Below the pieces are notes generated by a model that was given only the letters and a program-made list of their open reading frames with translations, ran no database searches and had not been told where the DNA came from. A stretch of DNA of 64,000 bases from Candidatus Moranbacteria bacterium GW2011_GWE2_35_2- (GTDB lineage Bacteria > Patescibacteriota > Minisyncoccia > Moranbacterales > UBA9337). A program made the translations under genes and the position numbers. Shown piece by piece: positions 1 through 64,000 of the stretch (position 1 is the stretch's first letter; each line of letters opens with the position of its first letter). The stretch lies in assembly GCA_000990585.1 (NCBI GenBank), contig LBQD01000003.1:79504-143503 (forward strand). The letters run 5' to 3'.

Positions 1-73
1 TCTTATAAAAAAACGAGATAAAAAAAGGAAAAAATGGATCAATATAACATTCGATTCTTTTTCAAGAGATGAT

Positions 74-574
74 ATGTATAAAATATCCTATTCTCTCGGA
101 ATATTTTTTTCAGCGATGTGTCTTTTTGAGGGAAATACTGGTTATAGCAGACAACAGCTTATGTTGATCGATAATTTTTTCGTAATCCCTGGATTGGGCG
201 GAGCTGGTTTCTGTGCTTTTTTTTCAGCGCATTTAATCAAGTGGCTGAAAGAAAAACTTGTTGAAAAAAATGGCGATACTAATTTGGGTGAGAAAATTTC
301 CTTGTCTATGAGAAATCGTTATTTCTGTATGGATCCTGGTTCAAAAAAATATTTTCATCGTGATGGATTTCGAACACTTTTCAGATCTCCAGCATGGATA
401 AGCTTAAATTGTCCCGGAGATGCTTGTGATTTGAGTCCTGAATGTTTTCATGATGGCAGTGATGGAGAAGGTTACACAATGGTTCCGCATAACGTGGACA
501 ATGTATTTCAGCAATTTTCTCTTCTTTCTGGTTTGGCAAAAATACACATGCTTGCCAGGAAGGATGGATTTTAG
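74..574 (+). CDS. hypothetical protein
   Basis: 166-aa ORF with no recognisable motifs. Confidence 0.3.
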   Translation: MYKISYSLGIFFSAMCLFEGNTGYSRQQLMLIDNFFVIPGLGGAGFCAFFSAHLIKWLKEKLVEKNGDTNLGEKISLSMRNRYFCMDPGSKKYFHRDGFRTLFRSPAWISLNCPGDACDLSPECFHDGSDGEGYTMVPHNVDNVFQQFSLLSGLAKIHMLARKDGF

Positions 575-704
575 GTTTTTATGGTCGTTTGTGGAGTATT
601 ACAAACGACCTCTTTTTATTTTATAAATCTCTCTTTTTCGTCAGTAGTTGATTGGTTTTTTGGAGGGTGGTATAATTATGGGGTGGTAAAATATTATTAA
701 AAAA

Positions 705-1241
705 ATGAAAAAAAGAATAACAAAAGATCAGTATTATATGAATATTACTCGTGAAGTTGCCGGGCGCACTCCTTGTTTTCGAGCACACCATGGCGCAATA
801 ATTGTGAGTGATGATCAAATAATTGCTACCGGGTATAATGGCGCGCCAAGAAAAACAAAGGATTGTTATGAAAGAGGTAATTGCTTGCGAAGCGAGCTGA
901 AGATCCCATCGGGACAGCGTTATGAATTGTGTCGCAGTGTTCATAGCGAGCAAAATGCCTTGATTAATGCTGCTCGCGCAGGAGTAAGTGTTCTCGGAGG
1001 AACATTATTTTTGTATTCAAAAATATTTGACAAAGACGGAAATGAAAAAATAATCAACGCTTACCCGTGTTTTATTTGCAAAAAAATGCTGGTTAATTCG
1101 GGAATAAAAAATGTAAAATGCAATCAAGAAGATGGCTCCATTAAGGAATATTTTATTGAAGATTGGGTGAAAGATTGGCAGGAAAATGATTTAATCGATG
1201 ATGTTGAACAGTATGGGACCAAAATTATAAAAAATAAATAA
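705..1241 (+). CDS. dCMP/CMP deaminase, zinc-binding (ComEB-like)
   Basis: Cytidine/deoxycytidylate deaminase signature H-x-E (VHSEQNAL) and PCxxC (YPCFICKKM). Confidence 0.75.
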   Translation: MKKRITKDQYYMNITREVAGRTPCFRAHHGAIIVSDDQIIATGYNGAPRKTKDCYERGNCLRSELKIPSGQRYELCRSVHSEQNALINAARAGVSVLGGTLFLYSKIFDKDGNEKIINAYPCFICKKMLVNSGIKNVKCNQEDGSIKEYFIEDWVKDWQENDLIDDVEQYGTKIIKNK

Positions 1242-1245
1242 AATT

Positions 1246-1800
1246 ATGAGTAAAGTTATTTTTGGATTAGCAGGAGAGATTGCAAGCGGAAAAGGAACGG
1301 TGGCAAAATATATAGTTGAAAAACACAATGGATCGTCGCACAGATTTTCAACCGCTCTTCGGGATGTGGCAAAAAGGATGTATATTAAAGAAAACAGAGA
1401 AAATCTTCAAAAAATTTCAACTATTTTTAGAGAGAATTTTGATGATAATTTATTGTCGATGGTCATTTATCAAGATGTAAAAAATGACAGCCATAATATT
1501 GTTGCAATTGATGGAGTCAGAAGAATGGCGGATATCGAGTATCTTAAAAAACTTCCTGAATTTAAATTGGTTTATATTGATGCGGATATAAAAAATCGTT
1601 TTGAAAGAATCACCAAAAGAGGAGAAAACGTTGATGATAACGCGAAAACTTTTGAGCAGTTTAAAAAAGATCATGAAAGGGAGGCTGAATTGCAAATACG
1701 GGATCTGAAAAGTAAAGCGGATTTTATTGTAGATAATAATGGATCTTACGGCGATCTTTACGTTCAAGTTGATGATATTATAGGAAAGAATAAAAATTAA
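1246..1800 (+). CDS. P-loop nucleoside-monophosphate kinase (AK/CMK-like; putative dNMP kinase)
   Basis: N-terminal GxxxxGKGT P-loop (GLAGEIASGKGTVAK) as in adenylate/cytidylate kinases. About 180 aa. Lies between dCMP deaminase and ThyX. Confidence 0.45.
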   Translation: MSKVIFGLAGEIASGKGTVAKYIVEKHNGSSHRFSTALRDVAKRMYIKENRENLQKISTIFRENFDDNLLSMVIYQDVKNDSHNIVAIDGVRRMADIEYLKKLPEFKLVYIDADIKNRFERITKRGENVDDNAKTFEQFKKDHEREAELQIRDLKSKADFIVDNNGSYGDLYVQVDDIIGKNKN

Positions 1801-1813
1801 ATTTTTTATAAAA

Positions 1814-3163
1814 ATGGATATTCTAGAAAAACATACAGTCAGGAGTCTTGACAATGAAGGATTTGTTTTGGTGCTTAATAATGAAGCAAAGATTGATGGG
1901 CAGGCGGAAGCAATGCTTCAAGCACTTCATTCCCGTTCAACAGGGGGAATAAAAAAACATTTACAAGTGCTTGAGGAGAAAGGGGCGGATAATTTTATGG
2001 AGAGATTTTATGTCGGATACGGACACAAATCCATTGGAGATTGCGGCAGCGCAACGGTTTTTGTGGAAGGCGTTTCTATGCTGGCCGCCAAAGCAATCCA
2101 GGACTGGAGATTGTATTCCGGGCAAGAAGCATCAACTAGATATGTGGATTTTTCCAATCAAAAATTTCTAAATCCAAAAAAAACCAAAAAAGGAGAAGAA
2201 ATTTTGGAAAATTGGAGAAAATTTTATCTTAAAGCGCAAAAGCCGGTGCAAGAACATTTGGAAAAACAATTTCCGCGCCAGAATGGTGAGGATGAAAAAA
2301 TATATGAAAAAGCAATCATTGCCAGAGCATTTGATATTACGCGTTCTTTTTTGCCGGCTGGTGCAACCACTAATGTTGCATGGAGAATGAATTTTCGCCA
2401 GTTTGCCGATGAATTGATGCTTCTTCGTCATCATCCGCTGAAAGAGGTTCGAGATATTGCGGAAAAAACCGAACAAGCGCTACTTGAGATGTATCCAAGT
2501 TCTTTTGGTCATGAAAGATTTAAAAATACCGAAGAATATAATAAAAAATGGATGCAGGGAAAATATTATTATGAAAATAAAAAAACCAAGGATTTTGAAT
2601 TGGTTTATGATAATGTGGATAGAAAATTATTAAAAAATTATAAAGATATTTTGAAAAGTCGCCCAATGAAAACAGAGTTGCCAACCGCAATCGGTGAATG
2701 TGGTGTGGTGGCTTATGAATTTCTTTTAGACTTCGGTTCATATCGGGACTTGCAAAGGCATCGAGCTGTTGTTCAGAGGATGCCTCTTTTGGTTCGAAAG
2801 CATGGATTTAATCAATGGTATTTGAACGCGCTTCCGAATGATTTAAAAAAGGAAACCAAGGAGTTTATCAAGAAACAAGAGAAAGAAATCCAAAAAATGA
2901 AGGCTAGCGAAGAAGAGAAACAATATTATACCGCTATGGGTTATCGGGTTCCTTGTCGATTTTCCGGAGATTTGAAAGCTTTAGTTTATTTGGTTGAATT
3001 GCGCTCTACCAGGTTTGTTCATCCGACATTAGTTGAACAAATGTTGAAAGTTATAAACAGTATGAAAAAATTATTCGGAAAAGACGGACTGGTTTTGCAT
3101 TTGGACAATGAGCCGAACAGATTTGATATTCGCCGGGGTGAACAGGATATTATTGAAAAATAA
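1814..3163 (+). CDS. thyX: flavin-dependent thymidylate synthase ThyX-like (extended/duplicated form)
   Basis: ThyX-like block GHKSIGDCGSATVFVEGVSMLAAKAIQDWRLYSGQEASTRY in the N half. A second RHR motif (YRDLQRHRAVV) lies in the C half. At 449 aa it is about twice the normal ThyX length. Confidence 0.55.
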   Translation: MDILEKHTVRSLDNEGFVLVLNNEAKIDGQAEAMLQALHSRSTGGIKKHLQVLEEKGADNFMERFYVGYGHKSIGDCGSATVFVEGVSMLAAKAIQDWRLYSGQEASTRYVDFSNQKFLNPKKTKKGEEILENWRKFYLKAQKPVQEHLEKQFPRQNGEDEKIYEKAIIARAFDITRSFLPAGATTNVAWRMNFRQFADELMLLRHHPLKEVRDIAEKTEQALLEMYPSSFGHERFKNTEEYNKKWMQGKYYYENKKTKDFELVYDNVDRKLLKNYKDILKSRPMKTELPTAIGECGVVAYEFLLDFGSYRDLQRHRAVVQRMPLLVRKHGFNQWYLNALPNDLKKETKEFIKKQEKEIQKMKASEEEKQYYTAMGYRVPCRFSGDLKALVYLVELRSTRFVHPTLVEQMLKVINSMKKLFGKDGLVLHLDNEPNRFDIRRGEQDIIEK

Positions 3164-3194
3164 TTTAATTGATTTTTAGGGGAGTGAAAGAGAT

Positions 3195-3884
3195 ATGAAA
3201 AAAGGAAAATTTATTGTGCTGGATGGAACCGACGGTAGTGGAAAAGCTACGCAGACAAATATTTTAGTGAAAAAATTAAAGAAAGAGGGAAAAAAAGTGA
3301 AAACCATAGATTTTCCTCAATATAAGGATAATTTTTTTGGAAAAATGATCGGAGAATGTTTAGTTGGGGATTATGGAGATTTTATTGCAGTTGATCCTCA
3401 TATCGCTTCAGCACTATATGCTGCGGATAGATGGGAATCGAGTGAAATGATAAATAAATGGATAAGTAACGGATATATTGTAATAGCTGACAGATACACC
3501 AGTTCAAATCAGATTCATCAAGGAGGGAAAATAAAAGATTCAAAAAAGAGAAGAGAATTTCTAAAATGGTTGGAAAAAATGGAATTTGAAGTTCTTAGGA
3601 TTCCAAAACCGGATGCGATTGTCTATTTAGATGTTCCCTATGAAATTACAAAAAAATTATTGCAAGAAAAAAATGCTATAAATAAGAAAAAATATTCTAT
3701 TGGAAAAAAAGATTTGGCTGAAAATAACAAAAAACATCTCAGTGATTCAAGGAAAAGTGCAATAAAATTAGTCGGGGAATGTAATAATTGGATTAAAATA
3801 GATTGTGTTAAAAAAGGAGAAATGATGAGTATTGAAGAAATAAACGAGATTATTTGGAGTAAAGTTTCAAAAATTGTAAAATAA
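3195..3884 (+). CDS. tmk: thymidylate kinase
   Basis: FIVLDGTDGSGKATQ P-loop typical of dTMP kinase. About 229 aa. Confidence 0.85.
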   Translation: MKKGKFIVLDGTDGSGKATQTNILVKKLKKEGKKVKTIDFPQYKDNFFGKMIGECLVGDYGDFIAVDPHIASALYAADRWESSEMINKWISNGYIVIADRYTSSNQIHQGGKIKDSKKRREFLKWLEKMEFEVLRIPKPDAIVYLDVPYEITKKLLQEKNAINKKKYSIGKKDLAENNKKHLSDSRKSAIKLVGECNNWIKIDCVKKGEMMSIEEINEIIWSKVSKIVK

Positions 3885-3890
3885 AATCCT

Positions 3891-4220
3891 ATGAACTTTA
3901 ATGAATACCAAAATAAATCAAGAAAAACAGCTATTTATCCGGACGCGGGCAGTAATTTTGTTTATCCCACTTTGGGATTATCCGGAGAGGCGGGAGAGGT
4001 GGCGGAAAAGATTAAGAAAGTAATCCGAGACAAAAACGGAAAAATAGATCAAGAAACCAAAGAGATGATTAAGAAAGAACTTGGTGATGTTTTGTGGTAT
4101 GTTGCGCAATTGGCGACAGAGCTCGGTTTGACAATGGATGATATTGCGGAGCATAATATAAAAAAACTTTATAGCCGGTTGGAAAGAGGAAAAATCTGCG
4201 GAGACGGGGATAATAGATAG
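3891..4220 (+). CDS. MazG-like nucleoside triphosphate pyrophosphohydrolase
   Basis: Small all-alpha NTP-PPase motif region (LGLSGEAGEVAEKIKK...ELGDVLWYVAQLA). Confidence 0.65.
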   Translation: MNFNEYQNKSRKTAIYPDAGSNFVYPTLGLSGEAGEVAEKIKKVIRDKNGKIDQETKEMIKKELGDVLWYVAQLATELGLTMDDIAEHNIKKLYSRLERGKICGDGDNR

Positions 4221-4251
4221 CTAATATGAAATATTAAAGTGTTCAAATAAT

Positions 4252-5733
4252 ATGAAATACAAGGCGACAATTGGGATGGAGATTCATGTGGAGCTTAAGA
4301 CGGCTTCTAAGATGTTTTGTGGGTGCAAAAATGGACTAGGGCTGGAAAAAAAGCCGAATGTGCACATTTGCCCGGTTTGCACGGCGCAGCCCGGGACGCT
4401 TCCCGTGCCTAACCAAAAAGCGGTTGAATTTGTGCAATTGGCGGGATTGGCTTTGAATTGCAAGTTGCGAGAACAATCCAAGTTTGACCGCAAAAACTAT
4501 TTTTATCCCGACATTCCAAAAGGTTATCAAATTTCTCAATATGATCAGCCGCTGTGCGAGAGGGGAGAATTAAGAATTAAGAATAATGAATTAAAGGAAA
4601 AAAAAATCGGGATTACTAGAATTCATTTAGAGGAAGATACTGGAAAACTTATTCATCCGAAAGGAACGGATTATACTCTGGTGGATTTCAATCGCGCAGG
4701 AGTGCCCTTGATGGAGCTGGTGACTGAACCGGATTTTGACGGCGGAGATGAAGCGAGAATTTTTTGTCAAAAACTTCAACAAGTTTGCCGATATTTGAAT
4801 ATTTCCGATGCGGATATGGAAAAAGGAAATATGCGTTGTGAAGCAAATATTTCACTGTATAAAGAGGGAGAAGACAAATTGTCGGGAACAAAGGTAGAAG
4901 TAAAAAATATCAACTCTTTTAAATTCGTGGAAAAAGCGATTAATTTTGAAATCAAAAGACAATCGGAAGAATTGGAAGCGGGAAAAAAGATTGTGCAGGA
5001 AACGCGAGGGTGGGATGCCAATCGAAACGCGACAGTTTCACAAAGGAAAAAAGAATCAGCACATGATTATCGATATTTTCCTGAGCCGGATATTCCTCCG
5101 ATGGAATTTACAACTGAATATTTTGAAAAATTGCGCTTGAATCTTCCGGAAATGCCGGCGGAAAAATCCAAGAGATTTTCCGAGCAGTATAATCTTGCAT
5201 CCGACGCTGTGGAACTTTTGACTGGCGATCGTGATTTGGCGGATTATTTCGAAAAAACAGTCAGTGAACTCGAGGAAAAAATTTGCTCCAAGGAAATTTC
5301 CTGTGAAAAGAAAAAAGCGGTGAAATTGGTGGCAAATTATATTAATACCGAATTGCGAAAACATCTGACGGAAGGTGGGCATTCAATTCGCGATATTCAA
5401 ATTACCCCGGAAAATTATGCCGAGTTTATTGGAATTGTGGCGGAAGGAAAAATCAATTCCAGCGCGGCACAGACAGTTCTCAAAGAAATGTATCGAACCG
5501 GGGGCGACCCATCACAAATTATCGAAGAAAAGAATTTGATGCAAATGGAAGATGACACCGAATTGGAAAAAGTCATCCATGATATTTTGGTAAAAAATCA
5601 GCAATCCGTGGATGATTTCAAGGCCGGAAAAGACCGAGCTTTGCAATTTTTGGTTGGACAAGTTATGAAAGAAACAAAGGGTAAGGCTAATCCGGCTAAG
5701 GCAATGGAATTTATTAAAAAGATTATCGCATAG
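4252..5733 (+). CDS. gatB: Asp/Glu-tRNA(Asn/Gln) amidotransferase subunit B
   Basis: N-terminal GMEIHVEL...CGC...CPVC motif region. C-terminal YqeY-like tail. 493 aa. Confidence 0.9.
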   Translation: MKYKATIGMEIHVELKTASKMFCGCKNGLGLEKKPNVHICPVCTAQPGTLPVPNQKAVEFVQLAGLALNCKLREQSKFDRKNYFYPDIPKGYQISQYDQPLCERGELRIKNNELKEKKIGITRIHLEEDTGKLIHPKGTDYTLVDFNRAGVPLMELVTEPDFDGGDEARIFCQKLQQVCRYLNISDADMEKGNMRCEANISLYKEGEDKLSGTKVEVKNINSFKFVEKAINFEIKRQSEELEAGKKIVQETRGWDANRNATVSQRKKESAHDYRYFPEPDIPPMEFTTEYFEKLRLNLPEMPAEKSKRFSEQYNLASDAVELLTGDRDLADYFEKTVSELEEKICSKEISCEKKKAVKLVANYINTELRKHLTEGGHSIRDIQITPENYAEFIGIVAEGKINSSAAQTVLKEMYRTGGDPSQIIEEKNLMQMEDDTELEKVIHDILVKNQQSVDDFKAGKDRALQFLVGQVMKETKGKANPAKAMEFIKKIIA

Positions 5734-5744
5734 GCAGAAACGCC

Positions 5745-5828
5745 AGATCCGCCTTTGGAGGAACGGCAACAAAAGGAAGGGCTAATCCAAAAACTGCGAT
5801 GGAGTTGATCAAGAAGATTATCTCTTAG
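5745..5828 (+). repeat. degenerate out-of-frame duplicate of the last ~28 codons of gatB
   Basis: ...TKGRANPKTAMELIKKIIS* against GatB ...TKGKANPAKAMEFIKKIIA*. It sits 12-95 bp after the gatB stop in another frame. Confidence 0.6.
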
Positions 5829-5853
5829 TGTCTGGATTTTATTGCATTTTATG

Positions 5854-5883
5854 ATATTACCATATTTCGTAATATGGTAATAT
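5854..5883. terminator. perfect 13-bp-stem palindrome between convergent gatB and miaA. Twin copy at 61475-61502
   Basis: ATATTACCATATT-TCGT-AATATGGTAATAT, followed by a T-run. Confidence 0.6.
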
Positions 5884-6816
5884 TTATTTTTCAATAAAAC
5901 GGGAAACTTCTTTTTCAATATTTGCGTACTTGTTTTTTTCTTTTTGCTCGATTGGAATCCAGATAATTCTTTTGTCTTTTGCAAACCAAGTTCTTTGACG
6001 TTTGGCATAATTTTTTTCTGCCAGGTATATTTTTTCTTTTAATTCCTCTTTGTTTTTTATGTTTCCTTTTAAGTACTCCGGAATTAAGTTGTAACTAAGT
6101 CCAAAGCTTTGGATTTTTTTCCAACTCAGTTTGTATTTTTCATGCAAATCTTTCACTTCTTCAATCATTCCCATTGAAAATCTTCTGGTGACATTTTTTT
6201 TTATTCTTTCATTTAATTCTTCTTTTTCTCTTGCTATACCTATTTGTAAAAAATCATAATTCTTAATTTTTGATTCTTGATTCATGGGTGGGACTTTCCC
6301 GATGGCTTTGCAAATTTCTATTGCTCGAATTAATCTGACTTTATTTTTAGCATCAATATTTTTCGCTCTTTCCGGATCCAGTTTTTTTAATTTATTAAAA
6401 AGGATTTCCGTGCTTAATTCTTGCATCTTAATTCTTAATTCTTGATTTGGTTTTACTTCCGGAAAATCCACGTTGTCGACAAGCGCTTTGATCCAAAATC
6501 CGGTTCCGCCACAAATGATCGGAACTTTGCCGCGCTTCAAAATATCCTTGATTATTTTCTCGGTTTTCTTTTTGAATTTGGCGGCGTTATATTCCGTTTT
6601 TGGCGAGGCGATATCAAGCATATGGTGCGGAACCATTTTTTGTTCCGCTTCGGTTATTTTTCCAGATCCGATGTCCATTCCGCGGTAAATCTGTCGTGAG
6701 TCAGCGGAAATTATCTCACCATCAAATTTTTGCGCAAGCCGAATTGCCACATCCGATTTTCCGGAAGCAGTAGGACCGAGGATGACGATTATTTTATTAT
6801 CGCTTCTAAATTCCAT
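5884..6816 (-). CDS. miaA: tRNA dimethylallyltransferase
   Basis: IVILGPTASGKS P-loop. IPP-transferase family length and motifs. Confidence 0.9.
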   Translation of the reverse strand: MEFRSDNKIIVILGPTASGKSDVAIRLAQKFDGEIISADSRQIYRGMDIGSGKITEAEQKMVPHHMLDIASPKTEYNAAKFKKKTEKIIKDILKRGKVPIICGGTGFWIKALVDNVDFPEVKPNQELRIKMQELSTEILFNKLKKLDPERAKNIDAKNKVRLIRAIEICKAIGKVPPMNQESKIKNYDFLQIGIAREKEELNERIKKNVTRRFSMGMIEEVKDLHEKYKLSWKKIQSFGLSYNLIPEYLKGNIKNKEELKEKIYLAEKNYAKRQRTWFAKDKRIIWIPIEQKEKNKYANIEKEVSRFIEK

Positions 6817-8351
6817 ATGCTTGCCTTGGTGATTTTTGCTTTTATTATTTTTCCGATGAGATTTTTTGACTCCGACGTTTTGTCGGAGTGAAAATTGGGT
6901 ACAATTTTCACATTTTTCATTGTGCGGGTTTTGCCGAAATAGTTTCCGTTTTTTTTGTTTTCAATCAAGACTTCTAAAGTTTTTCCGACATATTTTTTGT
7001 TATTTTCAAAACACGTTTTCTTGAGAATTTCGTTGAGATAATTTGCTCTTCTTTCTTTTTCCATTTTACTGACGTTATCTTTCATTTTCCAGGCGGCAGT
7101 TTGCGGGCGGGGGGAGAATTTTCCGAAAAATACCATATCGAATTTCGCCTTGCGCATCACTTCGGCGCTATCTTCAAATTGTTTTTTGGTTTCTCCCGGA
7201 AAGCCAACGATAATGTCGGAAGTGATTGAAAATGGAACAGCGGGTTTGTGTTTCTTGAATGCTGATTTTATTTTGCGGACTTTTGTCAGATATTCTTTCT
7301 GGGTATATTTTCGGTTCATATTTTTCAAAACTTCGTCGCAACCGGCTTGAATGGGAAGATGGAAATTTTCGCAAACCTTTTTGCATTTGGCGACCGTTTC
7401 AATCATTTCATCAGTCACGTCTTTCGGATGATTGCTCACAAAACTGATCCAAAATTTTCCGGGAATCGCGTTGATTTTTTTCAGGAGTTGGGGGAAATTT
7501 ATGCTATCGTTCTTGACCCCCTCTGTCCTCCGGACATCTCCCCCTTGGAAAGGGGGAGAGGGTAAAGAGGGGGATTTGTATGAATTCACATTTTGTCCGA
7601 GCAGGATGATGTGCTTTGTTCTATTTTTTATCAATTTTTTTATTTCGGAAATTATTTCATCTGCCATGCGGGAAACTTCGCGTCCGCGGGCGTAGGGAAC
7701 AACGCAGTAGGCGCAAAAATTGTTGCAGCCGGTCATTATGGGGACGCCGGCTTGAAATTTATCGGAGTATTTTGGGGTAATCGAAAAATAGGAAGTATTA
7801 TTTTTGCGGGTTGTTAATTCAGGATACGCCGGAATTTTCAATTTTTCCGCCAAAGGCGGACCAGCCTTGGGCTGGCAATTTACAATTTTTCCGCCAAAGG
7901 CGGACCAGCCTTGGGCTGGCAAACAATTTTCAATGACAAATTTTTCAAACTTTTTGAATCCATTGATTGGGAAAAATAGGTCTACTTTGTTTTTCAATCT
8001 TCTTTGCACATCCGGTCTGTTTGCCAAACATCCTGTCAATATGATTTTAATTCTTGATTTCTGATTCTCGATTCCTGATTCTTGATTCCTGTCTCTCAGA
8101 TTATGTATTTGTCCATAAACCCGGTCTTCTGCCATTTGTCGCACTCCGCAGGTATTAAAAATAACCAAATTGGCGTCATTGATGTTTTTGGTTTCTTTAA
8201 ATTTTTGAGACGACAAAAATCCAGCGATTCTTTCGCTGTCGCTGTAATTCATTTGACACCCGAACGTTTTTATGTAATACTTTAGCATTGAAGTTGTTTG
8301 AAAAATAAATAGTAGTTTTTTCAGCATATCAAAAATTGACCCTAAAATCAA
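6789..8351 (-). CDS. miaB: tRNA-i6A37 methylthiotransferase (radical SAM MTTase) with in-frame repeat insertions
   Basis: MTTase N-domain (KTFGCQMN). Radical SAM CNNFCAYC. TRAM-like C-terminus. About 70 aa longer than usual because of repeat-derived insertions. Confidence 0.85.
   Translation of the reverse strand: MILGSIFDMLKKLLFIFQTTSMLKYYIKTFGCQMNYSDSERIAGFLSSQKFKETKNINDANLVIFNTCGVRQMAEDRVYGQIHNLRDRNQESGIENQKSRIKIILTGCLANRPDVQRRLKNKVDLFFPINGFKKFEKFVIENCLPAQGWSAFGGKIVNCQPKAGPPLAEKLKIPAYPELTTRKNNTSYFSITPKYSDKFQAGVPIMTGCNNFCAYCVVPYARGREVSRMADEIISEIKKLIKNRTKHIILLGQNVNSYKSPSLPSPPFQGGDVRRTEGVKNDSINFPQLLKKINAIPGKFWISFVSNHPKDVTDEMIETVAKCKKVCENFHLPIQAGCDEVLKNMNRKYTQKEYLTKVRKIKSAFKKHKPAVPFSITSDIIVGFPGETKKQFEDSAEVMRKAKFDMVFFGKFSPRPQTAAWKMKDNVSKMEKERRANYLNEILKKTCFENNKKYVGKTLEVLIENKKNGNYFGKTRTMKNVKIVPNFHSDKTSESKNLIGKIIKAKITKASIWNLEAIIK
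7516..7578. repeat. GC-rich palindromic module (TCTCCCCCTT-GGA-AAGGGGGAGA) inserted in frame in miaB
   Basis: Perfect 10-bp arms. Locally GC-rich in an AT-rich gene. Encodes SPSLPSPPFQGGDVRRTEG. Related module in the DGR RT at 18009-18050. Confidence 0.7.
7842..7926. repeat. two tandem copies of a 44-bp GC-rich unit inside miaB
   Basis: TTTTTCCGCCAAAGGCGGACCAGCCTTGGGCTGGCAA occurs twice. It holds sub-palindromes CCGCC-AAAG-GCGG and CCAGCC-TTG-GGCTGG. The ORF stays open. Confidence 0.8.
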
Positions 8352-8360
8352 GGAGGAGTT

Positions 8361-8645
8361 ATGGGAGGCGGAACTGGCATTAGCATCGGCGAACTAGTCG
8401 ACAAAGAAAAAAGCCTGCGCGAGGAGCAGGCGAGGATGGATGAAAAAATCGCGGAAATTCTCTGGACGAATTTTCGCAATTTGGAGGACGGAGGTATCCG
8501 GAAATACCTCCTTGTTTCTAAGTATGGGAACGATGACGTTTCCGTACTTATTACATGCGGATATTTATATGAGGAGGATGGCGATCTCCTCCTAACAGAA
8601 AAAGGAGAGGAGTACGTTATTGATATGCATCTGAAAAATAAGTAA
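8361..8645 (+). CDS. hypothetical small protein
   Basis: 94-aa ORF with a good AGGAGG RBS, followed by a hairpin terminator. Confidence 0.4.
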   Translation: MGGGTGISIGELVDKEKSLREEQARMDEKIAEILWTNFRNLEDGGIRKYLLVSKYGNDDVSVLITCGYLYEEDGDLLLTEKGEEYVIDMHLKNK

Positions 8646-8665
8646 GTTTTTCTATTTTTAGATGC

Positions 8666-8707
8666 AAAAAACCGAGAACTCGGAACGATGAGACTCGGTT
8701 TTTTTTA
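8666..8707. terminator. bidirectional rho-independent terminator between the small ORF and thrS
   Basis: CCGAG...CTCGG stems flanked by A-run and T-run. Confidence 0.55.
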
Positions 8708-8851
8708 TTGCAAAAATTTAAGGGGAGTTGTTTGGCTAAACAACTCCCCGGACAGGCTTTACGCACCTATCTGAGTGGTTTGCAGCGCTCCTTTCTCGAC
8801 AAACTGCTTCCCTGTGATCTAAAGGAGTAAATCGATATGCAGGGAAATTTT

Positions 8852-10618
8852 TTACAAGTGCATTATTTTTTTTTCTTCGATTTCTTTTTTAATTTTTTCT
8901 ACAAATTCTTCAAGAGGCAGGATTTCCTGTTTTTTATCTGCGCGTTTTCGGATGGCGACGGTTTTGGCTGCCATTTCTTTTTCCCCGACTATCAACATAT
9001 ATGGAATTTTCTGTTTTTCGGCTTCGGATATTCTTTTTCCGAGAGATTCGGATTCAAAGCTCATTTCTACGCGAATATTGTTTTCCGAAAGTTTCTTCTC
9101 GACTTCCTTGGCGTAATCTTCGAATTTTTCACTGATTGGAATAATCTTGACTTGAACGGGGGAGAGCCAAAGTGGAAAAGCGCCGGCGAAATGCTCAATC
9201 AGCAACACTAAAAATCTTTCATACGATCCCAAGATTGCGCGATGAACCATTACTGGAGGAATTTTCTCGCCTTTTTCGTTTGTATATTCCAGATTGAATC
9301 TTTTCGGAGTGGCAAAATCAATTTGAACGGTCGGGATTTGAATTTCTTTTCCAAGTGCGTCTTTAAACATAAAGTCCAATTTCGGACCATATAGCGCCGC
9401 TTCACCTTCGCAACGCTTGGCATCAAGCTTCATTTCATCGGAAATTTCTTCAAGTATTTTTTCACATTGATTCCAATCTTTTTCATCCCCGATATATTTT
9501 TCCGGATGGGTGTAATCTCTGACGGAAAGTGAAACCCAATGGTTTCCCCAAAGACCGAGAGCTCCGTAGAAGTCCTTAATAATGTTAATCATATTCTTGA
9601 TTTCATCTTTCACTTGATTGGCTGTGCAAAAAGAATGTCCGTCTTCGACTGTTATCGCATAAACTCTGGACAATCCGCCAACTTCTCCTGTTTTTTCGGC
9701 GCGATATTGTTTGTCTGATTCCATATAACGAATAGGCAAATCTTTATAGGATCTTGTTTTTGAGGCGTATATTTGAGTGTGATGCGGACATTGGACGGGC
9801 TTTAAAACAAAATCGTGCTTTTTTTCCGAGGTTACATGAAACAATTCATCGCCAAACTTTTTGGCGTGTCCGGATATTTCAAATAATTCGACTTTCGCCA
9901 GTGATGGAGCGGATATTTTTTGAAATCCATATTTGCGACAAACTTCTTCAATGTGTTTTTGCAGCTCATCCTTGATGATGGTTCCTTTCGGAGTGAAAAG
10001 CGGAAGTCCCGGTCCAACCAAATCAGAAAAACAAAACAAATCCAATTCTTTTCCTAATTTGCGATGGTCGCGTTCTTTGGCTTTTTCTTGATTTTCCAAA
10101 TATTTTTTGAGTTCTTTTTTGTTTTCAAAAACCACGCCGTACACTCTTTGCATTTGTTTGTTATTTTCATCGGCTCGCCAATAAGCTCCGGAGATTTTGG
10201 TAAGTTTGAAAGATTGCGAGTTTATTTCTCCGGTTGAATCGATGTGGGGTCCGGAGCAAAGATCGACAAAGTTTCCGGTTTTGTATATCGTGACATTTTT
10301 GTTTCCTTCGTTTTGCAAATCCTTGATGATTTCCAATTTGTACGGTTGATTGGCTTTTTGAAAATGCTCGGCGGCATTTTCAGTGGAAATTTCTTGTTTT
10401 TCAAAAGGATGGTTGGCTTTGATAATTTCGCGCATTTTTTCTTCTAAGAGCGGGAGGTCTTCGGGAATAAGGGTTCGTGGCAGATCGAAGTCATAATAAA
10501 ATCCTTCTTCAGTAGCCGGTCCGGTTCCGAATTTGGCTTCCGGAAACATCTCCGAAACCGCCGTCGCCAAAATGTGAGCAGTTGAATGTTTGATAATTTC
10601 TTGTTTTTTATTGTTCAT
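8852..10618 (-). CDS. thrS: threonyl-tRNA synthetase
   Basis: Class II aaRS motifs with an editing-domain N-terminus (HSTAHILA). 588 aa. Confidence 0.9.
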   Translation of the reverse strand: MNNKKQEIIKHSTAHILATAVSEMFPEAKFGTGPATEEGFYYDFDLPRTLIPEDLPLLEEKMREIIKANHPFEKQEISTENAAEHFQKANQPYKLEIIKDLQNEGNKNVTIYKTGNFVDLCSGPHIDSTGEINSQSFKLTKISGAYWRADENNKQMQRVYGVVFENKKELKKYLENQEKAKERDHRKLGKELDLFCFSDLVGPGLPLFTPKGTIIKDELQKHIEEVCRKYGFQKISAPSLAKVELFEISGHAKKFGDELFHVTSEKKHDFVLKPVQCPHHTQIYASKTRSYKDLPIRYMESDKQYRAEKTGEVGGLSRVYAITVEDGHSFCTANQVKDEIKNMINIIKDFYGALGLWGNHWVSLSVRDYTHPEKYIGDEKDWNQCEKILEEISDEMKLDAKRCEGEAALYGPKLDFMFKDALGKEIQIPTVQIDFATPKRFNLEYTNEKGEKIPPVMVHRAILGSYERFLVLLIEHFAGAFPLWLSPVQVKIIPISEKFEDYAKEVEKKLSENNIRVEMSFESESLGKRISEAEKQKIPYMLIVGEKEMAAKTVAIRKRADKKQEILPLEEFVEKIKKEIEEKKIMHL

Positions 10619-10662
10619 ATGGTTATCTTATTAAATTTAAGGGAAAAATGCAAATGCATGTA

Positions 10663-13600
10663 TTAGGTTAATTCAATTTTTGCGCCGGTGGTTTTTTCTA
10701 TTTTTTCGATTAAATCTTTTCCTATGGCGACGCTGTACGAGGTTTCCATTTTTGATTCATTAAGCGAAAGATAGATTCTGGTTTTTCCGAATTTGCAGAC
10801 GCCGAGAGTGTCGGAAATATTTTTGAGGGTCATTTGGCTGGATTCGGGAGGTAAAATAATAGTAAGCTTTTCATTTTTAATTGGTGCATCCTTTTTTTCA
10901 AAATGTCCGTTGCTTTTTTGCGTGTGCAAAACTCTTTTGAAACTTTCCAATTCTTGCTGGTTTATTTCCTTGGCGTCTTCAGCTAGGATTTTGAAAACCC
11001 CGTCTTTGTCCGAAAGTTTTCCTTCGACCAAAACAATGCGGTCTTCTTGCCAAATTGAGCCAATCCGTTCCAGCGTTTTGGGAAAAATTAGAAGTTCTAT
11101 TTTTCCCTTCAAATCTTCAATCGTGGCAAACATCATTTCTTGATGGCGCTTGGTGATGATTTTTTTGACCGCGCTGATAACTCCTCCGACTTTTACCATC
11201 TGCCCGACCATATTTTGGTTCAATGCGTTGACGGGAATCGCCATTTGGTTAAAATATTCCTGATAATCAGAAACCGGATGTCCGCTTACATATAGTCCCA
11301 GCAGTTCTTTTTCCCATTGCAATTTTTCCTTCTTTTCCGCCGGAGCTGCCGGTTCGAGTTGAATTTTTGCTTTGGAAAGAATTTCTTCGCCAAAGAGGCT
11401 GGTTTGACTGGAATTTTTATTTTTTTGGATATTCTTGGAAAAAGCCAGAATAGTTTCTATATTTTCCAGAATTTGATTCCGCTCCGCCATTTGATCAAGC
11501 GCGCCCACTTTTGCCAGCGCTTCAATTGATTTTTTATTCAAATCCCGAATAGTGATTCTTTCAAGCATATCTCCGAGACCTGCATATTTTCCATTTCTTT
11601 TTCTTTCAGCGACAATTTCATGAGCGACCGGCTTGCCCACATTTTTTATGGCATTGAGTCCAAAGCGAATTTTTTCGTTATTATCAGTTCCCTTAACAAC
11701 CGCGAATTCTTCAAAGCTTTCATTGACATCCGGAGGCAAAACTTCGATTCCCATATGTTTGGCTTCATCCACCTCGATAGCGATGCGTTCGATGTTATCT
11801 TGGTCGGAAGTCATCAGTGCCGCCATAAACTCTGCCGGATAATGCGCTTTGAGATATGCTGTTTGATAACCGATGAGTCCATAGCAGGCGGCGTGGGAAT
11901 TATGAACCACGAAATCATTGGCGACAAAGTTGTGAGTGCTTTCGATGGTCAAATCGTAGGTCTTTTTTCTGCCTGATTTTTCGATGGAAATTATTTTATC
12001 CCAATAAATATCAGAGTTTCCCAATTCTAAAAGTTTTTTGCTTTTGAGTATTTTTCCGATTTCAAAAACAGTTTCCCGTAAAAAACCAACCTTCCTTTTG
12101 TCCTTGAAAAACAATCTTTCGGCAAAGTTGTATTCTTGGGAAAATTCTTTAGCGGAATATCCGGCATTTATAATTTCTTTTCTGATAATTTCGATAATTT
12201 CGGATGGAATAATGTCGCGGCTTCCGCGCGCGGAATAATTTTTTAATTGCCCATTTATTATTGGGTGGTTTTTGACGGCTTGTTTGATGTTTTTTAGTTT
12301 TTCTCCGATCAGATATTTTCCGGGACCTTTGTAGAAATTTTCGATATTATTGTACCTGTTTATGGTAAGTGTATATCCGATTTTTATCGTGTTTTTATAT
12401 TTAAATTTTTTCTTATGAATCGTGCCGATAATATTCAGCCGTAAAAGCAAATGTTGGAGCTGATGTGCCATTTTTTTTGAAGATGTCGCATAAAATATTT
12501 GCGGATATTTTCGGGAAAGACTCACACATCCGTCTCCTTGAAACATTTTTCCAATAAGCAAAGACAAGTCTTCGGAGTCTAACTTGAAAGCCAATTCTGG
12601 AATCTCCTTTTCGGTGGCTCTTTTTCCGTGAATTCCGATTGATTTTATCCAATCAACTGCTCCCGACTTTTCTTTCAGATTGATTCTTCCTGCATAAATC
12701 GAGGTTGCCGGTTTGCTTTTGTTGACTGTCGCTTTCGTGTTTTTAAACTTTTGCAAATTCAAAGTATATTCCTTTAATTCTGCCTTGTTTTTTGAGTAGA
12801 AATAGAAGCTGTGCGGATGGCACAAATTTCCTTCGGCCAGCAAGTATCCCAAGATAATCAATTTGTATTTCTCCATTTTTATTCCCTTAAAATTTAAAGG
12901 AAGGTTTCGCGCCATGGCTATTCTTTCTCCTGCCTTTATTTCTTCCAATTTTTTCCATCCGGAAATTGTCAAAAGCGGATGGTTGGCGGTGGCTTTGATT
13001 GTTTTTCCCAGCGCGGTTTTTATTTTAAAAACATCTTTCGTTCCATTGAAAAAAACTTTTGTTATTTTTCCATTTCCAAGTTTCAAATCATTTTTCAATG
13101 TTAAAATTTCGGGAAGTTTTTTTTTGTTGTTGTGCCAGTTATATAATTCTTCAAGGCGGAATTGCTTGCCGCTTTTTGCGTCGGTTATGAGCGTATCTCC
13201 ATCCAAGCATCGATTAAAGCCGTATCCGGCGAACGGTTCGATAAAAGCGAAAACATTTTCGGCAGTTTTTTTGTCGATTCCATTTTTTACGCATCCTTCA
13301 ACGAATTTTATTTTCTGTTCCTGAATTAAATTTAAAATTTTCTTTCCTACCGCTTTGCGAAGAACGTCAGCTTCTCCCAAGGTAAAACCGGCAAGCTGTT
13401 GTGCCATCTGCATAACTTGTTCTTGATAAACTGCTACGCCATAAGTTTTTTTCAAAATCGGTTCCAGTTTTGGATGCAAATAAGTTATCTTTTTCAATCC
13501 ATGTTTGCGCGCGATAAAGTCCGGTATCCAATCCATCGGTCCGGGGCGGTAAAGCGCTACCATAGCAATCACATCTTCAAGATTATTCGGCATTAATTGC

Positions 13601-15468
13601 TTGAGATATCTTTTCATTCCACTGCTTTCCAATTGAAATACTCCCGTGGTATTGGCGTGTTGCAAAAGTTCGTAGGTTTTTTTGTCATCCAGCGGAATAT
13701 TTTCAATGTCGATTTCCAACCCCTTTGTTTTGCGGACAATATTGAGAGTATTTTGGATGATGGTAAGATTTTTCAGTCCCAGAAAGTCCATCTTGAGAAG
13801 TCCGATTTTTTCCACATAGCTGGACTTGGTGGAAGATGAATATTGCGTGACTAATCCGTCGCCCCCTTTGGCGAGAGTTTGTAATGGGGAGTAGGCAGTA
13901 ACAGGTTCTTTGGTAATTACTACTCCGCATGCATGCATTGAAGCGTGGCGGGCAACACCTTCCAATTTTTTGGCGCTGTCGATCAGCTTTTTTCCATTAG
14001 GGTCGCTTTCATAAAGTTGCTTGAATTCTTTTGCATCTTCAAGCGCTTCTGCGATATCGGAAAACATTGGAATCATTTTGGCAGTTCGATCGCAAAAGCT
14101 GTACTCCAGGCCAAGTGCGCGTCCGGCATCGCGAATAGCGGCGCGAGCGGCCATCGTTCCAAAAGTAATAATCTGTGCTACGTGATCGTGGCCATATTTT
14201 TTTCGCACATAATCCAAAACTTCATCGCGGCGGTTGTCGGCGAAATCCATATCGACATCGGGCATAGATATTCTTTCCGGATTGAGAAATCGTTCAAAAA
14301 GCAGATCATACTTTATTGGGTCGACATTGGTTATTCCGATAAGATATGAAACAAAACTTCCTGCGGCACTTCCGCGACCCGGTCCGACGACGATTCCTTG
14401 CTGTTTTGCCCAATTGACAAAATCTTGAACGATAAGGAAGTATGATGGAAATCCGGTTTTTTCAATAATTTTCAGTTCGTATTCCATGCGATCGCGGTGT
14501 TCTTGCGTGATGTTTCCTTGATATTTTTTTTCGAGTCCTTTTTCAGTAAGATGGCGGAGATAAGTGACGTCCGTATATCCATCCGGAACGTCGAAATGAG
14601 GGAGTTGCGTTTCTCCGAGTTTGATATGAAAATCGCATTTATTGACAATTTCCTGGGTATTGGCGATAGCCTCGGGAGTATTTTTGAACGCACGTTGCAT
14701 TTCTTCCGGAGATTTCATCGAGAGATCGAAATCCATCAAGCTCATGCGGTTTTTTTCTTGGACTTTACGGTTGGTTTGGATACAGAGAAGAATGTCTTGT
14801 ATCTCAGCATCTTCTTTGTTGACATAATGAATATCTCCGGTGGCAACAACAGGAATTCCGGTTTTTTTGGAAATTTCCAGCATTCCCTTATTGGCATTTT
14901 TCTGTTCATTGTTGTTGGGATGATGTTGAAGTTCCATGAAAAAATTTCCTTTGCCAAAAATTTGTTCATATTCGCGAGCGACATCCCGCGCTTTTTCATA
15001 ATTTCCATTATTGATTTCATTGGGAATTTCTCCGGCTAGGCATCCGCTCATCGCAATCAGTCCGGTGGAATATTTTCTCAAAGTTTTTTTGTCAATTCTG
15101 GGCTTGTAATAGAATCCTTCCAAGTGGGCGATGGAAACCAGATGCATCAGATTTTTGTATCCATCTTCATCTTTGACCAAAAGAGTGAGGTGGTGCATTT
15201 TTCTATCAAGAGCTGTATTATTTTTGCTGGTTAAATCATGGGAAACATACATTTCGCATCCGATAATCGGTTTGATTCCCCGTTCTTTGGCTTTGATGGA
15301 AAATTCCACTGCGCCATACATCACGCCGTGGTCGGTGAGTGCCAGCGAGTCCATTCCCATTTCTTTGGCGCGGTCAAGAAGCTCATCGATTTTTGCCAAA
15401 CCGTCCAGGAGTGAATAATGGCTATGGACATGCAAGTGAGTAAATTTTTTATTTGAATTTTCCGGCAT
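10663..15468 (-). CDS. dnaE: DNA polymerase III alpha subunit DnaE containing an intein
   Basis: PHP domain (HLHVHSHYSLLDG). Polymerase core. FAGYGFNR|...|SHAACYG is split by a 437-aa insertion. The extein is about 1164 aa. Confidence 0.9.
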   Translation of the reverse strand: MPENSNKKFTHLHVHSHYSLLDGLAKIDELLDRAKEMGMDSLALTDHGVMYGAVEFSIKAKERGIKPIIGCEMYVSHDLTSKNNTALDRKMHHLTLLVKDEDGYKNLMHLVSIAHLEGFYYKPRIDKKTLRKYSTGLIAMSGCLAGEIPNEINNGNYEKARDVAREYEQIFGKGNFFMELQHHPNNNEQKNANKGMLEISKKTGIPVVATGDIHYVNKEDAEIQDILLCIQTNRKVQEKNRMSLMDFDLSMKSPEEMQRAFKNTPEAIANTQEIVNKCDFHIKLGETQLPHFDVPDGYTDVTYLRHLTEKGLEKKYQGNITQEHRDRMEYELKIIEKTGFPSYFLIVQDFVNWAKQQGIVVGPGRGSAAGSFVSYLIGITNVDPIKYDLLFERFLNPERISMPDVDMDFADNRRDEVLDYVRKKYGHDHVAQIITFGTMAARAAIRDAGRALGLEYSFCDRTAKMIPMFSDIAEALEDAKEFKQLYESDPNGKKLIDSAKKLEGVARHASMHACGVVITKEPVTAYSPLQTLAKGGDGLVTQYSSSTKSSYVEKIGLLKMDFLGLKNLTIIQNTLNIVRKTKGLEIDIENIPLDDKKTYELLQHANTTGVFQLESSGMKRYLKQLMPNNLEDVIAMVALYRPGPMDWIPDFIARKHGLKKITYLHPKLEPILKKTYGVAVYQEQVMQMAQQLAGFTLGEADVLRKAVGKKILNLIQEQKIKFVEGCVKNGIDKKTAENVFAFIEPFAGYGFNRCLDGDTLITDAKSGKQFRLEELYNWHNNKKKLPEILTLKNDLKLGNGKITKVFFNGTKDVFKIKTALGKTIKATANHPLLTISGWKKLEEIKAGERIAMARNLPLNFKGIKMEKYKLIILGYLLAEGNLCHPHSFYFYSKNKAELKEYTLNLQKFKNTKATVNKSKPATSIYAGRINLKEKSGAVDWIKSIGIHGKRATEKEIPELAFKLDSEDLSLLIGKMFQGDGCVSLSRKYPQIFYATSSKKMAHQLQHLLLRLNIIGTIHKKKFKYKNTIKIGYTLTINRYNNIENFYKGPGKYLIGEKLKNIKQAVKNHPIINGQLKNYSARGSRDIIPSEIIEIIRKEIINAGYSAKEFSQEYNFAERLFFKDKRKVGFLRETVFEIGKILKSKKLLELGNSDIYWDKIISIEKSGRKKTYDLTIESTHNFVANDFVVHNSHAACYGLIGYQTAYLKAHYPAEFMAALMTSDQDNIERIAIEVDEAKHMGIEVLPPDVNESFEEFAVVKGTDNNEKIRFGLNAIKNVGKPVAHEIVAERKRNGKYAGLGDMLERITIRDLNKKSIEALAKVGALDQMAERNQILENIETILAFSKNIQKNKNSSQTSLFGEEILSKAKIQLEPAAPAEKKEKLQWEKELLGLYVSGHPVSDYQEYFNQMAIPVNALNQNMVGQMVKVGGVISAVKKIITKRHQEMMFATIEDLKGKIELLIFPKTLERIGSIWQEDRIVLVEGKLSDKDGVFKILAEDAKEINQQELESFKRVLHTQKSNGHFEKKDAPIKNEKLTIILPPESSQMTLKNISDTLGVCKFGKTRIYLSLNESKMETSYSVAIGKDLIEKIEKTTGAKIELT
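11899..13209 (-). mobile_element. intein with LAGLIDADG homing-endonuclease domain in DnaE
   Basis: Starts CLDGDTLI (block A) just after GFNR. LAGLIDADG-like LIILGYLLAEGN and LLIGKMFQGDGCV. Ends ...FVVHN followed by S. Splits the conserved GFNKSHA motif. Confidence 0.8.
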
Positions 15469-15802
15469 ATATTTTGTTTGAAATTTTCAATTTTCAATTT
15501 CGAAACAATTTTCAATGATTCAATCTTAAAATTTTAAAATTAAGACATTGTTTGTAAGTTGTAAATTAAAAATTGATAATTAAAAAGCCTCGCTATGAAA
15601 TAGCAGGCGTGGCAAAACGTAAAAACATAAATTTAAACACAGTATTTTATTCATATATTTATTCTCCCCATAGCCCAGGTTTCCCAACGGGTTTTGCAAG
15701 AAAAGTTTTTATATCTTTACTACCATTGTAGCAGGTTCCGGGAAAATAAAAAAGATTTTGCATTAAAAATCCTTTATTTAAGCCAAAAAACAATACGAAC
15801 GT

Positions 15803-15832
15803 TTGACAAAACGCCGAAAATATGTATATAAT
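15803..15832 (+). promoter_or_regulatory. sigma70-like promoter upstream of the DGR target gene
   Basis: TTGACA at 15803, an ~18-bp spacer, then TATAAT at 15827. Confidence 0.5.
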
Positions 15833-15907
15833 GTAATGATATGCTGGAAAAGCATAGAGTTCATTTAATGGCGAGTCTGGGGCTTTGGCGTGGTGCTAAA
15901 GTGAGGG

Positions 15908-16600
15908 ATGAGCCAAATAAAAAAGAGGTGTGTTATGTCGAAAAGCAAGAAGCAGGTTGAGGCGATTGTGTCGGCGATGGGAGTTTTCACGGCGATTATT
16001 TCCACTCTCGTTGAACTGGTCAAAAAGTTCGGCGGAACGATGGAAAACATCTATCGTTTGGCGATTCCGGAAGGGCTTGTGACCCTGGAGGAGGTTGCGC
16101 GGGTGATCGTCGGGGCTGTTAAAGTTAAAAACGAGTTTCTCTGCCTCATTTTCGGTGGTGAAAATCTCATTATCGACGAGTGCAATGGTCGTGAAATTCT
16201 TGCCGATGCCAGTGATGTATTTGACTGGATCGACAGCGATTTTCGGAGCTGGGGTGCGGATGAGCAGGGACCAGCTACTAAAAAAACTCCCGTTCAGGTT
16301 TACGAGCTGGAAAAGGATGGGAAATTTCCTCAGATTTACGGCGCGCATTCGTCTGATCTGGATAAGCTCTGTCTAACCCAGCACCAGATTAAAAAATTTG
16401 TGCAGAAGTGTCGCGATTGGTTGAGAACTGATGGATACGGAACGTTTTTCTTATTCAAATCCAAGGGACATTATTTCGTCGCCGGTGTGGGCTTTGATTC
16501 CGGTGGCAGGCTTTGGGTGAGCGTGCACCGGCTCGAGAATGTGTATGTCTGGGATGCCGAGAATCGATATCGCTTTGTGTTTCCGCAACTGGACATCTAA
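15908..16600 (+). CDS. DGR variable (target) protein, 230 aa, C-terminal VR
   Basis: Its 3' 116 bp is a near-copy of the downstream TR, with adenine-specific differences. Higher GC than the surroundings. Confidence 0.7.
   Translation: MSQIKKRCVMSKSKKQVEAIVSAMGVFTAIISTLVELVKKFGGTMENIYRLAIPEGLVTLEEVARVIVGAVKVKNEFLCLIFGGENLIIDECNGREILADASDVFDWIDSDFRSWGADEQGPATKKTPVQVYELEKDGKFPQIYGAHSSDLDKLCLTQHQIKKFVQKCRDWLRTDGYGTFFLFKSKGHYFVAGVGFDSGGRLWVSVHRLENVYVWDAENRYRFVFPQLDI
16475..16590 (+). repeat. DGR variable repeat (VR)
   Basis: 116-bp ungapped alignment to 16908-17023. 15 mismatches, 13 at TR adenines. Confidence 0.75.
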
Positions 16601-16907
16601 CACTTTGTCCTATTGTGGCGCTTTGTCCCTTGGACTCTTTGACGCTTCTGCGTTTTGAGTTCAAGGGATTTTTTTGTATAATAAAATTGCAATCCTGGAA
16701 ATATCCGCGGTCAAGGCTTCGGGTCAAGGTTGTTGGAAAAATATATTCCGGAATTTTGTCGGACAAGTCTTGCAAAAGAGTGAAGATATTTTTTTAAAAA
16801 TAAAAACAGACAGTTGGTGCGGTAAATTGGAGAACTTTTAGGGTTTCAAATAAAATTCAATCCAGAGAGTATTCAATGGATGGTGGTATTGATGATTTGC
16901 CGCATAC

Positions 16908-17023
16908 TTCGTCGCCAATGTGAACTTTAATTCCGATGGCAGGCTTAAGGTGAGCGTGAACCGGCTCGAGAATGACAATGTCTGGAATGCCGAGAATCGA
17001 CATCGCTTTGTGTTTCCGAAACT
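16908..17023 (+). repeat. DGR template repeat (TR)
   Basis: Noncoding copy of the VR. Variable positions are AAY/AAR codons (aat, aac, aat, aag, aac, gacaat, aat, aaa). Confidence 0.75.
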
Positions 17024-17036
17024 TTCTGTTTTTCTC

Positions 17037-17339
17037 TCATCCATTCGATGAGAGTTTTTTATCCAAACCTTTTTTCCAACCGCCAAGCATTCTTCCGATT
17101 TCTTCCAATTTCTCGGAAAGGTCGATATATTTTTCATTGGGAATAAGTTTGTTTTCCCAAGCGGTTTGAGTAAAAAATTTCAAAACATCCAGTCTGGAGA
17201 TAGTCTTGCTTAAAAATATTATTTTATGTTCCGGCGGGAGATATGAAGCAGTAAAGGAAAGTTCCAGGATTTCAAGAAAAAGATTGTCAACTTTTCTCCC
17301 AATTCCATAGCGTTCGGTCTTGGGAAAATCACGATGCAA
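17037..17339 (-). CDS. avd: Avd-like four-helix-bundle accessory protein (23S-IVS protein family)
   Basis: FPKTERYGIGRKV...NEKYIDLSEKLEEIGRMLGGW matches the FPKEEKYGL...MLNgLi pattern. The ORF probably extends upstream to a non-ATG start. Opposite strand to the RT. Confidence 0.55.
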   Translation of the reverse strand: MHRDFPKTERYGIGRKVDNLFLEILELSFTASYLPPEHKIIFLSKTISRLDVLKFFTQTAWENKLIPNEKYIDLSEKLEEIGRMLGGWKKGLDKKLSSNG

Positions 17340-17391
17340 AATTAACCAAAAAGAATAAGATTCTTTAAGCTTATGAATTACAACAGGGACG

Positions 17392-18429
17392 TTGCCGGGG
17401 GGGGGTTATAAAAGTCATAGTTTTGCTTTTCCGGACAAAAGCAAAAGTGCTTTTGATGGGAAAAATAAATTAAAAATTACATTTGAAGAAATCATATCTT
17501 TGGAAAATCTGCTGGAGGCTTGGAAAGAATTTGAAAAAGGAAAGAAAAACAGAAAAGATGTGCAGGAATTTTCAATGAATCTGATGGATAATATTTTTTC
17601 TCTCCATCAAGATCTTCTCAATCATACCTACAAACACGGCGGTTATCAAGCTTTCAAAATCAATGATCCCAAGCCTAGAGATATCCACAAAGCAAAAGTC
17701 AGGGACAGGCTTTTGCATCACGCCATCTACCGAAAACTCTATCCGTTTTTCGACAAAACTTTTATTTCCGATTCATATTCTTGCCGAATAAACAAAGGCA
17801 CACACAAAGCGATTGAAAAATTTCGAAAGTATTTTAACAAAGTAAGTCAAAACAACACGAAAACTTGTTATGTTCTCAAATGCGACATCAAAAAGTTTTT
17901 CGCCAGTATTGACCACGAAATTCTAATTTCAATCTTGAAAGAACATATTCCGGATGAAAATATTTTGTGGTTATTGGTGGAAATTATTGAAAGTTTTCAT
18001 ATTTCAAAACCCCTCCCCAGCCCTCCCCTTGAAAAGGGGAGGGGGATTGGACTGCCGCTGGGCAATTTAACCTCGCAATTGTTTGTGAATATTTATATGA
18101 ACAAATTTGACCAGTTCGTCAAACATAAACTGAAAGCCGAATATTACATTCGCTATGCCGACGATTTTGTGTTTTTGTCGCAAGACAGAAAATGGTTGGA
18201 AGATTTGATTCCAAGAGTCGGCAAATTTTTAGGCGATGAATTAAAACTCAAATTGCATCCGAATAAAGTTTACATCAAAACTTTTTCTTCCGGCGTGGAT
18301 TTTTTGGGAATAATCAATTTTCCGCACCACAAAATCCTGCGGACGAAAACGAAAAGAAGAATGATGAAAAAAATATTTCTCAATCATAAGATGTTGAGAG
18401 AGGGATTGATTTCAGAAGATAAATTTTAA
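17392..18429 (+). CDS. DGR reverse transcriptase
   Basis: RT domains with YADD (IRYADDFVFL). DGR-type motif IGLPLGNLTSQLFVNIYMNKFD. About 330 aa. Start uncertain and likely non-ATG. Confidence 0.85.
   Translation: MPGGGYKSHSFAFPDKSKSAFDGKNKLKITFEEIISLENLLEAWKEFEKGKKNRKDVQEFSMNLMDNIFSLHQDLLNHTYKHGGYQAFKINDPKPRDIHKAKVRDRLLHHAIYRKLYPFFDKTFISDSYSCRINKGTHKAIEKFRKYFNKVSQNNTKTCYVLKCDIKKFFASIDHEILISILKEHIPDENILWLLVEIIESFHISKPLPSPPLEKGRGIGLPLGNLTSQLFVNIYMNKFDQFVKHKLKAEYYIRYADDFVFLSQDRKWLEDLIPRVGKFLGDELKLKLHPNKVYIKTFSSGVDFLGIINFPHHKILRTKTKRRMMKKIFLNHKMLREGLISEDKF
17397..17405. repeat. G9 homopolymer between divergent avd and RT
   Basis: gccGGGGGGGGGtta, unusual in an AT-rich genome. Lies in the 5' region of both genes. 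Confidence 0.8.
18009..18050. repeat. GC-rich palindromic module (CCCTCCCCTT-GAA-AAGGGGAGGG) inserted in frame in the RT gene
   Basis: Perfect 10-bp arms. Encodes PLPSPPLEKGRG just before the conserved IGLPLGNLTSQ motif. Confidence 0.7.
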
Positions 18430-18536
18430 TCAAAGTTTGCAATCGTATTTGGGGATTCTGAGGCATTGTGATGGGTGGGGGATTGAGAAAGAGATAATGA
18501 AAATATCAGAATAAAAAAGTAAAGTTTTTTGATAAA

Positions 18537-18971
18537 TTATTTTTTCAAGAGTTTTAAGATTTCTTTTTTGAAATCTTTCAAATCGACAATTCTTTCTTGA
18601 AGATAGTCATATACTTTTTCTTTGTCTATTTTTCCATATTCGTGAACCAGGATATTTCGAAATCCGACAATCCCGTCCAATCTCGATGCCAATTTTTTGG
18701 AAATTATCTTCTTCTCGAAAAGCAAAGAAATCGCTTCCTGATTTTCTTCCGGACGTTCGAATTTTTCTTCTATAATAATCATCTGGACAAGATCAATGAT
18801 GGTCTGGATCGATAGTTGCAAATATCTTTCAGCAAGTCCGAAAAAATGAAAATCACTGACGAAAGCAACTTTGTTTTTTTTTGTTTCCTTGGCGAGCGCT
18901 TCAAGATATTTTATATATTCGTCCAAGTTTTGAATTTTGTCGAAAAATTTCTTCTTGATTATTTTTGTCAT
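18537..18971 (-). CDS. hepT: HepT-like (DUF86) toxin
   Basis: R-x4-H-x-Y motif (FRNILVHEY). About 144 aa. Directly downstream of the MntA-like gene. Confidence 0.7.
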   Translation of the reverse strand: MTKIIKKKFFDKIQNLDEYIKYLEALAKETKKNKVAFVSDFHFFGLAERYLQLSIQTIIDLVQMIIIEEKFERPEENQEAISLLFEKKIISKKLASRLDGIVGFRNILVHEYGKIDKEKVYDYLQERIVDLKDFKKEILKLLKK

Positions 18972-18983
18972 AAAGTTTATTTT

Positions 18984-19403
18984 TTAATTTCGATTCAGTT
19001 CTCTTTTTAAATAGGCTTCGTTATATTTTTCGATAAAGGGCGCGAAATCGTAGTAATCATTCATTGTTTTTAATTCAAATTCGAGCTTTTCCCCGTGATC
19101 TTTTGCGTAAATCAGTTTTCCTTCTTTGATGATTACGAATTTGAAAAGGATGGATTTTGTGTCATTGAGAATGACGACCTCTGTTTCTTTTTTGAATATT
19201 TTCGAAAGCTCGGAAATTATTTTGCATCGAATATCAAATCTTTTTTTCGCGTCGATATCTTTTGACAGCATTATGGCAATATCGATATCGCTGTTTTTTA
19301 TCGCTTTTCCGGTAGCTTGCGAACCGAATAAATACGCAAAAACAACCTTGTGTTTGGCAAAGATTTTCGAAAATTCCCCAGTTTTGTCTTTGATAAGTTT
19401 CAT
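18984..19403 (-). CDS. mntA: MntA-like minimal nucleotidyltransferase antitoxin
   Basis: GS-x9-DxD motif (LFGSQATGKAIKNSDIDIAI). Confidence 0.7.
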   Translation of the reverse strand: MKLIKDKTGEFSKIFAKHKVVFAYLFGSQATGKAIKNSDIDIAIMLSKDIDAKKRFDIRCKIISELSKIFKKETEVVILNDTKSILFKFVIIKEGKLIYAKDHGEKLEFELKTMNDYYDFAPFIEKYNEAYLKRELNRN

Positions 19404-19515
19404 AATCTTGATTAAAAGTATAGCATATTTTTGAAAAATAAAAAATCGCGCCGAGGAGTGGATTTTAATAGGGTCTTTGATTGTTCGGCTACGTATAGTA
19501 GTGTATTATTAAAAT

Positions 19516-20205
19516 ATGGAAATAGCAACATTTGATTTGGAAAAAAAACTTCTTGGCAAAGGGTATGGATTTGTTATTGGGGTGGATGAGGCGGGGAGAG
19601 GACCACTTGTTGGACCCGTTGTGGCTTGCGCGGCAACTCTTAAGAATAATGAATCAGGAATCAAGAACCAAGAATTAAAAGAATGGGATTTGGTGCGGGA
19701 TTCGAAAAAACTTTCTGCCGGACAACGGGAAAAGGCTTTTGATTTTGTTTTGGAAAATTTTCACGTTGGCATCGGGATTTGCGATCACGAAACCATTGAC
19801 CGAGTGAATATCTTAGAAGCATCATTTCTTGCAATGAAAATTGCCTTAGTAGATTTGAATTCAAAATTAAAAAATTATAAATTGAATAAAAATTCAAAAT
19901 TCAAAATTCAAAATTACAAGCAAATTTTGCTTGTAGATGGGAATAAGAAAATTCCCAATTTTTCCGGTGAGCAATTGGCGGTGGTCGGAGGGGATAAGAT
20001 CGTCAAATCGATTTCGGCGGCGTCGATTGTCGCTAAAGTGACCAGGGACCGAATGATGATGGAAGCGCACGAGAAATACCCTCAGTATCATTTCGACAAA
20101 CATAAGGGCTATGGCACTAAAATCCACATGGAATCGCTCAAACAATACGGACCTTGTGAAATTCATCGGAAATCCTTTGCTCCGGTTAAAAAAACGTTAA
20201 AATAA
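19516..20205 (+). CDS. rnhB: ribonuclease HII
   Basis: GVDEAGRGPLVGPVV, DSKKLS, LVDGN and a C-terminal KHKGYG. Carries in-frame low-complexity insertions. Confidence 0.9.
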   Translation: MEIATFDLEKKLLGKGYGFVIGVDEAGRGPLVGPVVACAATLKNNESGIKNQELKEWDLVRDSKKLSAGQREKAFDFVLENFHVGIGICDHETIDRVNILEASFLAMKIALVDLNSKLKNYKLNKNSKFKIQNYKQILLVDGNKKIPNFSGEQLAVVGGDKIVKSISAASIVAKVTRDRMMMEAHEKYPQYHFDKHKGYGTKIHMESLKQYGPCEIHRKSFAPVKKTLK

Positions 20206-20228
20206 AGAATTTTTGCATTAAAACTTAT

Positions 20229-20267
20229 CTCACTCACTTTTATGCAATCGCATAAAAGTGAGTGAGT
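20229..20267 (+). terminator. long perfect hairpin after rnhB
   Basis: CTCACTCACTTTTATGC-AATC-GCATAAAAGTGAGTGAG. Confidence 0.5.
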
Positions 20268-20387
20268 GGCAGAGAGTCTTATTGAGCGACTCTTGTCAAA
20301 TTGGAAGTTCAATGGTAGACTTTTTCAGTAGTTAGATTTTCAAAAAATAAATAATTTAACTGTATAACAATTTAGCAATTTAATATT

Positions 20388-20588
20388 ATGCCAGTACCAA
20401 AACAACGACACAACAAAGCCAGACAAGGAAGAAGGAGAGCCGGACAGCTTCAGGCTGTCGGAATTAAAAAAACTCAGAAATGCCCGAAATGCGGAGCAAC
20501 GGTAATGCCTCACAGGGCTTGCGCCAAGTGTGGATATTACAAGGGAAATGAAATTGTAAATACTTTAAAAAAGAAGAAAAAGCAATAG
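20388..20588 (+). CDS. rpmF: 50S ribosomal protein L32
   Basis: [18 protein letters not shown]... with Cys pairs CPKC/CAKC. Confidence 0.85.
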
Positions 20589-20628
20589 TTTTTTAAACTT
20601 CTCGCTTTACACTTCTAGTTTTTTATAT

Positions 20629-21135
20629 ATGGCCAATCGACATTTGCAAAGATCGATAGCAATGCAATCTCTTTTTGAGTGGGATTTTGGAGGATGTGGA
20701 GATAATACATCCAAAGAGATTATAGAACGCAATGTGGGTGAATTTGCTGCCGGACTCAAGGAGGCGAATCTTGTTGGATCGCTCGTGGATGGTGTTATCA
20801 GCCATAAAAAACAGATCAATGAGTTGATTGAGAAATGCGCTCCGGAATGGCCATTGGATCAAATTACAATTGTTGATAGAAATATTTTACGTTTGGGGAT
20901 TTATGAGTTGATACATGGGAATTATCAAGAAGTTCCTCCAAAAGTGGCAATCAATGAGGCGATTGAGCTGGCGAAAACTTTCGGCGGAACTAATTCCGCA
21001 AAATTTGTTAACGGTGTGTTAGGAACAATTTATCGAGAGATGGGAGAACCAATGAAAGATGATTGCAGTGAAAAACACAAAAAACCGGAAAAGAATAAAA
21101 ATACCTCTAATGAATCAAAAGATGAAGTGGAATAG
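20629..21135 (+). CDS. nusB: transcription antitermination factor NusB
   Basis: RxxAlQsLFqwdf N-terminus and the FVNGVLG motif. Confidence 0.8.
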
Positions 21136-21305
21136 AAAATAGCTTTTTTGATAATTTATAATTAATTTACCAAGGAAACAAGAAACAAGGACACAAATAA
21201 TATTCAAATTACAGTATTTAATTATTAAAAAATAATTTGGAAGTCGGTTATTATTTAATTTGTATCTTTTATCTTGCATCTTGCATCTTGTTTCTTTTTA
21301 AAGAA

Positions 21306-21995
21306 ATGTTTTCTATTGAAAAATTTGCCGACTCTATTAAGGTAAAATTTAAAAATATCGACTTTTTGCGCGAGGCGCTCACTCATCGTTCCTATTTGAA
21401 TGAAAATCGTTCATATAAATTGAACCACAACGAGCGGATGGAATTTTTGGGCGATGCGGTTTTGGAATTGGTGGTTACTGAATTTTTGTATCATAATTAT
21501 CCCAATCCGGAAGGAGAGCTTACGAGCTGGAGAGCGGCGTTAGTAAACGGAGAGATGTTGGCGAGTATTGCGGGGGAATTAGGAGTGGAGGATTATTTAT
21601 TGATGAGTAGGGGGGAAGCTAAGGATACCGGGCGCGCCCGCCAGTATCTTTTGGCAAATGCAATGGAAGCGATTATTGGAGCGATTTATTTGGATCAAGG
21701 ATATGACAGCGCCAAAAAATTCATTATGGATAATGTGGCAATCAAAATTGAGGATATCTTGAAAAACAAATCATATATGGATCCGAAGAGTTATTTTCAA
21801 GAAAAATCCCAAGAGCATATGAGAATTACCCCGTCATATCGGGTATTGGGGGAATCCGGACCGGATCATGACAAGCGTTTTGTTGTCGGTGTGTTTTTGG
21901 ATGAAGAATTGGTAGCGGAAGGCGAGGGAATTTCCAAACAAGACGCCCAAAGAAACGCCGCCGCCGCCGGATTGGAAAAGAAAGGGTGGATATGA
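21306..21995 (+). CDS. rnc: ribonuclease III
   Basis: ERMEFLGDAVLELVVTEFLY signature plus a C-terminal dsRBD. Start taken at the ATG at 21306. Confidence 0.88.
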   Translation: MFSIEKFADSIKVKFKNIDFLREALTHRSYLNENRSYKLNHNERMEFLGDAVLELVVTEFLYHNYPNPEGELTSWRAALVNGEMLASIAGELGVEDYLLMSRGEAKDTGRARQYLLANAMEAIIGAIYLDQGYDSAKKFIMDNVAIKIEDILKNKSYMDPKSYFQEKSQEHMRITPSYRVLGESGPDHDKRFVVGVFLDEELVAEGEGISKQDAQRNAAAAGLEKKGWI

Positions 21996-22441
21996 AATTT
22001 ATGATTAGCGGTGATATAAAAACATACACATGGGCGGAAATTTTAATGTGGAGTTTCGGCTTGGCATTAATTATAATTCTTCTGGGTATGTTGGCAACGT
22101 ATATTGATTCTAGTTCCGTTTTATTTTTTTATGTGGCTATGGGAGCTATTATAATATGGGGAATCATTGCCGGACTTTCATATGATGAAAATTCCCGATT
22201 TTGTATTATCAGAAATTCATTTTTAGTTGCTTGCATTTTAATGGTTGCATTGATTGGAATGCTTTCTATGTATATAGCGGTCATTGAACCTCCGAGATTC
22301 GGAAATATTTTCGAAAAAATATTCAATACTATAGTTTTTGCAACTTTTCCTGTTTTTTCTTTTGTAGGAGGGTTTTTTATTGTAGGATATCTCAGTGCCT
22401 TCGCGGTTAAATTTTTTAGTAATATTTGCAAAAGAAAGTAG
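21986..22441 (+). CDS. hypothetical integral membrane protein
   Basis: 151 aa with 4 predicted TM helices. Overlaps the rnc stop. Confidence 0.4.
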   Translation: MDMKFMISGDIKTYTWAEILMWSFGLALIIILLGMLATYIDSSSVLFFYVAMGAIIIWGIIAGLSYDENSRFCIIRNSFLVACILMVALIGMLSMYIAVIEPPRFGNIFEKIFNTIVFATFPVFSFVGGFFIVGYLSAFAVKFFSNICKRK

Positions 22442-22595
22442 GTCGATTTTTGTTTGGTTTTATGCTAGTTTAGGTGACGGTGCAGGGTAGTGCTAAAAAA
22501 CCCAAAAGGAAGTAAAATGAAAAAGATTGATTTCAAGAGAGCGAAATGTTGATTTATGCTTACATCTGTGCTAAATTGAAAAATAGATTCAAGTA

Positions 22596-23195
22596 TTGGT
22601 CAATTTTTTATTTATGAAAAACAAGAAGAATATTTTAATTTTAGCGATAGCACTGGTGATAATGATTATTGTCGGAGGTTTTTTTGTTTGGGGAAATAAT
22701 CAAAAACAGAGTGAAATTAGTGAAATTGTTCAAAATCAAAACCAGAATCAAAATCAGCAAGCAGAAACGGATATAAGTGATTGGAAAACCTACAAAAATG
22801 AAGAATATGGCTTTGAGGTTAAGTATCCTCAAGACTGGGAATATGATTTGATTGACGGAGTTACATTTGGAGATAAGAAAAATTGCGAAAGGAGTATAAT
22901 TGATAATTATTGGTGTGAGAATTATATTAGCTTTATAAAATCTGAAAAAAATCCAAGAGTTGGCAATGAGAGATTTGAAAAAGATGTTGTAGATATTTTA
23001 AATATTAATAATGATGTTTATAATACTAAAAAAGAACTTAGCGATGGTAGTGTTTTTGATGAATATTATTTTACTGACGATAGGAGTAATATTTATGAAT
23101 GGATAATTGTATTAAAGTATGACAATAAAAAAGAAAATCAAGCGGAAATAACAATTTTAAGAGAAATTCTAAAAACATTTAAATTGTCAGACTAG
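22596..23195 (+). CDS. hypothetical membrane-anchored/secreted protein
   Basis: N-terminal TM/signal anchor, then a QNQNQNQ linker. Confidence 0.4.
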   Translation: MVNFLFMKNKKNILILAIALVIMIIVGGFFVWGNNQKQSEISEIVQNQNQNQNQQAETDISDWKTYKNEEYGFEVKYPQDWEYDLIDGVTFGDKKNCERSIIDNYWCENYISFIKSEKNPRVGNERFEKDVVDILNINNDVYNTKKELSDGSVFDEYYFTDDRSNIYEWIIVLKYDNKKENQAEITILREILKTFKLSD

Positions 23196-23328
23196 TTTAT
23201 TTTCATAAATAGGCGTTAAAAATTAATTCCTATAAAATGGAAATCAATTGTGATTCCATCGTTAAAGCAGTTGTTTGACAACAGAATAATGGCGCAGAAT
23301 AGCGCCAAAACTTGAAAAAGGAGGAAAG

Positions 23329-24039
23329 ATGAAAAAGATTATTCCGGAAAGTTTCAAAGTGTTTTTATTGTCAATGGCATTGGTTTTGTGTTTTGAGCCA
23401 ATAGTGTTTGCGTATGAAACTTTTTTGTGTACGGGAGGTGATTTCATTAAAAATATTGATGATGATTTCGGGGAGTGTGTTTTATATGTGAGGTATGAAA
23501 TAGGAGGAAGTGAATATTACGATGTTTGTAATGGATATGCAAAAACCTGTTATCAGGATGCTCAATCTGCTGGCTATGCAGTTGGTCAAACACCCGAAAT
23601 TGGTGCAATCATGGTTATCAATGGATGGGGTAGCAATACTGCCGGTCATGTGGGGATTGTTATCGATAAGCGCAATGATAATCAGGAGGTCAAATTGCGT
23701 CATTCAAACTGGCACTTGGATGGTAAGGTTAGTGAGGAATGGATATCTGTAAGTCAATATCCCATTCTCGGATATATCTATTGCGATGGAAGTGGTCCGA
23801 GCGCGAATGAAAATGAAACATATGTTAATCTTCGCACTGTCAATGGCATTGGTTGGTATCCGCCAAACAAAACTTGCGTCAATGCGAGTCAGTGGTACAA
23901 AACTGTCGATGGCAAAGCGATTGCATCGTATGCGGACAATTCAGCTTGCTATCTTGTCGGTTCTTTCTATATCAACAACATTCTTTGGCAAAACGTGCTT
24001 TTCGGAACTGGTGATTTGCCTCTGGAATGCACCCAATGA
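23329..24039 (+). CDS. secreted CHAP-domain (cysteine/histidine peptidase) protein
   Basis: Signal peptide. Cys in GECVLYVRY and His in GHVGIVI, spaced like CHAP amidase/peptidase domains. Confidence 0.55.
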   Translation: MKKIIPESFKVFLLSMALVLCFEPIVFAYETFLCTGGDFIKNIDDDFGECVLYVRYEIGGSEYYDVCNGYAKTCYQDAQSAGYAVGQTPEIGAIMVINGWGSNTAGHVGIVIDKRNDNQEVKLRHSNWHLDGKVSEEWISVSQYPILGYIYCDGSGPSANENETYVNLRTVNGIGWYPPNKTCVNASQWYKTVDGKAIASYADNSACYLVGSFYINNILWQNVLFGTGDLPLECTQ

Positions 24040-24056
24040 AAAACTGAAAATCAAAA

Positions 24057-25403
24057 ATGAAAAAGGAGGTTTGCATGAAGAACAAAGAATCGACACTCAT
24101 TTTCAGTGTCATTTTTTTCTTTCTGGCATTGGCACTGGTTGAAAATGTCATAGCCCAATGCGGAACTGTGGCTGCAGTACAAGTAGAGCCAACCAATGAC
24201 AATGAATCCGGAACCTGGAGCAATGAAGTTTCATATACTCCTCCCGGAGATGACAGCGTAAGTTCGGGAGGCGATCCGGATTTCAAACCGATGGAGCTAT
24301 ATATCGATCACCACAGGAAACTGCTTCGTCCCGGACAAGATCATGAAGTCTTCACTCGAATCAAAAACAAGGGCGATGCCAGTTCTCCGGAAGATATCCA
24401 AATCAGATATTGGCTTTCTGACGGGTATAAAATCGATGCCAAAGACGATCGCATAAGTTTCGGCACTGACAACATCCAAAAAGAAAATCTTCCACCAGGC
24501 GACAGCAAGTGGGAAAGTAAGACTAACGAGGCTCCAAATACGCCCGGAATTTACAACTATACTGTTGAGGCGGATGATGAAGATGATATAGAAGAGGTCA
24601 AGGAATCAAACAATACATTCGATCCTCCCTATGTCTTTGAAGTCAAAAAGCCGGAACTGTATTTTGCCAATGCTTACATTGTCGGAGAGCAGGAGCAATA
24701 TTCTCCCGGTTATGTATTCCAGTTGAAAGTTTTTACCGAAAATGACGGCGCCAATCCTGGAAAGGATGTAAAAGTATATTATTACATGGATGGAGTGAAG
24801 TTCGGTGAAGATAATATGCGCGAATACAATATTGAACCTGAAGATCCTCCCAAAGAAGAAAGTATTTATGCAGTAGCTCCGATGACTCCCGGAACGCACA
24901 CGGTGAGCGCCGTGGTCGATCCCGGAGATTATGTCGATGAAGGGAATGAAAATAATAACACATGGTCAAAAACATTTACAGTAGTAGCTCCTGATCCCGA
25001 GCCGGTATATGACACCGCCGTTGCCAGTGTTTCAGTGAGTAATCCGGAACTTTCTTTTTATCCCGGTGAAATTTTTGAGATCAGCGCGGTAGCGCAAAAT
25101 CTCGGCGATAATCCGCCAAGCGATATCCTTATGGGATATTTTTTGTTGGGCGGAGAACTCTCAGAGCCGTTACTTTTAGGAAGTATTACAATTACCAGTC
25201 AAGATTTTCCGAGTACTTCAATCATAACCAAGTCATTGGGAAATATTGGAGCGCCCGGTTTGTCCGAAATTTATCAAATCAAAGCTTGCATCAATTATGA
25301 CGAACGGTTCGTAGAAGCAAGCGAAGAAAACGATTGCCGGACAATTGAAATTGAAGTTAAAAAAGAGCATCTCAACCCCGCTGTCATTAATATTCTTGAT
25401 TAA
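24057..25403 (+). CDS. secreted protein with repeated CARDB-like domains
   Basis: Signal peptide. Repeated units ending ...VDEGNENNNTWS / ...KESNNTFDP / ...EENDCRTIEIEV typical of CARDB repeats. Confidence 0.5.
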   Translation: MKKEVCMKNKESTLIFSVIFFFLALALVENVIAQCGTVAAVQVEPTNDNESGTWSNEVSYTPPGDDSVSSGGDPDFKPMELYIDHHRKLLRPGQDHEVFTRIKNKGDASSPEDIQIRYWLSDGYKIDAKDDRISFGTDNIQKENLPPGDSKWESKTNEAPNTPGIYNYTVEADDEDDIEEVKESNNTFDPPYVFEVKKPELYFANAYIVGEQEQYSPGYVFQLKVFTENDGANPGKDVKVYYYMDGVKFGEDNMREYNIEPEDPPKEESIYAVAPMTPGTHTVSAVVDPGDYVDEGNENNNTWSKTFTVVAPDPEPVYDTAVASVSVSNPELSFYPGEIFEISAVAQNLGDNPPSDILMGYFLLGGELSEPLLLGSITITSQDFPSTSIITKSLGNIGAPGLSEIYQIKACINYDERFVEASEENDCRTIEIEVKKEHLNPAVINILD

Positions 25404-25414
25404 AGGAGAAAAAA

Positions 25415-25744
25415 ATGAAAAAAAACATCGTAGCCCTGCTGGTATCTATTTTTGTTTGTGCATTTGGTTTGTCTGCAAACGCAGATGAAGCTTGCTTTGA
25501 CCCTAATGCGCAATATTTTGATGTGAATGGTGTGAGTCGGCTGAATCTTTGGGGAATTCCCGAAGCTAATGATAATGCGGTTTTTGCTGATGCCAGGCAA
25601 TCTTGGCATACTGAGCTTTCTGTTGCAATGTGGTACGCCACGATTTTGAAAGCTCAAGAAAATGATATGGTGGTAGTTGTTGGCTATGACCCGGCAAGCT
25701 ATGAGTTGTGGTACGTGGCAAAGCCGCGGCCGACTTGTCCGTAA
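25415..25744 (+). CDS. small secreted protein
   Basis: Signal peptide MKKNIVALLVSIFVCAFGLSANA. 109 aa. Terminator-like hairpin downstream. Confidence 0.4.
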   Translation: MKKNIVALLVSIFVCAFGLSANADEACFDPNAQYFDVNGVSRLNLWGIPEANDNAVFADARQSWHTELSVAMWYATILKAQENDMVVVVGYDPASYELWYVAKPRPTCP

Positions 25745-25858
25745 GGCGAATTTTTTTCAGTACCTTGTTAGTGAAGCCTTTTGGGGAAATCTCCGAAGGG
25801 CTTCTTTTTATTTCCTAAAAACAAAAAATGTAGTAAGATAATAAGGTAGTTTATTATT

Positions 25859-25937
25859 GTCATTCCCGCAAAGGCGGGAATCCAGAAAATAATTAAAAAT
25901 ACAATATACCAGATTCCCGCCTTCGCGGGAATGACAC
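25859..25937. repeat. pair of inverted GC-rich palindromic units upstream of smc
   Basis: GTCATTCCCGCAAAGGCGGGAATCCAG, then after a 23-bp spacer its inverted copy CCAGATTCCCGCCTTCGCGGGAATGACAC. Each unit is itself a palindrome (ATTCCC-N8-GGGAAT). Confidence 0.8.
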
Positions 25938-25950
25938 ATATTTTTTTTGC

Positions 25951-28263
25951 ATGTTTTTAAAGAGTCTTGAAATACAGGGGTTTAAGTCATTTGCCAATCG
26001 AACCGTGCTGGAATTTGATCCAGAGCGGGGTTTTGGCGATGTCGAGAAAAATGCTCAAGGGATTACGGCAATCGTCGGACCGAACGGAAGCGGAAAATCC
26101 AATGTTGCCGATGCGATTCGCTGGGTAATGGGGGAACAGTCGATGAAAAATTTGCGCGGAAAAAAATCCGAAGATATTATTTTTGCCGGATCAGGGAAAA
26201 AAGCCAGACTCGGAAGCGCTTGGGTAAAATTGAGCTTTAATAATTCACAAAAAAGAATTCCCTTGGATTTTTCGGAAGTTTCAGTGACGCGAAAAATATA
26301 TCGAAGTGGAGAATCGGAATATCTGATTAATGGCAGTCGGGTACGCCTCATCGATGTGGTGGATCTTTTGGCAAAAGCCGGAGTCGGAAAGGAAAGTTAT
26401 TGCGTGATCAACCAGGGGATGTCCGACGCTGTGCTTAATGCCAGCCATGCCGATAGAAGGACAATCCTGGAAGATGCTGCCGGAGTAAAACAATTTCAAA
26501 TCCAAAAAGAAAGAGCTTTAAAAAAACTCTTAAATACTAAAATAAATTTGGAAAGAGTATATGAACTCGCCAAAGAAATCGAACCGCATTTGCGGATGCT
26601 CAAACGGCAAGCGGAAAAATCAGCCCAAAGAAAGGAAGTCGAAGAAAAACTCAAAGAAGAGCAAGTGAAGCTCTATTCATTCTTGTGGCATAATTTTCAA
26701 AGAGAACGTAGCGGGTCATTTGAAGAAAAAGAGGAATTGGGGCGTCGAATGATGAATATTCAGCGCGAAGCGGACAAAATAAATGATGATCTAAAGAGTG
26801 AGTCAGGAGAGGTAAAGGATTCCAGCGGGCAGGAAAAATTTGAGCAAGAAAGAGGATTGGCATATCAAAAACTGAATGAATTGGAAAAACAGCGGGCGAT
26901 TATTGACGGTCGGATTGAAATCCTCGAAGAAAGAAAAGACCAGCAAAAAGTAATTCAAAGCATTCCCGTTGATCGAAAATATGTCAAAGGGCATTTGAGT
27001 GAAATTAAAAAAAATCATGAAAAATTGATTCAGAGATTGGAGAATGCGGAATCAATGGATCAATTGCAGGATATTTCCGAATTTGCGCGCGTCATCAGTC
27101 AATCTATATTTGAATTACTGGCGGATGTGGACAAGGGTGAAGCCAAGATAGAACAAATTTCGGGAAAATCAAAGGAGGAACTTGAAATTGTAGAAAAAAT
27201 TGAAATTTATCGAAAACAAAAAAGCAAAATCATAGAAGATATCGCTGATTTTAAGAAAAAAATTGAGCAAGTAGATTTGAAAATTAAGCAAGAAATTGAA
27301 AAAGATAAAAAAGCTCGAGAAAAATTTTTCCAATTAGAAGGTCAATTGCAATTGAAGCAGGCAGAATTGAACAGATTGCGGGATAGTTTTAACGAAGCTA
27401 AGATTCGTTTGGCGCGTGTTGAAGTCCGAGAGGAAGATTTGATTGAAGAGGTTAAGAATGAATTGCAGACAGAGGCGAAAAAACTTGAATATGACGGGAG
27501 TCCGGTTGATAAGGATAGGGCGGAAAGGGAAATAAGAAGATTGAAATTTCAAATGGAACAAATTGGAGGAATTGATCCGATGGTGATTCAAGAATATCAA
27601 GAAACGAAAGATCGTTTTGAATTTTTGAGCCAGGAATCGAAAGATTTGGAAAACGCTATTGAATCGCTCAAAAAAATTGCCAAGGAAATGGATCAGAAAA
27701 TTGATAAAGTTTTTGCCATCGCTTTTGAGCAGATAAACAAAGAATTTTCCAAATACTTCAAAATTATTTTTGGCGGAGGAAAGGCCGGGTTGATTAAAAC
27801 AAGAAAGCAGAAAAAAATAAAATTATCAGCGCAGGAGGATGTTGATAGTGAAAGTGGCGAGGAGAATATTTCTGAAGATGAAAATGATGAGAAGGCGGAG
27901 ATCGGAATTGATATTTCCGCTTGTCCTCCCGGCAAAAAAATTGCTAATTTGTCGATGTTGTCCGGAGGAGAAAGATCGCTTACCTCGATAGCGCTGTTGT
28001 TTGCCATTATTTCTTATAACCCACCGCCATTTACAGTCCTGGATGAAATTGAAGCGGCACTGGATGAGGCGAATGCAAAAAGATTCAGTCGAATTTTGCA
28101 GGAACTTTCCAGCGGAACGCAATTTATTGCTATTACGCACAATCGAGAAACAATGCGCCAAGCCTCTTTGCTTTATGGTGTGACGATGGGTGAAGATGGG
28201 ATTTCAAAAATTTTATCAGTCAAATTGGAACAAATAGGAAAGGGCGGAAAAATCAAGAAATAA
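25951..28263 (+). CDS. smc: SMC-like chromosome segregation ATPase (short form, 770 aa)
   Basis: N-terminal Walker A GPNGSGKSN. Long coiled coil. C-terminal LSGGERSLTSIALLFAI signature plus Walker B VLDEIEAALD. Confidence 0.8.
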   Translation: MFLKSLEIQGFKSFANRTVLEFDPERGFGDVEKNAQGITAIVGPNGSGKSNVADAIRWVMGEQSMKNLRGKKSEDIIFAGSGKKARLGSAWVKLSFNNSQKRIPLDFSEVSVTRKIYRSGESEYLINGSRVRLIDVVDLLAKAGVGKESYCVINQGMSDAVLNASHADRRTILEDAAGVKQFQIQKERALKKLLNTKINLERVYELAKEIEPHLRMLKRQAEKSAQRKEVEEKLKEEQVKLYSFLWHNFQRERSGSFEEKEELGRRMMNIQREADKINDDLKSESGEVKDSSGQEKFEQERGLAYQKLNELEKQRAIIDGRIEILEERKDQQKVIQSIPVDRKYVKGHLSEIKKNHEKLIQRLENAESMDQLQDISEFARVISQSIFELLADVDKGEAKIEQISGKSKEELEIVEKIEIYRKQKSKIIEDIADFKKKIEQVDLKIKQEIEKDKKAREKFFQLEGQLQLKQAELNRLRDSFNEAKIRLARVEVREEDLIEEVKNELQTEAKKLEYDGSPVDKDRAEREIRRLKFQMEQIGGIDPMVIQEYQETKDRFEFLSQESKDLENAIESLKKIAKEMDQKIDKVFAIAFEQINKEFSKYFKIIFGGGKAGLIKTRKQKKIKLSAQEDVDSESGEENISEDENDEKAEIGIDISACPPGKKIANLSMLSGGERSLTSIALLFAIISYNPPPFTVLDEIEAALDEANAKRFSRILQELSSGTQFIAITHNRETMRQASLLYGVTMGEDGISKILSVKLEQIGKGGKIKK

Positions 28264-28311
28264 AAAAAACAATATTATTGTGTTGCAAACATCAGAAATT
28301 TGAAATAATGC

Positions 28312-28345
28312 TTGCGCTTGCTTGTGAAAGCGATTGTGGTATAAT
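28312..28345 (+). promoter_or_regulatory. extended -10 promoter (TGgTATAAT)
   Basis: TGgTATAAT at 28337-28345, upstream of the 28392 ORF. Confidence 0.35.
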
Positions 28346-28391
28346 ATTAAGTAAGTTAAGTTTTATAAAAAAAAATTAAAAACAAAAAAAT

Positions 28392-28739
28392 ATGATGAAA
28401 AAGTATTATTCGTTAATTTTATTCGTAGTATTTGTTTTGGTGGCGGGAGCGATTTTATTATTTCAAAGCGGGAAGAATGAAAGATCAATAAATAATCAAG
28501 CACCGATTGTTTCTGAAGATGCGAATGTTGATTCTGAATTTTCTACTGAAAATTTAGGCAGTGAAATTGATAGTAATGATGAAAATGATGAAGTTGTTTC
28601 CGATCCTGAATATGCGGATTTGGAAAATGTTAGTGTTGATTTTGAGCAAGATGTTATTGAAACAGAAGATATTCTTGAAGATTATTCAAATTTGGATGGT
28701 GAGATTGATGCGGACTCCATTGATGATGATTTATTATAG
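28392..28739 (+). CDS. hypothetical acidic membrane-anchored protein
   Basis: N-terminal TM, then a D/E-rich tail. Confidence 0.35.
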   Translation: MMKKYYSLILFVVFVLVAGAILLFQSGKNERSINNQAPIVSEDANVDSEFSTENLGSEIDSNDENDEVVSDPEYADLENVSVDFEQDVIETEDILEDYSNLDGEIDADSIDDDLL

Positions 28740-28775
28740 ATTCATAAATAATTATTAATTTTTTTAAATAAAAAA

Positions 28776-29615
28776 ATGAAAAAAATTTTTACAAAAAATA
28801 AAACAACCATTGTATTTTTCTCTTTCTGTTTGTTGTTTGCAGGAGTGGCCGGCGCTGCTAATAATGCAAACAATTCGAATATTGAAGATAAAAAAGATCA
28901 AATGCAACAAATAAAAGATGATCGTAAGGCAACAAGCCAAGATCGTATTTGTGATAGAATGGAAGAATTGGAGGGAAAAATTCAAACGAAATTAAAAACG
29001 AGAAGTGAAAATAGACAACAATTTAGAATAGAAAGCGAAAAACAACTTGAAGCAAAATTGCAGGAGCGTGAAGATGAATTAACCCAGAGACGTCAAGTTC
29101 GTGATCAATATCGAAGTGAATTCTATGCTCGATTACAAGAAAGAGTAAATAATCAACAACAAAAAGATGCCGTATCAGAATTTAAAAATGTTGTTGAGAA
29201 TGCTGTTAATACCAGAAGAGAAGCAGTTGATGATGCTTTGGATATTTTTCATGACGGAGTTCAGCAAGCTGTAGATTCAAGAAAAACTTCCATTGATAAT
29301 TTGATTACGGAATATGGAAAAAATAGAGAGCAATTAACAGCCGAAGTTCGTAAATTTTGCGAAACAAGCGGGGATGCCGTAAAGGCGAGACAAACTCTTC
29401 AAAATAGGTTGCAGCAAGCGAGAGAGGAATTTAAAGTTGATCAAAAAGAAGTTTCGAGCGTGGGGGATACAGTAAAAGAGTTGGCGCAAATAAAAAATGA
29501 AGCAATAAGGAAAGCTTCAGAAGTGTTTATGTCCGTGCTTAAAGATGCTCAAGAAAAATTGCAAACAGAATTAGGGGGGGCTGTCGTAGATAATGAGACT
29601 TCGATTTCCGAGTAG
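28776..29615 (+). CDS. hypothetical secreted coiled-coil protein
   Basis: Signal peptide. Q/E/R-rich heptad-like sequence. Confidence 0.4.
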   Translation: MKKIFTKNKTTIVFFSFCLLFAGVAGAANNANNSNIEDKKDQMQQIKDDRKATSQDRICDRMEELEGKIQTKLKTRSENRQQFRIESEKQLEAKLQEREDELTQRRQVRDQYRSEFYARLQERVNNQQQKDAVSEFKNVVENAVNTRREAVDDALDIFHDGVQQAVDSRKTSIDNLITEYGKNREQLTAEVRKFCETSGDAVKARQTLQNRLQQAREEFKVDQKEVSSVGDTVKELAQIKNEAIRKASEVFMSVLKDAQEKLQTELGGAVVDNETSISE

Positions 29616-29654
29616 TTTCTGATGCAATATATCGTTATTTTAAAAATGGTGTAT

Positions 29655-29683
29655 TGACATTTTGTTTGGCGTGATGTAGAATG
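29655..29683 (+). promoter_or_regulatory. sigma70-like promoter of rpsP
   Basis: TTGACA, 17 bp, TAGAAT. Confidence 0.5.
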
Positions 29684-29753
29684 CAATAGTAAAAAAATAA
29701 GCTTAAAAATAAGCATTTTTAAGTGTGCTTATTTATATTTAACCTAAAGAATT

Positions 29754-30152
29754 ATGTTGGTAATGAGATTTTCAAGAGTGGGAAAAAGGAATAAGGCGCA
29801 ATATCGAATCGTCGTTCAGGAGCATACTGCGAATCCGAAAGGAAAACATGTTGATATTGTTGGAAGTTATGATCCTCATTCAAAAAAGAGTGTTCTAAAA
29901 AAGGACAAAATAGAACAATGGATCAAAAACGGGGTTAAGTTATCCGACTCAGTGCATAATTTGTTTGTTTCCCAGGGAGTTATAAAAGGAGAAAAAAGAG
30001 CGGTAAAGATGCCAAAGAAAGAAGTTGAAGCTGTAGTTGAACCGGTTGCAGAAGTAGGTGCTAAAGCGGAAGAAAAGAAAGAGGAGATTAAAGTCGAAGA
30101 AAAGAAGGAAGATGCCGTAAAAGAAGAGACAAAGACCGAGGAAAAGAAATAG
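29754..30152 (+). CDS. rpsP: 30S ribosomal protein S16 with K/E-rich C-terminal extension
   Basis: MRFSRVGKRNKAQYRIVV N-terminus typical of S16. Confidence 0.85.
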   Translation: MLVMRFSRVGKRNKAQYRIVVQEHTANPKGKHVDIVGSYDPHSKKSVLKKDKIEQWIKNGVKLSDSVHNLFVSQGVIKGEKRAVKMPKKEVEAVVEPVAEVGAKAEEKKEEIKVEEKKEDAVKEETKTEEKK

Positions 30153-30189
30153 TATTCGGCGTTGACAGATTGATGTTTCATAGTATATA

Positions 30190-30370
30190 CTGAAAAAAAT
30201 TAAAAATTGAAGTTTTCCGCAGACAGCACCGACGCAATGTCGGTATTTCGACAGAAGTTGTCGGGATAGGCAGCTCAAAAAGCATAAGTCCAGCCGAGGA
30301 AAGATTTTTAGCGAAAGTTAATCTTCTTTATGCCTTGCTGCGGATTGTCCGCAGTTTTTATTTTTTCTAA
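30190..30370 (+). promoter_or_regulatory. putative L10 (rplJ) leader / attenuator
   Basis: Structured, more GC-rich 5' UTR with hairpin CTGCGGA-TTGT-CCGCAG plus a T-run directly upstream of rplJ. Confidence 0.35.
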
Positions 30371-30402
30371 GAATTACGAATTTTTTAAATTTAAATAATC
30401 CT

Positions 30403-30921
30403 ATGTTAACAAGAAAAAACAAAGAGCAAATCGTAAAAGATTTGACTGAAGAAATAAAATCCGCAAAATCTGTTGTTTTTGCTGATTTTAAAGGAGTTAA
30501 AGTTAATGAGTCAATAAAGCTAAAGAAAGAGTTAAAAAAAGAAGGTTCAAATCTCCGGGTGTATAAAAAGAATTTGATTGATATTGCTTTGAAAAATGCA
30601 AACGTTGATTTGAAGACAAAAGGAATGGAAGGGCAAGTTGCTGTTTCCATTGCCACTCAAGATGAAGTAAGTTCAGCGAGAATTATTGAGAAGTTTTCCA
30701 AAACCAATGAAAGTTTGAAAATATTGGGAGGAATTTTGGGGATTAAGGCTATGAGTGCGCAGGAAGTTATTGCTTTGGCGAAATTGCCAAGCAAGGAAGA
30801 ATTGCTGTCGAGATTGGTTGGAAGCTTGAGTTCTCCTATCCGAGGATTGATGAATGTCTTCCAGGGAAACCAGCGTTCATTGGTTCAAGTTTTAAAAGCC
30901 ATCAGTGAAAATAAGCAATAA
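30403..30921 (+). CDS. rplJ: 50S ribosomal protein L10
   Basis: L10 N-terminal motif region (KEQIVKDLTEEIKSAKSVVFADFKG). Confidence 0.85.
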   Translation: MLTRKNKEQIVKDLTEEIKSAKSVVFADFKGVKVNESIKLKKELKKEGSNLRVYKKNLIDIALKNANVDLKTKGMEGQVAVSIATQDEVSSARIIEKFSKTNESLKILGGILGIKAMSAQEVIALAKLPSKEELLSRLVGSLSSPIRGLMNVFQGNQRSLVQVLKAISENKQ

Positions 30922-30981
30922 TTTAATAATAATTAATAGGTCGTATAAGACAAGTAAGACTTATAAGACGTATATAAAAGT

Positions 30982-31419
30982 ATGACTGAAGAAAAAAAAG
31001 TTGAAGCCACGGAGGCTAAAGAAGAGAAGAAGGAAGTAGAGGTTCCGGAAAAATTCAAAAAGCTTGTTGGGGAAATTGAGAAAATGAGCGTTTTAGATCT
31101 TTCGGAATTGGTGAAGGTTTTGGAAGAAAAATTCGGAGTTAGTGCTGCTGCTCCTATGATGATGGGTGCGATGCCTGCTGGCGGAGGAGAAGCTGTTGCT
31201 GAAGAGAAAACAGATTTTGATATTGAGTTGGTTGCAGCCGGAGAGCAAAAAATCAATGTTATCAAAGCTGTTCGTGAAATTACCGGACTTGGACTTAAAG
31301 AGGCCAAAGATATGGTTGATGCTGCGCCAAAAGTAATCAAAGAAAAAGTTGCCAAAGCGGAAGCGGAGGAAGTTAAAAAGAAATTGGAAGGATCTGGAGC
31401 GACTGTGAATTTAAAGTAA
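30982..31419 (+). CDS. rplL: 50S ribosomal protein L7/L12
   Basis: C-terminal domain ...[24 protein letters not shown]... typical of L7/L12. Confidence 0.9.
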
Positions 31420-31440
31420 TATTCTGATAGTTTAGAAATA

Positions 31441-31474
31441 AAAATCCTCGATATAAATTGAGGATTTTTATTTT
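31441..31474 (+). terminator. rho-independent terminator after rplL
   Basis: AAAATCCTC-loop-GAGGATTTT, then a T-run. Confidence 0.7.
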
Positions 31475-31699
31475 GAGAAAATAATAGGTGTTTTTGTATA
31501 AAAATAATTCCGTTTACGCTTCCATCAATAAGACTTTGTCATACCAATTTGGCGCTCGCGGTTTCTTTTTTGCCCCCTTTTCCCTAACCCTAGAAAAGAA
31601 GATTCATTTCTCCGCGTTAGCGAAGAGGATTAGATTCGTTAGCACTTATTACTACTAATAAAGAGAGAAAAATATTTCAATATATAAGATATAACTATA

Positions 31700-31728
31700 T
31701 TGACTGAAATGCGAAATTACACTATAAT
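31700..31728 (+). promoter_or_regulatory. sigma70-like promoter of the efflux operon
   Basis: TTGACT, 17 bp, TATAAT. Confidence 0.5.
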
Positions 31729-31768
31729 AGAATGATTATTTGGAAATAATTATAATAAATAAAATACT

Positions 31769-32926
31769 ATGAAGTTGATTAATGATGTGAAAAATTTTAT
31801 TAAAAAAAGTCCAGTGGTATTTTTTATCGGTCTTCTATTGGTTTTGTTTGCGCTTATTTATATCGGAAACAAGTTTCGTGTTCCAAAGATGCAAGTTTCT
31901 CAAAATCAAGAAATGGTAAAAAATGTTTCCGTTTTTGATTTCAAGGATAATCCTCGACTAAATATACAAGCGAAAGTAGATAAAGAAAATATCGTGGAAT
32001 TGATTGCTCAGAAAAGCGGAATAATAAAAAGAATTTATGTCGATAATGGACAAAATATTTTTTCCGGAAATTCCATTGCATATATTAGCGATATTGTTGG
32101 AGGGGTAAGCAGCGCTTCTGTCGGTCTTGAAATTGCCAAAAGGCAAGAAGAAGCTTCTGATGAAAATATCAAACGACAGGAAAAGATATTCAAGAAACAA
32201 AAAGAAATTATTGATCACACTTCGGCACCAACAAAGAATGCTGAAAGACAGGAATATATTGATAAAAAACAAATTAGTGTGAATAAGGAAAATGCCAAAC
32301 TTGCAAATGAAATGAGTGAGTTTAGTCTGAAACAGGCGCAAATTTCAGCAGAATTGGCCAGAGTGAGTGCTCCGCAAAATGGAACAGTGGAAAAAATATT
32401 TGTCAATCCGGGTCAATTTGTGTTAGCCGGAACTCCAATCGCGCTTTTCCGTTCCGAAAAAGGTAGCTTGCTACTTGAAGCGAAAGTTTCAATTGATGTA
32501 GCCTCTATAATTTCAACAGAGGAATACTCTATGGTAAATATTGCAGGAGAAGAAGTTGAAATTAAGCCGATTTATATCTCAAGTGAGGCAACTGATTCCT
32601 ATCTTTATTCGATAATTTTCTGCTTGGATGAAAAATATTCAAATTCTATTGCTAATGAGTCATTCGTTTCTATTAATATTCCATTAGATAGATCAGTTTC
32701 TGAAAATTATTTTCACCCATTGGTTTCACTTGATACGCTTCAAATAACTCAAGAAGGAGCTTTTGCTTTTGTATTTGAAGACGGCGTGGCCAGAAGCAGG
32801 GAGTTGGATCTCGGAAAAGTTTTCGGGCAATATGTGGAAGTTATTTCTGGATTAAGCAAGGAGGATAAAGTGATAATTAACAGAAATGTTTTCGATGGAG
32901 ATAGAGTGTCAATAGATGCCAGTTAA
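31769..32926 (+). CDS. efflux pump periplasmic adaptor (membrane fusion protein, HlyD family)
   Basis: N-terminal TM anchor, coiled coil, biotinyl/lipoyl-like and beta-barrel regions. Directly upstream of the RND pump. Confidence 0.6.
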   Translation: MKLINDVKNFIKKSPVVFFIGLLLVLFALIYIGNKFRVPKMQVSQNQEMVKNVSVFDFKDNPRLNIQAKVDKENIVELIAQKSGIIKRIYVDNGQNIFSGNSIAYISDIVGGVSSASVGLEIAKRQEEASDENIKRQEKIFKKQKEIIDHTSAPTKNAERQEYIDKKQISVNKENAKLANEMSEFSLKQAQISAELARVSAPQNGTVEKIFVNPGQFVLAGTPIALFRSEKGSLLLEAKVSIDVASIISTEEYSMVNIAGEEVEIKPIYISSEATDSYLYSIIFCLDEKYSNSIANESFVSINIPLDRSVSENYFHPLVSLDTLQITQEGAFAFVFEDGVARSRELDLGKVFGQYVEVISGLSKEDKVIINRNVFDGDRVSIDAS

Positions 32927-32973
32927 TTTGTGTTTGAAAAACTATACTTTAAAAACGGCAATTACGAAATTAT

Positions 32974-35900
32974 ATGCAACAGAAAAAAGATTTATATATT
33001 GATAAGATAAAGTTTAATATTGAAAATTTCAGCAACCTTATTAAAGGATATCTTGGAAATATCCGCTTTGCCTTAATGTTGGTTATAATTTTGCTCGGGT
33101 CAGGAATTTTTAGTTATTTTACTTTATCAAGAACACTCAATCCAGAAGTAAAAATCCCGATTGTTTCCGTTTTTACTGCACTTCCCGGAGCTGGTCCGGA
33201 AGATATTGAATCCTTGATAACAATTCCTTTAGAGGATGAAATTCGCGGACTTACCGGAATTGACGCAATATCTTCTTCATCAAGAGAGGGTGTTTCGAGT
33301 ATTATGATTCAATTTCTATCTAATGTTGATCCTGATAAGGCAAAACAAGATGTGCAATCAACGGTGGATTCAGTCGTGAACTTACCTAAGGACGCGACGA
33401 CTCCCAGAGTGGAAAAATTAGATTTTGAGAATCAGCCAATTTGGACATTTTCAATTGTTTCAGAAACTGATCAAGCGACGCTTAATCGTTTTTCTAAGCA
33501 ATTGCGTGAAGATGTCGAAGATTTGTCGAAAATCGATCACGTCTCAGTGAATGGACTTGAAGAGCAAGAAATTCAAGTCCTTATTAAAGAGGAAGCTATT
33601 TCTCAGTATGGAATCAATCCATCTGCATTAGTGGCAACCATAAAAGCACAAACATCCTCTCATCCTGTCGGATTAGTTAATAGCGATCAATCTTCATTCT
33701 CACTTACAATTGATTCTCAGGTAATGTCAGTTAATGATATTCGTGACATAAACATAATTTTGTCTGGTGCTAGATATAAATTATCCGACATTGCCGTGAT
33801 AGCAGAGCGGTCAAAACCCGATCAATTCGGTGCTTTTTTGGCGAGACCAAATTCTCCAATTGAAAAATCAGTTAGTTTTAATATTTTCAAAACGAGTGAT
33901 GCAAATATTACTCAGGCTCAGAGCGATGCGGATGAATTAATAAAAGCTGAAATTGAAAAATATGGAGAAAAATTTGAATTGATTGATGTTTTTAGTACAG
34001 CCAAGGAATTGGAGATTCAGTTCGATGATTTGTTTTCAAGTTTTCGAAATACTATATTTTTAGTCTTCTTAGTTTTGTTGGTATTTTTTGGAATAAGGCA
34101 GGCAATAATTGCTTCTCTCACAATTCCACTTACATTTTTAGCAGCTCTTGTTGTCATGGATTTTAGTGGAATAACTTTAAATTTTCTTTCTTCATTTTCT
34201 TTATTGCTCTCTTTGGGTCTTTTGGTTGATGTGACAATCGTGATTATTTCTGCCATAACTTCATTTTATCGAAGTGGAAAGTTTTCTCCATATGAATCCG
34301 GGCTTCTGGTTTGGAAGGATTATCTTATTGCTTTGTCAACTACAACCCTGACAACGGTGTGGGCTTTCATCCCGCTTCTTTTAGCGAGTGGTATTATCGG
34401 AGAATTTATCAAACCAATTCCAATCGTTGTTTCTTCAACGTTGATTTCGGCGACACTTATTGGATTTTTTATAACTCTTCCCTTGATGGTATTTATTTTA
34501 AAACCGAGTTTTCCTTCAAGAGTAAGAATATTCTTCAGATTTTTGTTTGTAATTTTTGGAGGAGTTACTGTTTTTATAGCAGTTAAGGGAAGCGGATTGC
34601 TTTCGATTATCATGTTTGCATATGTTGCAATAATTTTATTTACTTATTCATTCAGAATATATTTGACACAATCTGCAAGGGACTATTTTTCAAATAGCCG
34701 ATTGATAAGTTGGATCTCCAAAGGAGCAGGTCAAATGATGGATAGCGGCTTAATAAGTATGCAGGTAGTCAGTGGATATTACCAAAGTATTTTGGAAAGA
34801 ATAATAGCTTCAAAAAAGAATCGGCGAAAGGTTGCCTTGATGGTAGTTTTATTTTCATTGTTTGCTTTTTCTCTTTTTCCTTTGGGGTTTGTCGTAAATG
34901 AATTTTTTCCAAAAGAAGATGTTAATGAGATATATGTGGATATTGAATATCCGGAGGGAACAAGAAAATCTGTTGTTCAAGAAAAATCTTTGGCTATTTT
35001 GAATGAATTGAAAGACACTCAACTTTCTGAGACAACACTTCTTCAAATTGGAGTGGGGTTTGATAGTCAGAATGGTCCCGGAGGCGTTTCTGGATCAAAC
35101 TTGGCTTTGTTCACGATTAATTTGATTGATAAGGATGATAGAGAGATTGGATCTGAGGAAATTTCCAAAAATATTCGAGAAAAATTTTCAAATTATACCG
35201 ATGGAAGATTGGCTGTAAATGTTCTTTCTGGAGGTCCTCCGGCAGGAAGCGATGTGCAAATAAAATATCTCGGGGATGATTTGACAGTACTGGATGATTT
35301 AGCAAATAGAACAGTTAATTATTTAAATGGTCAGTCTGGAATAGTCAATGCGGATAAGTCTATTAAATCCGGAACGGCAAAAATAGTTTTTATTCCCGAT
35401 AATGCAAAAATTGCCCAAGCGGGGATTACTCTTTCTGACATTGGAGCACAAATGAGAACTTTTGTCAGCGGTTTTGAACTTGATAATGATATTAATTTGA
35501 AAAATAATGGGAAAGATAAATATGATATTATTCTAAGGACTAATAGTGAGATGCAGAATGCTGATTCTTTGGGAAATGTTGTGATTGCTGTATCGAAAGG
35601 AAATGTTCCGCTGATGGCTCTGGGAGATTTGAAGTTAGCCTCAAATCCGACAATAATAACCAGAGAAGAAGGAAAAAGAAGTATTTCGGTTTCAGCCGGA
35701 GCGGCGGCTGGATTTTCATCCACAAAACTTAATGCTGATTTGGCCAATTTTGCTCAAAATGAATTGAATCTTCCTTCGGGTTATGAATGGAAAACTGGAG
35801 GGGCAAATGAGGAAAATCAGAAATCGGTTCAGTCAATTTTACGTGCAATGATTTTGTCATTTTTGTTGATTTTAGCAACTATGGTGATTCAATTTGGTTC

Positions 35901-36306
35901 CTTTCGAATGGCCATGTTGGTTTTACTGGTAATTCCTTTGGCAGTTTCGGGGGTATTTATTGTTTTTGCGCTCACGGGCGTTCCACTTTCTTTTCCAGCC
36001 TTAATTGGAGTTTTGGCTCTTTTTGGAATTGTGGTGAATAATTCGATTATTTTGATTGATAAAATTAAACTAAATTTGAATATTGGAATGGAGCTTAATG
36101 AATCGATTATTGAGGCATCAGTTAGTCGACTTGAGCCGATTGCCCTCAGTTCTATCACGACGATTGTCGGTTTGATTCCGGTAACGTTATCTAATGTTCT
36201 TTGGCAAGGTTTGGGCGGAGCGATAATCGCCGGACTAATTTTTTCCGGAACTATTATGCTTTTCTTTATTCCGGTAGTTTACAGAATGTGGTTCGGGAAA
36301 GAGTAG
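32974..36306 (+). CDS. RND-family efflux transporter (AcrB-like permease)
   Basis: 1110 aa. 12-TM topology with two large periplasmic loops. Resembles the AcrB/AcrD/AcrF N-terminus. Confidence 0.8.
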   Translation: MQQKKDLYIDKIKFNIENFSNLIKGYLGNIRFALMLVIILLGSGIFSYFTLSRTLNPEVKIPIVSVFTALPGAGPEDIESLITIPLEDEIRGLTGIDAISSSSREGVSSIMIQFLSNVDPDKAKQDVQSTVDSVVNLPKDATTPRVEKLDFENQPIWTFSIVSETDQATLNRFSKQLREDVEDLSKIDHVSVNGLEEQEIQVLIKEEAISQYGINPSALVATIKAQTSSHPVGLVNSDQSSFSLTIDSQVMSVNDIRDINIILSGARYKLSDIAVIAERSKPDQFGAFLARPNSPIEKSVSFNIFKTSDANITQAQSDADELIKAEIEKYGEKFELIDVFSTAKELEIQFDDLFSSFRNTIFLVFLVLLVFFGIRQAIIASLTIPLTFLAALVVMDFSGITLNFLSSFSLLLSLGLLVDVTIVIISAITSFYRSGKFSPYESGLLVWKDYLIALSTTTLTTVWAFIPLLLASGIIGEFIKPIPIVVSSTLISATLIGFFITLPLMVFILKPSFPSRVRIFFRFLFVIFGGVTVFIAVKGSGLLSIIMFAYVAIILFTYSFRIYLTQSARDYFSNSRLISWISKGAGQMMDSGLISMQVVSGYYQSILERIIASKKNRRKVALMVVLFSLFAFSLFPLGFVVNEFFPKEDVNEIYVDIEYPEGTRKSVVQEKSLAILNELKDTQLSETTLLQIGVGFDSQNGPGGVSGSNLALFTINLIDKDDREIGSEEISKNIREKFSNYTDGRLAVNVLSGGPPAGSDVQIKYLGDDLTVLDDLANRTVNYLNGQSGIVNADKSIKSGTAKIVFIPDNAKIAQAGITLSDIGAQMRTFVSGFELDNDINLKNNGKDKYDIILRTNSEMQNADSLGNVVIAVSKGNVPLMALGDLKLASNPTIITREEGKRSISVSAGAAAGFSSTKLNADLANFAQNELNLPSGYEWKTGGANEENQKSVQSILRAMILSFLLILATMVIQFGSFRMAMLVLLVIPLAVSGVFIVFALTGVPLSFPALIGVLALFGIVVNNSIILIDKIKLNLNIGMELNESIIEASVSRLEPIALSSITTIVGLIPVTLSNVLWQGLGGAIIAGLIFSGTIMLFFIPVVYRMWFGKE

Positions 36307-36343
36307 GGGAGAAAAAAATCAAATATCATTTTTGTGAAAAATA

Positions 36344-36381
36344 AAAACCCCGAAGTGGCAAAATGCGCCACGCGGGGTTTT
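36344..36381. terminator. bidirectional terminator hairpin
   Basis: AAAACCCCG...CGGGGTTTT. Confidence 0.55.
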
Positions 36382-36634
36382 AATGTCGAGATATAAATTC
36401 TTTATATGCTCGACAATAAGGACAATTTGAGTCTTCGCAGACCTGTCCTTTCGTGAGATGTCTCTCCTTTCTATGCTCACAATAGCCAGGAGGAAATCCT
36501 GGAGGAAGGGAGAAATCATCACAATGAGGAATATAGCCTATCTTTACTCCAATGAAATAGGCTATATCCATGAGTAATTTAGATATTTTCATGGTTGCCA
36601 TTTCACCTCCATGTTCTTTTTTGGAAGATAGCAA
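36380..36634 (-). CDS. small Cys-rich protein (possible zinc ribbon)
   Basis: 84 aa with CDD...CEH...CEDSNCPYC. Confidence 0.3.
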   Translation of the reverse strand: MLSSKKEHGGEMATMKISKLLMDIAYFIGVKIGYIPHCDDFSLPPGFPPGYCEHRKERHLTKGQVCEDSNCPYCRAYKEFISRH

Positions 36635-37110
36635 TATTCATCTTCCACGATAGCAGGCACATTAGATATTTTTTCAGGATTTCTGGGGTTCATCATTGAG
36701 AATATGATGATTTCTTTTGTACAGAAATTTTCTCCCGAATCATATCCAACGCGCAACCCGAAGGATTTTCTCGGCCCGATTGCATCGTGCACCTCTTTGG
36801 TGTCGATGACTATCAAATACTTGTCTGCCGATCCATCATTTTCTTCAAAAACTGATATCCCTCGGGTGAAGAATTTCCCCGGTTGATCCTCTGTCTCCCA
36901 TAGAGCAACAGGATTTGCCGCTCCGCTGAGTTCCATCCCAATTTTTATAATAGCAGGATTTTCTCCCTCGCGGAGGGGAATGACCTGGAGTTTTGTAATC
37001 CTGATTTCTTCGGTTATTATTATCACAGAAGAGTTCGGAATTTTTGCACTGGCATTAATTGCCAGCAATAACGAACAGAAAAAACAAACAGCAATGATTA
37101 GTTGTTTCAT
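36589..37110 (-). CDS. hypothetical secreted protein
   Basis: Cleavable signal peptide MKQLIIAVCFFCSLLLAINASA. Confidence 0.4.
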   Translation of the reverse strand: MKQLIIAVCFFCSLLLAINASAKIPNSSVIIITEEIRITKLQVIPLREGENPAIIKIGMELSGAANPVALWETEDQPGKFFTRGISVFEENDGSADKYLIVIDTKEVHDAIGPRKSFGLRVGYDSGENFCTKEIIIFSMMNPRNPEKISNVPAIVEDEYCYLPKKNMEVKWQP

Positions 37111-37395
37111 TTTTTATTCCTTAAATGTATATTGTTAAAAAACTGTAAAAAATACCAGCCAACTCGGTATTTTTTTGTTATTATTTCTCCCTAGTATATG
37201 CCAAAACTTCAATCACATCAAATTGCTGATATAATTATCAACGATAGCATATTTTGGGAAAAAAGTCAAGATTTTTGCATGGATGGTGATAGTTTATTTT
37301 TTGATGTATAAAAAAGAACCGCACCCTTGTTTTTTTCTCGGTTGAGAATTGGGGAGCGGTTGGTCTTGTGAGTGGGACTTGGAATAACGCGATGG

Positions 37396-37875
37396 TTATT
37401 TAATCCCTGCGTATCCGTGAAATAACTCGCAAATATCAGGTGGGAGTTCAGAGATGTAAGGCAAGCATTTTTTTTGAAAAACATCATATCCGGCCGAAGA
37501 ACGATGTACGAAGTAAGATCCATCCTCGTTATAATGCATTGTCCTGATTATTCCTTCAGTTCCATTTGGGGAAATGATGATGATTTGTTCGACGTCATTT
37601 CCATTGAAGCCGCGGTCAGTGGCTTCAATTTTGATTCCCTTGTTGTCTTGTCGGGTGTAGATTCGGCATTCGATGCCTGTTGCTACACTTAAGGAATAAG
37701 ATTTTTTCCAGTAAGCGTTGCTGTCATCTTCTATTTTCTCCCAGGTTATTTCTTTAGCGGTAAGTGGCATTGCCGAAAAGAAGAAGATTGCGAAAAAAAT
37801 AGCGACGACAAAAACCAAGCTTGTTTTTTTTGCGGACATTTTTGAGCCTCCATTTGTTAAGTTACGGCAACTCAA
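37396..37875 (-). CDS. hypothetical secreted protein
   Basis: Internal start MSAKKTSLVFVVAIFFAIFFFSA is a signal anchor. Confidence 0.35.
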   Translation of the reverse strand: MSCRNLTNGGSKMSAKKTSLVFVVAIFFAIFFFSAMPLTAKEITWEKIEDDSNAYWKKSYSLSVATGIECRIYTRQDNKGIKIEATDRGFNGNDVEQIIIISPNGTEGIIRTMHYNEDGSYFVHRSSAGYDVFQKKCLPYISELPPDICELFHGYAGIK

Positions 37876-38017
37876 CTACATAGGACTTCTTATAATTTAA
37901 TAGTATATTATTTTTTCAAAGAAAAAGCAATGCTCCTAAAAAAACATTCACGCATAAAAAAGGCCGCCTTTCGCACGATGTGCTAGGGCGACTTTTTAGA
38001 TGTCGATGATGTGACAT

Positions 38018-38386
38018 CTATTCGGTAGGGAGGGGTTTTTCGGCAAATTTTCTGATGACAGGCGCTAAGTCAATCCTTTGAGGTGTTGGCCTTAGGACCA
38101 TACGGTCTTCATCAAAACGATACCCATTTTCTTCCCCGGTTTCATAAGTTTTTACCAGTTGGAAAATGGGAGTCTCGAAAATTACCAATTCACAACTCAT
38201 CATGTTCCCATACCCTATGCATATAATTTTATCTTCAACCTCTTTTTCTATTTTAGCCTGTTCCTCCTTAGTCAGAGGAGGAGTATTGGTAATGCGTGAT
38301 GATGTGTATACTGCAACAATGATCAACGCTACAAACAACGCCACATTTTTCGATTTTGTCAACCGCACAATCAAAAAACAGCTCAT
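38018..38386 (-). CDS. hypothetical membrane-anchored protein
   Basis: 122 aa with an N-terminal TM. Confidence 0.3.
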   Translation of the reverse strand: MSCFLIVRLTKSKNVALFVALIIVAVYTSSRITNTPPLTKEEQAKIEKEVEDKIICIGYGNMMSCELVIFETPIFQLVKTYETGEENGYRFDEDRMVLRPTPQRIDLAPVIRKFAEKPLPTE

Positions 38387-38410
38387 TTTAGCTGTTTTTT
38401 CTTTTCAATG

Positions 38411-38482
38411 TTGGGGCGGTAGGATTCGAACCTACGCGTGGGGGCTTCAAAGGCCCCTGCCTTACCGCTTGGCTACGCCCCA
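38411..38482 (-). tRNA. tRNA-Gln (anticodon UUG)
   Basis: Reverse complement UGGGGCGUAGCCAAGCGGUAAGGCAGGGGCCUUUGAAGCCCC...GGUUCGAAUCC...CGCCCCAA. Cloverleaf with anticodon loop CUUUGAA and a Gln-type D-loop. No encoded CCA. Confidence 0.85.
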
Positions 38483-38589
38483 AAATAATTTTTTAACTTT
38501 CCTTTTAAAAATTCTCTTCCATATCCTGTTTTATAAAACATTTCCATATCTCTGGCATCTTTTTCATTTACGTGTCCCCAAAATATACT

Positions 38590-40245
38590 TTATTGCTCTT
38601 CCACGATCTTTCCGCCGAACATTTGAGCGGCGTCTTGAAGGAGGGAGGCAGTTTCGCTGAGCTTGGATGCTTGTTGTGAATATTGGGAAGCGCTGATTTT
38701 TTTGCTTATTTTTACTCCCGCTTCTTCTTCGGTGGCAATGTTGATTTTACAGTCAACCTCTAAGATTTTATCGAAAATTTGCTTGATTGTCAATCTATTT
38801 TGCGGTTCATTGAATTTTTCTTTATAGAAAGAAAAAGCGGTGGCAATAGTAATAACATTTCCTTCGGTTTTGACTGCTTCGCAATTAGAAAGAAACGCCG
38901 CCAAAGAATGATTAGTCGGGCGAATTTGGGAAAGAAATTTATTCCAAACTGTCTTTACTTCACTCAAATCAATATCTTTTTTTAGGTATGCGGTTTTTTC
39001 TTTTGATTTTTTTGCAGTGTTTTGAATATTATTTTCCGGAGCGATTTTAACTTCCGCGACTTTTTCTTGAATTTTTTTCGAGAGAATATTTTCCTTGTTT
39101 TGTTTTTCTGACTTATTTGAAGTAGGGTGGTCGGGGGCAGTTTCTGGAATATTTTTTTTATCGGCAATTTTAACCATTGCGATTTCCAGTGGAAGTTGAG
39201 GCAGGAACGATGATTTTATTTTATTTTGCGCTTCTGCGAGAATTTCAATCGCGAAAATAATGTTTTCCAAAGATGTTTCTTTGACAAGTGAGGTTATTGA
39301 TTTAAATTGTTCCGCGGTGAAATTTTTGGAAATTTCTGACATTTCGGGATTAATGCAAAGAAGCATAGTTTGGCGTAAATAATTCAAGAGAGCTTTTCCG
39401 AAAACTTCTAAATCAGCTCCGTTTTTAACAAGCTCGTTCAATAATAAAAGTGATTCGGATGTTCGTCCTTGGAGTAACAGATTTGCCATTTTTTCCGTTT
39501 CATTGCGGGAAGTTGTTCCGAGAATTTCTTGGACTTCCGCGGAGGTAATATTTTTATCTTCCAAGGAAATGATTTGCGCTAAAAGCGATTCAGCATCGCG
39601 CATTCCTCCTTCGGCGGCAAGAGCGATCATTTCCAATGCTTCTTTTTCAATTTTAACTTTTTCACTTTTAGCAATAGAAGAAAGTTTTTGAATTATATTA
39701 TTCATCGAAAGGCGAGAAAAATCAAAACGTTGACAGCGAGAAAGAATAGTTTCCGGTACTTTATGGATTTCGGTAGTTGCCAGAATAAAAATTGCGTGAG
39801 CAGGAGGTTCTTCTAGTGTCTTAAGTAAGGCATTGAATGCTCCAGAAGAAAGCATGTGCACTTCGTCGATGATATATATTTTGTATTTTCCGATAGCTGG
39901 TGAGAGCTTGACGGTTTCGCGCAATTCGCGGATATTTTCCACACCAGTGTTGGAAGCGGCGTCAATTTCGATAATGTCCATTGATTTTCCTGTGGATATG
40001 AGTTGGCAGGATTGGCATTTTTCGCAAGGTTCGTATTTGTTTCGATCTATACAACTGATAGCTTTGGCAAAGATACGTGCTAAGGTTGTTTTTCCCGTTC
40101 CGCGTGGTCCGGTAAAAAGATAGGCGTGTCCGATGCGACTACGAACAATGGCGCCGGAAAGTGTTTTGACAATGTGTTGTTGCCCGATAATATCGGAAAA
40201 TTTCTGCGGTCGGTATTTCCGGTATAATGTAGTTGAATTATTCAT
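38590..40245 (-). CDS. dnaX: DNA polymerase III subunit gamma/tau
   Basis: GPRGTGKTT Walker A, zinc module CEKCQSCQ, and a SRC-box region. Confidence 0.9.
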   Translation of the reverse strand: MNNSTTLYRKYRPQKFSDIIGQQHIVKTLSGAIVRSRIGHAYLFTGPRGTGKTTLARIFAKAISCIDRNKYEPCEKCQSCQLISTGKSMDIIEIDAASNTGVENIRELRETVKLSPAIGKYKIYIIDEVHMLSSGAFNALLKTLEEPPAHAIFILATTEIHKVPETILSRCQRFDFSRLSMNNIIQKLSSIAKSEKVKIEKEALEMIALAAEGGMRDAESLLAQIISLEDKNITSAEVQEILGTTSRNETEKMANLLLQGRTSESLLLLNELVKNGADLEVFGKALLNYLRQTMLLCINPEMSEISKNFTAEQFKSITSLVKETSLENIIFAIEILAEAQNKIKSSFLPQLPLEIAMVKIADKKNIPETAPDHPTSNKSEKQNKENILSKKIQEKVAEVKIAPENNIQNTAKKSKEKTAYLKKDIDLSEVKTVWNKFLSQIRPTNHSLAAFLSNCEAVKTEGNVITIATAFSFYKEKFNEPQNRLTIKQIFDKILEVDCKINIATEEEAGVKISKKISASQYSQQASKLSETASLLQDAAQMFGGKIVEEQ

Positions 40246-40267
40246 ATATTATGATAATAGCATTTTT

Positions 40268-40304
40268 TGATTAAAAATAAAAATCCCCGCTTTGTGGAGC
40301 GGGG
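40268..40304 (-). terminator. rho-independent terminator (minus strand) after the GtrA-like gene
   Basis: CCCCGC-TTTGTGGA-GCGGGG with an A-run on the plus strand (a T-run on minus). Confidence 0.55.
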
Positions 40305-40322
40305 AGGTGGGGTATTTAGTTG

Positions 40323-40781
40323 TTATTTTTTGAAAACCCAGAATTTATAGCCGATGAAGTTCCAGAATAGTCCGACAGCGGTTCCGGCAAGACCGCCTAT
40401 GCTTACCCAAAGTTGATCGGTAAGGAATTTCAAATTGACAAATTCATTAATTGGTTCCTTAAGGTATGTTACTGTTATGGTTGCGACTGAAACATTAATT
40501 AACATTCCAATTATACTCACAAATATAAATTGAGAAAACTTTCTTCCTTCGTCTTTCTTGGATTTATCTTGGAATGTCCAATGTTTATTCAAAAAATAGC
40601 TGAAAGTCACTGCTACTAAAAATGAAACTCCTTTTTGGATTCCGTAGCCGGCCCCGTCTTTTATTCCTGTGGTCATTGTTTCTATATTAAGCACTACCAA
40701 ATCCACTCCTGTATTCATTACACCGATAACGGCGAATCGTAGAAATTGACTAAGTGACCTTTTTGTTTCTTTTGTATCCAT
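40323..40781 (-). CDS. GtrA-family membrane protein
   Basis: RFAVIGVMNTGVDLVVLN motif. 4 TM helices. About 150 aa. Confidence 0.65.
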   Translation of the reverse strand: MDTKETKRSLSQFLRFAVIGVMNTGVDLVVLNIETMTTGIKDGAGYGIQKGVSFLVAVTFSYFLNKHWTFQDKSKKDEGRKFSQFIFVSIIGMLINVSVATITVTYLKEPINEFVNLKFLTDQLWVSIGGLAGTAVGLFWNFIGYKFWVFKK

Positions 40782-40813
40782 TTTTTAGGTAAGTATTTTA
40801 TTTTATTATTTTT

Positions 40814-41584
40814 TCAATTTCCGGCTTTTTCTTTTTCAATTTCTTTTTTTATTTCTTCAATATCAAGCGCCCAGTCGTCCATATCGCTATTAGAATGGTT
40901 ATCTTCTAATGCGTCTTTTTCTTCCGGTTGCGATTCGTTATTTTCCTGAACTTCAATATGTTCATTGTCGGAATGATTATTTTCAAGCTGTTGAATCGGG
41001 GGAATGCTGTGAGTAGTTCCTTTTTGCAGAACATTTTCAATTGCTGCCCATTCACTGTTGATGTTTTTCGGGACAACAATAACAACTTCGTCTCCCGGTT
41101 CAATTTTAAAATAGGTAATGGAAGCCAACAGAATGCGATAAGGTTTTCCTTCGGCAATGACAAAATAATTTTCATTTTCGTCTTGTCCGATAATGCCGAT
41201 AATATTTTTTCTTTCGGCTGGACCGATTTGTTTGTAGATAAAAGATCCATTGGAAGAAATTGTGAGCTTGAGCATATCTCCTTCAACGAGTTTTGATTTC
41301 GACGCATAATTTGCCGGAACCGGATATTGTTTTCCGTCCGTTCCTACCATTATTTGACCGTCAAATGTTCCTTGGATTATGTTTGATTCCGCATATTCTT
41401 CGTCGACTTTTCTTCTTCGTCCCGCTTTCTTTTTTCCTTCCAAATTCAAAAGCATGGCTTTGGCGCTTTGAATGGTTTTCTCGGCGCTATTGATTGTGTC
41501 GCGCAATGCCTCAATTTGACGTATTTTATTTTCTTCAGTCATATCAATAGCCGAAGCTTTTGTTTTTTTGTTTTCTTTTTTCAT
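40814..41584 (-). CDS. hypothetical protein with acidic C-terminus
   Basis: 256-aa ORF with no recognised motifs. Confidence 0.4.
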   Translation of the reverse strand: MKKENKKTKASAIDMTEENKIRQIEALRDTINSAEKTIQSAKAMLLNLEGKKKAGRRRKVDEEYAESNIIQGTFDGQIMVGTDGKQYPVPANYASKSKLVEGDMLKLTISSNGSFIYKQIGPAERKNIIGIIGQDENENYFVIAEGKPYRILLASITYFKIEPGDEVVIVVPKNINSEWAAIENVLQKGTTHSIPPIQQLENNHSDNEHIEVQENNESQPEEKDALEDNHSNSDMDDWALDIEEIKKEIEKEKAGN

Positions 41585-42013
41585 TTTTATTTTTAAAATT
41601 GGACAAATCCAAAAAGAAAAATTCCCCCCAAGATTTGCAATTTTTATTGTTAATAAAATTATATAGTGTTTTTAAAAATATGGCAACTTTATTTTAAATA
41701 TTTATCAAAAATGTGCTATTATTATATTGTATATTACGCAGAAGTGAAAAAAGATATTTTGCAGATGGTGGAATAATCGCTTGGTTTGATGATAATAAAT
41801 AATATTTTGTGCGTTGCGTTTTCAGGTGGCACTTATTTTGATAGGTTATCAGGGGAAATACAAAAAAATCAAAAAATTCCTCAAATAAAGAAATAATATT
41901 GAAAAAATCATCAAGAAAAATAAACAAAATTTTTAGATAAATATCGTTAGATTTAGGTAAATTATTGTAGATTGTTCAAGATAAAAATTTAATTTTTTTA
42001 AGCGAATATTTTT

Positions 42014-42274
42014 ATGCAAATGATTAACGTTATCAATATTAAATGTGGAGGGTGCGAGGCGGGAATTAGGAGTGTGTTGGAAAAAGAAGGGTTTACGAAT
42101 GTGATAGTCAGCGTGCAAAATCAGACGGTTTCTTTTGAAAATGGCGATATGGAAAAAGCCAAACAGATACTTTCTAAAATGGGTTATCCGCAGGTATCGA
42201 GCAAAGAAGCGAAAAGTTTGACAAAAAAAGCCAAATCATATCTATCTTGTGTAATCGGAAAAATGAAGAGATAA
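42014..42274 (+). CDS. heavy-metal-associated (HMA) domain protein, CopZ-like
   Basis: IKCGGCEAGIRSVLEKEGFTNVIVSV, a CxxC metal-binding ferredoxin-like fold. Confidence 0.55.
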   Translation: MQMINVINIKCGGCEAGIRSVLEKEGFTNVIVSVQNQTVSFENGDMEKAKQILSKMGYPQVSSKEAKSLTKKAKSYLSCVIGKMKR

Positions 42275-42342
42275 AAATTTTATCTGTGGATAACTTGAAA
42301 AAACCTCTCATTTGGGCGGTTTTTTTTGTTGGTGAAAATGTG

Positions 42343-42371
42343 TTGACGGCTGGATGGTGGTGGAGTAAAAT
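42343..42371 (+). promoter_or_regulatory. promoter upstream of mraZ (first of two tandem TTGAC elements)
   Basis: TTGACG, 17 bp, TAAAAT. A second TTGACA lies at 42383. Confidence 0.45.
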
Positions 42372-42439
42372 AGAGGTAAGTGTTGACAGGTGGAATTAAG
42401 TGGTGAATTTAGTTTGCGATAATTCCTAATTCCTAAAAT

Positions 42440-42874
42440 ATGTTTATTGGAGAATACCAGCATTCAATAGATCCGAAAAAAAGGTTGGCAGTGCCTTCTA
42501 AGTTTCGCGGTGAATTGGGAAACAAAATTGTGGTAACTCGCGGGCTGGACAGATGTTTATTTGTGTATCCGATGAAAGTTTGGGAAGAGATTGCCGGAAA
42601 ATTAGGAAGCCTCCCAATGGGAGAATCGGCAACTCGAAGTTTTGTTCGTTTGATGCTTGCCGGAGCGATTGATGTGGAAATTGACAAACAAGGAAGAGTT
42701 CTGATTCCTGATTATTTGAAAGATTATGCCGGACTAGGAAAAAATGTGGTTATTGCGGGACTATTCAATCGATTAGAAGTTTGGGCGGAAAAAAATTGGA
42801 ACCAGTACAAAACCAAAGCGGAAAAAAATACCGATGAAATAGCGGAGCAACTCGGGAAGCTGGGAATCTATTAG
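42440..42874 (+). CDS. mraZ: transcriptional regulator MraZ
   Basis: Duplicated DxxxR motifs. Typical MraZ N-terminus MFIGEYQHSIDPKKRLAVP. Confidence 0.9.
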   Translation: MFIGEYQHSIDPKKRLAVPSKFRGELGNKIVVTRGLDRCLFVYPMKVWEEIAGKLGSLPMGESATRSFVRLMLAGAIDVEIDKQGRVLIPDYLKDYAGLGKNVVIAGLFNRLEVWAEKNWNQYKTKAEKNTDEIAEQLGKLGIY

Positions 42875-42987
42875 GATTAATTATCAATTTTAAATTTTCA
42901 AACAATTTTCAATAACTCAATGAATTAATTTTAAAATTAAAAAATTAGATATTGTTTGAAAATTTAAAATTTGAAATTAGAAATTTA

Positions 42988-43968
42988 ATGCAAAGTATTC
43001 ACAAAACGGTTTTACTAAGGGAAGCGATAGAAAATTTACAATTAAAAAGAGGAATGGTGGTTGTGGATGCGACTTTGGGCGGGGGCGGACATTCTCGCGA
43101 AATTATAGATAAAATTGGAGAAGCAGGAATTTTTGTAGGTTTTGATAGAGATATTAGTGCCTTGGAAAAGTTTGCGGAATTTCCAATTTATAATTTCCAA
43201 TTTCCAAATGATTCGCAAATACCGATATTTAAGAAAGATAATATTTATTTGGTTAGTTGCAATTTTTCAGAGATAAAGAAGGTTTTAGAAATTTTAAATT
43301 TTAAAGAAGTTGATGCAATTTTAGCGGATTTTGGACTATCATCCGATCAATTGGATGATGCCGATAGGGGATTCGGTTTTATGTCTGATGGACCGCTTGA
43401 TATGCGGATGAATAAAATTGATACGAGTCAAAAAACAGCGGCGGATGTGGTGAACAATTATTCCGAGCACGCTCTGAAGCGAATAATAAAAGAATATGGT
43501 CAGGAAAATTATTCCGGCAGTATTGCCAGGAAAATTGTTAAAACTCGCGCGGAAAAAAAAATCGAAACAACAGGAGAATTGGTGAATGTGATTGCAGGAT
43601 CGGTTCCGGGAAAATATCGTCATAGAAAAATTCATTTTGCAACCAGAACGTTTCAAGCGCTCAGGATAGAAGTGAATAATGAATTGGAAAGTATCGAGAA
43701 ATTTTTACAAGATTCAATAGATATTTTGAAAAAAGACGGAAAATTGACAGTGATTTCTTTTCATTCGGGAGAGGATCGGATTGCAAAAAATATTTTTCGG
43801 GAAAATGCAAGGGGATGCATTTGTCCGAAAGAATTTCCAGTTTGTCGTTGTGGAAACGAGCCACAAATAGAAATAATCACGCGCAAGCCGATTGTTCCAT
43901 CGGAAGAAGAAATTAATAAAAATCCGCGTTCAAGGAGCGCTAAACTCCGAGTAATAAAGAAAATATAA
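42988..43968 (+). CDS. rsmH: 16S rRNA (cytosine1402-N4)-methyltransferase
   Basis: HKTVLLREAIENL...VDATLGGGGHS motif. Start placed at the ATG at 42988. Confidence 0.9.
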   Translation: MQSIHKTVLLREAIENLQLKRGMVVVDATLGGGGHSREIIDKIGEAGIFVGFDRDISALEKFAEFPIYNFQFPNDSQIPIFKKDNIYLVSCNFSEIKKVLEILNFKEVDAILADFGLSSDQLDDADRGFGFMSDGPLDMRMNKIDTSQKTAADVVNNYSEHALKRIIKEYGQENYSGSIARKIVKTRAEKKIETTGELVNVIAGSVPGKYRHRKIHFATRTFQALRIEVNNELESIEKFLQDSIDILKKDGKLTVISFHSGEDRIAKNIFRENARGCICPKEFPVCRCGNEPQIEIITRKPIVPSEEEINKNPRSRSAKLRVIKKI

Positions 43969-44122
43969 TAAAAATATTCTTTGGGGGGATACAAAGAATA
44001 TGAGAAACAAAAACAAAAAAATTATCAATGGAGGCGGTTATTGTTATTTCAAACAGCCTGCTTTTGCGCGTTCTGAAAATGTTTCCGCTGTAAAAATAAG
44101 ATATAATTGCGGATTCATTAAT

Positions 44123-44389
44123 ATGAAGGTAATACTGGTTGTTTTGTTTGCATTTATGGGTGGCGCGTATCTTTATTTTGTCAATGGAAGCGCTATTAAA
44201 GGTTATCAAATAAAATCAATCGAAAAAGAAATAAATGCATTGAAGAAGGAAAATGAGAAACTGAAAATTGATGAAGCCGAATTGAATTCCTTGCAACATA
44301 TTGAAGAAGCAAGTAAGAATTTTATCAATATGGCACAATCAGATCAAATAGTATATATCAAAGAAGATGGACCAATGGCATTGAGATGA
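44123..44389 (+). CDS. FtsL-like cell division protein
   Basis: Single TM, then coiled coil (EKEINALKKENEKLKIDEAEL), between rsmH and ftsI. Start is ambiguous: the ORF is open from 44000. Confidence 0.45.
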   Translation: MKVILVVLFAFMGGAYLYFVNGSAIKGYQIKSIEKEINALKKENEKLKIDEAELNSLQHIEEASKNFINMAQSDQIVYIKEDGPMALR

Positions 44390-46179
44390 AATTCTTAGGA
44401 TGTAAGACAAGGAATGAGCTTATGAGCGGAAGAATGGTAAAAAAAACTGCAAACAAATATTGTTCTTCGGAAAACTGGAGAATTCATTTTTTGGCGTTGT
44501 TGATTTTTTTGATTTCAGGCATAGTAATTACGCGCTTATACTGTCTTCAAGTTTTGGCGTATGAAAACTATGTGGAAATTGCGCGCGACCAGCATCAAGT
44601 GTTCAAAGAATTGATGCCTAGTCGGGGAAGTATTTTTTTGCGGGATAAAAATGGAGGAAAATATCCGTTGGCAATAAATAAAAATTACCCTATGGTATAT
44701 GCCGTACCTAGGGAGATAGGCGATCATGAAAAAGTTGTCTATGCTTTGTCTTCGATTCTTGGAATGAGCGAGGATGACATTAGAAAAAAAATTTCTAATC
44801 CTGATGACGTATTTGAAATCATAAAGCATCGACTTTCCGATGAAGAATCATTGAAAATAAAACAACTCGATGATTTAGGAATAAAACTCGTTGATGAGAG
44901 TTTTAGATATTATGTTGGAGGAGAGTTGGCATCGCAGGTGGTTGGATTTTTTGGAAGCGACGGTGAAAAATTCAGAGGCAGATATGGAGTGGAAGCTTGG
45001 TGGGAGGATAGTCTCAGAGGAGAACCCGGGTCACTTAGTCAGGAAAGAGACGCCGCCGGAAGATGGATATCGATTGCTGATCGACAATTGAATCCAGCCA
45101 AGCAAGGAGTGGATCTTGTTCTTACGATGGATTATGCGGTGCAATATGAGGTGGAAAAAATATTACGAGAAGCGATGGAAAAGCATGGAGCGGATGATGG
45201 CGCGGTTTTAGTAATGCAACCCAAAACGGGAAAAATTTTAGCGATGGCGGGATGGCCGACTTTTAACCCAAATGAGTATTCAAACGTAGAAGATATGTCG
45301 ACATTTTTGAATCCGTCCATAAGTATTCCTTATGAGCCGGGCTCTATTTTCAAGCCGGTGACTATGGCAATTGGTATTGATGATGGAAAGATTGAGCCGG
45401 ATACGGAATATGTGGATAATGGTTTTGTGAAAGAGGCGGGTTATACTATTAAAAATTCTGAGGATAAGGTATATGGGAAACAAACGATGACACAAGTCTT
45501 GGAAGAGTCAATTAATACAGGGGTAATTTTTGTGGAAAAATCAGTGGGCAATAAAAATTTTTCCCAATATGTGAGTCGCTTTGGTTTTGGCGAGAAGAGT
45601 GGAATAGACTTGCCGGGAGAATCTGCTGGAAATATAAGTAATCTTAAGGCTATTAACCGGGATATACAGTTTTTTACTGCGTCATTCGGACAAGGAATAA
45701 CCGCAACTCCATTACAAATGGCAAATGCTTTCTCGGTGATTGCCAATGGTGGGGTTTTGATGAAACCGCAAATTATTGATAAGATAGTTTATACGGATGG
45801 AGAAGAGGATGATATTGCGCCTGTGGAGATTCGAAGGGTTATTACCGAAGAAACAGCGAAAAAGGTTTCGCAAATGTTACGTAGTGTTGTAGTGAACGGG
45901 CATGGCAAGCGGGCTGATGTCGCGGGATATTTGGTTGGAGGAAAAACTGGAACTGCTCAAGTGGCAAAAATGGATTCTAAGGGATATGAAGACGGAATGA
46001 CAATCGGATCTTTTGCCGGTTTTGCTCCGCTGGATGATCCGATGTTTACGGTTTTGGTTAAAATAACCAATCCGAAGGACGTGCAATGGGCGGAGTCCAG
46101 CGCGGCTCCGGCTTTTGGAAAAATAATGAAGTTTTTATTGGAGTATTATGATGTTAAACCGACGGAAGTCGTGGAATAA
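44386..46179 (+). CDS. ftsI: peptidoglycan D,D-transpeptidase (class B PBP, FtsI-like)
   Basis: SxxK (SIFKP), SxN (SINTG) and KTGT motifs. N-terminal TM. Confidence 0.85.
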   Translation: MKFLGCKTRNELMSGRMVKKTANKYCSSENWRIHFLALLIFLISGIVITRLYCLQVLAYENYVEIARDQHQVFKELMPSRGSIFLRDKNGGKYPLAINKNYPMVYAVPREIGDHEKVVYALSSILGMSEDDIRKKISNPDDVFEIIKHRLSDEESLKIKQLDDLGIKLVDESFRYYVGGELASQVVGFFGSDGEKFRGRYGVEAWWEDSLRGEPGSLSQERDAAGRWISIADRQLNPAKQGVDLVLTMDYAVQYEVEKILREAMEKHGADDGAVLVMQPKTGKILAMAGWPTFNPNEYSNVEDMSTFLNPSISIPYEPGSIFKPVTMAIGIDDGKIEPDTEYVDNGFVKEAGYTIKNSEDKVYGKQTMTQVLEESINTGVIFVEKSVGNKNFSQYVSRFGFGEKSGIDLPGESAGNISNLKAINRDIQFFTASFGQGITATPLQMANAFSVIANGGVLMKPQIIDKIVYTDGEEDDIAPVEIRRVITEETAKKVSQMLRSVVVNGHGKRADVAGYLVGGKTGTAQVAKMDSKGYEDGMTIGSFAGFAPLDDPMFTVLVKITNPKDVQWAESSAAPAFGKIMKFLLEYYDVKPTEVVE

Positions 46180-46225
46180 GATATGAATCAGGAAGCAGGA
46201 ATTAAGAATTAAAAATTGTTTATAT

Positions 46226-47548
46226 GTGTTTATGAAAAGTAAATCAAAGAAAATTCAAATATTAGAAAGAATATTGCGTTTTTTGGCGCGCGCGGTTATT
46301 GCTAAATATGATCCGAAAATTATTGGTATTACCGGTTCGGTGGGAAAAACTTCAGCTAAAGAAGCGATAGTTTTGGTTTTAGGATCAAAATTTCGTGTGC
46401 GAGGAAGCGAAAAAAACTATAACAATGAAATTGGAATCCCGCTTACTATTTTAGGATCTTATGGCGGTGGCGCTTCTTTTTTTGGATGGATGCGAGTTTT
46501 TGCGAAAGGAATTTTTTTACTGATTTTTCCATGGGAATATCCGGAAATTCTAGTGCTTGAAATGGCGGTTGATCGTCCGCAGGATATGGATTATTTACTT
46601 TCCTTCGTTTCGCCGAATGTAGGAGTAGTTACTAATATTTCTTCCAGTCACGGAGAATTTTTTGGTAGCCTTGAAAATATCACCAAAGAGAAGTGGAAGT
46701 TAATTGAAAGTGTGAAAAAAGAAGGCGTGGCAATTATCAATGGCGATGATGAAAATATCGTTAAAGCAAGGGATGGTTTTTCCGGCAGAGTTGTTAATTT
46801 TGGTTTTCAGGAAGGAGTAGAAGTGCAAGCGACTGATGCTAATTTTAATTATTTCGACAGAAAAATTTCTGGAATTAGTTTTAAACTCAATCATCAAGGT
46901 AAGATAATTCCTTTCAGATTGCCACATATCTTGGCGTTTCATCAAGTATATGCCATACTGGCGGCGATTTCAGTAGGGATGCAATTTAGAATAAATTTGG
47001 TTGAAATGGCTCAGTCGTTGGAAAATTTTTTTCCGCCTTGCGGAAGAATGAATTTGCTTGAGGGAAAAAATAAAAGCAATATAATTGATGACACATATAA
47101 TTCTTCTCCGACTTCCGCATTGGCGGCTTTGCGAGCTATGGCAACAGTTTTGGCGCGCAGAAAAATTGTTGTCCTGGGAGATATGTTGGAATTGGGAAAA
47201 GAATCGGAGAGGGGACATTTCGAGGTTATTGCGGAAGTTTTTTCATCTGGAGCGGAATTGTTTTTTTCGGTGGGACGAAGAATGAGAGAAGCAACACGAG
47301 ATTATTTGAGATCAGCGGGTAGAATGGATATGGATGGAAAAAAAGTTTTGTATTTTTCCGATCCGGTTTCTTGTGCAAGAGAACTGAAAAAAATTGTTGA
47401 GCAAGATGATTTGATTTTGGTCAAAGGATCGCAATCAATGAGAATGGAAAAAATTGTCGAGGAGATTATGGAAAAACAATTTGATGCGCGCGAATTATTG
47501 TGTCGCCAATCAAAAGAATGGAGAAAAAAGCCTTTTGTTGAGCCATAA
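46226..47548 (+). CDS. murF: UDP-MurNAc-pentapeptide synthetase (Mur ligase, MurF-like)
   Basis: ITGSVGKTSAKEAIVLVL P-loop resembling MurF TGSSGKTSVKEM. About 440 aa. Confidence 0.7.
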   Translation: MFMKSKSKKIQILERILRFLARAVIAKYDPKIIGITGSVGKTSAKEAIVLVLGSKFRVRGSEKNYNNEIGIPLTILGSYGGGASFFGWMRVFAKGIFLLIFPWEYPEILVLEMAVDRPQDMDYLLSFVSPNVGVVTNISSSHGEFFGSLENITKEKWKLIESVKKEGVAIINGDDENIVKARDGFSGRVVNFGFQEGVEVQATDANFNYFDRKISGISFKLNHQGKIIPFRLPHILAFHQVYAILAAISVGMQFRINLVEMAQSLENFFPPCGRMNLLEGKNKSNIIDDTYNSSPTSALAALRAMATVLARRKIVVLGDMLELGKESERGHFEVIAEVFSSGAELFFSVGRRMREATRDYLRSAGRMDMDGKKVLYFSDPVSCARELKKIVEQDDLILVKGSQSMRMEKIVEEIMEKQFDARELLCRQSKEWRKKPFVEP

Positions 47549-47794
47549 TCAGCCTGTGGATAACTTTTTAATAATGTTGTTGACAGAAAGTCAATTTGGG
47601 TGTGAAATATAAGTGTAAGAAGAAAAAGAGAGCAGTCGGCAGAGAAAACAAAAAATAAATTTAAATAGTCCAATAAGCAAAGACGATGTACTTTGTAAAC
47701 AAAAGACAGTTCCTGAGGGGGTTGTCTTTTGTTCGTTTCCAACTAGTTTTTTTTTGAGGAGGTCGCTTTCAATGAAAGTGATCAAACGAGAAAA

Positions 47795-47998
47795 ATGAAA
47801 AAGAGGAGGAAAATAGTGGGAAATGAAAATTTACTGTTCTCATACGAGCATATTGAAAAAATGAGGATGAGGATGGGACTTTCTCTTGACGGAACTATTC
47901 GGGAGTATGGAGAAAAGTTCCAGAAACCGATAATGGAGGAGGCTTACCAGAGACTTCAGAAAACCCGCGAAAGATTAAATTTGAGAGGTGCGCAATGA
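47795..47998 (+). CDS. hypothetical small protein
   Basis: 67-aa ORF. Weak call. Confidence 0.2.
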   Translation: MKKRRKIVGNENLLFSYEHIEKMRMRMGLSLDGTIREYGEKFQKPIMEEAYQRLQKTRERLNLRGAQ

Positions 47999-48254
47999 AT
48001 ATCGACGCAACTCCCACACCCCCGGAAATTTCTTTTTGTAAGTTTGAATTCAAACTTACTTGTATAACAATACAACAAAAAAAGAAATTTCTCCGGGGCT
48101 TTTTATTTTTTTGCAATCCGACATAATTCCACGGTCGTGGAATTATGTTAATTTTTTTTAATACAGATGTTGGCATTGATTCAAATTTTTCGGTAAATTA
48201 TCAGCTTGATTTATTTTATTTTTGTTGCTAATATAGCTTTTAGTGAAATATTTT

Positions 48255-48289
48255 GGCGCTATCGTCTAGTGGCTAGGACGCCAGGTTCT
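48255..48289 (+). pseudogene. partial duplicate of tRNA-Glu 5' half (acceptor, D-arm, 5' anticodon stem and start of loop)
   Basis: 35/35 identity with 48599-48633. Fused after TTCT to the 32-nt module. Confidence 0.7.
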
Positions 48290-48321
48290 TCGCCCTAGCG
48301 GGCGACCACCCGTTAGGGTGG
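48290..48321 (+). repeat. 32-nt GC-rich two-hairpin module, copy 1 (copy 2 at 48696-48727)
   Basis: TCGCCCTAGCGGGCGACCACCCGTTAGGGTGG = hairpins CGCCC-TAGC-GGGCG and CCACCC-GTTA-GGGTGG. Identical in both copies. Confidence 0.8.
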
Positions 48322-48338
48322 CATCCTTTTGAATTTTT

Positions 48339-48593
48339 ATGTATTATACATATGTTTTAAAAAGTGAAGCGGACAATAATTTGTATATTGGGTATACTGG
48401 CGATTTGAGGCAACGAATAAAAGATCATAATCAAGGAAAAACCAAATCTATAAAACATAGAATTCCATTTAAATTGATTTATTATGAGGCATATAAAAAT
48501 AAGACGGATGCCAGAAAAAGAGAAATAGAATTAAAGAAGAATAATTATCAAAAAGAGCAATTAATAAAAAGAATAGAAAATTCATTGAGATAA
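48339..48593 (+). CDS. GIY-YIG domain endonuclease (URI-type small nuclease)
   Basis: YTYVLKS...LYIGYTGDLRQRIKDHN...Y.E motifs of the GIY-YIG fold. 84 aa. Confidence 0.7.
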   Translation: MYYTYVLKSEADNNLYIGYTGDLRQRIKDHNQGKTKSIKHRIPFKLIYYEAYKNKTDARKREIELKKNNYQKEQLIKRIENSLR

Positions 48594-48598
48594 TGTTC

Positions 48599-48670
48599 GG
48601 CGCTATCGTCTAGTGGCTAGGACGCCAGGTTCTCATCCTGGTAACCGGGGTTCGATTCCCCGTAGCGCTA
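48599..48670 (+). tRNA. tRNA-Glu (anticodon CUC)
   Basis: GGCGCUAUCGUCUAGUGGCUAGGACGCCAGGUUCUCAUCCUGGUAACCGGGGUUCGAUUCCCCGUAGCGCUA. Glu-type D-loop. Anticodon loop UUCUCAU. Confidence 0.85.
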
Positions 48671-48685
48671 CAAAAATATGTATTA

Positions 48686-48748
48686 GGGGGGGTTCTCGCC
48701 CTAGCGGGCGACCACCCGTTAGGGTGGGATTCCCCGTAGTCGCTGCCA
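48686..48748 (+). other. tRNA-Glu T-arm/3'-acceptor-like fragment interrupted by the 32-nt module, ending in CCA
   Basis: GGGGGGTTC-[module]-GATTCCCCGTAGTCGCTGCCA against tRNA-Glu CGGGGTTCGATTCCCCGTAGCGCTA. Confidence 0.6.
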
Positions 48749-48752
48749 TCAC

Positions 48753-48786
48753 AAAAAAACCAACCTTTTCGAGGTTGGTTTTTTTG
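48753..48786 (+). terminator. rho-independent terminator
   Basis: AAACCAACC-TTTTCGA-GGTTGGTTT, then a T-run. Confidence 0.65.
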
Positions 48787-48909
48787 TTGGGAATTTTTCT
48801 TGACAAATAACATTTTTTTTGCTAGTCTGTCAAATCAATTTATAATAGATTAATTTCTTATTTTTCGGGTTTTGGATGAATAAAAAATGTCGAAAAATAA
48901 GGTAAAAAA

Positions 48910-49848
48910 ATGAATATTGTATCAATCAAGAAAAAAGAAATCGCAGTGAGTATTTTATTGTTGGCAATTTTGATTTTGCCTGTTTTTTCTTTTGCCGGAA
49001 CAAGCAAGATCTATGTTAATGATAATGCTAGCGGTAAACAGGATGGAAGCTTGAAGCATCCGTATAAAACAATTACTCAAGCACTTAAAAAAGCTGATAA
49101 AGATGACGAAGTTCATATCGCCAGTGGAACATATAAAGAAAACATTGAGATTCCTAGTCGAGTAAAAGTTTTTGGGAGCGGAATGGATGATGTTGTAATC
49201 GAGGCTAAGGATGGTTCACAAGAAGTGGTTGATATGCATAATAAAAGTGAAATAAACAAAGTAACCGTTCGCGGAGGGGAATACGGTATTGAAGTTGACG
49301 AAAATAGTAAAGCTTCTATTATAAAATGCCGCGTTGTTGATAATGATAAGGATGGAATTTTTATCGAAGGAGGAGATGCTGATGATAAACGCAAAATTTC
49401 TATTGTAGAAAGTAAAATTGAGAAAAACGGTCGCGCAGGGATTTATTCTAAAAAAAGTCGTTTAGTTATTATTGAAAATGAAATAATAGATAATGATAGT
49501 GACGGAATTGATATCGCGAAAGGATCAAGCGCTTGGATTGCGGACAATAGAATTAAAGATAATGGTGGTAGCGGAATGAAAGTTGTCTTGGATGGAAGTG
49601 AAATTTGGACCAAAAACAATACTTTTTATGATAATGATCGCGAAGGAATCGAGATTAACGCATATGGTCAAAATGGAAGAATTGATATTAATAAATCAAA
49701 ATTTTACAAAAATGATCGTTGGGGAATTGCCAAGGTTCAAAAAGGAGAATTTCCGGTTTCTGTTTGGAATGGAGCAGTAGTTCAAGGAGATAATATTTTC
49801 TGGGAGAATAAAACTGGCGATGTTTCCGATGCTATTTCGGTAAAATAA
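48910..49848 (+). CDS. secreted right-handed parallel beta-helix repeat protein
   Basis: Signal peptide. Periodic G-x-x-G-I / N-x-I repeats (EYGIEVDENS, DGIFIEGG, AGIYSKKS, DGIDIAKGS, SGMKVVLDGS, EGIEINAYG). Confidence 0.5.
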   Translation: MNIVSIKKKEIAVSILLLAILILPVFSFAGTSKIYVNDNASGKQDGSLKHPYKTITQALKKADKDDEVHIASGTYKENIEIPSRVKVFGSGMDDVVIEAKDGSQEVVDMHNKSEINKVTVRGGEYGIEVDENSKASIIKCRVVDNDKDGIFIEGGDADDKRKISIVESKIEKNGRAGIYSKKSRLVIIENEIIDNDSDGIDIAKGSSAWIADNRIKDNGGSGMKVVLDGSEIWTKNNTFYDNDREGIEINAYGQNGRIDINKSKFYKNDRWGIAKVQKGEFPVSVWNGAVVQGDNIFWENKTGDVSDAISVK

Positions 49849-49864
49849 TATTTTTTTTGAGAAT

Positions 49865-51001
49865 ATGAAAATAGCATTTATTGGACAAAAAGGAATTCCT
49901 GCCAAGTTTGGAGGAGTTGAAACGCATGCGCAAGAACTGGCTGTTCGATTGGCTGGTTTTGGCAATGAAGTCGTTGTTTATGTACGAAATAATTATACCG
50001 ATAAAAATATACAAAAGTACAAAGGCGTTAAATTAGTTCATTTGCCAAGTATTGCAACGAAAAATTTGGACGCTATAACACACACATTCTTGGCAATCGT
50101 TCACGCGCTTTTTTGTCGCTATGATGTTGTTCATTTTCATGCAATCGGACCCAGTTCACTTGCTTGGATTGTAAAAATTTTTAGTCCGAAGACGATTTTG
50201 GTCGCAACATTTCATTGCCAGGATTATTTGCATCAAAAATGGAGTTTTTTTGCGCGCTCATATTTGCGTTTTGGAGAAAAAATGGCAAATATTATTCCGG
50301 ACAGAACAATAGTTGTTAGTAAATTATTAGGCGAATACGCCGAAAAAAAATATCATAATAATCCAATGTTTATTCCCAATGGAGCTACTATTGGAAATAA
50401 TAAAGAATCTTTAAAATTGTCCGCGTGGAATATTAGGAAAAAAAAATATATTCTTTCAATGGGAAGATTGGTCAAGCATAAAGGCGTGCATTATTTGATT
50501 GAGGCTTTCAAACAATTGGAAGACACAAATCGATTGCCAAATAATTTTAAGTTGGTAATTGTCGGCGCCGGATCATTTACGGACGATTATGTGAAATATC
50601 TCAAGACAATCAGTCAGGAAAGAGATAGTATAATATTTACCGGAAATCAAACAGGCGGAGCGCTTTCTCAATTGCTTTCCAATGCTTATCTCTTTGTGCA
50701 ACCATCGGAATCGGAAGGGCTTTCCATTGCTCTTTTGGAGGCGATGGGTCATAGTGTTGCTCCTTTGGTAAGTGACATTCCTGAAAATATAGAGGCGATT
50801 GGCGAAGATGGATTTTCTTTTTCCAATAAAAATGTTGATAGTTTACGGGATAAATTGGCATATCTTTTGAATAAGCCGGATGAAGTGGAGAATATGGGAA
50901 AAAAATCACAACAAAGAATCGCCAAGGAATTCAGTTGGCAATCAATTGCCCAAAAAACCGATAGATTATATCGGGATATTGCAATGAAAAAGGAAAAATA
51001 A
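49865..51001 (+). CDS. glycosyltransferase family 4
   Basis: GT4 N-terminus (KGIPAKFGGVETH). C-terminal E-x7-E region (SESEGLSIALLEAM). Confidence 0.75.
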   Translation: MKIAFIGQKGIPAKFGGVETHAQELAVRLAGFGNEVVVYVRNNYTDKNIQKYKGVKLVHLPSIATKNLDAITHTFLAIVHALFCRYDVVHFHAIGPSSLAWIVKIFSPKTILVATFHCQDYLHQKWSFFARSYLRFGEKMANIIPDRTIVVSKLLGEYAEKKYHNNPMFIPNGATIGNNKESLKLSAWNIRKKKYILSMGRLVKHKGVHYLIEAFKQLEDTNRLPNNFKLVIVGAGSFTDDYVKYLKTISQERDSIIFTGNQTGGALSQLLSNAYLFVQPSESEGLSIALLEAMGHSVAPLVSDIPENIEAIGEDGFSFSNKNVDSLRDKLAYLLNKPDEVENMGKKSQQRIAKEFSWQSIAQKTDRLYRDIAMKKEK

Positions 51002-51016
51002 TTTTGGTGCACAGGC

Positions 51017-52027
51017 TTGAAGCTTATTATGAATATGCAAAAAACACTTTTTGAAAAATTGAAAACTCAGGTAAAAATCGATGGATATTTTATTTTTTTG
51101 TGGATTGTTTTTTCCTGTACTTTTATTTTTATTTTATTGTCTCAATCGATTACTTACCGTAGCGAGATGATTCTCTTGGTTATTCCAAAGAATGAAAGAA
51201 TAGCCGTTGTTTCCGAAGATATTGCTGGAAATTTGAATGAGATGGTGGGAACGTTGTTTTTCTATGAAAAATTATTGAAAGATAATCCGGGCATAGAAGA
51301 TGAATGGGCGGATTTTTCCAAAGACAAAAAAAAGAAATTATGGAATGAAAAAGCCAAAGCGTTTCATCGAGCGGGAAGCACGGTTTTCGTTGTTGAAATC
51401 ATGGATAAAAAACAGGCACAGTCGAATTTTTTGGCAAAGCAGTTGGTCGGCAGTTTGTTTAATTTGGCGGGAAAGTATTATAATATAAAAACCGATATTG
51501 ATTTGCGGATTTTAGAGGGACCGATAACGAAAATGATCTTGCGCGGATGGTATTGGATTGTTTTAGCGGGTATTTTGATTGGAGCTTTCTTCTCTTGGTT
51601 GGTTCAATTGTTTTTTATTTTTATTGAAAAATTATTTTCTACCAAATCCAAATTGAAATTTTCTTCCATAAAATTTCCAAAAATCAAAAATACAAGCGGA
51701 AGGAAAAAAGAAGACTTGGAAAAATTGATAGAGAATTATGCGGAGAAAGATAATGTTTTTTTTGCGCCGAAAATAAAAAAAGAATTTCGAAAAAGCAATC
51801 CGCCGATAAATTTGCCGATTGCTTCCGTTATTGAAGAAAAAGATGTTCAAGAGAAAGAAGATGACATTCACACAGTGCAACAAAAAAATGAAATTCCCGC
51901 CTTTAAGGAAGATCAAATTGGATTGGAGCAAATTATTGAAGAAGAAAATACTAACAAGATTATTCCAGAACCTACCGAAGATGAATTTAAAAAAAGGCTC
52001 AATCAGCTTTTGAAAGGTGATTTATAA
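51017..52027 (+). CDS. hypothetical membrane protein
   Basis: Two TM segments. Lysine-rich C-terminal half. Confidence 0.35.
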   Translation: MKLIMNMQKTLFEKLKTQVKIDGYFIFLWIVFSCTFIFILLSQSITYRSEMILLVIPKNERIAVVSEDIAGNLNEMVGTLFFYEKLLKDNPGIEDEWADFSKDKKKKLWNEKAKAFHRAGSTVFVVEIMDKKQAQSNFLAKQLVGSLFNLAGKYYNIKTDIDLRILEGPITKMILRGWYWIVLAGILIGAFFSWLVQLFFIFIEKLFSTKSKLKFSSIKFPKIKNTSGRKKEDLEKLIENYAEKDNVFFAPKIKKEFRKSNPPINLPIASVIEEKDVQEKEDDIHTVQQKNEIPAFKEDQIGLEQIIEEENTNKIIPEPTEDEFKKRLNQLLKGDL

Positions 52028-52075
52028 AAATCTTCACTCTAATTCTCTCTTGGAAGGAGAGAAGGAAATAACTTT

Positions 52076-53419
52076 ATGAAAAAATATTCGCGAAAATTCT
52101 GGATAATTTTCTGGCTGTCGTCCGTTGTTTTTTTGGCAACGTGGTATGTTTTTTGGCAAACGCGTTTCGGCGGAGATATTAAACAGGATTCTTTCTCTGG
52201 AAAGAGTTCCGGTGAACTTGGTGCTTTATATGAAGTGGCGAATTATTTTTTGAAAAATGACAATCAGGAAAAAACTTTTTTGATTTTGTTTCAAAATAAC
52301 TTAGAGCTCCGTCCCGGCGGAGGATTTATTGGTTCGTTTGGAATATTCAAAATTAAAAATGGAAAGTTGACGCTTTCGCAGATTCACGATACTGGAAATT
52401 TCGATGGGAGAATTCCGGACACTGTTGAGCCTCCATATCCAATGAAGCAAACATTACGCATCAATTCATGGAAATTGCGTGATTCAAATTTTTCTCCGGA
52501 TTTTCAAGTCAATGCCAAAAAAGCGGAAGAATTTTATTATATGGGAAGCGGCGGAGAAAAGTTTGACGGCGTGATCGGAATTACCACGAATGTTCTTTCT
52601 TCTTTCCTCAAGGCGACCGGTCCGATTCAAATTGAAGGTTATCCGGGAACATATGACAGTGAAAATGCAGTAATTACTTTGGAACGGCAAGTAGAAAAAG
52701 ATTATGTTGAGCAGGGAATCGAGGCAGGAGAGAGAAAGGCGGTAATGAGCGAGTTGGGTAAGGAAGTTCTCAAAAGAGTTTTTGACTCGAGCGGTTCTCA
52801 AAAGTTGGAATTGTTTGGTATTATTGCGGATGATTTGGAAAACAAGGATATCCAAATGTATTTTCACGATAAAAAATTGCAACAATTGGTATGGGAAAAT
52901 GGCTGGGCGGGAGATGTTGATCAAGATTGGAATAAGGATTATTTGATGATGGTGGATGCTAATCTCGGAGCATATAAAAGTGATTATTATATTAAACGCT
53001 CAATGGACTATTTTGTTGATTTTTCCAAGCAAAGACCGGAGGCGACTTTGAAAATAACCTACAAACACACAGCATTACAAAAAGATTGGATGACGAAGGA
53101 TTATCTGAGTTATTTGCGCATTTATGTTCCCGGAGGATCTGAGTTTATTTCGACGGAAAATACGGACAAAAATATTCAAAAGGGAGAAGAGTTTGGGAAA
53201 CAATATTTTGGAGCGATAGTTAATGTTCCGCTTGATTCGGAAAAAACCGCAGTATGGAAATATTATTTGCCGGAAAATATTACCGCCGAAGATTATGCCC
53301 TGGAAATTCAAAAGCAATCAGGAATAGGTAATATGTCGGTAAAAGTAGAAATTATTCAAAAAGATGGAATAAAGAAAAATTTCGATACAATTATAGATAA
53401 AGATACAATTCTTCAATAA
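52076..53419 (+). CDS. DUF4012 domain protein
   Basis: N-terminal TM plus ELRPGGGFIGSFG motif characteristic of DUF4012. Confidence 0.55.
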   Translation: MKKYSRKFWIIFWLSSVVFLATWYVFWQTRFGGDIKQDSFSGKSSGELGALYEVANYFLKNDNQEKTFLILFQNNLELRPGGGFIGSFGIFKIKNGKLTLSQIHDTGNFDGRIPDTVEPPYPMKQTLRINSWKLRDSNFSPDFQVNAKKAEEFYYMGSGGEKFDGVIGITTNVLSSFLKATGPIQIEGYPGTYDSENAVITLERQVEKDYVEQGIEAGERKAVMSELGKEVLKRVFDSSGSQKLELFGIIADDLENKDIQMYFHDKKLQQLVWENGWAGDVDQDWNKDYLMMVDANLGAYKSDYYIKRSMDYFVDFSKQRPEATLKITYKHTALQKDWMTKDYLSYLRIYVPGGSEFISTENTDKNIQKGEEFGKQYFGAIVNVPLDSEKTAVWKYYLPENITAEDYALEIQKQSGIGNMSVKVEIIQKDGIKKNFDTIIDKDTILQ

Positions 53420-53500
53420 TGAAGAATTGTTTTTTTAATTTAATGGTATTTTTTATTTTTTCAAATTTGATGATATACTGGCGGTAAAGGAAAAAATATT

Positions 53501-54079
53501 ATGAATATTATTAAAACCAAAATCGAAGGATTGTTGATTATTGAGCCGCAAGTTTTCGGAGATGAGCGCGGTTTTTTTGTTGAAACTTATCATAAAAAAA
53601 GATATGCCGAGGCGGGAATCCCTTCATTTAGTGAAGAATTTGTGCAGGATAATTTGTCTATGTCTTCAAAGGGAGTTTTACGCGGACTTCATTGGCAGAT
53701 GCCGCCTTTTGCGCAAGGAAAATTGGTACAGGTTATTCAGGGAAAAATTTTGGATGTGGCGGTGGATATCCGATTCGGTTCGCTCACTTTTGGACAATAT
53801 GTTGTAGTGGAGCTTTCCGGAGAAAATAAAAAGCAATTCTGGATTCCTCCGGGATTTGCGCACGGCTTTGTTTCTCTCGAAGATAACACAATTTTTTCCT
53901 ACAAATGCACGAATTTGTATAACAAAGATTCTGAAAGAGGAATAATGTGGAATGACCCGGATATTAATGTCGATTGGCAATTGAAAAAATACGGAATTTC
54001 CAACCCGATTATTTCCGAAAAAGACCAAAAAAACAAATTTTTCAAAGATATCGAAAAAGATTTCATTTGTAAGTTGTAA
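53501..54079 (+). CDS. rfbC: dTDP-4-dehydrorhamnose 3,5-epimerase
   Basis: IEGLLIIEPQVFGDERGFF...RGLHWQ cupin motifs of RmlC. Confidence 0.85.
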   Translation: MNIIKTKIEGLLIIEPQVFGDERGFFVETYHKKRYAEAGIPSFSEEFVQDNLSMSSKGVLRGLHWQMPPFAQGKLVQVIQGKILDVAVDIRFGSLTFGQYVVVELSGENKKQFWIPPGFAHGFVSLEDNTIFSYKCTNLYNKDSERGIMWNDPDINVDWQLKKYGISNPIISEKDQKNKFFKDIEKDFICKL

Positions 54080-54090
54080 ATGTAAAATTT

Positions 54091-55095
54091 ATGAAATTAT
54101 TGATTACTGGCGGGGCGGGGTTTATTGGGGCGAATTTTATTCATTATTGGATGCAAAATTATCCAAACGACGAAATTGTCAATTTGGATGCTTTGACGTA
54201 TGCCGGGAATTTGGAAAATCTGAAAGATTTGGAAAATAATCCCAATTACAAATTTGTAAAAGGAAATATATGCGATGAAAAATTAGTAGATGAATTAGTA
54301 AAAGATGTGGATGCTATTGTTCATTTTGCTGCTGAATCGCATGTGGACCGTTCGATTTCCGACAGTGGAGATTTTATCCGGACTAATATTTCCGGAACGC
54401 ATACGCTTTTGGAAGCGGCGCGCAAAAATGGAAACAAAAGATTCCATCATATTTCCACGGATGAAGTTTTCGGTTCGCTCGAGGAAAACGATCCTGCTTT
54501 TAACGAAGACACGTCATATGATCCCAGAAGTCCGTACAGCGCGTCAAAGGCATCATCCGACCATTTGGTGCGGGCGTATTTCCATACATATGGATTGCCG
54601 ATCACGATTTCTAACTGTTCAAATAACTACGGTCCGTACCAGTTTCCAGAAAAACTAATTCCGCTTTTTGCGACAAATTTGATTGAAGGCAAAAAAATTC
54701 CTGTTTATGGAAAGGGTGATAATATTAGGGATTGGATTCATGTCGATGATCACAATCGTGGAGTGGATATGATTTTGAAAAAGGGAAAAATCGGAGAAAC
54801 TTATTGTTTGGGCGGAAATAGCGAGAAAACTAATTTGGAAATTACGCATAAAATTTTGGAGCTGACAGGTAAGGGCGAGGAAATGATTGAATATGTGGCA
54901 GATAGAAAAGGGCATGACAAGAGATATGCAATTGATTTTTCCAAGGCAAAAAAAGAACTCGGATGGGAGCCGCAGATTTCTTTTGAGGATGGATTGAAAA
55001 AAACAATTGCTTGGTATGAAGATAGTCAGGATTGGTGGAAGAAAATTAAGAACGGAGAATATAAAGAATATTATGAAAAGCAATATAAGAGTTAG
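54091..55095 (+). CDS. rfbB: dTDP-glucose 4,6-dehydratase
   Basis: TGGAGFIGANF Rossmann motif. YxxxK (YSASKASSD). RmlB length. Confidence 0.88.
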   Translation: MKLLITGGAGFIGANFIHYWMQNYPNDEIVNLDALTYAGNLENLKDLENNPNYKFVKGNICDEKLVDELVKDVDAIVHFAAESHVDRSISDSGDFIRTNISGTHTLLEAARKNGNKRFHHISTDEVFGSLEENDPAFNEDTSYDPRSPYSASKASSDHLVRAYFHTYGLPITISNCSNNYGPYQFPEKLIPLFATNLIEGKKIPVYGKGDNIRDWIHVDDHNRGVDMILKKGKIGETYCLGGNSEKTNLEITHKILELTGKGEEMIEYVADRKGHDKRYAIDFSKAKKELGWEPQISFEDGLKKTIAWYEDSQDWWKKIKNGEYKEYYEKQYKS

Positions 55096-55184
55096 AAATT
55101 AGGAATTAAAAATTAAAATGTTAATTTAATTAGCGTTGTTTACAAAAATTGTTAAAATATAACCAAACAATTAAGAATTAGAAG

Positions 55185-56144
55185 TTGAATAAAATTATGA
55201 AGAAGATTTTAATAATCGGTTCCAAAGGGATGTTGGGTCAAGAATTGGTTAATGTTTTTGGCAATGATGAAGATTGCAAAGTTGTGGCTTGGGATAGGGA
55301 AGATATTGATATAGCGGACAGTGCGCAGATTAGGGTGAAAGTAGGAGAAATAAAACCTGATGTGATTATCAATGCGGCGGCGTACAACGCGGTGGATAAA
55401 TGTGAAGAAGATAAAAAGGAGTATGAAATTGCAGAAATAATCAATGGAAAATCGCCGGGATATTTGGCGGAAATATCCAAAGAAATCGGAGCGGTTTTTG
55501 TACATTATTCAACTGATTATGTTTTTGGAAAAGAAATGCCTCCGATTCCAGAGCCGGCAGGTTGTACGGGAAGTTGTGCGTCCTGTGGATTGCATAATGA
55601 TTATATTCCGGAAATCGGATTTGATGAGCAAGCAAAGCCGGCGCCCGTGAGTAAATATGGAGAAACCAAGTTGATGGGGGAAAAATCGGTGCAAGAAAAA
55701 GGAGAAAAATATTATATTATCCGCACTTCAAAAATTTTCGGCAAACCTGGAGTGACAGAAGGCGCAAAAAAAAGTTTTTTTGATGTGATGCTTGCGGTCG
55801 GTAAAAAGGCGGAAGCGGGAGGTGGCGAAGTGAAGGCAGTGGATGAGGAAACGAGTTGTTTTACCTATGCCCCGGACTTGGCTCGTAAAACCAGGGAAAT
55901 TATTGAAGCAAAAAAAGAATTTGGGATTTATCACGTGGTTAATTCTGATCCGTGTACTTGGTATGAGGCGGTTTTGGAATTGTATGGTCAAGCGGGAATT
56001 AAAGCAAAAGTTGTTCCTGTTTCCGGTGATGAATTTCCCCGTCCGGCAATGCGTCCATTTTTTTCCGTGTTGCTTAATACAAAATTAAATTCATTGAGAA
56101 ATTGGAAAAACGCGTTAGAAGAATATTTGAATAATAAAAAATAA
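55185..56144 (+). CDS. rfbD: dTDP-4-dehydrorhamnose reductase (with ~30-aa Cys-rich insertion)
   Basis: IGSKGMLGQEL Rossmann. STDYVF and YGETKLMGE motifs of RmlD. Confidence 0.8.
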   Translation: MNKIMKKILIIGSKGMLGQELVNVFGNDEDCKVVAWDREDIDIADSAQIRVKVGEIKPDVIINAAAYNAVDKCEEDKKEYEIAEIINGKSPGYLAEISKEIGAVFVHYSTDYVFGKEMPPIPEPAGCTGSCASCGLHNDYIPEIGFDEQAKPAPVSKYGETKLMGEKSVQEKGEKYYIIRTSKIFGKPGVTEGAKKSFFDVMLAVGKKAEAGGGEVKAVDEETSCFTYAPDLARKTREIIEAKKEFGIYHVVNSDPCTWYEAVLELYGQAGIKAKVVPVSGDEFPRPAMRPFFSVLLNTKLNSLRNWKNALEEYLNNKK

Positions 56145-56150
56145 TAAAAT

Positions 56151-57287
56151 ATGAAAATTGCGATTCAGGCGGCGGATTTGGATAACAAGCGGATAGACGG
56201 AACCAGGGTTTATCTTTTGAATTTGCTAAAATATTTCGGAAAAATTTCTCCCGAGGATGAATTTTTAATTTATCATCGAAAAGAATTTAATCCAGAATTG
56301 ACTCCGAAAAATTTTTCCAATTATAAGATAAAAAGAATAACTTCTCCTTGTTTTTGGACGCAAACAAGGTTCGCAGCTGAGGTTTGGAAGGATAATCCGG
56401 ATGTTTTATGGATGCCGATGCATAATATTCCCTTAATACGAAAAAGAAAATTGAAAACAGTGGCGACCATTCATGATTTGGCGTTCAAGATTTTTCCGGA
56501 AAGTTTTCCGACAAAAGATTTACGACAAATCAATTTCTTGACAGATATAGCGATTAGAAATGCGGATAAGATGATTGCTATATCGCATTCGACAAAAAAT
56601 GATATTTTGAAATTTTATTCGCAAATTGACAAGCGCAAGATTAAAGTAATTCATCACGGTTTCGATATGGAATTATTTCAAAAAGAAATTCCGGAAAGCA
56701 AATCAGCAGAGGTTTTTTCAAAATTCAAAATTCAAAATTCAAAATTTATTTTGTATGTTGGCGCCGTTCAGCCGCGAAAAAATTTGGAAACTTTAATTTG
56801 GGCGTTTGAGAAATATAGAAATGAGCAACGAAAAAAAATAAACAATGGACAGCAGGTGAAATTGGTATTTGCTGGAAGTAGGGCGTGGATGTGGGAGCGA
56901 GTAATTGAAAGAGTGGAGAATAGTCCGTTTCGGGATGACATCATTTTGACTGGCAGAGTGGATTTTTTAACTTTGGCGACGCTTTATCGCAACGCCGGTT
57001 TATTTGTTTTTCCTTCTTTATATGAAGGGTTCGGAATTCCGGTTTTGGAGGCGATGGCATCGAAAGTTCCGGTAATTTGTGCCGACAATTCCAGTTTGAG
57101 AGAAGCAGGAGGCGAGGCGGCTGAATATTTCCATTCTTTTGATCCAAGTGAATTAGCGGAAAAAATAGAAAAGATTTTTAGTGATGATGAAATGAGAAAG
57201 TCTATGATTGAAAAAGGAATAAAACAGGCGGAAAATTTTTCATGGGAAAGATGTGCGCGGGAGACTTTGGAATGGTTGAAGTGCTAA
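56151..57287 (+). CDS. glycosyltransferase family 4
   Basis: C-terminal GT4 motifs (ILYVGAVQPRKN, FPSLYEGFGIPVLEAMA). Confidence 0.75.
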   Translation: MKIAIQAADLDNKRIDGTRVYLLNLLKYFGKISPEDEFLIYHRKEFNPELTPKNFSNYKIKRITSPCFWTQTRFAAEVWKDNPDVLWMPMHNIPLIRKRKLKTVATIHDLAFKIFPESFPTKDLRQINFLTDIAIRNADKMIAISHSTKNDILKFYSQIDKRKIKVIHHGFDMELFQKEIPESKSAEVFSKFKIQNSKFILYVGAVQPRKNLETLIWAFEKYRNEQRKKINNGQQVKLVFAGSRAWMWERVIERVENSPFRDDIILTGRVDFLTLATLYRNAGLFVFPSLYEGFGIPVLEAMASKVPVICADNSSLREAGGEAAEYFHSFDPSELAEKIEKIFSDDEMRKSMIEKGIKQAENFSWERCARETLEWLKC

Positions 57288-57679
57288 ATTATTTCTTTTT
57301 TAGCATAAAAGGTGATTGCTATTGTTAGTATTGTCGTAATGATAATTTCCCATAGAGAAAAACCGAAAAGGGAAAGAAAGATTATAATTAAAAATAAAAC
57401 AAACAACAACCAAAAGGTTAAGCTGTTTTCTTCTTGTGGAGTCGTTGAGATATCTTCTTGTCCTGACTTTTTCGACAAAAAAGCGGAAATGATAATCGTT
57501 GCAATTAGAATCCAAGTTAGAATTGTCATGCTTATATGAGAAGAAATTATTCCCGGAAGGATTGCTTCGGCCAGCAGAATCATTCCATAGGAAAACATAA
57601 AAAGAATCAAAAAATCTCGAGAGAGTTTTGAAAGAATAATGATTAGATTTTTATTATTTGTGATTTTTGCGATATTCAT
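57284..57679 (-). CDS. small integral membrane protein
   Basis: 131 aa with 4 TM helices. Confidence 0.35.
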   Translation of the reverse strand: MNIAKITNNKNLIIILSKLSRDFLILFMFSYGMILLAEAILPGIISSHISMTILTWILIATIIISAFLSKKSGQEDISTTPQEENSLTFWLLFVLFLIIIFLSLFGFSLWEIIITTILTIAITFYAKKEII

Positions 57680-58653
57680 CTTCGTGTAAGATATTTTAGA
57701 ATGATTCTGTTTTTTATTTTGCTTAGTGAATTTCTGATATTATTCCAAGTTATTTTTTCTCCAAGTTGAATTCTGACTTGTTCCGGCTGTGTCTGTTTTT
57801 CTAAATCAAGATAAATTCGATAGTCTTTTCCCGGATAATTGACGAAATCTTCAATTGAAATCTGGCAATTATATCTCTCGAAAATAATATCATCTGACAG
57901 AGAGCAGCTTTGTCCGTTTGTAATTGCCGATTCGATAACAGAAACCGAAGATTTATTTTTCAGATACGAATCAATTATTTCTTTTGAGCCCTTGATTTCT
58001 CTTTTTTGTCCTTTTGAAATATAAAAATATTTGTTAGTATCTGTGGTATAAAAAATTGTTCCATCCGGGTGGACATCATTTATATTTATTAATGAACCTT
58101 TTTCATATTTTGATAAAGATTCTTCGTCAAATGGCACGACATCGCTCCATTTATAGCCAAAAGCCTCAAAGGTTGTTGGACTGTCGATTGGGAGTTTTTG
58201 GTTTTCGTGAATTATATAGACTGTTTCTTGTGAAGAAACGAGTCTTCCATTATCCGGATTGAGATTTGATGCGGATATTTCTTTTGTAAAGTCTTCTCCT
58301 TGCGGGTAAAAAAAGGCTTGATAAGACTTGTTAATAGAGGCACTACCTATTTCATTATTTTTTTCTTGAAAATTTTTATTTTCAAAAAATATTTTTGCTT
58401 CGGAAAAATCATTTATTGAGGAAGCGAAAAGAGTAATTGCGTCATTAGATCGTTGAAAATTTTTCAAGTTATTTTTGTTGCTTTCCGGATTATCGAAAGA
58501 AAAATTGAAATCCTGAGAGGATAGCAGGACTTTATATGAAAGATAAATTCCGGCAAACAAAAAGGTGATCACCAGAAATATTCTGGAAATTTGATATGCC
58601 TGCTGCCAATTTTTCGGTAATTTTTGCATAGTTGTGTTATTTCTCAATCTCAA
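57676..58653 (-). CDS. hypothetical membrane-anchored protein
   Basis: N-terminal TM, then a soluble domain. Confidence 0.35.
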   Translation of the reverse strand: MRLRNNTTMQKLPKNWQQAYQISRIFLVITFLFAGIYLSYKVLLSSQDFNFSFDNPESNKNNLKNFQRSNDAITLFASSINDFSEAKIFFENKNFQEKNNEIGSASINKSYQAFFYPQGEDFTKEISASNLNPDNGRLVSSQETVYIIHENQKLPIDSPTTFEAFGYKWSDVVPFDEESLSKYEKGSLININDVHPDGTIFYTTDTNKYFYISKGQKREIKGSKEIIDSYLKNKSSVSVIESAITNGQSCSLSDDIIFERYNCQISIEDFVNYPGKDYRIYLDLEKQTQPEQVRIQLGEKITWNNIRNSLSKIKNRIILKYLTRR

Positions 58654-60538
58654 ATATTACGCCGGAAACGATTTCATATTTTTTGCTTGCAAATTTCAAT
58701 TCTAAATTTTCATCATCTTCATTATTCTCCAATCTGTGTGTTTGCAGGGAATAATTTTTCAAAAAATGCATTCGAGATTCTATCGGGCTGTTTTGATAAA
58801 ACGCGATATTTTTATCGGGAGCTATTAAATATATTCTATCAAATTTTTCCAAATTAAGCTTGTCGAAGTCTTGCGGGTTGAAAAAATAGACGGAATTTTT
58901 TTCAAAAATAAAATTCATCGGACCGCTAATCATTGCCCAACCATCTCCGCTTGCCAGACGGTCAATTAAAATTAAGTCATTGCTCGAAAAATTTTGACTG
59001 ATTTTTTTTATTTGTTCGAGCAACTTGTTGTTTTCTGAAAAATCAAGGTGGCGGACAAAAGCAGGAAGGTTTCCGGCAAGTAATAGAAAAAATATTATTA
59101 TTGCTAACAGACGGATATTTTTTCTGAAATGTAGGTGAAGTTTGGATAGAAAAAGAATAGAGTAGAAAATGAAAATAGGGAGAATGGAAAAGGCGAAGCG
59201 TCGGAGCATCCACGGGTGATCGGAAGAAATATTGGAATCGATGAGATAAATAAAAGACGGACTGGTAATCAGTAAAGGCATAAGAATCAGATATTTTTTC
59301 TTTTTCAGAAAATAAAAAATACCAACAATTCCTGCAATAAAAAATCCCAATAGTCCATAGAGAAAATAAATTTTCAAACTGTATAAAGCGGGATAAATAT
59401 ATTTTTCCAAAAGATTTGTTTCGGTGTCAAGGTTAACGATAGTGTTTTGCGTTGAACCAAAAATGGCTTTGGAAATTTCCTTGTAGAATCCTAGATTGGC
59501 ATGAAAATTTATGACGAAAATTACTGCCAGAATTATGAGCGGAATAATAGCGAAAGAAGAAATATTTTTTTTGATATATTCGCGCGCTTGAAGCGAGAAA
59601 AAGATGGCAATAAAGCTGAATACGAAAAAGGCTACTCCTTCAATTCGAGCAAAGATTAGTAATGAGGAAGAAAGAAAAAAATACCAGTATGAGCTTTTTG
59701 CGGGTTTTTGTAAAAATAAAACCAAGTTTAATATGGAAAACCAAAGCAGGGTTAGTGCTATATTTTCAGTGAGAGTGAATTTTGCTATCCAGAAAAATGA
59801 AAAACTTGTTAGTAGTAGAAGTATTCCAAATGTGGCGCATTTTTTGGCGACAAATATTCGCAGAAGTAAATAAAAAGAGCAAGCAAAAAGGAAAAAGAGT
59901 ATTGCATTCGCAATGATCAATCCGAGTAGTCCCAGTCCAAATATTGAAAAAAATACAGCCAGCCAGCCTATATAGACTAACGGAAATTGAGTTATTAGTG
60001 TCCCATTTTCAGTGTAGTGAAATCCGGGAAAGTTGAGCGCTTTGCCTGGTCCGTATATTTTGAAAAATTCTTGACTGGCGGGGGTGGAAAATTCCAGTTG
60101 GTGGTTTTGCGCCAAGCGGATAGCAGCTTCACTGATTGATCCCTGATCGCGTCCGGAAAAAACGGTCGGAGTGGAAAAGAAAGAAACTGCAATAGCAATA
60201 ATCGCGATTGCTAAATATATAATGATCATTTCTTTGGAAATTCGAAAGCGTTTTTTTCTAATAGAGCGAAGTAGGTAGGAAATTCCGAAAATAAAATAAG
60301 CTTCAAAAATATATTCGTAAAAAAGTCCCGATAGTGATAGAGTGAACGCTAAAAATCCCAATCCCAGCCAAAATAAAAAAAAGCGAGAATAGATTTTGTA
60401 ATCGGATGTGGCAAGTATGTTTTTTCTTTGATTTTCCATATTTAAAATATACATTGTCTTGGCGGATAAGTAAACCGAGAGAGAGGTTCTTGATAAATTT
60501 TTTGTATTGACAAAAAAGAATTTGTCTGCTAGAATCAC
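58637..60538 (-). CDS. polytopic membrane protein, possible PMT/ArnT-type glycosyltransferase
   Basis: More than 10 TM helices plus a C-terminal soluble domain. Within the glycosylation cluster. Family assignment is tentative. Confidence 0.35.
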   Translation of the reverse strand: MILADKFFFVNTKNLSRTSLSVYLSAKTMYILNMENQRKNILATSDYKIYSRFFLFWLGLGFLAFTLSLSGLFYEYIFEAYFIFGISYLLRSIRKKRFRISKEMIIIYLAIAIIAIAVSFFSTPTVFSGRDQGSISEAAIRLAQNHQLEFSTPASQEFFKIYGPGKALNFPGFHYTENGTLITQFPLVYIGWLAVFFSIFGLGLLGLIIANAILFFLFACSFYLLLRIFVAKKCATFGILLLLTSFSFFWIAKFTLTENIALTLLWFSILNLVLFLQKPAKSSYWYFFLSSSLLIFARIEGVAFFVFSFIAIFFSLQAREYIKKNISSFAIIPLIILAVIFVINFHANLGFYKEISKAIFGSTQNTIVNLDTETNLLEKYIYPALYSLKIYFLYGLLGFFIAGIVGIFYFLKKKKYLILMPLLITSPSFIYLIDSNISSDHPWMLRRFAFSILPIFIFYSILFLSKLHLHFRKNIRLLAIIIFFLLLAGNLPAFVRHLDFSENNKLLEQIKKISQNFSSNDLILIDRLASGDGWAMISGPMNFIFEKNSVYFFNPQDFDKLNLEKFDRIYLIAPDKNIAFYQNSPIESRMHFLKNYSLQTHRLENNEDDENLELKFASKKYEIVSGVIFEIEK

Positions 60539-60564
60539 ATATCAAATTTGAATATGTAAAAAAT

Positions 60565-61221
60565 ATGACTAATAGCGTAAATATGGCTCAAAATAAGCAA
60601 AAAATTGGAACATTCTTGTTGGCGGGGTTTTTGTTGGCGGCTTTGTCGTTTCTTTTTTTGGTCGTGAGTCAGAAAAGTTTCAAGGCTTCTACTGATTATT
60701 TGGTGGTGCCGACCGGCGGGGAGGACTCAAAAGATTTTTATTCCGTGTTCAAATCAGCTGAATATGTGAACCGAGTTTTAGGGGAAGTTGTGTATAGCGA
60801 GCTTTTCATTGATCAAGTGGTTAAAACCGGAGAGGTGAATGGTGAATTTCTTCCTTTTGATCGAAAAGAAAGATTGGAAGAGTGGAGTAATCGGGTGAAA
60901 GTAGGCGGAAAATTTCAATATGGAATCGTGAGTTTTGAAGTTTTTGCCAATAGTCAAAAAGAAGCGGTGCAAATTTCCAATGCGATTGCAAAAGTAATGG
61001 AAGCCGGAGGAAGCGTGCTGGATGGAAAGGCTGATTTGCACGTGCAAATTTTGACGGGGCCGATTTGGGAAAAAAATCCGAGCGTCAAAGAAATAGTTGC
61101 TGTCGTGATCGGAGGGTTTTTGGTTGGTGTAATTTTGAGCGCGATGTGGGCGTATTATTTTGCAACAATGGGATTGCCACGGGAAGAGAAGGAATATTTA
61201 GAGAGTTTGAATGAACTTTAA
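60565..61221 (+). CDS. Wzz-like (two-TM, periplasmic domain) hypothetical protein
   Basis: TM near the N-terminus and at the C-terminus (VIGGFLVGVILSAMWAYYFA). Confidence 0.3.
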   Translation: MTNSVNMAQNKQKIGTFLLAGFLLAALSFLFLVVSQKSFKASTDYLVVPTGGEDSKDFYSVFKSAEYVNRVLGEVVYSELFIDQVVKTGEVNGEFLPFDRKERLEEWSNRVKVGGKFQYGIVSFEVFANSQKEAVQISNAIAKVMEAGGSVLDGKADLHVQILTGPIWEKNPSVKEIVAVVIGGFLVGVILSAMWAYYFATMGLPREEKEYLESLNEL

Positions 61222-61474
61222 ATTAAGAATCAAGAATTAGGAATCAAGAAGTGAGAATTAGGAATTGGAGTTTAGATAGAAAAATTTTCTTGGTGGAAGT
61301 GGTGAGTTGTTTGGAAATTGGTATGTTTTTTTTGAAACATATTCTTTCGAAGCTCACTCTTCCGCTTGGAAGTTCCAAGTGTTGGATATATTTTTTTGCA
61401 CATTAACTCACGGTCGTGAGAAAATGTGCTATAAAATAAGTTGTCTTGACAACTTAATAGGTAATCAATACAAA

Positions 61475-61502
61475 CATTACCATATTTCGTAATATGGTAA
61501 TG
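61475..61502. repeat. second copy of the 26-bp perfect palindrome ATTACCATATTTCGTAATATGGTAAT
   Basis: Identical to 5856-5881. Confidence 0.85.
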
Positions 61503-61567
61503 ATGAGATATATATGGGAAGTTAATTCCCGATATTTCAAATCAAAAACTTCTGCACTGGGAGGTGC

Positions 61568-62458
61568 GTGATGAAAAATTTTCTGAAGTATGTCGCTGTT
61601 TTATTTTTCGTTAGCGCATTTCTTTTGACAGGGTGCGCGAATAAGATTGAAGTTTTCACCGGCACTGAAATTCCGGTAGAAAATTCTGTTACGGAATTCA
61701 AAATCGATCAACCACCTGTAATGACTCTCGGTATTCCGATGGCGGATTACCGAAGTGCTCAAGAGTTTGTCGTGCCATTTTCCAGAGAGCTGGAAAATGA
61801 ATACCGATTATTTAGGGTATCCTGGATCGTTGTCGGAATTGATTCTTCGGGAAATTTATATCCCGGAGTTGGTATTCTTGAGACCGATAAGCGCAATTCT
61901 GCCGGGAACTTTTGGTGCATTGGCAAAGTTTTTGCTCCGCAAAGAGAGGGAATAAATATCTTTATTCTTTCTACGCGAGCAAAATATGCCTATGGAATTG
62001 AGGATAAAGGTATTCTTATTGACCGCAATCTTTTGGGCAATAAGGAATATCTCGCTTCGATTTTTTCCAAGGGAATTCCCCTTTCGAGTCTCTTTGAGAC
62101 TGATAGATTCGGGATTGTGACGGCGACTTGGGAGAGTAAGAGAACTCCTTTCGGATTCCTTACAACTTCTTGTGAGGATAAAGTGATTGATTCGATTGCT
62201 GTCATTAATACCGGATACTCTCCAGATGAAAGACGAATGAGAGATCGGCGAAATGTCATTGCTCCGAATCCTATCGGAATGGCAATTAGCTGGTCTGTTG
62301 ATGGATATCAGGAGATTCAAGAACAGCGCGGGGTTTTCAAAACTTCCGGCTGGGACTTTGATTCTCCAGTATCTGAAGAAGAAAAAAATCTTTTGCGACA
62401 AACTCTGAACAGTTTCAGAGCGGTTGCAAGAGTTATCGATTACGGAGGCTTACCATGA
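61568..62458 (+). CDS. lipoprotein, hypothetical
   Basis: Lipobox LLTGC after the signal peptide. Confidence 0.5.
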   Translation: MMKNFLKYVAVLFFVSAFLLTGCANKIEVFTGTEIPVENSVTEFKIDQPPVMTLGIPMADYRSAQEFVVPFSRELENEYRLFRVSWIVVGIDSSGNLYPGVGILETDKRNSAGNFWCIGKVFAPQREGINIFILSTRAKYAYGIEDKGILIDRNLLGNKEYLASIFSKGIPLSSLFETDRFGIVTATWESKRTPFGFLTTSCEDKVIDSIAVINTGYSPDERRMRDRRNVIAPNPIGMAISWSVDGYQEIQEQRGVFKTSGWDFDSPVSEEEKNLLRQTLNSFRAVARVIDYGGLP

Positions 62459-64000
62459 AATTATTTCTTACAGTTTTTGTTTCTGTTGTTCTGGCTTTGG
62501 CTGGAATAGCTGAAGCAAAGCCGTATAAAGTTGTGAAGGGTGATACGCTTAGCGGTATTGCTCTTCGTGAAATGGGTTCAGTGAAATTTATTGAGGATAT
62601 CATGAAAGTGAATTCTCAAAAAATTAAAAATTCCAAGCATATCGAGGTTGGTTGGAATATTGAAATTCCGGAATCTTCTGCGAAGGAGCAACTGGTAAAA
62701 AATATTCTGACTGTTTCCAAGAAAAAAGTAGTTGTCGCAAAAAAAGTGACAACTGGCACTAAGGAAAATCCCGCCGCTTATACTAATAGCGAAGTCGGGG
62801 ATGATCCTTGGCGCGGGAATGTTATTGAAGGCTTGAGACTTTTGGGAATTGATATTCTCGAAGGTGCTGATGTCCGTTTTTCTTACGAGGGAATGGACGA
62901 ATTGAAACCCGGAGAGGTTGTTCAGATGTTGTCCGGGAAGAATAAGGCGAAGTGGTATGAGGTGCAACTGTCTCCTGAGAAGGCGATGGTGCGCAGGCTT
63001 GGCATTATCATCAACGGAAAGCGCATTGGTGTAGTCTATCTGAAACCCGAGTGTGCCAATTGGCTTACAAGGGAAGATCTGCCGCCCGTGCCGTCAGAAC
63101 CTGCTCCTCCTGCTGCGCCCGAACCGGAAAATCCTTCGATTTCAATGCCGATCGTGGAGCCTTTTGTGCCCTTTGAGCCGTTTATACCTTGGGTGCCGGA
63201 AAAACCGCCACAGTGTCGAGATTTCGAACTGTCGTTGGGTACCGGCTTGCTCTTTGGGAGTGAGGCTAGTATGAAGGATCAATGGTATTATGGCGAGGGT
63301 ATGTACTGGAATTCTTGTTGGGGGTGGAGCCAAGGTATCGGATTCTACTTCAATGGAGATTTCGGCGATGTCGATTCTCCATACGAATGGGATAATTTTG
63401 GTATCGGACCGCAAGTCGGTCTCCGGTATCAAGGCATTATCAAGGATAAGAGCGGAGTGGTTCATCCTTTTGGATGGACTGCCAAGCTTCGCTTGATTTG
63501 GGCTAATGCCACGGGGAACAATCCTGAATCCGGTTATGATATGAGCCAAAAAGATCTTCTTCTTGGTCTGTACAATGAGTATCTGCGTCAATTGAAAAAG
63601 GGATTGATTGTCGGTATCACGTTTGAAGCATGGATGAGCTTATATTCATCTATTGATTCGACGTGGAGTGGTGATTCGCCCTCTGATAGGGCCAGAGCGG
63701 AAATCAAGATTTTCTTGCAAAAGAAAATATCCGAAGATTGGCAGATCAGAGGCGGACTCAGTTCTTTTTATCAATTCAGCGATTATACTCTTGCCGCCGG
63801 TCCTTTCGGGGAGTTTCGGTACAATGAGTGGCTGATGATTGGGGCATCTGCTTATTATCTCTTTCCGGGTGTTGTAGGTGGTCCGAGTGTCCGAATTGAG
63901 ATGGGAAATTATTTCCGTCAAAAACGTCAACAACAGATTCTCGAGGGGATTTGGGCTGTTGATGCGGATGGAAATCCCAAAGAAGTAAATCACGGCAAAA
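62455..64000 (+). CDS. secreted LysM-domain protein (3' partial at window end; absent from the ORF track)
   Basis: ATG overlaps the upstream TGA (ATGA). Signal peptide, then LysM YKVVKGDTLSGIAL. Frame open to position 64000. GC higher than average. Confidence 0.6.
   Translation, partial: MKLFLTVFVSVVLALAGIAEAKPYKVVKGDTLSGIALREMGSVKFIEDIMKVNSQKIKNSKHIEVGWNIEIPESSAKEQLVKNILTVSKKKVVVAKKVTTGTKENPAAYTNSEVGDDPWRGNVIEGLRLLGIDILEGADVRFSYEGMDELKPGEVVQMLSGKNKAKWYEVQLSPEKAMVRRLGIIINGKRIGVVYLKPECANWLTREDLPPVPSEPAPPAAPEPENPSISMPIVEPFVPFEPFIPWVPEKPPQCRDFELSLGTGLLFGSEASMKDQWYYGEGMYWNSCWGWSQGIGFYFNGDFGDVDSPYEWDNFGIGPQVGLRYQGIIKDKSGVVHPFGWTAKLRLIWANATGNNPESGYDMSQKDLLLGLYNEYLRQLKKGLIVGITFEAWMSLYSSIDSTWSGDSPSDRARAEIKIFLQKKISEDWQIRGGLSSFYQFSDYTLAAGPFGEFRYNEWLMIGASAYYLFPGVVGGPSVRIEMGNYFRQKRQQQILEGIWAVDADGNPKEVNHGK

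Follow-up and report, generated by a model that had tools for sequence, protein, structure and literature searches.

The tRNA-Glu(CUC) locus described here is probably one copy of a widespread homing-type selfish element that lives in tRNA-Glu genes. As a kind of selfish DNA, the element seems not to have been described before: no account of it was found in Rfam or in the openly searchable full-text literature (subscription-only papers being outside this scope). In its autonomous form, a gene of ~250 bp for an Slx1-like GIY-YIG nuclease lies directly 5' of an intact tRNA-Glu gene and 3' of a displaced copy of the 5' part of that gene, with a short palindromic module (M) at the junction. Because the insert carries tRNA nucleotides (nt) 1–35, the whole tRNA gene is regenerated at the DNA level, without any need for an integrase or an intron ribozyme. 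The element shows polymorphic alleles and tandem arrays and occurs in two phyla; M alone is also found elsewhere in displaced tRNA fragments, at positions that are unpaired, and as in-frame insertions in protein genes. If this reading is correct, it would add a third route by which selfish DNA can enter a tRNA gene without killing the cell, being neither a self-splicing intron nor an integrase/att duplication, and a nuclease gene of ~250 bp would rebuild the tRNA gene by duplicating its 5' half. It would also account for tRNA-Glu "pseudogene" fragments and assembly breaks in genomes of Patescibacteria and Bacteroidota.

Architecture of the tRNA-Glu locus and of module M

Coordinates are those of the window, that is, the whole 64,000-nt stretch of Candidatus Moranbacteria DNA analysed, and features lie on the plus strand unless stated otherwise. 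An A/T-rich block (48206–48254) aligns with the sequence 5' of the plain tRNA-Glu gene in two related loci (L095 and L096) and presumably holds the original tRNA-Glu promoter, now located 5' of the displaced fragment; a promoter scan of this block gave no clean consensus match. The displaced 5' copy of tRNA-Glu(CUC) (48255–48289) comprises the 5' strand of the acceptor stem, the D arm, the 5' strand of the anticodon stem, and the anticodon loop up to the second anticodon base (nt 1–35). It is identical at 35/35 positions to 48599–48633 at a spacing of 344 nt, as the original prediction had stated, and the repeat extends to 38 nt at 97% identity. The first copy of M (48290–48321; TCGCCC-tagc-GGGCGA followed by CCACCC-gtta-GGGTGG) sits between tRNA nt 35 and 36, and directly after it comes CATCC (48322–48326), which was correctly read as the continuation of the tRNA (nt 36–40) and is what remains there of the 3' half of the anticodon loop and stem; in relatives this remnant runs up to ~nt 49 before the sequences diverge. 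An A/T-rich leader (TTTTGAATTTTT; 48327–48338), which has no Shine-Dalgarno motif and is too short for a promoter of its own, precedes the gene for a stand-alone GIY-YIG nuclease of 84 aa (48339–48593) that belongs to the UPF0213/YhbQ clade and has an Slx1-like fold. The intact tRNA-Glu(CUC) gene begins 5 nt past the stop codon of this ORF (48599–48671 by ARAGORN; Rfam tRNA, 63 bits) and is the functional copy, regenerated by duplication.

Downstream of the intact tRNA, a spacer (AAAAATATGTATTAGG; 48672–48687) belongs to a second insert, and is missing from the empty allele L095 and found in L093 and L096. It leads into a displaced 3' fragment of tRNA-Glu, which starts with the 5' strand of the T stem and the first three T-loop bases (GGGGGTTC; 48688–48695), is interrupted between T-loop nt 56 and 57 by a second copy of M (48696–48727) that is 100% identical to the first, and resumes (48728–48748) with the 3' side of the T loop and stem, the 3' strand of the acceptor stem with one extra T, and GCCA. 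On either side of this second copy, the T arm is split into GGGGGTTC and GATTCCCCGTAG, in agreement with the proposal that the same module lies within a T-arm copy. The acceptor strand and encoded CCA that had been noted here are present, but this tail is unconserved in L096 (which reads GTAGCTACCGTCA) and in L093 (GTAGCGCTACAAA), and because the acceptor strand contains an extra T, the CCA is probably a coincidence. The fragment is followed, as predicted, by an intrinsic terminator (48751–48787), a perfect 16-bp inverted repeat with a T-run, which is that of the original tRNA-Glu gene; the identical terminator sits directly 3' of the tRNA in L095. All of the sequence features originally listed were recovered at the coordinates given for them, and they go far beyond what chance would produce. 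Six independent assemblies of this strain agree exactly over the locus, which is therefore no assembly artefact.

The 32-nt module M (TCGCCCTAGCGGGCGACCACCCGTTAGGGTGG) has exactly two exact copies in the window, namely those at 48290–48321 and 48696–48727, and 0/100 shuffles match. The module was originally described as forming two hairpins; the exact module and a twin fold conserved in relatives are both borne out, but the minimum-energy fold in the window is a single 12-bp hairpin (−23.2 kcal/mol). As the conserved fold, this single long hairpin was rejected: across relatives it pairs 78.5% of cells, compared with 99.6% for the twin hairpin. The stems covary strongly (30 double-sided changes vs. 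8.1 in shuffles; 0/500 shuffles reach the observed value), as determined from ungapped inserts defined by their flanks only, a MAFFT alignment of the M copies having put its gaps at the ends and not in the loops. M occurs in both orientations, and its loops flip freely and are unconserved; from the partial loop-to-loop complementarity, it reads as a palindrome made of two sub-palindromes. Mimicry of Shine-Dalgarno/anti-Shine-Dalgarno sequences by TCACCC/GGGTGA was also considered for M and rejected, as the stems covary freely and are too distant from the ATG.

The nuclease and its recurrence across two phyla

The 84-aa protein matches the Pfam GIY-YIG family (PF01541) over residues 1–71 (62.2 bits against a cut-off of 22.6; E = 5.7e-17), as originally assigned for this ORF, as well as PDB entries 1zg2 (4.1e-13) and 1ywl (2e-10), reflecting similarity to BH0048 and EF2693; by these matches, it can be classified as a UPF0213/YhbQ-like, single-domain, stand-alone GIY-YIG protein. 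The AlphaFold2 (AF2) model (pLDDT 92.4; element order E-E-H-E-H-H) has the beta-beta-alpha-beta-alpha fold of GIY-YIG domains, and Foldseek matches it to 1zg2, to Slx1 (6seh, 7cq2; TM ~0.67 over the domain), and to I-TevI (1ln0). Residues Y5, Y16, G18, R26, and E62 are invariant in 26 homologues, and H30 is nearly so; Y5, Y16, R26, and E62 presumably correspond, by alignment, to Y6, Y17, R27, and E75 of I-TevI. The low dN/dS of the gene (0.04–0.10) points to a functional nuclease under strong purifying selection. According to Pfam and the AF2 model, the whole protein amounts to the 84-aa catalytic domain, without a DNA-binding domain for a long recognition site, and the target predicted for the nuclease is read from the insertion point at nt 35/36 alone.

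Slx1 and UPF0213 proteins (YhbQ, YazA, BH0048) give the best sequence and structure matches and share the small stand-alone GIY-YIG domain; the tRNA-linked clade nonetheless forms a distinct, tightly conserved subfamily (at least 54% identity), from which ordinary YazA/YhbQ-type homologues differ in identity (~40%) and, apparently, in genomic context. Only these latter homologues, in other contexts, were found in the phage and plasmid collections searched, where there was no sign of a phage or plasmid vector for the element, and none of 50,697 phage records held a close homologue of the 84-aa protein. If the homing-type reading holds, it would provide a concrete function for a subfamily of the widespread UPF0213/YhbQ proteins, bacterial Slx1-like nucleases that lack an assigned role.

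Relatives of the 84-aa protein (54–99% identity) are encoded in 79 non-redundant loci from Patescibacteria and Bacteroidota, the source names including Moranbacteria and other Parcubacteria, and also Flammeovirgaceae and Bacteroidales. A tRNA gene adjoins the ORF in 57 of the 79 loci; 56 of these are tRNA-Glu, starting within ~40 nt of the ORF end, and one is tRNA-Arg(TCG) (L082). M, as a GC-rich twin-hairpin palindrome of 29–32 nt, lies within 90 nt upstream of the ORF in 55/79 loci, and both tRNA and M are present by strict criteria in 43/79, so that the architecture recurs in 43–55 of the homologous loci. The distance from the end of M to the ATG is 12–52 nt (median 21), and is kept in loci where the surrounding tRNA fragment is eroded (L013, L020, L024, L069, and L076). 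Displaced 5' tRNA-Glu fragments, variably eroded or missing in individual relatives, occur in most related loci, with M mostly placed exactly between nt 35 and 36: among 84 positioned copies, 61 are at nt 35/36, 10 at 56/57, 4 at 22/23, and 3 at 8/9. The T-loop placement seen in the window has 10–13 counterparts in related loci. To judge from these comparisons, dozens of unrelated bacteria share the design, which does not represent a one-off rearrangement. Tandem arrays (L024, L060, L073, and L074) suggest that the regenerated tRNA can be re-invaded. The outer 5' and 3' fragments of L036 agree with one another but differ from the inner tRNA in the acceptor stem; mismatches of this type are also found in L008, L017, L018, L025, L029, and L054.

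Four loci share the same site downstream of murF: L095 is empty, L096 has the tRNA and the T fragment only, and the window and L093 are full. Relative to L095, the window contains a 344-bp insert at nt 35/36, consisting of M, CATCC, the leader, the ORF, and tRNA nt 1–35, so that the insertion boundaries are defined by a relative that lacks the GIY-YIG gene, as had been suggested for this locus. At another site, two tandem units (L097) are found where L099 has one. Presence/absence polymorphism at a conserved site, as expected for homing, is therefore seen both at the murF site and between L097 and L099, and the three states at the murF-downstream site (empty, T fragment only, and full) indicate that the element is mobile. 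L096 contains an M-bearing fragment without an ORF, and the M copy in its T fragment has decayed; in L093, the T-fragment M unit is tandemly repeated. Between the window and L093, identity is 93–100% in the element and 65–85% in the flanks. Between the window and L096, a stretch of 89–100% identity (47501–47800) lies beside a murF gene that is 75% identical. These populations are recombination mosaics, and the step in identity at the element is thus no proof of nuclease-driven transfer.

A structure-based scan for M under strict criteria found 96 copies in 466 kb and none in shuffles of the same 466 kb, and the window has four copies; 93 of the 96 lie within tRNA fragments beside a GIY-YIG ORF. 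The two remaining window copies are in miaB, which is on the minus strand. One (TCCGCCAAAGGCGGACCAGCCTTGGGCTGG; 7846–7875) is an exact 10-codon in-frame insertion that is missing from the closest MiaB relatives. The other (7890–7919) is identical to it and is read in another frame (QPKAGPPLAE); it recurs at the same site in the more distant L102 (29/30 identical) and is missing from the closer L101, in which both miaB sites are empty. These insertions are exactly 30 nt long and polymorphic, and lie at a target, AATTTT^CAA, that is similar to the anticodon loop. No target-site duplication was found at the miaB insertions, and in the tRNA fragments the tRNA sequence resumes at the base right after M. 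The exact in-frame miaB copies that close relatives lack argue that M is mobile by itself, and like miniature elements it is short, structured, multi-copy, polymorphic in its insertions, and non-coding by itself. Additional copies outside a tRNA context occur in an intergenic region of L012, in the miaB tail of L102, and on L103, a contig classified as viral; a scan of viral contigs yielded a single copy, which is intergenic with no tRNA near. The stems of the dispersed copies belong to a subfamily (TCCGCC/CCAGCC) unlike the M of the tRNA locus in the same genome. A search of the window allowing up to three mismatches missed the miaB copies, which were found by the structure-based scan alone; a scan of reference genomes with the narrow pattern CGCCCNNNNGGGCGNNCCACCCNNNNGGGTGG (the source genome not being among them) returned one chance match, in Curtobacterium.

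The original prediction, which offered several unranked alternatives, is thus partly supported. A homing or integrative mini-element that duplicates tRNA segments accords with the 344-bp insert relative to L095 and with the recurrence in 43–55/79 loci, and a novel loop-targeting insertion element is a fitting description of the module itself (nt 35/36, 56/57, 22/23, and 8/9 of tRNA fragments, and alone in miaB). An invariant architecture among relatives, with neither presence/absence polymorphism nor other module copies, had been named as grounds for abandoning it; such polymorphism exists, and the diverged miaB pair shows that copies of the module lie outside this locus as well.

Proposed mechanism and competing explanations

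For the homing-type element that we favour, we propose that the nuclease cuts tRNA-Glu genes that lack the element, within the anticodon loop or close to it (TT[T/C]T^CA), and that the break would be repaired by copying the occupied allele, with the two halves of the conserved tRNA acting as homology arms. M would mark the junction and would destroy the target in the displaced fragment. Short tRNA-like flanks might then let M be copied alone into similar sites by short-patch repair, which is the proposed origin of the T-loop, D-arm, and miaB copies. Transcription of the ORF would start at the old tRNA promoter and run through the fragment and M, with RNase P freeing the tRNA from the same transcript. 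Several observations count against homing. Classical GIY-YIG homing endonucleases possess a DNA-binding domain that gives them long targets, and the bare 84-aa protein has no such domain. The inner tRNA has the same anticodon arm as the supposed target, which leaves self-cleavage unexplained, and a dN/dS of ~0.05 is below that expected for a purely selfish homing gene. The D-loop variants of L093, of which the outer fragment is window-like and the inner tRNA L096-like, appear opposite to the simplest prediction for homing by a break at nt 35/36. Finally, the dispersed M stems, being unlike the M of the tRNA locus in the same genome, leave direct copy-out from that locus no more than putative.

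A bolder proposal, which we hold only tentatively, is that the GIY-YIG protein and M together constitute a new class of prokaryotic mobile DNA. Here, a structure-specific Slx1-like nuclease would recognize either M or the unpaired parts of a tRNA gene extruded as a cloverleaf, and M would be mobilized in trans, entering cleanly and without target duplication at unpaired tRNA positions and in frame in protein genes. The master copy would resemble a natural "cleave-and-rescue" element, in that M would disable the resident tRNA-Glu and a replacement tRNA would be carried or regenerated beside the nuclease gene, making the element hard to lose.

We consider it unlikely that M is instead an independent, genome-wide miniature palindromic element (of the MITE, REP, or RPE kind), moved by another enzyme or by replication slippage, for which TTYT^CA would be a favourite target, the GIY-YIG gene an unrelated neighbour, and the tRNA duplications a means of surviving otherwise lethal M hits. 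The copies outside a tRNA context (miaB in the window, L012, L102, and L103) fit such an element, as do the distinct stem subfamily of the dispersed copies, the M-bearing fragment that L096 retains without an ORF, and the occurrence of both orientations and flipped loops, which is expected for a DNA palindrome. An unrelated neighbour is hard to reconcile with the extreme linkage of 93 of 96 strict copies to a GIY-YIG ORF in tRNA fragments, with an M-to-ATG distance that remains fixed at 12–52 nt even where the tRNA fragment is eroded, or with the joint travel of ORF, tRNA, and M across two phyla; moreover, M is decaying in the ORF-less L096 and its stems are perfect beside ORFs. It is appreciably less probable still that M and the tRNA fragment serve as a functional RNA leader of the nuclease mRNA (a 5' stabilizer, an attenuator, an autoregulatory protein site, or a type III-like RNA antitoxin), with the downstream M fragments as by-products. 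This would explain the conserved position of M relative to the ATG and the strong stem covariation, and two similar hairpins would fit a protein dimer; the space is also too small for a second promoter, which obliges M to be transcribed as part of the 5' untranslated region, and M together with CAUCCUUUUG scores as terminator-like in the window. However, the U-tract past M is unconserved, relatives reading CATCCTAAAA, and M occurs in both orientations, antisense in the miaB coding sequence, and in untranslated downstream fragments, with loops that flip freely and are unconserved. Only 6 of 732 pairs in M are non-Watson–Crick, which is uninformative with respect to RNA or DNA structure, and G-U is no commoner than C-A (2 vs. 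4), hence there is no strand-specific RNA signature. A leader would, furthermore, leave the tRNA duplication and allele polymorphism unaccounted for, although it could be an additional role of M.

The two remaining proposals for the fragments, namely decayed att sites from integrase-driven integration and excision of larger elements, or split, permuted, or intron-containing tRNA halves joined as RNA, are already contradicted by the data, and we regard either as highly improbable. In their favour, tRNA genes are well-established targets of integration, and integrated elements are flanked by partial tRNA copies (PMC9897764); serine-recombinase genes lie just 3' of the tRNA in L010 and L013; and group I introns occur in anticodon loops of Patescibacteria tRNAs, including position 35/36 (PMC13011429). 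Att-type integration would also produce what is seen here, an insert bounded on each side by directly repeated tRNA sequence (35–38 nt), with one tRNA copy complete. Against att sites, a recombinase gene is found neither inside nor beside the 344-bp unit in the window, the repeated part is the 5' part of the tRNA, and M is conserved with compensatory changes. Against assembly from halves, the M copies are identical and not complementary; nt 41–49 are absent from the window fragments, which have a disrupted acceptor strand and do not sum to a tRNA, and in relatives the fragments are eroded or missing; an intact tRNA in any case makes assembly needless. No complementary leaders or bulge-helix-bulge motif by which halves could be joined were found. 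ARAGORN and Rfam reported the intact gene alone, and Rfam yielded no intron or other family at E ≤ 10 in 47500–49500 or in 16 related loci. The 32-nt module is too small for a ribozyme. Group I introns, tmRNA, permuted tmRNA, and the Flavo-1 motif (a twin-hairpin motif) were each rejected as identities for these sequences, Rfam giving tRNA only in the window and the same 16 loci.

Comparison with known mobile elements

One close parallel, a homing gene associated with tRNA genes, is SegB of phage T4, a free-standing GIY-YIG homing endonuclease encoded in a tRNA gene cluster (PMC2330249). In both cases the GIY-YIG gene lies between or beside tRNA genes and not within an intron (PMC2330249), is co-inherited with flanking tRNA sequence, and shows presence/absence polymorphism between related genomes. 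SegB is longer and has been shown to be site-specific (PMC2330249), whereas the protein described here is a bare 84-aa catalytic domain; the element, moreover, is within the tRNA gene at nt 35/36, with the 5' part duplicated and a palindromic module at the junction, and is carried on the chromosomes of Patescibacteria and Bacteroidota, not by phages. The anticodon loops of bacterial tRNAs, in Patescibacteria also at position 35/36 of tRNA-Asn, can harbour group I introns that carry homing endonuclease genes (PMC13011429). These introns share with the element the anticodon-loop insertion, the host phylum, and a selfish insert that spares tRNA function. Unlike these introns, the element has no ribozyme, with only 12–52 nt of non-coding sequence between M and the ORF, and tRNA function would be kept by duplication at the DNA level and ordinary 5' processing, not by splicing. 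Islands and prophages of the integrase type in tRNA genes carry a displaced copy of a tRNA segment (Reiter, 1989; Williams, 2002; as relayed in PMC9897764). As in such islands, a complete and a partial tRNA flank the insert, the tRNA remains functional, and a conserved tRNA offers a target that is portable across hosts. The insert here is only 344 bp and encodes no recombinase of the tyrosine or serine type; atypically, it is the 5' part that is duplicated, with the intact copy on the 3' side; and a palindromic module, not a simple att core, occupies the junction.

With respect to M, the IS200/IS605 family provides a second point of reference, its members having hairpin ends, inserting without target-site duplication beside a short specific motif, and giving rise to non-autonomous mini-copies. 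M resembles them in its hairpins, its duplication-free insertion by a short motif, and its mini-copies. No Y1 (HUH) transposase (TnpA) or TnpB was present at the loci examined; the linked protein is instead a GIY-YIG nuclease, its ORF lies outside the hairpin pair and not between the hairpins, and GIY-YIG nucleases are not known to carry out strand transfer. If the chemistry proposed for the element were confirmed, a compact nuclease and an apparently precise, duplication-free module could be of use to tool builders. Target-site duplication is a feature of classical MITEs.

Rickettsia palindromic elements (RPEs) are ~100–150 nt long and insert in frame into genes (reviewed in PMC10969869). M is likewise small, palindromic, multi-copy, and polymorphic, is tolerated as a 10-codon peptide in MiaB, and is also found in RNA-gene sequence. 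It differs from RPEs in its length (29–32 nt), its two sub-palindromes, its lack of a target-site duplication, its overwhelming linkage to one protein-coding gene and one tRNA, and the phyla in which it occurs. The miaB copies would represent a 30-nt palindromic module that enters proteins in frame in ultra-small bacteria, and some of the odd peptide insertions that are typical of ultra-small bacterial genomes may derive from M.

A mobile GIY-YIG element in tRNA-Glu

The original prediction of an intact tRNA-Glu(CUC) gene with a 35-nt repeat of its 5′ end 344 nt upstream is borne out by ARAGORN, Rfam and a repeat search: the gene lies at 48599–48671 (Rfam tRNA, 63 bits), and its nt 1–35 recur exactly at 48255–48289, in a repeat that extends to 38 nt at 97% identity. 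The displaced 5′ copy is abutted, after the second anticodon base, by a GC-rich 32-nt module (TCGCCCTAGCGGGCGACCACCCGTTAGGGTGG; 48290–48321; hereafter M), which is followed directly by CATCC (tRNA nt 36–40), a 12-nt A/T leader and an 84-codon ORF (48339–48593), whose predicted GIY-YIG identity agrees with a Pfam match (E = 5.7e-17). The same module was also said to occupy a T-arm copy, and an identical second M (48696–48727) indeed divides such a copy into GGGGGTTC and GATTCCCCGTAG, with a terminator hairpin beyond; by chance alone the window would contain no exact copy, yet it has two. The locus is identical in six independent assemblies of one strain (Candidatus Moranbacteria GW2011_GWE2, Rifle groundwater).

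Comparison with relatives, as originally proposed, uncovered presence/absence polymorphism downstream of murF, where four Moranbacteria lineages display three allelic states (comparison loci from other genomes and metagenomes are designated by L numbers). L095 (MurF 75% identical) is an empty site, consisting of the upstream block, a plain tRNA-Glu(CUC), a terminator and the same downstream beta-helix gene. L096 is partial, with the tRNA and the downstream T-arm fragment alone, in which M is visibly decayed. L093 (MurF 77%, GIY-YIG 99% identical) carries the full element and at least three tandem 74-nt units (5859–6041) that run to the contig end, each comprising a spacer, GGGGTTC, M and GATTCCCCGTAGCGCTA, i.e., T-arm half, M, T-arm half and acceptor strand. 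Three similar units occur in L050; such arrays may break assemblies, and the contig L094 ends exactly in the anticodon loop.

Relative to the empty site, the insert in the window at nt 35/36 is exactly M, CATCC, leader, ORF, TGTTC and tRNA nt 1–35; the T-arm fragment aligns as a second, separate insert between the tRNA 3′ end and the terminator. Judged from these alignments, the insertion point is shown to be nt 35/36 and the insert end to copy tRNA nt 1–35, which regenerates the gene, in keeping with the earlier suggestion of a homing or integrative mini-element that duplicates tRNA segments. Identity between the window and L093 is 93–100% in the element and 65–85% in the flanks, a step to be read with the caveat of recombination mosaicism among co-occurring Moranbacteria, as indicated by a patch unrelated to the element (47501–47800) that is 89–100% identical in nucleotide sequence to L096, beside a murF only about 75% identical. 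The distribution of D-loop variants in L093 is the reverse of what the simplest form of homing predicts. Upstream in the window, a perfect 13-bp inverted repeat (ACATAATTCCACG/CGTGGAATTATGT; 48121–48148) with a T-run resembles a terminator; the ~90-nt block that contains it is shared with L096 and missing from L093 and L095.

At another locus, two tandem units of fragment, M, leader and ORF (L097) correspond to a single unit in L099, and similar tandem arrays were found in L024, L060, L073 and L074, suggesting that the regenerated tRNA may be re-invaded. The outer 5′ (GGCCCGT...) and 3′ (...ACGGGCT) fragments of L036 pair with each other, whereas the acceptor stem of the intact tRNA between them differs, as expected if ORF and tRNA had entered a resident gene as a cassette. 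Such outer/inner mismatch also occurs in L008, L017, L018, L025, L029 and L054; at most loci the copies are identical.

The ORF product, an 84-aa protein of the UPF0213/YhbQ clade (PDB 1zg2 at 4e-13; 1ywl at 2e-10), consists of a stand-alone GIY-YIG domain and lacks a DNA-binding domain. The AF2 model (pLDDT 92.4) has BH0048, the Slx1 nuclease domain and the I-TevI catalytic domain as top Foldseek matches; Slx1 is a structure-specific nuclease for branched DNA. Residues Y5, Y16, G18, R26 and E62 are invariant in an alignment of 26 homologues, and dN/dS between lineages is 0.04–0.10; at the sequence level, the putative nuclease is thus shown to be functional and under constraint. Phage and plasmid collections yielded only ordinary homologues (about 40% identity).

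Distribution and variation of related loci

The same layout occurs at relatives encoding a protein 76–84% identical. In L008, modules of the M type occupy both the D arm and the anticodon loop of a tRNA-Glu 5′ fragment, which precedes CATCC, the ORF and an intact tRNA-Glu; at a different locus (L012), a tRNA-Glu(UUC) has its 5′ fragment upstream and the matching 3′ part beyond its 3′ end, with modules in both anticodon loop and T loop. For a census, 80 metagenome loci were fetched by alignment of the 26 homologues, giving 79 non-redundant loci including the window. A tRNA starts −25 to +40 nt from the ORF end at 57 of the 79 (56 Glu, one Arg), a further six being interrupted by a contig end; M ends 12–52 nt (median 21) 5′ of the ATG at 55/79, and both features are present under strict pairing rules at 43/79. 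The remainder are mostly slightly degenerate, truncated or mirror-arranged, the last (L040, L041, L044, L052 and L056) having the order intact tRNA, ORF, [GGTTTT M CATCC...3′ end].

At many loci (e.g., L022, L023, L026, L033, L034, L036, L046 and L048) the ORF terminates at the TAG within the D loop of the tRNA (GGTTAG), so that the tRNA gene encodes the last 6–7 residues (C-terminal MASSSNG and similar); RNase P processing there would strip the stop codon from the mRNA. Hosts named by the sources are Moranbacteria, Falkowbacteria, Colwellbacteria and Portnoybacteria, as well as Flammeovirgaceae and Bacteroidales; L097 is a 3.1-Mb genome with Bacteroidota-type neighbor genes. Across the aligned loci, a conserved palindrome is shown to mark the junction with the displaced fragment, and the insertion to be polymorphic, array-forming and present in two phyla.

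The design recurs on tRNA-Arg(TCG) in L082, where M occupies 34/35 and the D loop of the fragment contains a twin hairpin with a 22-nt A/T loop. The same contig (3360–3560) has a tRNA-Lys 5′ fragment (GCGCCCATAGCTCAGCCTGGTAGA) ~100 nt 5′ of an intact tRNA-Lys(CTT), without an intervening ORF, possibly left behind on a different tRNA by a similar element that has since been lost. In the marine locus L086, the outer fragment carries one GC palindrome, at nt 12/13.

Module M within and outside tRNA fragments

Of the 84 M copies close to these ORFs, nt 35/36 (GGTT[T/C]T^CATCC; ^, insertion point) accounts for 61, T-loop position 56/57 (GGTTC^[G/A]ATTCC) for 10, 22/23 (GGTTAG^GAC) for four and 8/9 (GGCCCGTT^CGTCTA) for three; a few have hybrid flanks (e.g., L010, L040) and look like recombination deletions between two M copies. 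In the cloverleaf, 35/36, 56/57 and 8/9 are unpaired, and 22/23 is the D stem/D loop boundary.

M consists of two neighboring 6-bp stems (YCNNCC...GGNNGR) with loops of 3–6 nt. Covariation was assessed on copies chosen by flanking tRNA sequence alone, pairing not being a criterion: the twin-hairpin fold pairs in 99.6% of cells, with 30 double-sided compensatory cells against 8.1 after shuffling (0/500 shuffles reached the observed value). The original description of two hairpins therefore stands as the fold conserved in relatives, although the minimum-energy fold of the window M is a single long hairpin, for which the share of paired cells falls to 78.5% across relatives. Because loop 2 tends to be the reverse complement of loop 1 (taac/gtta, ttc/gaa, aaa/ttt), M is a ~30-bp palindrome of two sub-palindromes; in L013 the palindrome spans 32 bp and is perfect. 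Copies of M are found in either orientation, and also with one loop flipped independently of the other (e.g., L066 at +163 and +265; L033), as is typical of DNA palindromes. Only 6/732 stem pairs are non-Watson–Crick, which provides no signal separating RNA from DNA structure, and no Rfam family matched M from the window or related loci.

The search for further module copies, also proposed at the outset, was rewarded by a structure-based scan of the whole window, which found two (7846–7875 and 7890–7919; both TCCGCCAAAGGCGGACCAGCCTTGGGCTGG; none in 20 shuffles). Both lie within a miaB-like gene (6789–8351, minus strand), where each adds exactly 10 codons in frame: the protein in the window has ENC[LPAQGWSAFG]GKIVNC[QPKAGPPLAE]KLKIP where its closest relatives (79–83% identity) have ENLL-KIVNC-KLKIP. 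Both sites are empty in the DNA of L101; the more distantly related L102 shares the second copy (29/30 identical) and contains another M-like module encoding a CHPTGGRPQNE tail. The plus-strand targets (AATTTT^CAA) resemble the anticodon-loop target, and the miaB insertions have no target-site duplication. An intergenic copy occurs in L012 (2169–2202), and the sole M-pattern match in 2.9 million IMG/VR viral contigs (TCAGCCgaaGGCTGATCAGCCtctGGCTGA; L103, 356–385) is intergenic on a contig without a tRNA. Copies outside tRNA are rare: the 466 kb of DNA retrieved contain 96 strict copies of M, 93 of which lie in a tRNA-fragment context. From its occurrence at 35/36, 56/57, 22/23 and 8/9 and alone in miaB, M is shown to spread by itself, and the notion of a novel loop-targeting insertion element is upheld for M itself.

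The same miaB gene has other variable tracts. A GC-rich in-frame insert of ~10 aa at about 7500–7570 (minus strand; SPSLPSPPFQGGDVRRTEGV vs. SPS-PS----GRGV in relatives) contains hairpins (TCTCCCCC..GGGGGAGA and TGTCCggaGGACA) and may therefore represent a different palindromic module family; L102 miaB has several similar inserts (PPSNSPPGKEGG, IPPNPPFPKGE) and adjoins a reverse-transcriptase gene (RVT_1; 1930–2130). At 8040–8100 (minus strand), RNQESGIENQKSR is encoded by imperfect repeats of a heptamer, (GATTCNT)n, that vary in length among relatives, P0244 being without 7 aa and others shorter still.

Proposed mechanism and alternatives

We propose that the nuclease cuts an unoccupied tRNA-Glu gene within the anticodon loop, and that break repair would copy the element from an occupied allele, with the two halves of the tRNA providing homology that is portable owing to the near-invariance of tRNA-Glu. 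M would spoil the target in the displaced fragment, and short-patch repair off an M-bearing template could insert M by itself at similar sequences (T loop, D arm, nt 8/9 and miaB). The ORF appears to have no promoter of its own and is probably transcribed from the old tRNA promoter through fragment and M, after which RNase P would release the tRNA from the transcript. To judge from the Slx1-like fold of the model and from the insertion positions being unpaired, the protein may recognize extruded DNA, in hairpin or cloverleaf form, or else M itself.

The element would work like a free-standing homing endonuclease gene, such as T4 SegB at tRNA genes (PMC2330249). The outcome is that of tRNA group I introns (PMC13011429), but without a ribozyme, and of integrase-borne att duplications (PMC9897764), but without a recombinase and with a duplicated tRNA segment that is 5′ instead of 3′. 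The original suggestion of decayed att sites fails on these last two points, and remnants of att sites are very improbable, as is a tRNA that is split, permuted or interrupted by an intron. M behaves as a miniature counterpart of the in-frame Rickettsia palindromic elements (PMC10969869). That M is an independent palindromic MITE for which the tRNA-Glu loop is a hot spot is unlikely. A role of M as RNA leader, attenuator or antitoxin is less probable still, and would be compatible with the homing mechanism proposed here. The conserved junction palindrome and a nuclease reduced to a bare catalytic domain set the element apart from the systems compared, and no earlier description of it was found in Rfam or in full-text literature covering few subscription journals. 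That nuclease and palindrome form a categorically new transposition or "cleave-and-rescue" system is conceivable but doubtful.

In one Moranbacteria lineage (L008/L009, 4128–5552), an IS110-family transposase gene (Transposase_20) lies between murF and the element. Serine recombinase genes (Resolvase and Recombinase domains) immediately follow tRNA-Glu, on the opposite strand, in L010 (6293–7805) and L013, preceded by a flank (CCATCAAAAAACTTTCCGAAAATTTTGCGG) common to L008, L010 and L013; these look like a separate integrative element that uses the 3′ end of the same tRNA.
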